Shown here: positions 1 through 7,132 of the stretch, one piece after another
Position numbering within the stretch: the first letter of the stretch is position 1
Layout: each line of letters starts with the position of its first letter
Virus record (IMG/VR): IMGVR_UViG_2690316278_000006
Direction: 5' to 3' (one strand)
DNA: 7,132 bases
Source of the DNA: a virus
Lineage: Duplodnaviria; Heunggongvirae; Uroviricota; Caudoviricetes
The notes under the pieces: model-generated
What the model saw: the letters and a program-made list of their open reading frames with translations, nothing else
What the model was told of the DNA's origin: nothing
Databases searched by the model: none
Position numbers and translations under genes: made by a program

Positions 1-189
1 CTGGACGAAACGTTCTCGGTATCCGGGACGGAATCATCAGCGACCAGACAGCATTGAGAATGCTTCAGGAGTACATCAGGATCCAATGCCTTGGGGGGTA
101 GCGGTAATTTTACTCATTATCCTTCAAATCAGATTCTGTTGTCAGAGGAATGGGGGAAGCTGGATTCGCAAGAGCTTTTTATGGGCAGT

Positions 190-699
190 TTAGCTAAAAA
201 AAGGCAACACGAAGCTAAAACTACCAACATAAAGTGCTGACCAGCTAGCAGCTGAAATCAGACTCACTGTATACACTTTCACTGGATGAAGTTGCAACAT
301 TCCTGCCACCAAAGGAGCAATATAACGCAGCACGGCGATAAAGCGCGAAGTGAAAAGTATTGACACAGAGTTATTTTGCAACTGAAGGCGAACCCGTTCT
401 ATTGTATTGGAACGGCTTGATATTATACATGCAAGTTGAGGGATATGCCCAATTATTATACCAAGATGGTAATTAACGATAGTACCGCACCATGCGCCAC
501 TCATGACCGTGATTCCAGCTTCCCATGGTGAAAGAGTCGTCTTGCTGACTGTAATTACAGTGGCCATCATAATTGATGCTGGTGGCAATATCGCCGAAAT
601 GAGTAAAGTGGATTTTGTGAACGCTATTATAAAAAGAAGCCCCCATAGGCGATATGGATGAAGTACAAAATAGTTCATCAAAGCATTTATCCACTCCAT
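190..699 (-). CDS. small inner-membrane protein, DedA/YqaA-like (putative prophage moron)
   Basis: Minus-strand ORF 190..702 (170 aa) in the track. Its first codon is TTG (702-700); the next codon is ATG (699-697), preceded on the minus strand by AAGGA about 9 nt upstream, so ATG is the likelier start. Stop is TAA (192-190). The protein is strongly hydrophobic and the stretch 'FTKSTLLISAILPPASIMMATVI...W...G...G..VNYHLG' resembles the DedA/YqaA core motif as I remember it. The gene is visibly AT-richer than the phage genes to its right (by eye, not computed). Confidence 0.6.
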   Translation of the reverse strand: MEWINALMNYFVLHPYRLWGLLFIIAFTKSTLLISAILPPASIMMATVITVSKTTLSPWEAGITVMSGAWCGTIVNYHLGIIIGHIPQLACIISSRSNTIERVRLQLQNNSVSILFTSRFIAVLRYIAPLVAGMLQLHPVKVYTVSLISAASWSALYVGSFSFVLPFFS

Positions 700-786
700 C
701 AATGTCTTTCCTTCTGTGAATTTTTCTTTGCTATTTAACCGTGATACGACTTAATTTAGGCTTAAACACCTTACATTTACAAGGTA

Positions 787-823
787 CTCCTGTGGGGGGC
801 CCTGCCACGGAGCGTCGCAGGAG
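787..823. promoter_or_regulatory. GC-rich imperfect palindrome in the divergent intergenic region upstream of the small terminase gene
   Basis: CTCCTG (787-792) and CAGGAG (818-823) are reverse complements flanking a GC-rich core (GGGGGGCCC, CCACGG) that can form alternative stems. There is no following T-run, so it is not a canonical intrinsic terminator; it could be an operator or RNA structure. Function unknown. Confidence 0.2.
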
Positions 824-896
824 TGAGTGATGAGGAAGAATTAAAGCAACCTATTGTGACAGGCAGCGATAACAGTAAATCACAGGAAGCATAATC

Positions 897-1370
897 ATGG
901 CAAAACCGGACTGGGAGGCCATCGAATCGGCATACCGGGCCGGAGTCCTTAGCCTCCGTGATATAGGCGAGAAATACGGCGTTACAGAAGGGGCTATCAG
1001 GAAGAGGGCCAAAAAGCTTGGTTGGGCACGCAGTGGCGGTACGCAGGTTTGCAAAAATGGTACGCAAAAAAGGAAAGTGCGTACCAGCAGAAAGCCTGCC
1101 ATTACTGGCCTTACACAAAAAAGTACGCAACTAAAAACAGAATCTACACCGGATACGAAACCGATACGCGGAATGCGTACCGATCCCCCGACTAACCCAT
1201 TCCAACCCGGTAACCAGCAGGCATTAAAACACGGTGGTTATGCCCGTCGCCTTCTGCTCAAAGATGAGGTGATAGAGGACGCTAAAGCGTTGACGCTCGA
1301 GGACGAATTATTTCGCCTTCGTGCTAACAACCTTGTCGCTGCAGAGAATATTGGTCGGTGGTTGGTGTCG
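897..1370 (+). CDS. phage terminase small subunit (3' end lost in N-run)
   Basis: ATG 897 has AGGAAG about 7 nt upstream. The N-terminus carries an HTH-like segment 'LSLRDIGEKYGVTEGAIRKRAKKLGW' followed by a basic region, typical of small terminase DNA-binding domains, and the gene sits immediately 5' of the large terminase. The track's 749-aa ORF 897..3146 is this gene fused to the next one through N codons; the true stop lies inside the gap 1371-1855. Confidence 0.7.
1038..1181. repeat. cluster of GTACGCA/TGCGTAC heptamers inside the small terminase gene, including a perfect 9-bp inverted repeat; candidate pac / terminase recognition site
   Basis: Exact heptamer copies: GTACGCA at 1039-1045, 1060-1066 and 1123-1129; inverted TGCGTAC at 1078-1084 and 1174-1180. 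TGGTACGCA (1058-1066) and TGCGTACCA (1078-1086) form a perfect 9-bp inverted repeat with an 11-nt A-rich spacer. Near-copies lie at 1025-1033 (GGCACGCAG) and 1163-1170 (GATACGCG). Only one other exact copy occurs in the rest of the window (3873-3879). Confidence 0.4.
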
Positions 1371-1856
1371 NNNNNNNNNNNNNNNNNNNNNNNNNNNNNN
1401 NNNNNNNNNNNNNNNNNNNNNNNNNNNNNNNNNNNNNNNNNNNNNNNNNNNNNNNNNNNNNNNNNNNNNNNNNNNNNNNNNNNNNNNNNNNNNNNNNNNN
1501 NNNNNNNNNNNNNNNNNNNNNNNNNNNNNNNNNNNNNNNNNNNNNNNNNNNNNNNNNNNNNNNNNNNNNNNNNNNNNNNNNNNNNNNNNNNNNNNNNNNN
1601 NNNNNNNNNNNNNNNNNNNNNNNNNNNNNNNNNNNNNNNNNNNNNNNNNNNNNNNNNNNNNNNNNNNNNNNNNNNNNNNNNNNNNNNNNNNNNNNNNNNN
1701 NNNNNNNNNNNNNNNNNNNNNNNNNNNNNNNNNNNNNNNNNNNNNNNNNNNNNNNNNNNNNNNNNNNNNNNNNNNNNNNNNNNNNNNNNNNNNNNNNNNN
1801 NNNNNNNNNNNNNNNNNNNNNNNNNNNNNNNNNNNNNNNNNNNNNNNNNNNNNNNG

Positions 1857-3146
1857 GATGCCGCTGGCATTGCCATATTTCTGTCGAATAAATACACCCT
1901 GCGTTTTTGTTGTGCCCGTCAGATCCAGAATAAAATCGAAGAGTCGGTGTATACCCTGCTCAAAATTCAGATAGACAGGTTTGGTCTGCGGCACCGTTTC
2001 CGTATTCTGAACAACAAAATCATTAACCGGGTTACTGGCTCGGAATTTGTTTTTTATGGATTATGGCGCAACATCGAAGAAATTAAGTCACTGGAGGGGA
2101 TCGATGTGTTGTGGCTGGAAGAAGCCCACGCACTGACGGAATACCAGTGGAAAATTCTGGAGCCAACGATCCGTAAAGAGGGTTCGGAATGCTGGTTCAT
2201 ATTCAACCCCGGACTTGTTACTGATTTCGTCTGGCGCAACTTCGTTGTTGATCCGCCCGAAGGCACTCTCATCCGCAAAATTAACTATGACGAAAATCCG
2301 TTTCTGTCTGACACCATGCTTAAGGTTATCGACGCGGCGCGACGCCGTGATCCGGATGGTTTTAAACATGTGTATGAGGGCGTTCCGGAGTCTGATGATG
2401 ATGCGGCAATCATCAAACTGTCTTGGATAGAAGCCGCAGTGGATGCGCACAAAACGTTAAATTTCGAACCCAGTGGAAGAAAGCGTATTGGCTTTGACGT
2501 GGCTGACAGTGGTACAGATAAGTGCGCTAACGTTTACCGTCACGGATCCGTTGTTTTCTGGGCCGACGAATGGAAGGCCAAAGAAGATGAATTACTGAAG
2601 AGCTGCCAGCGTACTTATCAGGCGGCGCTGGAGCGTGAAGCAGATATTGTTTACGACTCTATCGGTGTTGGTGCGTCTGCCGGTGCTAAATTCTCTGAAA
2701 TTAACGCTGACCGGAAGAGCGAGAACGCATACGCGCGACGTGTGAATTACCAGAGGTTTAACGCCGGTGCTGGTGTGCATGAGCCAGATGACGAGTACAA
2801 CGGCATCCCCAACAAAGACTTTTTCGCAAATCTTAAGGCTCAGGCATGGTGGCTGGTGGCTGACCGTTTCAGAAATACGTTTAACGCCATTAACAACGGA
2901 GAACAGTATCCTGTGGATGAGCTGATCAGCATAGATTCTCGTTGTCCGTTGCTTGAAAAGCTGAAACTGGAACTGACAACACCTCATCGTGATTTCGACC
3001 GTAACGGACGTGTGATGGTCGAAAGTAAAAAAGACCTCGCAAAACGCGAGATACCGTCACCAAACGTTGCTGATGCATTCATTATGGCCTTCGCGCCAAT
3101 CGATACATCGCTGGATATCTGGGAACAGCTGGGGAGACAGGCCTGA
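1857..3146 (+). CDS. phage terminase large subunit, PBSX-like family (5' end including Walker A lost in N-run)
   Basis: Open frame of about 430 codons from the gap edge to TGA 3144-3146. It contains a Walker-B-like 'IDVLWLEEAH' and a downstream acidic nuclease-domain-like segment 'IGFDVADSGTDK'. The stop overlaps the next start (ATGA at 3144-3148). The N-terminal ATPase part with the expected Walker A is presumably inside the gap. Confidence 0.85.
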   Translation, partial: DAAGIAIFLSNKYTLRFCCARQIQNKIEESVYTLLKIQIDRFGLRHRFRILNNKIINRVTGSEFVFYGLWRNIEEIKSLEGIDVLWLEEAHALTEYQWKILEPTIRKEGSECWFIFNPGLVTDFVWRNFVVDPPEGTLIRKINYDENPFLSDTMLKVIDAARRRDPDGFKHVYEGVPESDDDAAIIKLSWIEAAVDAHKTLNFEPSGRKRIGFDVADSGTDKCANVYRHGSVVFWADEWKAKEDELLKSCQRTYQAALEREADIVYDSIGVGASAGAKFSEINADRKSENAYARRVNYQRFNAGAGVHEPDDEYNGIPNKDFFANLKAQAWWLVADRFRNTFNAINNGEQYPVDELISIDSRCPLLEKLKLELTTPHRDFDRNGRVMVESKKDLAKREIPSPNVADAFIMAFAPIDTSLDIWEQLGRQA

Positions 3147-4612
3147 TGGCACGAAACAAACAAGCCCTGCGGCGAACTGTGCAGGCCACAGCTGATGGTT
3201 ATGAGAATTTTATTGCCCGCGTAGGGATGCAGACACCTAACCAGCACTCAGCATCCACCTACCGGGCTAATTTCACCAGTCGTAACCGCATGCTGGTGGA
3301 ATGGTCCTATCGTTCATCCTAGATCATCGGCGAAGCAGTCGATGCTATCCCGGATGATATGACCCGCAAAGGCATTCGCATCACTTCGGAAATTGATGCA
3401 AAAGATCGTGGCATTCTCGAATCACAACTGGATGAGTTGCAAATCTGGGATGCGCTGAATGACGTGCTGAAATGGTCGCGCCTCTACGGCGGCGCGGTGG
3501 GTTTCATCATGATTGAGGGGTAGGCACCAATGACCCCGCTGCGACCCGAAACCATCGGTAAGGGCAAGTTTAAGGGGATTCTCCCGCTCGACCGCTGGAT
3601 GGTCGACCCGGCACTGACCCGCCGCATTAAAGATATGGGGCCGGACCTGGGTAAACCTGAGTTTTACGATGTGGTGACCACAGCAACGGGAATTCCTGCC
3701 TGGCGCATTCATCACAGTCGCCTGATTCGCTTTGATGGCGTCACGTTGCCATTTCAGCAGAAGATGACCGAGAACGAATGGGGAATGTCGGTTGTAGAGC
3801 GTATCTGGGATCGTCTTACCGCGTTCGACAGCGCTACTGTCGGCGCGGCGCAGCTGGTCTACAAGGCGCATTTGCGTACCTACAGCGTGGAGAAGCTACG
3901 CGAGCTTATCGCACTTGGTGGTCCTGCGTATGAAGCGTTGCTGAAGAATATCGACCTGATTCGACAGTTCCAGAGTAATGAAGGCATGACGCTCATGGAC
4001 TCGCGGGATAAGTTTGAAACCCATCAGTACAGCTTCAGTGGTCTGGATGACATCCTTTCGCAGTTTGTAGAACAGATTAGTGGCGCTGTTGGTATCCCAC
4101 TGGTGCGGTTGTTCGGACAGTCCCCGAAAGGATTTTCTACCGGTGATGCAGACCTTGCCAACTATTACGATCGCATCAGTTCGTTGCAGGAGAGGCGTTT
4201 ACGTCTTCCGGTGCGGCGGATACTGGACATCATGCATCGTTCGGAACTTGGCAAGCCGCTGCCGGACGATTTCACGTTTGAGTTTAACCCGCTCTGGCAA
4301 ATGTCTGATGTCGATCGCTCAACGGTGGCGTTAAACACCACCAACGCAATCAGTACGGCGCTGGGTGATGGTCTGATGACACTGAAAGCCGCTATGACTG
4401 ATTTGCGAGAAAATTCTGACGTAACCGGCATCGGGGCATCCATTACCGACGAGGACATCGAGAATGCCGAAGATGAAGCGCCGCCCGGCATCGGCGAACC
4501 TGATGACGAACCGCAGGAGCCGTCAGGCGGAAATCCGGTATCGAACCAGCCTACGCAGGATAGCGAGGGCGGTCGGAGACATCGTAAATGGTCGCTACGA
4601 TGGTTCAAATGA
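3146..4612 (+). pseudogene. phage portal protein reading frame (489 codons) interrupted by two in-frame TAG codons
   Basis: One frame runs from ATG 3146 (GGGGAG about 9 nt upstream, start overlapping the terminase stop) to TGA 4610-4612, with no frameshift. It is broken only by TAG at 3320-3322 and TAG at 3521-3523, giving segments of 58, 66 and 360 aa that read as one continuous protein with an acidic C-terminal tail. Size and position directly after the large terminase fit a portal protein. Confidence 0.6.
3530..4612 (+). CDS. portal protein, longest uninterrupted segment (360 aa), possibly expressed as an N-truncated product
   Basis: ORF-track entry 3530..4612. ATG 3530 lies two codons after the second in-frame TAG and has GAGGGG about 9 nt upstream. 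It is in the same frame as 3146..3523, so it is most likely the C-terminal three quarters of the portal rather than an independent gene. Confidence 0.6.
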   Translation: MTPLRPETIGKGKFKGILPLDRWMVDPALTRRIKDMGPDLGKPEFYDVVTTATGIPAWRIHHSRLIRFDGVTLPFQQKMTENEWGMSVVERIWDRLTAFDSATVGAAQLVYKAHLRTYSVEKLRELIALGGPAYEALLKNIDLIRQFQSNEGMTLMDSRDKFETHQYSFSGLDDILSQFVEQISGAVGIPLVRLFGQSPKGFSTGDADLANYYDRISSLQERRLRLPVRRILDIMHRSELGKPLPDDFTFEFNPLWQMSDVDRSTVALNTTNAISTALGDGLMTLKAAMTDLRENSDVTGIGASITDEDIENAEDEAPPGIGEPDDEPQEPSGGNPVSNQPTQDSEGGRRHRKWSLRWFK

Positions 4613-5246
4613 CAGTATCACGGAAATTATTGCGGCGCTGGAGCGTTACAGTGAAATCATCACCCCCTGGGCGACAAAGGTCGCGGAAAACTTTACTGCG
4701 GACCTAACCCGGCAGAACGAGAAAGTTTGGCGGCAACACAGCAAGAACATCAGTCGCGAGCTCCGCAATCTTGTGGAAAGCGCTCCTGTGGGCCAGGTGA
4801 TGCAATCCATCATCGCCGAACAGGTCAAGTACATCAAATCTCTGCCTCTCGAGGCCGCAGACAGGGTGTACGACATCCAGAACAAAGCGATAGAGGCTGT
4901 TGTCACCGGTGGTCGGGCGGAGCAGTTTGCTAAAGAGATTGCATCTACCGGCGATGTTGCTAAGTCTAGGGCCGATCTGATTGCCCGAACGGAACTGGGA
5001 AGAGCAACGGGCGCGCTGGATATGGCCCGAGCGATAGCTATTGGCTCGGATGGTTATATTTGGCGTACAGCCGATGATGGCGATGTCCGAGATTCCCACG
5101 ATCACATGAAAGGTAAATTCGTCCGCTGGGATTCACCTCCAACTTTGGACGGCATGACCGGCCACGCGGGCGAGCTGCCAAACTGCCGCTGCTATAAAGA
5201 GATCGTGTTTGTTCGCGTTCCATTCGCAATGAAAAGGGCAGCATAA
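4464..5246 (+). CDS. phage head morphogenesis / minor capsid protein (Mu F / SPP1 gp7-like)
   Basis: ORF of 260 aa with GAGGA about 8 nt upstream of ATG 4464 and stop TAA 5244-5246. It contains 'WRTADDGDVRDSHDHMKGKFVRWD' (a D..VR..H type motif) and a C-terminal 'NCRCY', which I recognise as characteristic of this family. The 5' end overlaps the portal 3' end by 149 nt; alternative in-frame ATGs at 4473 and 4503 shorten the overlap only slightly. Confidence 0.8.
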   Translation: MPKMKRRPASANLMTNRRSRQAEIRYRTSLRRIARAVGDIVNGRYDGSNDSITEIIAALERYSEIITPWATKVAENFTADLTRQNEKVWRQHSKNISRELRNLVESAPVGQVMQSIIAEQVKYIKSLPLEAADRVYDIQNKAIEAVVTGGRAEQFAKEIASTGDVAKSRADLIARTELGRATGALDMARAIAIGSDGYIWRTADDGDVRDSHDHMKGKFVRWDSPPTLDGMTGHAGELPNCRCYKEIVFVRVPFAMKRAA

Positions 5247-5249
5247 CCC

Positions 5250-5798
5250 ATGAAATACTTTTTTGAGACCAGGCTCGGGGAAACCCGATACCGCCTGGCT
5301 GACGGCTCGTTGCTGTGCAAAGACGTGCCGATAGGACGAACAGGTAAGCAGCTCTATGGTGCTGATGACCTGCCAAAACTGAAACCCGATAAGTTCGGTG
5401 AAATAGTCGTCACGCGTTCTCCTGAGCAGGTATTCCATCCGGCCACGCTTGCCTCATTCGAAGGGATGAGCATCACGATCCTGCATCCTGAAGATGAAAA
5501 CGGGAATGTGCGGCTGGTAAATCCCGAGAACTGGAAAGAGCTTGCTGTCGGGCACCTCCAGAATGTCCGGCGCGGGACGGGTGAGCAGTCTGATTTGATG
5601 CTGGCTGACCTTATCGTCAAAGACGAAAGCGCCATTCAGCTTATCGAAGATGGCCTGCGCGAAGTGTCGTGCGGCTATGACGCGGAGTACGAGCAGACCG
5701 AGCCAGGTAAAGCCGAGCAGGTCGATATTACCGGAAACCATGTGGCTCTTGTCCCTAAAGGCAGAGCCGGAAATCGTTGTGCAATTGGAGACAGAGAC
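5250..5798 (+). CDS. phage head scaffold/protease-like protein, N-terminal part (DUF2213-like, from memory); 3' end in N-run
   Basis: ATG 5250 lies 4 nt after the upstream TAA. 183 codons are visible before the N-run. The N-terminal '[19 protein letters not shown]' resembles a motif I recall from DUF2213-type phage head proteins; this is uncertain without a profile search. Its position after the Mu-F-like gene is typical for a scaffold/protease. Confidence 0.6.
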
Positions 5799-6094
5799 NN
5801 NNNNNNNNNNNNNNNNNNNNNNNNNNNNNNNNNNNNNNNNNNNNNNNNNNNNNNNNNNNNNNNNNNNNNNNNNNNNNNNNNNNNNNNNNNNNNNNNNNNN
5901 NNNNNNNNNNNNNNNNNNNNNNNNNNNNNNNNNNNNNNNNNNNNNNNNNNNNNNNNNNNNNNNNNNNNNNNNNNNNNNNNNNNNNNNNNNNNNNNNNNNN
6001 NNNNNNNNNNNNNNNNNNNNNNNNNNNNNNNNNNNNNNNNNNNNNNNNNNNNNNNNNNNNNNNNNNNNNNNNNNNNNNNNNNNNNNNNNNNNNN

Positions 6095-6544
6095 GATGAT
6101 GACCTCAAAACATTACTGAAAGCCCTGCTGGCTAAGCTGGAAAGAAATGCCACGGGCGATAACGATAATAAGCCTGACGATAATCCGACCGGTGACGGCG
6201 AGGACGATGAAGAGGAAACCACGATTACTGGTGACTCAGCCTGGCGTGCCGAAGTTATCGTTCCGGGTATCGATCTGAGCCGTAAGATGAAACCGACCGC
6301 GTTCAAACGCGAGGTTCTGGCTTCTGCTGACAAAACGCTGGTTCGCCAGATAGTCGGTGATGCGGATATCCGCAAATTACCGAAACAATCGGTCGACATG
6401 GCGTTTAATGCCGTGTCTGAGGTTGCCAAAGGGCGAAACACCCGCGCCACCACCGGCGATGCACAGCGCCTAAACATGGGCATGACCAGTATCGCTTCCC
6501 TGAACAAACAAAACGCTGAATTCTGGGCAAACCGTAAAGGGTAA
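6095..6544 (+). CDS. acidic scaffold-like protein, C-terminal part (5' end in N-run); probably the same gene as 5250..5798
   Basis: Open frame from the gap edge to TAA 6542-6544, 149 codons. It has an acidic low-complexity tract 'DNDNKPDDNPTGDGEDDEEETT' followed by a helical-looking C-terminus, which is scaffold-like. The reading frames on both sides of the N-run are exactly in phase with the gap boundaries, so any true gap length divisible by 3 gives one continuous gene. Confidence 0.5.
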   Translation, partial: DDDLKTLLKALLAKLERNATGDNDNKPDDNPTGDGEDDEEETTITGDSAWRAEVIVPGIDLSRKMKPTAFKREVLASADKTLVRQIVGDADIRKLPKQSVDMAFNAVSEVAKGRNTRATTGDAQRLNMGMTSIASLNKQNAEFWANRKG

Positions 6545-6547
6545 AAA

Positions 6548-6724
6548 ATGAATAATGTATTTCTGTACCGGATGCCTGTTGGCATTGCCGGGGCTGTCTC
6601 TCGCCCGCAGGACTTAACCGTCGAACCGGTGGTCCTTAAATCCGATAACGCCTTCGCTGCCTATGGCCTGGCTGGTAAATACGATGATGACGGTTTTTTC
6701 GTGCCGCTGGCAGATGGTGATACC
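6548..6724 (+). CDS. phage head-module structural protein (hypothetical), N-terminal part up to the 26-nt N-run
   Basis: ATG 6548 has AAAGGG about 6 nt upstream and lies 4 nt after the previous stop. 59 codons are visible ('MNNVFLYRMPVGIAGAVSRPQ...FVPLADGDT') before the N-run. Confidence 0.5.
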
Positions 6725-6750
6725 NNNNNNNNNNNNNNNNNNNNNNNNNN

Positions 6751-7086
6751 GATACCGCAGACAAGGTGAAGGGGATCTACGTGCGCCCTTATCCGACCAC
6801 GTCGCAGCCGGACATGGTTCGCCAGGTGGGAACAGGCAAGAACTTCCCGGGCGACGCCATGAAGCGTGGCTACGTGACCGTTAATCTCGGTTCTGATTTT
6901 GATGCCAGCACTATCAAAAAAGGCGATCCGGTATACGTTGTCGTCTCCACTGATGAATCCATCAAAGTGCCGCTGGGTGGATTCATGTCCACGTCAGTCA
7001 GTGGCAAAAACGTGGTGCTGACCAACGCTGAATTCACAGGTGCCGGTGATGCTGACGGCAATGCAGAAATTTCCTGGAAGATTTAA
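6751..7086 (+). CDS. phage head-module structural protein (hypothetical), C-terminal part after the 26-nt N-run
   Basis: Frame open from the first base after the gap ('DTADKVKGIYVRPYP...') to TAA 7084-7086. The track starts it at GTG 6766, but the frame is open back to 6751. The hexamer GATACC occurs immediately before (6719-6724) and immediately after (6751-6756) the gap, and joining the flanks through one copy makes a single continuous ORF of about 168 aa. The sequence looks beta-rich; the function (decoration or other capsid-associated protein) is a guess. Confidence 0.5.
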   Translation, partial: DTADKVKGIYVRPYPTTSQPDMVRQVGTGKNFPGDAMKRGYVTVNLGSDFDASTIKKGDPVYVVVSTDESIKVPLGGFMSTSVSGKNVVLTNAEFTGAGDADGNAEISWKI

Positions 7087-7132
7087 GGAACAGACGAATG
7101 AGGTGATGCTGCCAACTTACTGATTTAGTGTA

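What the first reader, a model, noticed from the sequence alone, without database searches (positions are those of the whole stretch)
190..780. AT-rich, opposite-strand membrane-protein gene just upstream of the terminase genes: a likely moron
The 170-aa ORF on the minus strand is visibly AT-richer than the packaging genes and is transcribed against the late operon. It sits where lambdoid phages commonly carry cargo genes (for example bor in lambda, between the lysis genes and the packaging genes). Its core resembles the DedA/YqaA inner-membrane family, which I have not seen described as a typical phage moron. Small phage-encoded membrane proteins at such positions often act in superinfection exclusion or in altering host envelope properties.
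Basis: partly seen in the sequence, partly recalled or inferred. Interest (0 to 1): 0.5.

Follow-up and report, generated by a model that had tools for sequence, protein, structure and literature searches.

The report
Prophage cargo gene: atypical DedA protein
A prophage of E. coli/Shigella carries, between its lysis and DNA-packaging genes, a borrowed bacterial membrane-protein gene of the DedA family whose chromosomal relatives in Enterobacter are switched on together with the polymyxin-resistance (PhoPQ) response, so it is a real and fairly unusual phage passenger gene but not a new kind of system.

Summary
A 169-aa ORF (window 190-699, minus strand) lies between the end of Rz (101) and the small-terminase start (897). 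It runs against the late operon and has 41.8% GC against 52.3% for the rest. It is a true DedA/VTT-domain protein (Pfam E=9e-14). Related phages carry other small genes in the same slot. The same cassette sits next to three different packaging modules and also in bacterial chromosomes. dN/dS is 0.15-0.24, so it is a functional moron.

It belongs to a small subfamily found in Enterobacter, Citrobacter, Kosakonia, Arsenophonus and Morganella. In this subfamily the conserved Glu of re-entrant loop 1 (YqjA E39) is Lys, and the two essential Arg are kept. Its nearest relatives outside the subfamily are DedA-PAP2 fusion proteins.

In Enterobacter the gene sits beside mgtE behind PhoP-box promoters. 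Published data show it induced 23-fold in an mgrB-deleted, colistin-resistant strain. The window copy has a degraded PhoP box.

The best reading is a lipid-phosphate (undecaprenyl-phosphate-type) translocase that serves envelope remodelling in the lysogen. The substrate and the regulation in E. coli/Shigella are inferred, not shown. I found no evidence for superinfection exclusion.

The parts
190..699 (-). Coding sequence of the 169-aa DedA/VTT-family inner-membrane protein (ATG 699-697, stop TAA 192-190). Hallmarks are K29-S-T ... L-P-P-A41-S42 in re-entrant loop 1 and LFTS-R119-FIAVL-R125-YIAP in re-entrant loop 2.
   Evidence: ORF list. Pfam VTT_dom E=9.3e-14. Alignments A1 and A2. dN/dS 0.15-0.24 and 16 intact near-identical copies.
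709..713 (-). Shine-Dalgarno-like AAGGA, 9 nt before the ATG.
   Evidence: Read from the sequence. An AGGAG or GGAG is at the matching place in the relatives.
733..768 (-). Promoter-like region of the cassette: TGTTTA (768-763), spacer AGCCT, AAATTA (757-752), 13 nt, then the -10-like TTAAAT (738-733). This is a degraded version of the PhoP-box promoter (direct repeat 12 nt upstream of the -10) seen in the relatives.
   Evidence: Upstream comparison. The motif census finds the composite motif in 30 of 69 distinct upstream regions but not in the window copy. PhoP-box architecture is taken from PMC3335776. The simple sigma-70 scan found nothing here.
146..889 (.). The insert relative to related phages. 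This is everything between the end of homology to HK620-type lysis modules (about 130-145) and the start of homology to the terS of GZ7-type phages (890-895). Within it, about 178-775 is the core cassette shared with Citrobacter prophage and chromosomal copies.
   Evidence: homology boundaries. (extent shared with L002/L023, L006/L025, L091, L103 and L104).
3..101 (+). 3' end of the Rz spanin gene, the last gene of the lysis cassette. It converges on the DedA-like gene.
   Evidence: Megablast to the Rz of HK620, mEp460 and others. RefSeq annotates it as 'lysis protein' ending at the position that maps to window 101.
897..1370 (+). 5' part of the small terminase gene, the first gene of the packaging/head operon. 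The rest is masked by a run of N.
   Evidence: 87% identity to the annotated 'terminase small subunit' of Klebsiella phage GZ7. It is followed by a PBSX-family large terminase in L001. It has no Pfam hit of its own.

Best explanation
The feature is a moron, a self-contained cargo gene. It sits in the slot between the lysis genes and the packaging genes of a lambdoid prophage and is read against the late operon, as bor is in lambda.

It encodes a 169-aa polytopic inner-membrane protein of a small, distinct subfamily of the DedA/VTT superfamily. The cassette runs from about 75 nt of promoter region through the ORF to about 12 nt past the stop. It was captured from a chromosomal gene of Citrobacter/Kosakonia/Enterobacter-type bacteria and has since moved between phages with different packaging modules.

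In its chromosomal home (Enterobacter, Lelliottia, Huaxiibacter) the gene is paired with the Mg2+ channel gene mgtE. It is driven by PhoP-box promoters and is strongly induced together with the arn operon, pagP and mgtA when PhoPQ is derepressed.

By inference, the protein moves an anionic lipid head group across the inner membrane. The most likely substrate is undecaprenyl phosphate, released at the periplasmic face by ArnT-type and O-antigen-type transferases. The two conserved arginines of re-entrant loop 2 would act as the phosphate-binding site. With Lys in place of the family's buried Glu, the protein may work without the proton coupling proposed for canonical DedA proteins.

In the lysogen it would add carrier-lipid recycling or envelope-remodelling capacity, that is, resistance to cationic peptides or low-Mg2+ stress.

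Shown: moron status, family membership, subfamily residue pattern, purifying selection, and the PhoP-box/mgtE context of the orthologues.
Taken from the literature: induction of the Enterobacter orthologue.
Inferred: substrate, direction of transport, benefit to the lysogen, and whether the degraded promoter of the window copy still responds to PhoP.
For: Moron status.
- The slot is variable in close relatives.
- No close copy exists in 50,697 phage records, and 6 of 5,426 complete E. coli genomes carry it.
- GC is 0.418 against 0.523 for the rest of the window.
- The same cassette lies between lysis genes and three unrelated terminase modules: the window type, a lambda-like GpA/DUF1441 type in C. 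youngae, and a Terminase_2 type in L091.
- Chromosomal copies exist in Citrobacter, Kosakonia and Enterobacter.

Functional gene.
- dN/dS is 0.15-0.24, including against the other phage-borne copy.
- All 16 near-identical copies are intact, even in IS-ridden Shigella prophages.

Family.
- Pfam VTT_dom is above its cut-off.
- The residues matching YqjA R130, R136 and S52 are invariant (R119, R125, S42). These are functionally required in YqjA and bind C55-P in UptA.
- The nearest outgroup in 1.84 billion representatives is DedA domains fused to PAP2 lipid-phosphate phosphatases, which links this branch to lipid phosphates.

Regulation of the orthologues.
- A composite direct repeat lies exactly 12 nt upstream of a -10-like hexamer in 30 of 69 distinct upstream regions, against 6 hits in 1.39 Mb of background.
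- A perfect (T/G)GTTTA-N5-(T/G)GTTTA box lies further upstream in 23 Enterobacter loci, against 0 in 1.41 Mb of flanks.
- This matches PhoP promoter architectures I and II (PMC3335776).
- mgtE is adjacent in most Enterobacter, Lelliottia and Huaxiibacter loci and in several Arsenophonus loci.
- In E. hormaechei with mgrB deleted, mgtE (N5F16_08425) rises 19.6-fold, the adjacent DedA gene (N5F16_08430) 23.1-fold and the next SDR gene 3.1-fold, alongside arn at 35-56-fold and pagP at 27-fold (PMC10434160 supplements). That gene order is the one seen in L008-L010.
Against: - No experiment exists on this protein or on any member of its subfamily.
- The Glu that is essential in YqjA (E39) is Lys here, and D51 is Ala. 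D51A inactivates YqjA, and E39 is reported as required there. Canonical DedA activity therefore cannot simply be assumed.
- The NCBIfam equivalog models for E. coli-type DedA and for UptA are far below their cut-offs (30.7 against 236; 19.5 against 250).
- The protein lacks the last transmembrane helix of YqjA.
- The AlphaFold model is weak exactly in the two re-entrant loops (pLDDT below 50 at residues 32-40 and 111-123).
- The window copy's PhoP box has a 1-nt insertion and a 3-of-6 second half-site. It fails the composite motif, and no sigma-70 promoter or terminator was detected by the simple scan. Expression in the lysogen is therefore unproven.
- The composite motif was defined after looking at a subset of the same sequences. 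Those sequences are related by descent, which inflates its apparent significance. The perfect-consensus box does not have the post-hoc problem.
- Identifying N5F16_08430 as the orthologue rests on gene order and annotation, not on its sequence.
Confidence: 0.5

Rival explanations
1. The protein acts in divalent-cation (Mg2+) homeostasis rather than in lipid flipping. It would work as a small ion-coupled transporter or as a partner or modulator of Mg2+ transport, and the prophage copy would help the lysogen in low-Mg2+ niches.
For: mgtE is adjacent in two arrangements: divergent in Enterobacter, Lelliottia and Huaxiibacter, and downstream on the same strand in Arsenophonus. The gene is co-induced with mgtE and mgtA. 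Published work links Klebsiella DedA proteins to divalent-cation homeostasis (PMC10846249 title and abstract) and links a DedA protein to indium extrusion (PMC8679861 title).
Against: The phage cassette travels without mgtE. Morganella, the reduced Arsenophonus genomes, Kosakonia and Citrobacter lack the linkage. Co-regulation by PhoP would by itself explain the adjacency. The conserved Arg pair and the PAP2-fusion relatives point to a phosphate-bearing lipid. A site containing Lys and two Arg is a poor cation-binding site.
Confidence: 0.2
2. The protein is a superinfection-exclusion or anti-phage membrane protein that protects the lysogen from other phages.
For: Small membrane proteins in moron slots often have this role (general knowledge). 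The gene is oriented for expression independent of the late operon. Changes in carrier-lipid flux could in principle alter surface-polysaccharide receptors.
Against: There is no match to any PADLOC defence model. The subfamily is a vertically inherited chromosomal gene in whole genera (Enterobacter, Arsenophonus, Morganella), and its GC has adjusted to the host. The orthologue belongs to an envelope-stress regulon, not a defence island.
Confidence: 0.1
3. The gene is a selectively neutral passenger or a decaying remnant. It would be silent in E. coli/Shigella, with a promoter damaged by the 1-nt insertion and possible H-NS silencing of AT-rich DNA, and would persist only because it arrived recently.
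For: The window copy fails the PhoP-box motif. No promoter or terminator was detected. Its GC is the lowest, and its branch the longest, in its clade. It is rare in E. coli.
Against: dN/dS is 0.15-0.24 on comparisons that include the window branch. All hallmark residues are kept. There is not one frameshift or stop in 16 copies from different IS-disrupted prophage contexts, and the variable sites are 3 synonymous and 2 conservative (V48I, A36S). The near-identical copies say little about selection because they are so recent.
Confidence: 0.15
4. The protein is a lysis or packaging accessory, for example a holin or antiholin modulator, that belongs to the phage's own life cycle.
For: Only its position beside Rz and terS.
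Against: It is on the opposite strand. It is absent from close relatives that have the same terS or the same Rz. It has chromosomal orthologues far from any phage. The only PHROG hit is weak and is to a family of unknown function.
Confidence: 0.03

Closest known systems
E. coli YqjA / YghB (canonical DedA family proteins)
   Same: Both carry the VTT/DedA domain, with two predicted re-entrant loops, at the same place in the protein. The residues matching YqjA R130, R136 and S52 are invariant in the subfamily (R119, R125, S42), as are the flanking Pro and Gly.
   Different: Identity is only 19-24%. E39 is Lys and D51 is Ala. The protein lacks the C-terminal transmembrane helix (about 45 aa) and part of the N-terminal segment. 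The NCBIfam equivalog PRK10847 scores 30.7 bits against a cut-off of 236.
UptA (B. subtilis) and PA4029 (P. aeruginosa), DedA-type undecaprenyl-phosphate flippases
   Same: Same superfamily, and the same Arg pair that mediates C55-P binding in UptA (PMC11474028). There is a functional link to polymyxin resistance (PMC12893004 title and abstract), and the orthologue here is co-induced with the arn operon.
   Different: The UptA equivalog models score 19.5 and 16 bits against cut-offs of 250 and 300. UptA E32, which hydrogen-bonds R118, most likely corresponds to the Glu that is Lys here; UptA itself was not aligned. No activity data exist.
DedA-PAP2(-LssY_C) fusion proteins of about 450-730 aa
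   Same: They are the best-scoring relatives outside the subfamily in the exhaustive profile search. Like the subfamily, they lack an Asp at the YqjA D51 position (S/A/T/V) and keep both Arg.
   Different: They keep the Glu at the E39 position and carry lipid-phosphate phosphatase and LssY_C domains. The window protein is a stand-alone domain.
E. hormaechei N5F16_08430, the mgtE-linked 'DedA family protein' induced in colistin- and CSA-13-resistant mutants
   Same: It is the same subfamily by gene order (mgtE-DedA-SDR, as in L008-L010). Those loci encode a 167-aa protein 49% identical to the window protein, with the same KST...PPAS and LFTSRF motifs.
   Different: It is chromosomal, has host-like GC (0.60), and has two intact PhoP boxes. 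The window copy is phage-borne, AT-rich and has a degraded box. The paper labels it 'YabI' and does not study it further.
Lambda bor and comparable morons in the lysis-to-terminase slot
   Same: Same genomic slot (downstream of Rz, upstream of the packaging genes), same antisense orientation to the late operon, deviating composition, and absence from close relatives. The position of bor is from established knowledge of the lambda map.
   Different: The protein is unrelated: Bor is an outer-membrane lipoprotein, and this is a polytopic inner-membrane DedA protein.

Membership tests
DedA / VTT-domain superfamily (Pfam PF09335) | Match to the VTT_dom profile above Pfam's gathering score | tested here: met
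   52.4 bits against a cut-off of 33.9, E=9.3e-14, covering profile positions 3-121 of 123. All 19 homologues carry PF09335.
DedA / VTT-domain superfamily (Pfam PF09335) | Two conserved arginines in re-entrant loop 2 (YqjA R130 and R136; UptA R112 and R118) | tested here: met
   R119 and R125 are invariant in the subfamily and aligned with YqjA, YghB and DedA. The pair is R/R in 128 of 138 representatives.
DedA / VTT-domain superfamily (Pfam PF09335) | Membrane-embedded Glu in re-entrant loop 1 (YqjA E39; probably UptA E32) | tested here: not met
   The position is Lys (K29) in the window protein and in the whole subfamily. It is Glu in essentially all other representatives examined.
DedA / VTT-domain superfamily (Pfam PF09335) | Asp in the P-G-D-S motif (YqjA D51) | tested here: not met
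   The position is Ala (A41, motif P-P-A-S). The nearest outgroup, the DedA-PAP2 fusions, also lacks Asp here, so this feature defines only the YqjA/YghB/DedA branch.
DedA / VTT-domain superfamily (Pfam PF09335) | Fold with two re-entrant helical hairpins facing each other | tested here: inconclusive
   The AlphaFold2 model has mean pLDDT 66.6, falling below 50 in both predicted loops. No solved DedA structure is available for comparison: the PDB sequence search gave 0 hits, the best Foldseek E-value was 1.8, and the AFDB library was unavailable.
E. coli-type DedA and UptA equivalogs (NCBIfam NF008102, NF052604, NF052605) | Score above the curated equivalog cut-off | tested here: not met
   30.7 against 236, 19.5 against 250, and 16 against 300 bits. 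The protein is not an orthologue of these characterised proteins.
Phage moron (cargo gene) | Present in some phages and absent from closely related ones at the same position, between functional modules | tested here: met
   L015 (terS 98% identical) and phage GZ7 have other small ORFs in the slot. The homology breakpoints lie at about 145 and about 890. Six of 5,426 E. coli genomes carry it.
Phage moron (cargo gene) | Nucleotide composition different from the surrounding phage genes | tested here: met
   GC 0.418 and GC3 0.382, against 0.523 and 0.50-0.61.
Phage moron (cargo gene) | Own promoter and terminator, allowing expression from the repressed prophage | tested here: inconclusive
   A conserved promoter-like element travels with the cassette but is degraded in the window copy. 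The scan found no sigma-70 promoter or intrinsic terminator. Expression cannot be tested with these tools.
PhoP regulon (architecture I/II promoters) | PhoP box (T/G)GTTTA-N5-(T/G)GTTTA in direct orientation about 12 nt upstream of the -10 hexamer | tested here: not met
   This result is for the window copy only: the first half-site is perfect, the second matches 3 of 6, and the distance is 13 nt. For the orthologues the feature is met: a proximal variant box at exactly 12 nt in 30 distinct loci, plus a perfect upstream box in 23 Enterobacter loci (definition from PMC3335776).
PhoP regulon (architecture I/II promoters) | PhoP-dependent transcription | not testable with these tools
   There is only indirect literature evidence, and only for the Enterobacter orthologue: 23-fold induction in an mgrB-deleted mutant. 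Nothing is known for the prophage copy.

The most novel reading that the evidence does not exclude
The KST/PPAS short DedA proteins would be a so-far unrecognised, PhoPQ-controlled class of carrier-lipid (undecaprenyl-phosphate or Und-P-sugar) translocase. With a Lys replacing the family's buried Glu, they would work without proton coupling. They would be needed for full L-Ara4N lipid A modification and for polymyxin or cationic-peptide resistance. Temperate phages would have picked this gene up and be spreading it into Shigella flexneri and E. coli, making it a lysogenic-conversion factor for envelope resistance.
Probability: 0.15. Interest if true: 0.65.

Novelty: new variant of a known kind. 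Interest (0 to 1): 0.42.

Why it matters
DedA proteins have only recently been recognised as undecaprenyl-phosphate and phospholipid translocases and as determinants of polymyxin resistance. How they work, and what the buried Glu/Asp/Arg residues do, is still open.

A natural, conserved subfamily with the Glu replaced by Lys but the Arg pair intact is a ready-made test of the proton-coupling idea.

The subfamily is strongly co-induced with the arn operon in Enterobacter, a genus known for colistin heteroresistance, and nobody appears to have studied it.

A phage-borne copy shows that such envelope-remodelling accessories can move horizontally into Shigella and E. coli through the classic moron slot. 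I found no description of a DedA moron in the searched literature.

If the gene turns out to be silent or phenotypically neutral, the finding reduces to one more annotated cargo gene.

Tried and rejected
- Structure route. The AlphaFold2 model from a 15-sequence alignment was mediocre (pLDDT 66.6). Foldseek against the PDB gave only noise (best E=1.8). A profile search of PDB sequences gave 0 hits. The AFDB library was not available. No structural inference was drawn.
- Defence role. PADLOC gave no hit.
- RNA elements. Rfam on 1-1370 gave only a chance snoRNA match (E=0.66).
- Folding of the two intergenic stretches. Nothing convincing came out. A GC-rich hairpin lies at about 785-825, with z=-0.4 on the plus strand and z=-2.9 on the minus strand.
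- Repeats. Only short pairs that are probably chance were found.
- Simple promoter/terminator scan. Nothing was found in 700-896 on the minus strand or downstream of the stop.
- PHROGs. One weak hit to a family of unknown function.
- Literature on a phage or prophage DedA. 'DedA' + 'prophage' returned a place name (Dedacun) and incidental genome reports. 'DedA family' + 'moron' returned the author name Morona. A further search gave nothing relevant.
- YqaA-type membership. Rejected, because YqaA lacks both arginines.
- Lysis or packaging accessory, and pseudogene. Considered and rejected for the reasons given under the rival explanations.
Full report
**1. The observation**

The window has an ORF at 190..702 on the minus strand, 170 aa from a TTG. 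The ATG one codon further in (699-697) is conserved in every relative, while the TTG is not. The product is therefore 169 aa.

Window 1-130 is the 3' end of an HK620/mEp460-type Rz gene, with its stop at 99-101. Window 890-1364 is 87% identical to the annotated small-terminase gene of Klebsiella phage GZ7. The ORF thus lies between the last lysis gene and the first packaging gene and converges on Rz.

Its GC is 0.418 (GC3 0.382). The rest of the window is 0.523, and late-gene GC3 is 0.50-0.61.

**2. It is a moron**

- The 745 bases between the two homology breakpoints (about 146-889) have no near match in 50,697 phage records.
- tblastn finds only DedA genes of 30% identity or less in that collection.
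- Only 6 of 5,426 complete E. coli genomes carry the stretch, all at 99% identity or more, where RefSeq calls the product 'DedA family protein'.
- In E. coli FDAARGOS_944 the gene sits in a complete-looking lambdoid prophage next to ybhA/modC. That prophage has Rac-like early genes, four tRNA genes, holin-lysozyme-Rz, then the gene, then terS, a PBSX-type terL and a contractile-tail module.
- A prophage whose terS is 98% identical has a 61-aa forward ORF in the slot, and phage GZ7 has a 142-aa forward ORF. The slot is variable.
- A 78%-identical copy occupies the same slot, in the same antisense orientation, in a Citrobacter youngae prophage with an unrelated lambda-like GpA/DUF1441 terminase and a Phage_portal_2 head module.
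- A 99% copy lies between Rz and a Terminase_2-type terS in the IMG/VR contig L091.
- The DNA shared by the E. coli, Citrobacter-prophage and Citrobacter-chromosome copies runs from about 75 nt upstream of the ATG to about 12 nt past the stop. This is a promoter-plus-gene cassette.

**3. It is a live gene**

Pairwise dN/dS between the window gene and seven relatives is 0.15-0.24. Against the other phage-borne copy it is 0.236.

Sixteen near-identical copies from Shigella, E. coli and IMG/VR are all intact. Their five variable sites are three synonymous changes plus V48I and A36S. In several of these loci IS3-family transposases abut the cassette.

**4. What the protein is**

Pfam VTT_dom (the DedA domain) scores 52.4 bits against a cut-off of 33.9. 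The NCBIfam equivalogs for E. coli-type DedA and for the undecaprenyl-phosphate transporter UptA are far below their cut-offs. It is a family member but not an orthologue of any characterised protein.

The word-indexed search of 5.8 billion proteins found only 19 relatives. The exhaustive profile search of 1.84 billion representatives found only 12 with E below 1e-30. A scan of one genome per species found 70 loci:

- Shigella and E. coli (prophage copies)
- Citrobacter
- Kosakonia
- essentially every Enterobacter species
- Lelliottia
- Huaxiibacter
- Entomohabitans teleogrylli
- Arsenophonus
- Morganella
- Proteus myxofaciens

In Enterobacter (GC 0.60), Arsenophonus (0.33) and Morganella (0.57) the gene's GC follows the host. 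It is an old chromosomal resident there. The Citrobacter/Kosakonia/E. coli clade (0.42-0.51) is the mobile one.

**5. The residue pattern**

I aligned the subfamily with genuine K-12 YqjA, YghB, DedA and YqaA, fetched from NC_000913.3.

- The equivalents of YqjA R130 and R136 (R119, R125) and of S52 (S42) are invariant.
- The equivalent of E39 is Lys (K29).
- The equivalent of D51 is Ala (A41).
- The motifs KST...LPPAS and LFTSRF(I/L)AVLR are invariant from Shigella to Arsenophonus.

In YqjA, D51A, R136A and S52C abolish function, and the E39A/D51A and R130A/R136A double mutants are described as non-functional (bioRxiv 10.64898/2026.09.20.752871). In UptA, R112, R118 and E32 contribute to C55-P binding (PMC11474028).

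Across 138 representatives the E39 position is Glu everywhere except in this subfamily. The D51 position is S/A/T/V in the nearest outgroup too. The Arg pair is present in 128. The hallmark of the subfamily is therefore the Glu-to-Lys charge reversal, together with the loss of the last transmembrane helix.

The nearest outgroup is DedA domains fused to PAP2 lipid-phosphate phosphatases, often with an LssY_C domain as well. This ties the branch to phosphate-bearing lipids.

The protein is very hydrophobic, with 9 Lys+Arg and 3 Asp+Glu.

The AlphaFold2 model is poor in both re-entrant loops, and there is no solved DedA structure to compare with.

**6. Regulation and context of the orthologues**

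mgtE is the immediate neighbour in most Enterobacter, Lelliottia and Huaxiibacter loci, where it is divergent. It is also the neighbour in several Arsenophonus loci, where it is downstream on the same strand.

Upstream regions from Citrobacter, Enterobacter, Lelliottia and Huaxiibacter share a direct repeat, (T/G/C)GTT(G/T)A-N5-(G/T/C)ATT(T/G)A. It lies exactly 12 nt before a -10-like T(T/C)(T/A)AAT. This is found in 30 of 69 distinct upstream regions, always 62-78 nt before the ATG, against 6 matches in 1.39 Mb of flanking sequence.

In 23 Enterobacter loci a perfect literature-consensus PhoP box, (T/G)GTTTA-N5-(T/G)GTTTA, lies about 37 nt further upstream in the same orientation. None occurs in 1.41 Mb of flanks. 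Its spacer varies while its half-sites do not.

This is the architecture I/II layout of PhoP-activated promoters, defined as a box in direct orientation 12 nt upstream of the -10 with an optional second box upstream (Zwir et al. 2012, PMC3335776).

Caveat: I defined the proximal motif after seeing part of the data, and the sequences are related by descent. The perfect box is free of the first objection.

Independent experimental support comes from E. hormaechei ST89. A colistin-selected mutant with mgrB deleted over-expresses the following (PMC10434160 and its supplements):

| Gene | Fold change |
|---|---|
| N5F16_08425 (MgtE) | 19.6 |
| N5F16_08430 ('DedA family protein', SNARE_assoc) | 23.1 |
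| N5F16_08435 (SDR) | 3.1 |
| arn operon | 35-56 |
| pagP | 27 |
| mgtA | 6.75 |
| slyB | 4.63 |
| virK/ybjX | 45.4 and 13.7 (two genes) |

The gene order mgtE-DedA-SDR is the one I see around the subfamily member in Enterobacter cloacae-complex genomes. The identification is by synteny, not by sequence.

**7. The window copy's promoter**

The cassette's upstream element is present but altered: TGTTTA (768-763), AGCCT, AAATTA (757-752), 13 nt, TTAAAT (738-733).

Compared with the C. youngae prophage copy (TGTTTA-GGCTC-GATTGA-12 nt-TTAAAT), it has a 1-nt insertion and G-to-A changes in the second half-site. It fails the composite motif.

Whether it is still PhoP-responsive, constitutive or silent cannot be decided here.

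**8. Best explanation and rivals**

The best-supported reading is a lysogenic-conversion cargo gene encoding an atypical DedA-type translocase for an anionic lipid head group. The most plausible substrate is undecaprenyl phosphate. The gene would be borrowed from the PhoPQ envelope-remodelling programme of Enterobacter-like bacteria.

Moron status, family membership and purifying selection are shown. PhoP control of the orthologues is well supported. The substrate, the effect of the Glu-to-Lys change and the benefit to the lysogen are inferences.

| Rival | Confidence | Main point |
|---|---|---|
| Mg2+ or divalent-cation role | 0.2 | supported by the mgtE linkage; weakened because the phage cassette lacks mgtE and the site is cationic |
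| Neutral or silent passenger | 0.15 | supported by the degraded box; weakened by dN/dS and intactness |
| Superinfection exclusion | 0.1 | no supporting evidence; no PADLOC hit |
| Lysis or packaging accessory | 0.03 | essentially excluded |

**9. Novelty**

The gene is annotated generically in RefSeq, so its existence is not new. I found no paper describing a phage-borne DedA gene, the KST/PPAS subfamily, its Glu-to-Lys signature or its PhoP-box promoters. The one paper that measured the Enterobacter orthologue labels it 'YabI' and moves on.

I rate it a new variant of a known kind, that is, a DedA-family protein carried as a classic moron, of moderate interest.

Noticed in passing
L029-L055 (Enterobacter species), about 99-122 nt upstream of the DedA-like gene; for example L033 at about 4896-4912: A perfect PhoP consensus box (TGTTTA-N5-GGTTTA) lies in the mgtE/DedA divergent intergenic region of 23 Enterobacter species genomes. 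Its half-sites are invariant and its spacer varies. This suggests that both mgtE and the DedA-like gene belong to the PhoP regulon in this genus.
   Followed up: yes
L104 4125-4802 (+), 5672-6349 (-) and 9826-10503 (+); L103 3542-4699 (-): In IMG/VR contigs with Shigella-like 99% copies, IS3-family transposase genes (rve domain) abut the DedA cassette. In L104 two inverted copies of the same IS bracket it like a composite transposon, yet the DedA gene stays intact.
   Followed up: partly
window 1371-1855, 5799-6094, 6725-6750: Three runs of N (807 bases in all) mask parts of terS/terL, the DUF2213-like gene and a downstream gene. ORFs listed across them (for example 897..3146) are artefacts of the masking. 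The window is about 131 nt longer than L001 between terS and the end of terL.
   Followed up: no
L001 17802-18112: The E. coli prophage carries four tRNA genes (Ile, Arg, Thr, Gly) between the DUF1133 gene (Q-like antiterminator region) and the holin. Klebsiella phage GZ7 has tRNA-Asn and tRNA-Arg at the same place (L016 1083-1239).
   Followed up: no
L001 14548-15213 and 15441-15596: The same prophage has other likely cargo genes: an epoxyqueuosine reductase QueH gene and a hokD type I toxin gene in the region upstream of the late genes.
   Followed up: no
L002 16523-19399: The Citrobacter youngae prophage that carries the 78% copy also has, a few kb away next to a DinI gene, an FMN reductase gene and an arsenic-resistance cluster (ArsR-type HTH, ArsB, ArsC). 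It is unclear whether these lie inside or just outside the prophage.
   Followed up: no
window 785-825: A GC-rich imperfect hairpin (CUCCUGUGGG...CGCAGGAG) lies in the part of the insert that is specific to the E. coli/Shigella copies, between the DedA promoter region and terS. It is not followed by a T run. The fold z-score is -0.4 on the plus strand and -2.9 on the minus strand.
   Followed up: partly
window 154-167 and 511-524: A 14-nt inverted repeat (93% complementary) pairs the stretch just downstream of the DedA stop codon with a stretch inside the ORF. It may well be chance.
   Followed up: no
window 897-1370: The small terminase of this phage type has no Pfam match at E<=0.001, although it is annotated as terS in phage GZ7 and sits directly before a PBSX-type large terminase.
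   Followed up: partly
L026, L028, L024 (Kosakonia and a soil MAG), 5001 minus 130 to 5000: The Kosakonia-type copies (72-73% identical protein) have a completely different upstream region, with a TTGGTG...TATAAA sigma-70-like promoter and no PhoP-box-like repeat. The regulatory input has therefore been swapped within the mobile clade.
   Followed up: partly

What the first reader, a model, noticed from the sequence alone, without database searches (positions are those of the whole stretch)
1025..1181. Heptamer repeat cluster with a perfect 9-bp palindrome inside the small terminase gene (candidate pac site)
Five exact copies of GTACGCA or its reverse complement, plus near-copies, fall within about 150 bp; a given heptamer in either orientation would be expected far less than once in that span by chance. 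TGGTACGCA-11 nt-TGCGTACCA is a perfect inverted repeat. The mixed orientations argue for a DNA-level function rather than only a repeated peptide motif (GTQ/RT). In headful-packaging phages the pac site often lies within the small terminase gene as clustered short repeats, as in P1 and P22, and PBSX-type large terminases are usually associated with headful packaging.
Basis: partly seen in the sequence, partly recalled or inferred. Interest (0 to 1): 0.5.

Follow-up and report, generated by a model that had tools for sequence, protein, structure and literature searches.

The report
Small-terminase binding-site array (candidate pac)
A cluster of GTACGCA repeats inside a prophage's small-terminase gene is very probably the set of DNA sites that this same protein's helix-turn-helix domain recognises to start genome packaging, because in hundreds of related phages the repeat sequence changes in step with the protein's DNA-reading helix.

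Summary
In detail: five exact GTACGCA/TGCGTAC copies lie at 1039-1180 (0.64 expected in the whole window), with two nested perfect 9-nt inverted repeats. They lie in the 5' part of terS (PHROG 370) of a lambdoid E. coli prophage, in the codons for a predicted disordered linker just after a three-helix HTH.

The repeats act at the DNA level. The same heptamer is read as G-T-Q, as V-R and inverted as x-R-T. It keeps its wobble bases (Thr ACG 95% against 28% elsewhere). In Pantoea phage PdC23 it lies in non-coding DNA upstream of terS.

Across 163 distinct terS sequences from many bacterial orders, the repeat core changes with three residues of the recognition helix. EG..R pairs with GGTACGC, DT..R with GGTTCGC, HG..N with GGTATCC, HT..N with GGTTTCC, HQ..S with GGTTGCC and HV..x with GGTTACC. 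An unrelated N-domain carries TGCGAATTCGCA units instead.

I conclude that this is an array of cognate TerS sites, most likely the recognition part of a pac site. It resembles P1 pac and lambda cosB in logic. Binding, the cut position and headful ends are untested. This copy's portal gene has two nonsense mutations, so the site is probably unused here. It is a new member of a known kind.

The parts
897..1370 (+). 5' part of the small terminase gene terS. The rest is masked by N in the window. The full gene is 765 nt (254 aa) in the 99.9% identical E. coli FDAARGOS_944 prophage, L005:9897-10661.
   Evidence: PHROG 370 'terminase small subunit', E = 7.5e-95. The gene lies between the lysis cassette plus a DedA moron and a PBSX-type terL. 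It has no Pfam or NCBIfam family and is annotated 'hypothetical protein' in RefSeq.
912..1019 (+). Codons for the N-terminal three-helix HTH (aa 6-41). The recognition helix covers aa 31-41, EGAIRKRAKKL, at nt 987-1019.
   Evidence: The AlphaFold2 model has helices 6-15, 20-27 and 31-41 with pLDDT about 77-83. Pfam gives weak HTH hits to Sigma70_r4 and HTH_AsnC. Helix positions 31, 32 and 35 covary with the repeat core.
1026..1086 (+). Left block of the site array. It holds GCACGCA 1026-1032 (decayed), GTACGCA 1039-1045, GTTTGCA 1047-1053 (decayed), GTACGCA 1060-1066 and the inverted TGCGTAC 1078-1084. It includes the 9-nt inverted repeat 1058-1066 / 1078-1086.
   Evidence: The Klebsiella relatives have exact GTACGCA at all of these positions, at gene nt 130, 143, 151, 164(/176) and 182/194.
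1111..1129 (+). Right block, direct copies: TTACACA 1111-1117 (decayed; CGTACGCA in relatives) and GTACGCA 1123-1129.
   Evidence: gene nt 215/227/239 in relatives. The 12-nt insertions and deletions between relatives add or remove whole units.
1174..1182 (-). Distal inverted copy TGCGTACCG. It is the partner of CGGTACGCA at 1037-1045 in the outer 9-nt inverted repeat.
   Evidence: It is present at gene nt 266-302 in most window-type relatives but absent in Chronis. It lies outside the swapped N-domain module, so its membership in the array is less certain.
1029..1259 (+). Codons for the predicted disordered linker (aa 45-121) that hosts the array.
   Evidence: AlphaFold2 pLDDT is below 50 for aa 45-104 and 106-121. 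A confident helical hairpin follows at aa 114-204.
1856..3146 (+). Large terminase terL (its 5' end is masked), the enzyme expected to cut near the array.
   Evidence: Pfam Terminase_3 (PF04466), E = 2.6e-31 for the window fragment and 3.9e-38 for the full L005 gene.

Best explanation
The GTACGCA cluster at about 1026-1182 is an array of binding sites for the helix-turn-helix domain of the small terminase encoded by the same gene. The sites are written into the codons of the protein's own disordered linker, directly downstream of the HTH-coding segment.

In the proposed mechanism, the several HTH domains of a TerS oligomer bind the several copies, direct and inverted and mostly 8-18 bp apart. 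This marks the phage concatemer as the packaging substrate and serves as the recognition part of a pac site. TerS then positions the Terminase_3-type TerL for the first cut nearby, and packaging proceeds by the headful.

Shown here: the cluster exists; it is conserved as DNA rather than as peptide; and it co-varies with the recognition helix.

Inferred: physical binding, the role in packaging initiation, where the cut falls, and headful ends.

In this particular prophage the portal gene is inactivated, so the site is probably a still-intact relic.
For: (1) Statistics. Five exact copies lie in 142 bp, against 0.64 expected per 7.1 kb. No randomisation reaches this, even over all 7-mers.

(2) Position. 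In 80 related viral loci, 502 of 531 GTACGCA occurrences fall between +100 and +299 of terS, and 79 of 80 loci have at least 3 copies there. In whole genomes, Mulock has 11 copies with 7 of them in 160 bp of terS, and HK639 has 10 with 4 in terS; the rest are singletons at background frequency.

(3) DNA-level conservation.
- The heptamer is read as xGT-ACG-CAx (G/S/R-T-Q) and as GTA-CGC-A (V-R), and inverted as x-R-T, within one gene.
- In the unrelated TerS body PHROG 1206 (GF-2, HK639, SEN34, Erwinia 49) it is read only as V-R.
- In Pantoea phage PdC23 three copies lie in non-coding DNA upstream of the ATG.
- Wobble bases are fixed. Thr in TQ is ACG in 228 of 239 cases, against 271 of 982 elsewhere. 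Val in VR is GTA in 190 of 241, against 121 of 522. Arg is CGC in 225 of 241, against 289 of 885.
- The octamers are at least 97% invariant while the spacers vary.
- Copy number changes by whole 12-nt units.

Among 163 distinct sequences from viromes, GenBank phages and 80 bacterial species, helix residues 31/32/35 predict the repeat core:
- EG/DG..R gives GGTACGC (83 of 86).
- HG/HS..N gives GGTATCC (36 of 37).
- HT..N/S/G gives GGTTTCC (9 of 9).
- DT..R gives GGTTCGC (6 of 6).
- HQ..S gives GGTTGCC (6 of 6).
- HV..x gives GGTTACC.
- HA..L gives GGTAACC.
All three tandem copies change together. A fourth, inverted copy inside the conserved SERxLIEA codons changes too: GCGTAC(V), GGATAC(I), GCGAAC(E), GGCAAC(Q). 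The GTA to GTT switch is synonymous. The same pairs recur in Enterobacterales, Pseudomonas and Burkholderiales.

(5) Modularity. RothC has the same TerS body as Chronis but a different N-domain, and it carries TGCGAATTCGCA units instead. The GTACGCA module is joined to PHROG 370 and PHROG 1206 bodies and to different TerL types.

(6) Structure. AlphaFold2 puts the covarying residues on helix 3 of a three-helix HTH and puts the array in the disordered-linker codons.

(7) Precedent. P1 pac consists of seven hexamers inside pacA (PMC10028697). P22 pac lies inside terS and can be disabled by wobble mutations (PMC11260489). Lambda and phage 21 differ in specificity through the recognition helix and the cosB R sites (PMC4669245). 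Erwinia phages 49 and 59, which carry this module, are reported as headful packagers (PMC7317114).
Against: - There is no experimental datum for any member: no gel shift, no footprint, no mapped virion ends. The Mulock genome paper says nothing on packaging.
- The covariation shows specific recognition by TerS, not what that recognition is used for.
- The sequences are phylogenetically related, so the counts overstate the number of independent events.
- In this window three of the eight ancestral positions have decayed, and the portal gene has two nonsense mutations. The site may be non-functional here.
- The inverted copies also give a stable mRNA hairpin (z = -2.5).
- A few members with the module show no clean repeats: Pseudoalteromonas phage Y7, Shewanella phage Y11, L326 and L336.
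- The distal inverted copy at 1174 lies outside the swapped module and is missing in Chronis.
Confidence: 0.8

Rival explanations
1. The repeats are only a by-product of a repetitive, low-complexity peptide (GTQ/VR/RT) in the linker. They would have arisen by slippage or duplication of coding units and have no function as DNA.
For: The region encodes a predicted disordered, basic, repetitive linker. Copy number changes by in-frame 12-nt units.
Against: The same heptamer is used in two frames and on both strands. It is non-coding in PdC23. Its wobble positions are fixed. The encoded residue changes (VR, VS, VA; V/I/E/Q) whenever the HTH helix changes.
Confidence: 0.03
2. The inverted copies form an mRNA or single-stranded DNA hairpin that controls translation or stability of the terS-terL message. 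The direct copies would be incidental.
For: The perfect 9-bp stems at 1058-1086 and 1037-1182 exist. RNA folding of 1030-1190 gives z = -2.5, with 1 of 200 shuffles folding as well.
Against: Most copies are direct, not inverted. Chronis has seven direct copies and no exact inverted one. No Rfam family matches. A hairpin does not explain why the base identity tracks the amino acids of the recognition helix.
Confidence: 0.05
3. TerS does bind the array, but for a purpose other than starting packaging. Examples would be autoregulation of terS/terL expression or nucleation of TerS assembly, with the true cut and recognition site lying elsewhere.
For: Covariation proves recognition, not purpose. 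The cut site is unknown. N15 has a non-essential accessory TerS site (rR2) inside its terS gene (PMC4669245).
Against: The only established role of sequence-specific DNA binding by TerS is packaging-site recognition (PMC13595956, PMC11260489). No other repeat cluster of the motif exists in two complete genomes. The P1 and P22 precedents place pac inside the terS gene (PMC10028697, PMC11260489).
Confidence: 0.1
4. The heptamers are sites for another protein, such as a host factor, a restriction or modification enzyme, or a phage regulator.
For: GTAC and CGTACG are palindromic cores of known restriction sites (my own knowledge, not tested).
Against: The motif changes with the TerS helix across hosts from several orders. 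It is not enriched elsewhere in the phage genomes. There is no IHF consensus and no Dam site within the repeats.
Confidence: 0.02

Closest known systems
Bacteriophage P1 pac site in pacA (seven TGATCA/G hexamers in blocks HEX4 and HEX3, with an IHF site and the cleavage site between them)
   Same: Both have short repeats of 6-7 bp. Both are arranged in two blocks within about 160 bp, inside the 5' part of the small-terminase gene and downstream of its DNA-binding region. In P1 the site can be disabled by synonymous mutations (PMC10028697).
   Different: The motif differs and has no GATC, so there is no Dam-methylation control. No IHF consensus lies between the blocks. The orientations are mixed. 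The TerL is Terminase_3 type. Homology of TerS to PacA was not tested.
Lambda-type cosB: R3/R2/R1 sites read by the gpNu1 winged HTH, with distinct lambda, 21 and N15 specificities
   Same: Several copies of a TerS site occur, one of them inverted. Specificity is set by a few recognition-helix residues matched to a few bases of the site. Natural specificity classes exist (PMC4669245).
   Different: Lambda sites are non-coding, lie beside cosN and serve cos (unit-length) packaging with a GpA-type TerL and IHF. Here the sites lie within coding DNA, the TerL is Terminase_3, there is no sign of cohesive ends, and at least 8 specificity classes are seen rather than 3.
P22 pac site inside gene 3 (terS)
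   Same: The recognition site is embedded in the terS open reading frame of a lambdoid, headful-packaging enterobacterial phage. Wobble mutations separate the site from the protein (PMC11260489).
   Different: P22 is described as using a single pac sequence rather than an array of 3-9 short repeats. The TerS families are unrelated: no shared PHROG appears among the hits.
SPP1/SF6 pac and the G1P small terminase
   Same: A ring of HTH motifs engages an extended pac region that contains repeated elements (abstract of PMC4737164, listed).
   Different: For SF6 the authors report recognition through multiple sequence-independent HTH contacts (PMC4737164). Here the helix/base covariation argues for direct, sequence-specific readout.

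Membership tests
pac site (TerS recognition site of a headful-packaging tailed phage) | Lies in or next to the terS gene at the head of a terS-terL-portal operon | tested here: met
   The gene order is terS (PHROG 370), Terminase_3 terL, portal, MuF-like protein, scaffold.
pac site (TerS recognition site of a headful-packaging tailed phage) | Specifically recognised by the cognate small terminase | tested here: met
   The test is indirect. The repeat core covaries with recognition-helix residues in 163 distinct sequences and at least 8 classes. The motif is replaced when the N-domain is replaced. Physical binding was not tested.
pac site (TerS recognition site of a headful-packaging tailed phage) | The first terminase cut and the packaging series start at or near the site | not testable with these tools
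   No virion-end or coverage data were available. The Mulock paper is silent on packaging.
pac site (TerS recognition site of a headful-packaging tailed phage) | Virion DNA is terminally redundant and circularly permuted (headful) | not testable with these tools
   Only a literature lead exists. Erwinia phages 49 and 59, which carry the same N-domain and GTACGCA copies, are reported as headful packagers (PMC7317114). Their TerL matches no Pfam family, unlike the window's Terminase_3 TerL.
P1-type pac (PacA/PacB pacase) | Two blocks of a short repeated motif within about 160 bp of the 5' part of the small-terminase gene | tested here: met
   The blocks are 1026-1086 and 1111-1182. The P1 description is from PMC10028697.
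P1-type pac (PacA/PacB pacase) | The repeats contain GATC, so that Dam methylation controls cleavage | tested here: not met
   There is no GATC in any heptamer. The only nearby GATC is at 1182-1185.
P1-type pac (PacA/PacB pacase) | An IHF site between the two repeat blocks | tested here: not met
   WATCAANNNNTTR has no match with up to 1 mismatch between 857 and 7112.
Lambda-type cos (cosB R sites plus cosN) | GpA-type large terminase and a cosN nicking site giving cohesive ends | tested here: not met
   The TerL matches Pfam Terminase_3 (PF04466) and not a GpA-type family. The presence of cosN was not assessed.
Lambda-type cos (cosB R sites plus cosN) | Specificity is set by matched changes in the TerS recognition helix and its repeated sites | tested here: met
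   The lambda, 21 and N15 precedent is in PMC4669245. This is a resemblance in logic, not evidence of homology.
Small terminase with an N-terminal HTH, a linker and a helical oligomerisation core | Three-helix HTH at the N-terminus and a long helical core | tested here: met
   The AlphaFold2 model has helices 6-15, 20-27 and 31-41, a disordered stretch at 45-121, and a hairpin at 114-204 with pLDDT 85-95. No solved homologue was found by sequence, and the Foldseek search was uninformative.

The most novel reading that the evidence does not exclude
The HTH domain and its own target array, written into the codons of the adjacent linker, form one portable 'packaging-specificity cassette'. This cassette has diversified into at least eight specificities through a simple, readable code. 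Helix residue 32 sets base 4: G, S or A pairs with A, and T, Q, V or P pairs with T. Residues 31 and 35 set bases 5-6: E/D with R pairs with CG, and H with N pairs with TC. The cassette is shuffled among unrelated TerS bodies and TerL types across Proteobacteria. A plausible selective pressure is packaging exclusivity between co-resident prophages or against satellites. If so, pac sites of thousands of unstudied prophages could be predicted from the sequence alone and re-targeted by design.
Probability: 0.45. Interest if true: 0.75.

Novelty: new member of a known kind. Interest (0 to 1): 0.6.

Why it matters
Pac sites have been defined experimentally for only a handful of phages. How a ring of TerS HTH motifs picks out viral DNA is still debated, between sequence-specific readout and recognition of DNA shape.

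This family offers a natural experiment. The same small HTH occurs with at least eight different, internally consistent site sequences, in hundreds of prophages of Escherichia, Klebsiella, Salmonella, Pseudomonas and others. That makes the recognition rule directly testable by mutagenesis.

It would also allow prediction of where lateral and generalized transduction start in clinically important Enterobacterales prophages. It suggests a compact element of about 250 bp for building or re-targeting packageable plasmids. Finally, it assigns a name and a function to a gene that RefSeq and most GenBank records still call 'hypothetical protein'.

Tried and rejected
- Databases for TerS. Pfam gave only weak, sub-threshold HTH hits, and NCBIfam gave no hit. 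The PDB sequence search found no homologue. Foldseek against PDB with the AlphaFold2 model returned only generic coiled-coil matches with E > 0.1, so it was discarded.
- RNA. Rfam has no family in the window.
- Literature. No paper connects GTACGCA with a terminase. The Mulock paper has no packaging data. Two searches on TerS, pac and recognition helix found only the lambda/21/N15, SF6, P1 and P22 precedents.
- Near-copies GATACGA and GATACGC (1152-1169). I rejected these as array members because the identical DNA is present in RothC, which has a different N-domain and motif.
- One-mismatch copies are not enriched window-wide.
- P1-like features. An IHF site and Dam sites are absent.
- Phage tRNAs. 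I considered a link between the phage tRNA genes and the forced ACG and CGC codons, but the anticodons are Thr-UGU and Arg-UCU, so I dropped it.
- The 749-aa 'ORF 897..3146' is an artefact. The N mask is 485 N where the homologue has 354 nt, and it fuses terS and terL.

Full report
**Observation**

The window holds GTACGCA or its complement at 1039, 1060, 1078 (-), 1123 and 1174 (-), plus one singleton at 3873. That is six copies against 0.64 expected, and no shuffle reached six. I scanned all 7-mers for the densest cluster in any 160 bp. This cluster, with five copies, is the maximum in the window. In 300 Markov randomisations the maximum was 2-4.

Two perfect 9-nt inverted repeats are nested: TGGTACGCA/TGCGTACCA at 1058-1086 and CGGTACGCA/TGCGTACCG at 1037-1182. 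One-mismatch copies are not enriched across the whole window.

**Context**

The window is 99.9% identical to a lambdoid prophage found in four complete E. coli genomes. In E. coli FDAARGOS_944 the gene order is holin, lysozyme, lysis protein, a DedA-family moron on the opposite strand, a 254-aa 'hypothetical protein', a PBSX-family large terminase, a DUF1073 portal, a MuF-like protein, DUF2213 and a DUF2184 capsid protein.

The 254-aa protein is a small terminase: PHROG 370, E = 7.5e-95. It has no Pfam or NCBIfam family. The long ORF 897..3146 listed is an artefact, because the N run at 1371-1855 replaces only 354 nt of the real sequence.

An AlphaFold2 model of a 96%-identical homologue shows three short N-terminal helices (6-15, 20-27, 31-41; pLDDT about 80). 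A stretch of very low confidence follows (aa 45-121), and then a confident helical hairpin (114-204). The heptamer cluster, at gene nt 130-286, lies in the codons of the low-confidence linker, directly after the HTH.

**The repeats are conserved as DNA, not as peptide**

- *More copies in relatives.* Klebsiella phages that are 82-87% identical (Mulock, Chronis and several ST-named prophages) have more copies. They carry up to seven or nine exact heptamers, at positions where the E. coli gene has decayed versions (GCACGCA, GTTTGCA, TTACACA). They differ from one another by 12-nt insertions or deletions that add or remove one unit.
- *Several frames and both strands.* Within one gene the heptamer is read as xGT-ACG-CAx (G/S/R-T-Q), as GTA-CGC-A (V-R-K) and, inverted, as x-CGT-ACC (A/V/M-R-T).
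- *Sharp positional concentration.* In 80 viral contigs recovered with the N-domain, 502 of 531 occurrences in about 5 kb per locus fall between +100 and +299 of terS. Of the 80 loci, 79 have at least three copies there.
- *Background elsewhere.* In the complete Mulock genome 7 of 11 copies lie within 160 bp of terS. In HK639 it is 4 of 10. The remainder are singletons at about the expected background.
- *Fixed wobble bases.* Thr before Gln in the linker is ACG in 228 of 239 cases, against 28% for other Thr codons of the same genes. In the second TerS family, Val-Arg is GTA-CGC in about 80-93% of cases, against 23-33% elsewhere. These counts are descriptive, because the sequences are related.
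- *A non-coding example.* In Pantoea phage PdC23 the TerS has the same recognition helix, but the motif is not in the linker. Three copies (aGGTACGCAaaatTGCGTACtTGCGTACtt) lie in the non-coding DNA just upstream of the terS start codon.

The same N-terminal domain (MAKPDWEAIE.AYRAG..S.R.I......GAIRKRAK) is fused to a different TerS body, PHROG 1206. This occurs in Edwardsiella phage GF-2, Escherichia phage HK639, Salmonella phage SEN34, Erwinia phages 49 and 59, and many Pseudomonas, Acidovorax and Enterobacter phages. There the motif forms three tandem octamers, 15 and 12 nt apart, plus a fourth inverted copy about 26 nt further on.

Variants of helix 3 carry different octamers at the same positions:

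| Helix 3 | Octamer |
|---|---|
| ISEGAIRKRAK | GGTACGCA |
| ISDTAIRKRAK | GGTTCGCA |
| ITHGAINKRAK | GGTATCCA |
| V[TS]HTAI[SN]KRAK | GGTTTCCA |
| ITHQAISKRAK | GGTTGCCA |
| VNHATILKRAN | GGTAACCA |
| VSHV.I.KRAK | GGTTACC or GGTTAAC |

All three direct copies change together. The inverted copy changes as well, even though it lies in an otherwise conserved SERxLIEA segment: GCGTAC (Val), GGATAC (Ile), GCGAAC (Glu), GGCAAC (Gln). The change from GTA-CGC to GTT-CGC is synonymous, so selection on the peptide cannot explain it.

I then scanned one genome for each of 185,579 species, which added 80 loci from Enterobacterales, Pseudomonadales, Burkholderiales, Xanthomonadales and others. Pooling all sources gives 163 distinct sequences, with these results:

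| Helix residues 31/32/35 | Repeat core | Count |
|---|---|---|
| EG/DG..R | GGTACGC | 83 of 86 (2 more have GGTACGA) |
| HG/HS..N | GGTATCC | 36 of 37 |
| HT..N/S/G | GGTTTCC | 9 of 9 |
| DT..R | GGTTCGC | 6 of 6 |
| HQ..S | GGTTGCC | 6 of 6 |
| HV..x and HP..T | GGTTACC | about 10 |

The same pairs recur in distant host orders, in flanks that are otherwise diverged. Within a class the octamers are at least 97% invariant while the spacers vary. The three covarying residues (i, i+1, i+4) would lie on one face of helix 3 of the model. That geometric point is my inference, not a computed result.

**Modularity**

Klebsiella phage RothC has the same TerS body as Chronis, and their DNA is identical from about gene nt 268 onward. 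RothC has a different N-terminal domain and no GTACGCA. It has palindromic TGCGAATTCGCA units instead.

Eighty further loci with the RothC-type domain show TTCGCA/TGCGAA at +100..+199 in 448 of 594 occurrences. That domain is joined to PHROG 370 and PHROG 51 bodies.

The GTACGCA module is found with Terminase_3 TerL (this window, GF-2) and with TerLs that match no Pfam family (HK639, Erwinia 49). RothC's TerL is Terminase_6N. So the DNA-binding domain and its sites travel together as one cassette.

**Mechanism**

The best-supported reading is that the array is the cognate binding site of TerS, and so the recognition part of a pac site. In the proposed sequence, several HTH domains of the TerS oligomer bind several copies. 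TerL is then recruited and cuts nearby, and packaging proceeds by the headful.

Established precedents are:
- P1 pac, seven hexamers in two blocks inside pacA (PMC10028697);
- P22 pac inside terS, which can be disabled by wobble mutations (PMC11260489);
- the lambda, 21 and N15 specificities, set by the recognition helix and the cosB R sites (PMC4669245).

Erwinia phages 49 and 59, which carry the module, are reported as headful packagers (PMC7317114).

Not shown here are binding, the cut position, the direction of packaging and the type of DNA ends.

**Rivals**

- A pure peptide repeat is contradicted by the frame, strand, wobble, non-coding and covariation evidence above.
- An mRNA hairpin is possible, because the inverted copies fold well (z = -2.5). 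It does not explain the direct copies or the covariation, and no Rfam family matches.
- A TerS site with a non-packaging role cannot be excluded, and I give it about 0.1.
- A site for another protein is unlikely, given the covariation and the absence of Dam or IHF motifs.

**State of this copy**

Compared with the intact homologue, the window's portal gene has two nonsense changes: G to A at 3321 (W59*) and C to T at 3521 (Q126*). These are 2 of only 7 substitutions across the 5.3 kb compared, the terS–MuF stretch at 1-1370 and 1856-5798. This prophage is therefore probably unable to package DNA by itself, and the array here is a relic that is still largely intact.

**Novelty**

The kind of element is known: a TerS recognition array inside terS. 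I found no description of this motif, of this TerS family's site, or of the helix/base code in the searchable literature. That library is incomplete, and older subscription papers on P22-like and Sf6 terminases could not be searched.

I file it as a new member of a known kind, with interest 0.6. The interest comes mainly from the natural specificity series, which makes TerS-pac recognition directly testable and pac sites predictable.

Noticed in passing
window 3146-4612 (changes at 3321 and 3521): The portal gene carries two nonsense substitutions relative to the intact homologue in E. coli FDAARGOS_944: G to A giving W59*, and C to T giving Q126*. These are 2 of only 7 differences in about 5.3 kb. 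This prophage copy is probably defective for packaging.
   Followed up: yes
window 1371-1855, 5799-6094, 6725-6750: The N runs do not preserve true length. The 485 N at 1371-1855 stand for 354 nt in the homologue. As a result terS and terL appear fused into a false 749-aa ORF (897..3146).
   Followed up: yes
window 190-702 (-): A DedA/VTT-family membrane protein gene lies on the opposite strand between the lysis cassette and terS. It looks like a moron inserted at the late-operon junction. It is present in only some relatives.
   Followed up: partly
L013:455-1195 and L188-L267 (gene nt 130-190): A second, unrelated TerS N-domain (GISPKDWC.AQGLNY..AKRYIK) carries its own repeats, the palindromic units TGCGAATTCGCA, which contain an EcoRI site. 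It is joined to at least two TerS bodies (PHROG 370 and PHROG 51). Whether it is related to P1 PacA was not tested.
   Followed up: partly
L184:831-857 and 950-956 (Pantoea phage PdC23): PdC23 has the same recognition helix as the window's TerS. Its GTACGCA copies lie in non-coding DNA upstream of terS rather than in the linker codons.
   Followed up: yes
L110:1501-1740: This locus has three direct GGTTTCC copies that match its HT..S helix. Its inverted fourth copy is GGCAAC, the sequence of the HQ..S class, and an extra direct GGTTTCC lies nearby. This looks like the footprint of a recombination event between specificity classes.
   Followed up: no
L182, L183, L326, L336: A few TerS genes with a related N-domain show no clean repeat triple. 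These include Pseudoalteromonas phage Y7 and Shewanella phage Y11. Y7 has two AAGACGC[AG]AT units. Their sites may be degenerate or located elsewhere.
   Followed up: no
L048:2501-2840: This terS is frameshifted and truncated to 113 aa, yet it keeps all eight heptamers at the usual DNA positions.
   Followed up: no
window 1053-1058, 1066-1071, 1117-1122, 1133-1137: A5-A6 tracts flank several heptamers. They may contribute intrinsic bending, as proposed for other pac sites. Their phasing was not analysed.
   Followed up: no
L005:6932-7242 and L186:41024-41343: The prophage and Mulock carry tRNA clusters that include Thr(UGU) and Arg(UCU). Neither matches the ACG and CGC codons imposed by the heptamer, so there is no evident link.
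   Followed up: yes

What the first reader, a model, noticed from the sequence alone, without database searches (positions are those of the whole stretch)
3146..4612. Portal gene is intact except for two in-frame amber (TAG) codons
Codon-by-codon translation from ATG 3146 gives one frame open to TGA 4610-4612, with TAG at 3320-3322 ('...EWSYRSS*IIGEAV...') and TAG at 3521-3523 ('...FIMIEG*APMTPL...'). There is no frameshift and the three segments read as one portal-like protein. Every other late gene visible in the window (terminase, head morphogenesis, scaffold-like, structural) is uninterrupted and none has an in-frame TAG. Possible explanations are (a) two independent nonsense mutations in a decaying prophage, (b) expression that depends on amber suppression or readthrough (a suppressor tRNA in the phage or host, or a laboratory amber mutant), or (c) base-call errors in a draft scaffold. 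Two stops of the same kind in the single gene whose product nucleates procapsid assembly is a striking pattern.
Basis: seen in the sequence. Interest (0 to 1): 0.65.

Follow-up and report, generated by a model that had tools for sequence, protein, structure and literature searches.

The report
Dead portal gene in Shigella prophage
The two amber stops are real, fixed point mutations that killed the portal gene of a prophage remnant in Shigella sonnei that has also lost its capsid and tail genes, so this is ordinary prophage decay and not a recoding or suppression system.

Summary
The frame from ATG 3146 to TGA 4612 is a collinear 488-codon portal gene (Pfam PF06381) broken only by TAG 3320-3322 and TAG 3521-3523. 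Each stop is one G:C>A:T transition from a codon that is invariant in intact relatives: Trp59 TGG>TAG and Gln126 CAG>TAG. Outside its N runs, the window is 100% identical to complete Shigella sonnei chromosomes, including 53G and 75/02. The three ORF pieces each occur on at least 1000 public contigs, so base-call error and a laboratory mutant are excluded. No tRNA with a CUA anticodon lies in the window or in the 21-kb loci around the gene. TAG is the normal stop of two neighbouring genes. None of about 100 related proviruses or 5,426 E. coli genomes carries either stop. Suppression would also have nothing to rescue. The IS1 end at 7102-7132 replaces 19,075 bp of the intact prophage (major capsid, neck, tail, baseplate, fibres, ipaHb), and further IS elements cut the holin gene and the tRNA region. 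The first amber lies at a Dcm site (CCTGG), a classic hotspot that generates amber codons. Two nonsense hits in one gene is mildly improbable under neutrality (p about 0.01-0.03, post hoc). Verdict: an ordinary pseudogene of low interest.

The parts
1..101 (+). 3' end of the Rz-type lysis gene, ending in a natural TAG stop at 99-101
   Evidence: Collinear with L001 2987-3087, annotated 'lysis protein'. Pfam PF03245 on the S. sonnei product. Stop codon TAG.
190..702 (-). DedA-family membrane protein gene on the opposite strand, a cargo ('moron') gene between the lysis and packaging modules. Intact, with one synonymous change at 418.
   Evidence: L001 3176-3688, WP_011069285.1 DedA family protein. 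PF09335. Substitution list.
897..1370 (+). Visible 5' part of the 254-aa TerS-like gene. The rest is hidden by the scaffold gap 1371-1855.
   Evidence: L001 3883-4647. Intact 254-aa product in complete S. sonnei genomes.
1856..3146 (+). Visible 3' part of the large terminase gene (PBSX family, 467 aa). Intact. Its TGA overlaps the portal ATG.
   Evidence: L001 4598-6001. PF04466 Terminase_3, 467 aa in S. sonnei chromosomes.
3146..4612 (+). Portal protein pseudogene (488 codons, PF06381 / TIGR01555 / phrog_146)
3320..3322 (+). Amber 1: Trp59 TGG>TAG (G>A at 3321). It lies inside the ancestral Dcm site CCTGG, at the G that pairs with 5-methylcytosine.
3521..3523 (+). Amber 2: Gln126 CAG>TAG (C>T at 3521). 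Not at a Dcm site.
4067..4069 (+). Third S. sonnei-specific portal change: Ala308 GCA>GTA (Val)
4503..5246 (+). Head morphogenesis (Mu F-like) gene, 247 aa, intact. Overlaps the portal 3' end.
   Evidence: L001 7358-8101. PF04233.
5250..6544 (+). DUF2213 (Pa193_gp24-like) head gene, 406 aa, intact in complete genomes. Its middle is hidden by the gap 5799-6094.
6548..7086 (+). Cement protein Gp24-like gene, 168 aa, intact in complete genomes. The 26-N gap 6725-6750 lies inside it.
7098..7101 (+). Stump (ATGA) of the DUF2184 major capsid gene, cut after its 4th base
   Evidence: L001 9847-9850 is the last collinear position.
7102..7132 (+). Left terminal repeat of the IS1 element that replaces 19,075 bp of the intact prophage
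   Evidence: In complete genomes, InsA/InsB (PF03811, PF12759, PF03400) follow directly. The element is 768 bp, and the sequence resumes at L014 20062.

Best explanation
This is the portal gene of a lambdoid-type prophage integrated next to pgl/ybhC in Shigella sonnei. The prophage has myovirus-type tail genes in its intact relatives. The gene is a dead pseudogene. Two spontaneous G:C>A:T transitions turned the conserved codons Trp59 (TGG) and Gln126 (CAG) into TAG. As far as these data show, both were fixed before the common ancestor of present-day S. sonnei. The first lies at a Dcm-methylated CCTGG, where deamination of 5-methylcytosine on the opposite strand gives exactly TGG>TAG. The second is an ordinary C>T transition. 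Translation stops after 58 residues and no functional portal is made. Nothing selects against this, because the element cannot form particles: IS1 has deleted the major capsid gene and all neck, tail, baseplate and fibre genes, and other IS elements interrupt the holin gene and the phage tRNA cluster. Shown: the mutations, their polarity, their fixation, the deletion and the absence of a nearby suppressor tRNA. Inferred: the Dcm deamination mechanism, the order of events and the absence of expression.
For: Identity of the gene: PF06381 E=5.8e-104, phrog_146 portal E=1.4e-174, TIGR01555, homology to the solved Pam3 portal 8hds E=2.2e-37, position directly after TerL. Derived point mutations: the window differs from intact prophages L001 and L003 at only 8 positions in about 6.3 kb. 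Positions 3321 and 3521 are G and C in L001, L003 and the four outgroups L015-L018, which include two isolated phages. W59 and Q126 are invariant in alignment A1. Real and fixed: 100% identity to complete S. sonnei chromosomes L004 and L007-L012, which include 53G (lineage II) and 75/02 (lineage IIIc). The 58-, 54- and 360-aa pieces are each on >=1000 contigs and carry S. sonnei names. They are listed in 2576-2758 index blocks. Not conserved elsewhere: 0 exact matches to either TAG-bearing 61-mer in 5,426 E. coli genomes. Of 105 IMG/VR proviruses, 93 are TGG/CAG, 4 are TAG/TAG and identical to S. sonnei, and none is a single mutant. The S. flexneri and E. coli GTDB representatives carry TGG/CAG. 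Loss of constraint: portal synonymous:nonsynonymous counts among functional relatives are 18:6, 13:7, 17:7 and 149:43, against 0:1 plus 2 nonsense on the S. sonnei branch. Element is defunct: IS1 replaces L014 987-20061, 19,075 bp holding capsid to tail fibres and ipaHb. IS elements sit in the holin gene and the tRNA region. No suppressor: no tRNA in the window and no CUA anticodon in the twelve 13-21-kb loci scanned. TAG terminates Rz and the TerS-like gene. Dcm context of amber 1, and 8 of 26 Dcm 5mC positions give stops, all TAG. Background: every Shigella reference genome has >=199 pseudogenes, caused by IS, nonsense or frameshift (PMC7373316).
Against: Two nonsense hits among so few lineage-specific substitutions is somewhat rarer than simple neutrality predicts. 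P(same gene) is 0.027 or 0.008, and P(both in the portal) is 0.0095 or 0.003. The portal figure is still 0.003-0.006 with a 10-30-fold Dcm hotspot weight. The whole S. sonnei genome could not be scanned for a tRNA-CUA. A GAGGGG Shine-Dalgarno-like motif lies 9 nt before ATG 3530, so expression of the 360-aa fragment is not excluded. The order of the two mutations relative to the IS1 deletion is unknown.
Confidence: 0.93

Rival explanations
1. The portal is expressed through amber suppression or programmed readthrough. A host or phage suppressor tRNA reads both UAGs and a full-length portal is made.
For: Both stops are the same codon and the frame is otherwise intact. Intact relatives carry a phage tRNA cluster upstream of the lysis genes. 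From my own knowledge, natural coliforms with amber suppressors have been reported.
Against: The tRNAs in relatives have anticodons CAU, UCU, UGU and UCC or UAC, none CUA. In S. sonnei the cluster is cut by IS, leaving at most one tRNA. No relative conserves either TAG. TAG is the genuine stop of Rz and the TerS-like gene in the same operon. The capsid, tail and fibre genes are deleted, so a portal would have nothing to assemble with.
Confidence: 0.02
2. The stops are base-call or assembly errors in a draft scaffold.
For: The window is a gapped scaffold. Its three N runs have lengths that disagree with the finished sequence, and one has a 6-bp overlap across the gap.
Against: Both TAGs are present, with 100% identity over all non-N bases, in seven of the ten chromosome-scale S. 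sonnei assemblies fetched (L004, L007-L012). Among these are the finished chromosomes 53G and 75/02. The ORF pieces are on >=1000 contigs.
Confidence: 0.005
3. This is a laboratory conditional-lethal amber mutant of a phage.
For: Amber mutations in portal genes are classic laboratory tools, and G:C>A:T is the signature of hydroxylamine, EMS and NTG (my own knowledge). Most lineage-specific changes here are G:C>A:T.
Against: The allele sits in the chromosome of clinical S. sonnei isolates from different lineages and countries, inside an IS-degraded remnant. G:C>A:T is also the dominant spontaneous class of mutation.
Confidence: 0.005
4. Inactivation was selected or the remnant was co-opted. Either knocking out the portal was advantageous, or the 360-aa C-terminal fragment restarted at ATG 3530 has a retained function.
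For: The same-gene double hit has a nominal p of 0.003-0.03. The three in-window substitutions outside the portal are all synonymous. A GAGGGG motif lies 9 nt upstream of ATG 3530. S. dysenteriae also has a 360-aa ORF that starts at the same Met129.
Against: A second knockout adds nothing once the first exists. Portal loss does not prevent lysis. The p-values are post hoc in a genome with hundreds of pseudogenes. Three versus three substitutions has no statistical power. S. sonnei is too young a clone for conservation of the fragment to mean anything. The S. dysenteriae fragment has four radical changes at residues otherwise invariant or nearly so, which indicates decay.
Confidence: 0.04

Closest known systems
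Cryptic or defective lambdoid prophages of E. coli and Shigella (for example DLP12, Rac and Qin of K-12, and the IS-riddled prophage remnants described for Shigella genomes)
   Same: A chromosomal prophage that has lost its structural genes through IS-mediated deletion, has IS insertions in its lysis genes and point-mutation pseudogenes, and is fixed in the host lineage (background PMC7373316).
   Different: Nothing essential differs. This particular remnant still has intact terminase, head-morphogenesis, DUF2213 and cement genes, and differs from an intact relative at only about 0.1-0.2% of bases, so the decay is recent.
Intact phages and prophages of the same family: Escherichia phage vB_EcoM-606R2, Salmonella phage SEN34 (Brunovirus), Citrobacter phage Omnitron, and the ipaHb-carrying prophage of 'E. 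coli' FDAARGOS_944
   Same: The portal is 91-99% identical in protein sequence and collinear over 488 aa. The gene order portal, head morphogenesis, DUF2213, cement, major capsid is the same.
   Different: Those carry TGG and CAG at codons 59 and 126 and a complete capsid and tail module. Some have a different terminase module.
Amber hotspots at Dcm sites (CCWGG) caused by 5-methylcytosine deamination, as in the classic lacI nonsense spectrum (Coulondre and Miller, from my own knowledge)
   Same: Amber 1 is CCTGG>CCTAG, the change expected when the methylated C on the complementary strand deaminates. All 8 stop-creating Dcm positions in this region would give TAG.
   Different: Amber 2 and A308V are not at Dcm sites. 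Dcm activity in the ancestral host is assumed, not shown.
Conditional-lethal amber mutants in phage portal genes (lambda B, P22 gene 1, T4 gene 20; from my own knowledge)
   Same: UAG codons early in the portal gene would abolish procapsid nucleation.
   Different: Those are laboratory mutants propagated on suppressor hosts. This allele is natural, fixed in a bacterial species, has no suppressor nearby, and sits in an element with no capsid gene.

Membership tests
Phage portal protein, PF06381 / TIGR01555 (HI1409) family | Significant match to the family profile above the curated cut-off | tested here: met
   PF06381 scores 348.1 bits against a cut-off of 33.8 for the window translation with X at the stops. 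TIGR01555 scores 255.1 against 196.25, and phrog_146 gives E=1.4e-174, for the intact ortholog.
Phage portal protein, PF06381 / TIGR01555 (HI1409) family | Homology to an experimentally solved portal dodecamer | tested here: met
   Pam3 portal 8hds E=2.2e-37 over residues 15-413, plus other portal chains.
Phage portal protein, PF06381 / TIGR01555 (HI1409) family | Gene lies directly downstream of the large terminase in the head module | tested here: met
   The TerL stop overlaps the portal ATG at 3144-3148.
Phage portal protein, PF06381 / TIGR01555 (HI1409) family | Uninterrupted reading frame able to encode the full protein | tested here: not met
   TAG at codons 59 and 126. The sequence is a pseudogene of this family, not a functional member.
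Pseudogene in a defective (cryptic) prophage | Disabling mutation is derived relative to intact orthologs | tested here: met
   Outgroups L003 and L015-L018 all have G at 3321 and C at 3521. 93 of 105 proviruses are TGG/CAG.
Pseudogene in a defective (cryptic) prophage | Other independent disabling lesions in the same element | tested here: met
   IS1 replaces 19,075 bp of structural genes. IS elements lie in the holin gene and the tRNA cluster.
Pseudogene in a defective (cryptic) prophage | Relaxed purifying selection on the gene | tested here: met
   0 synonymous, 1 missense and 2 nonsense on the S. sonnei branch, against 13-18 synonymous to 6-7 nonsynonymous among functional relatives. The counts are small.
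Pseudogene in a defective (cryptic) prophage | No protein product or function | not testable with these tools
   Needs transcript and proteome data or genetics.
Suppressor- or readthrough-dependent (recoded) gene | The in-frame stop is conserved among relatives | tested here: not met
   only S. sonnei sequences carry the TAGs.
Suppressor- or readthrough-dependent (recoded) gene | A cognate suppressor tRNA (anticodon CUA) in the element or host | tested here: inconclusive
   None in the window or in the twelve 13-21-kb loci scanned. The whole S. sonnei genome could not be scanned.
Suppressor- or readthrough-dependent (recoded) gene | TAG is avoided as a terminator in the same genetic unit | tested here: not met
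   Rz and the TerS-like gene end in TAG.

The most novel reading that the evidence does not exclude
The double amber is not pure drift. One version is that the Gln126 amber is shared with the Shigella dysenteriae type 1 copy, whose ORF also starts at Met129. That would mean an already portal-defective prophage moved between Shigella lineages, by chromosomal recombination or by packaging with a portal supplied in trans from a co-resident relative. The other version is that the 360-aa fragment restarted at ATG 3530 behind a GAGGGG motif is expressed and retained.
Probability: 0.05. Interest if true: 0.3.

Novelty: already known. Interest (0 to 1): 0.07.

Why it matters
It matters little beyond housekeeping. 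It is a clean example of recent prophage decay in a host-restricted pathogen: point nonsense mutations, one at a methylation hotspot, combined with IS-mediated deletion. It also shows how pseudogene fragments pollute databases. The 54-aa piece between the ambers matches a PHROG family of exactly its length and span, and the fragments are annotated as separate 'bacteriophage proteins'. For annotation, window 3146-4612 should be a single pseudogene and not three CDS.

Tried and rejected
1. Sequencing error: rejected, because finished S. sonnei chromosomes are identical.
2. Laboratory amber mutant: rejected, because the allele is in thousands of natural isolates.
3. Suppressor tRNA: ARAGORN on the window and 12 loci found none with CUA. 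The whole genome was not available.
4. Conservation of either TAG outside S. sonnei: not found in E. coli complete genomes, GTDB representatives or IMG/VR.
5. Ordering the two mutations through single-mutant ORFs. Exact look-ups found the 125-aa product (only Q126 stop) in 3 Logan contigs, a 417-aa product (only W59 stop, A308) in 1, and an intact 488-aa V308 allele in 1.
6. S. dysenteriae DNA. A window-derived pattern with N found no such variant in IMG/VR. A short-flank look-up of the 54-aa ORF returned only S. sonnei alleles. This stays unresolved.
7. Apparent truncation of the head-morphogenesis gene in some genomes (152 against 247 aa) is only a difference in start-codon choice by the gene caller, since the DNA is identical.
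8. The search for homologous proteins, structure prediction and fold search were not used. Close intact orthologs and a sequence match to solved portals already answered the question.
Full report
OBSERVATION. The window was read in full. Translating 3146-4612 gives a single frame that ends at TGA 4610-4612 and is interrupted only by TAG 3320-3322 and TAG 3521-3523. The mechanical ORF list splits it into 58-, 54- and 360-aa ORFs. With X at the two stops, the product matches Pfam PF06381 (Phage_portal_3) in one stretch, residues 55-402, E=5.8e-104. The intact ortholog matches phrog_146 'portal protein' (E=1.4e-174), NCBIfam TIGR01555, and the solved Pam3 portal 8hds (E=2.2e-37).

WHAT THE STOPS WERE. 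The gene occurs in 382 of 5,426 complete E. coli genomes and in isolated phages. Three genomes are 99.8% identical over the gene and encode an intact 488-aa protein, WP_000113499.1. A base-by-base comparison of the whole window with these relatives finds only 8 differences in about 6.3 kb. Two of them are the stops: 3321 G>A (Trp59 TGG>TAG) and 3521 C>T (Gln126 CAG>TAG). A third portal change is 4068 C>T (Ala308Val). Outgroups polarise all three as derived in the window's lineage. The outgroups include phages vB_EcoM-606R2 and SEN34. In a seven-sequence alignment the three segments are collinear with one portal, with no gaps, and W59 and Q126 are invariant.

WHERE THE WINDOW COMES FROM, AND WHETHER THE STOPS ARE REAL. 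The exact 360-aa ORF after the second stop is indexed in 2,576 blocks of public assemblies. Ten chromosome-scale loci all show the same 58/54/360-aa split. Outside its N runs, the window is 100% identical to seven of them. HE616528.1 is S. sonnei 53G (lineage II) and CP019689 is S. sonnei 75/02 (lineage IIIc) (PMC5447701). Each of the three pieces is on at least 1000 contigs, and the sources name them as S. sonnei proteins. The stops are therefore genuine and, as far as these data show, fixed in the species. Base-call error and a laboratory mutant are both excluded. The window itself is a gapped draft scaffold. Its N runs of 485, 296 and 26 bases stand for 354 bases, 222 bases and a 6-bp overlap in finished genomes. 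Nothing unusual is hidden in the gaps, because the TerS-like, TerL, DUF2213 and cement genes are full length in the finished genomes.

ARE THE STOPS FOUND ELSEWHERE? They were not found outside S. sonnei. Neither TAG-bearing 61-mer has an exact match in the E. coli genome collection: 142 and 273 matches, all at 98.4% identity or less. The S. flexneri and E. coli species representatives carry TGG and CAG. Among 105 IMG/VR proviruses, 93 have TGG/CAG, 4 have TAG/TAG and are identical to the S. sonnei sequence, and none has a single stop.

SUPPRESSION. No tRNA is predicted in the window. Intact relatives carry a four-tRNA cluster upstream of the lysis genes, with anticodons CAU, UCU, UGU and UCC or UAC. 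In S. sonnei, IS elements have removed all or all but one of these tRNAs. No CUA anticodon is present in any of the 12 loci scanned. TAG is the normal terminator of two genes in the same late operon, Rz (window 99-101) and the TerS-like gene. The whole S. sonnei genome could not be scanned, so a host suppressor is not formally excluded.

CONTEXT. The last 31 bases of the window (7102-7132) are an IS1 terminus. In complete S. sonnei genomes a 768-bp IS1 follows, with InsA and InsB called by Pfam. The sequence then resumes at a partial DNA-invertase gene next to the chromosomal pgl gene. Against the intact relative, this IS1 replaces 19,075 bp. The lost stretch holds the major capsid gene from its 5th base, the neck, sheath, tube, tape-measure, baseplate and tail-fibre genes, and an ipaHb effector gene. 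Upstream, IS elements interrupt the holin gene and the tRNA region. A portal protein, suppressed or not, would have no capsid to nucleate. That makes the suppression reading biologically empty.

SELECTION AND CHANCE. Among functional relatives the portal evolves under purifying selection, with synonymous:nonsynonymous codon differences of 18:6, 13:7, 17:7 and 149:43. On the S. sonnei branch the counts are 0 synonymous, 1 missense and 2 nonsense. I simulated neutral mutation with the observed substitution spectrum on the ancestral sequence. With 14 substitutions over the 7.75-kb collinear block, P(>=2 nonsense)=0.14, P(two in one gene)=0.027 and P(two TAG)=0.045. With only the six in-window substitutions, the values are 0.045, 0.008 and 0.014. 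The TAG identity is expected, since 110 of 196 stop-creating G:C>A:T transitions give TAG. Mutation is also not uniform. The ancestral context of amber 1 is CCTGG, a Dcm site, and the mutated G pairs with the methylated cytosine. Only 26 such positions exist in the 6.9-kb span. Eight of them would create stops, and all eight would be TAG. A 10-30-fold hotspot weight raises P(>=2 nonsense of 5 transitions) to 0.04-0.07, while P(both in the portal) stays at 0.003-0.006. [quoted passage not shown] Every Shigella reference genome has at least 199 pseudogenes (PMC7373316). I do not regard it as evidence for anything beyond drift.

MECHANISM. Shown: two derived transitions, fixed in S. sonnei, in an element that has lost its structural module. 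Inferred: spontaneous deamination produced the stops, at a 5-methylcytosine for amber 1 and at an ordinary cytosine for amber 2. Also inferred: translation ends at codon 59, the gene makes no functional product, and the lesions drifted to fixation in a small-population, host-restricted clone because the prophage was already, or soon became, non-viable. The order of the ambers relative to the IS1 deletion is unknown.

LOOSE ENDS. (i) S. dysenteriae Sd197 and 1617 carry a 360-aa ORF (P0003) that starts at the same Met129. It has the ancestral Ala308 and four changes of its own (W186R, P318L, P459L, R477W). A start at Met129 rather than Met122 implies a lesion between codons 122 and 128. That could be the same Gln126 amber, a Glu124 stop or an IS junction. 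I could not obtain the DNA. No long contig that carries the 54-aa inter-amber ORF has the S. dysenteriae allele. (ii) Exact look-ups show very rare contigs with products expected from single-amber or unmutated V308 alleles. Their nature is unknown. (iii) The ATG at 3530 has a GAGGGG motif 9 nt upstream, so restart of a 360-aa fragment is conceivable but untested.

COMPARISON AND VERDICT. This is a pseudogene of the PF06381 portal family in a cryptic prophage. It is the same kind of object as the defective prophages long known in E. coli K-12 and Shigella. Amber 1 has the same origin as the classic Dcm-site amber hotspots. It is not a recoded or suppressor-dependent gene, because the defining features tested were not met. 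Novelty: already known in kind, and the sequence has been in public databases for years as separately annotated fragments. Interest is low.

Noticed in passing
window 7098-7132; L007 13467-14234; L014 987-20061: The window ends in an IS1 terminus placed 4 bases into the major capsid gene. In complete S. sonnei genomes this single IS1 replaces 19,075 bp of the intact prophage (capsid, neck, tail, baseplate, fibres, ipaHb). The sequence resumes at a partial invertase gene next to pgl. A second IS1 nearby has deleted the chromosomal genes ybhH-ybhI.
   Followed up: yes
window 1371-1855, 5799-6094, 6725-6750: The N runs are scaffold gaps with wrong sizes. They are 485 N where finished genomes have 354 bases, 296 N for 222 bases, and 26 N where the flanks actually overlap by 6 bases (GATACC is duplicated on both sides). 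The window is from a draft assembly.
   Followed up: yes
L144 (CP022672.1) about 1-1290, junction at the first amber: In one S. sonnei strain an IS630-family element (343-aa DDE_3 transposase) is inserted exactly at the TA of the first amber codon. The TGG>TAG change created CTAG, which is the preferred IS630 target (my own knowledge). One decay step seems to have made the site for the next.
   Followed up: partly
P0003 (ABB62211.1, S. dysenteriae Sd197/1617), equivalent to window 3530-4612: S. dysenteriae type 1 also has a 360-aa portal fragment that starts at Met129. It has four radical substitutions of its own and the ancestral Ala308. Whether its upstream lesion is the same Gln126 amber could not be determined.
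   Followed up: partly
exact look-ups P0061, P0076, P0077: Very rare Logan contigs encode products expected from a Q126-stop-only allele (125 aa, 3 contigs), a W59-stop-only allele (417 aa, 1 contig) and an unmutated allele with the S. sonnei-specific Val308 (488 aa, 1 contig). They could be evolutionary intermediates or assembly chimeras.
   Followed up: partly
portal residues 72-125 = window 3359-3520: PHROGs family phrog_28295 ('unknown function', 54 positions) matches exactly the 54-aa piece between the two ambers, so it seems to be built from this pseudogene fragment. UniRef labels the same fragment 'Alpha/beta hydrolase'. PGAP names some fragments of this portal 'anti-CBASS protein Acb1 family protein'. 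All three look like annotation artefacts.
   Followed up: partly
L014 17761-19587; L001, L002: The intact relative of this prophage carries the T3SS effector gene ipaHb near its right end. The 'E. coli' strains FDAARGOS_943 and FDAARGOS_944 that host it are therefore probably Shigella or EIEC. In S. sonnei this ipaH copy was lost in the IS1 deletion.
   Followed up: partly
window 190-702 (- strand): An intact DedA-family membrane protein gene lies on the opposite strand between the lysis and terminase modules. It is a cargo gene conserved in the closest relatives and carries only a synonymous change in S. sonnei.
   Followed up: no
L007 5860-6503 (just upstream of window position 1): Eight S. 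sonnei-specific substitutions cluster in about 650 bp of the lysozyme and Rz genes, and seven are nonsynonymous. Only eight more occur in the following 7 kb. This is either relaxed selection on the lysis genes or a small recombination patch.
   Followed up: no
L007 against L014: Between S. sonnei and FDAARGOS_944 the prophage DNA is 99.8-99.9% identical, but the flanking chromosomal genes are only 98.5% (pgl-ybhD) and 97.9% (ybhJ-ybhC) identical. This suggests the prophage is younger than the divergence of the two host chromosomes.
   Followed up: no
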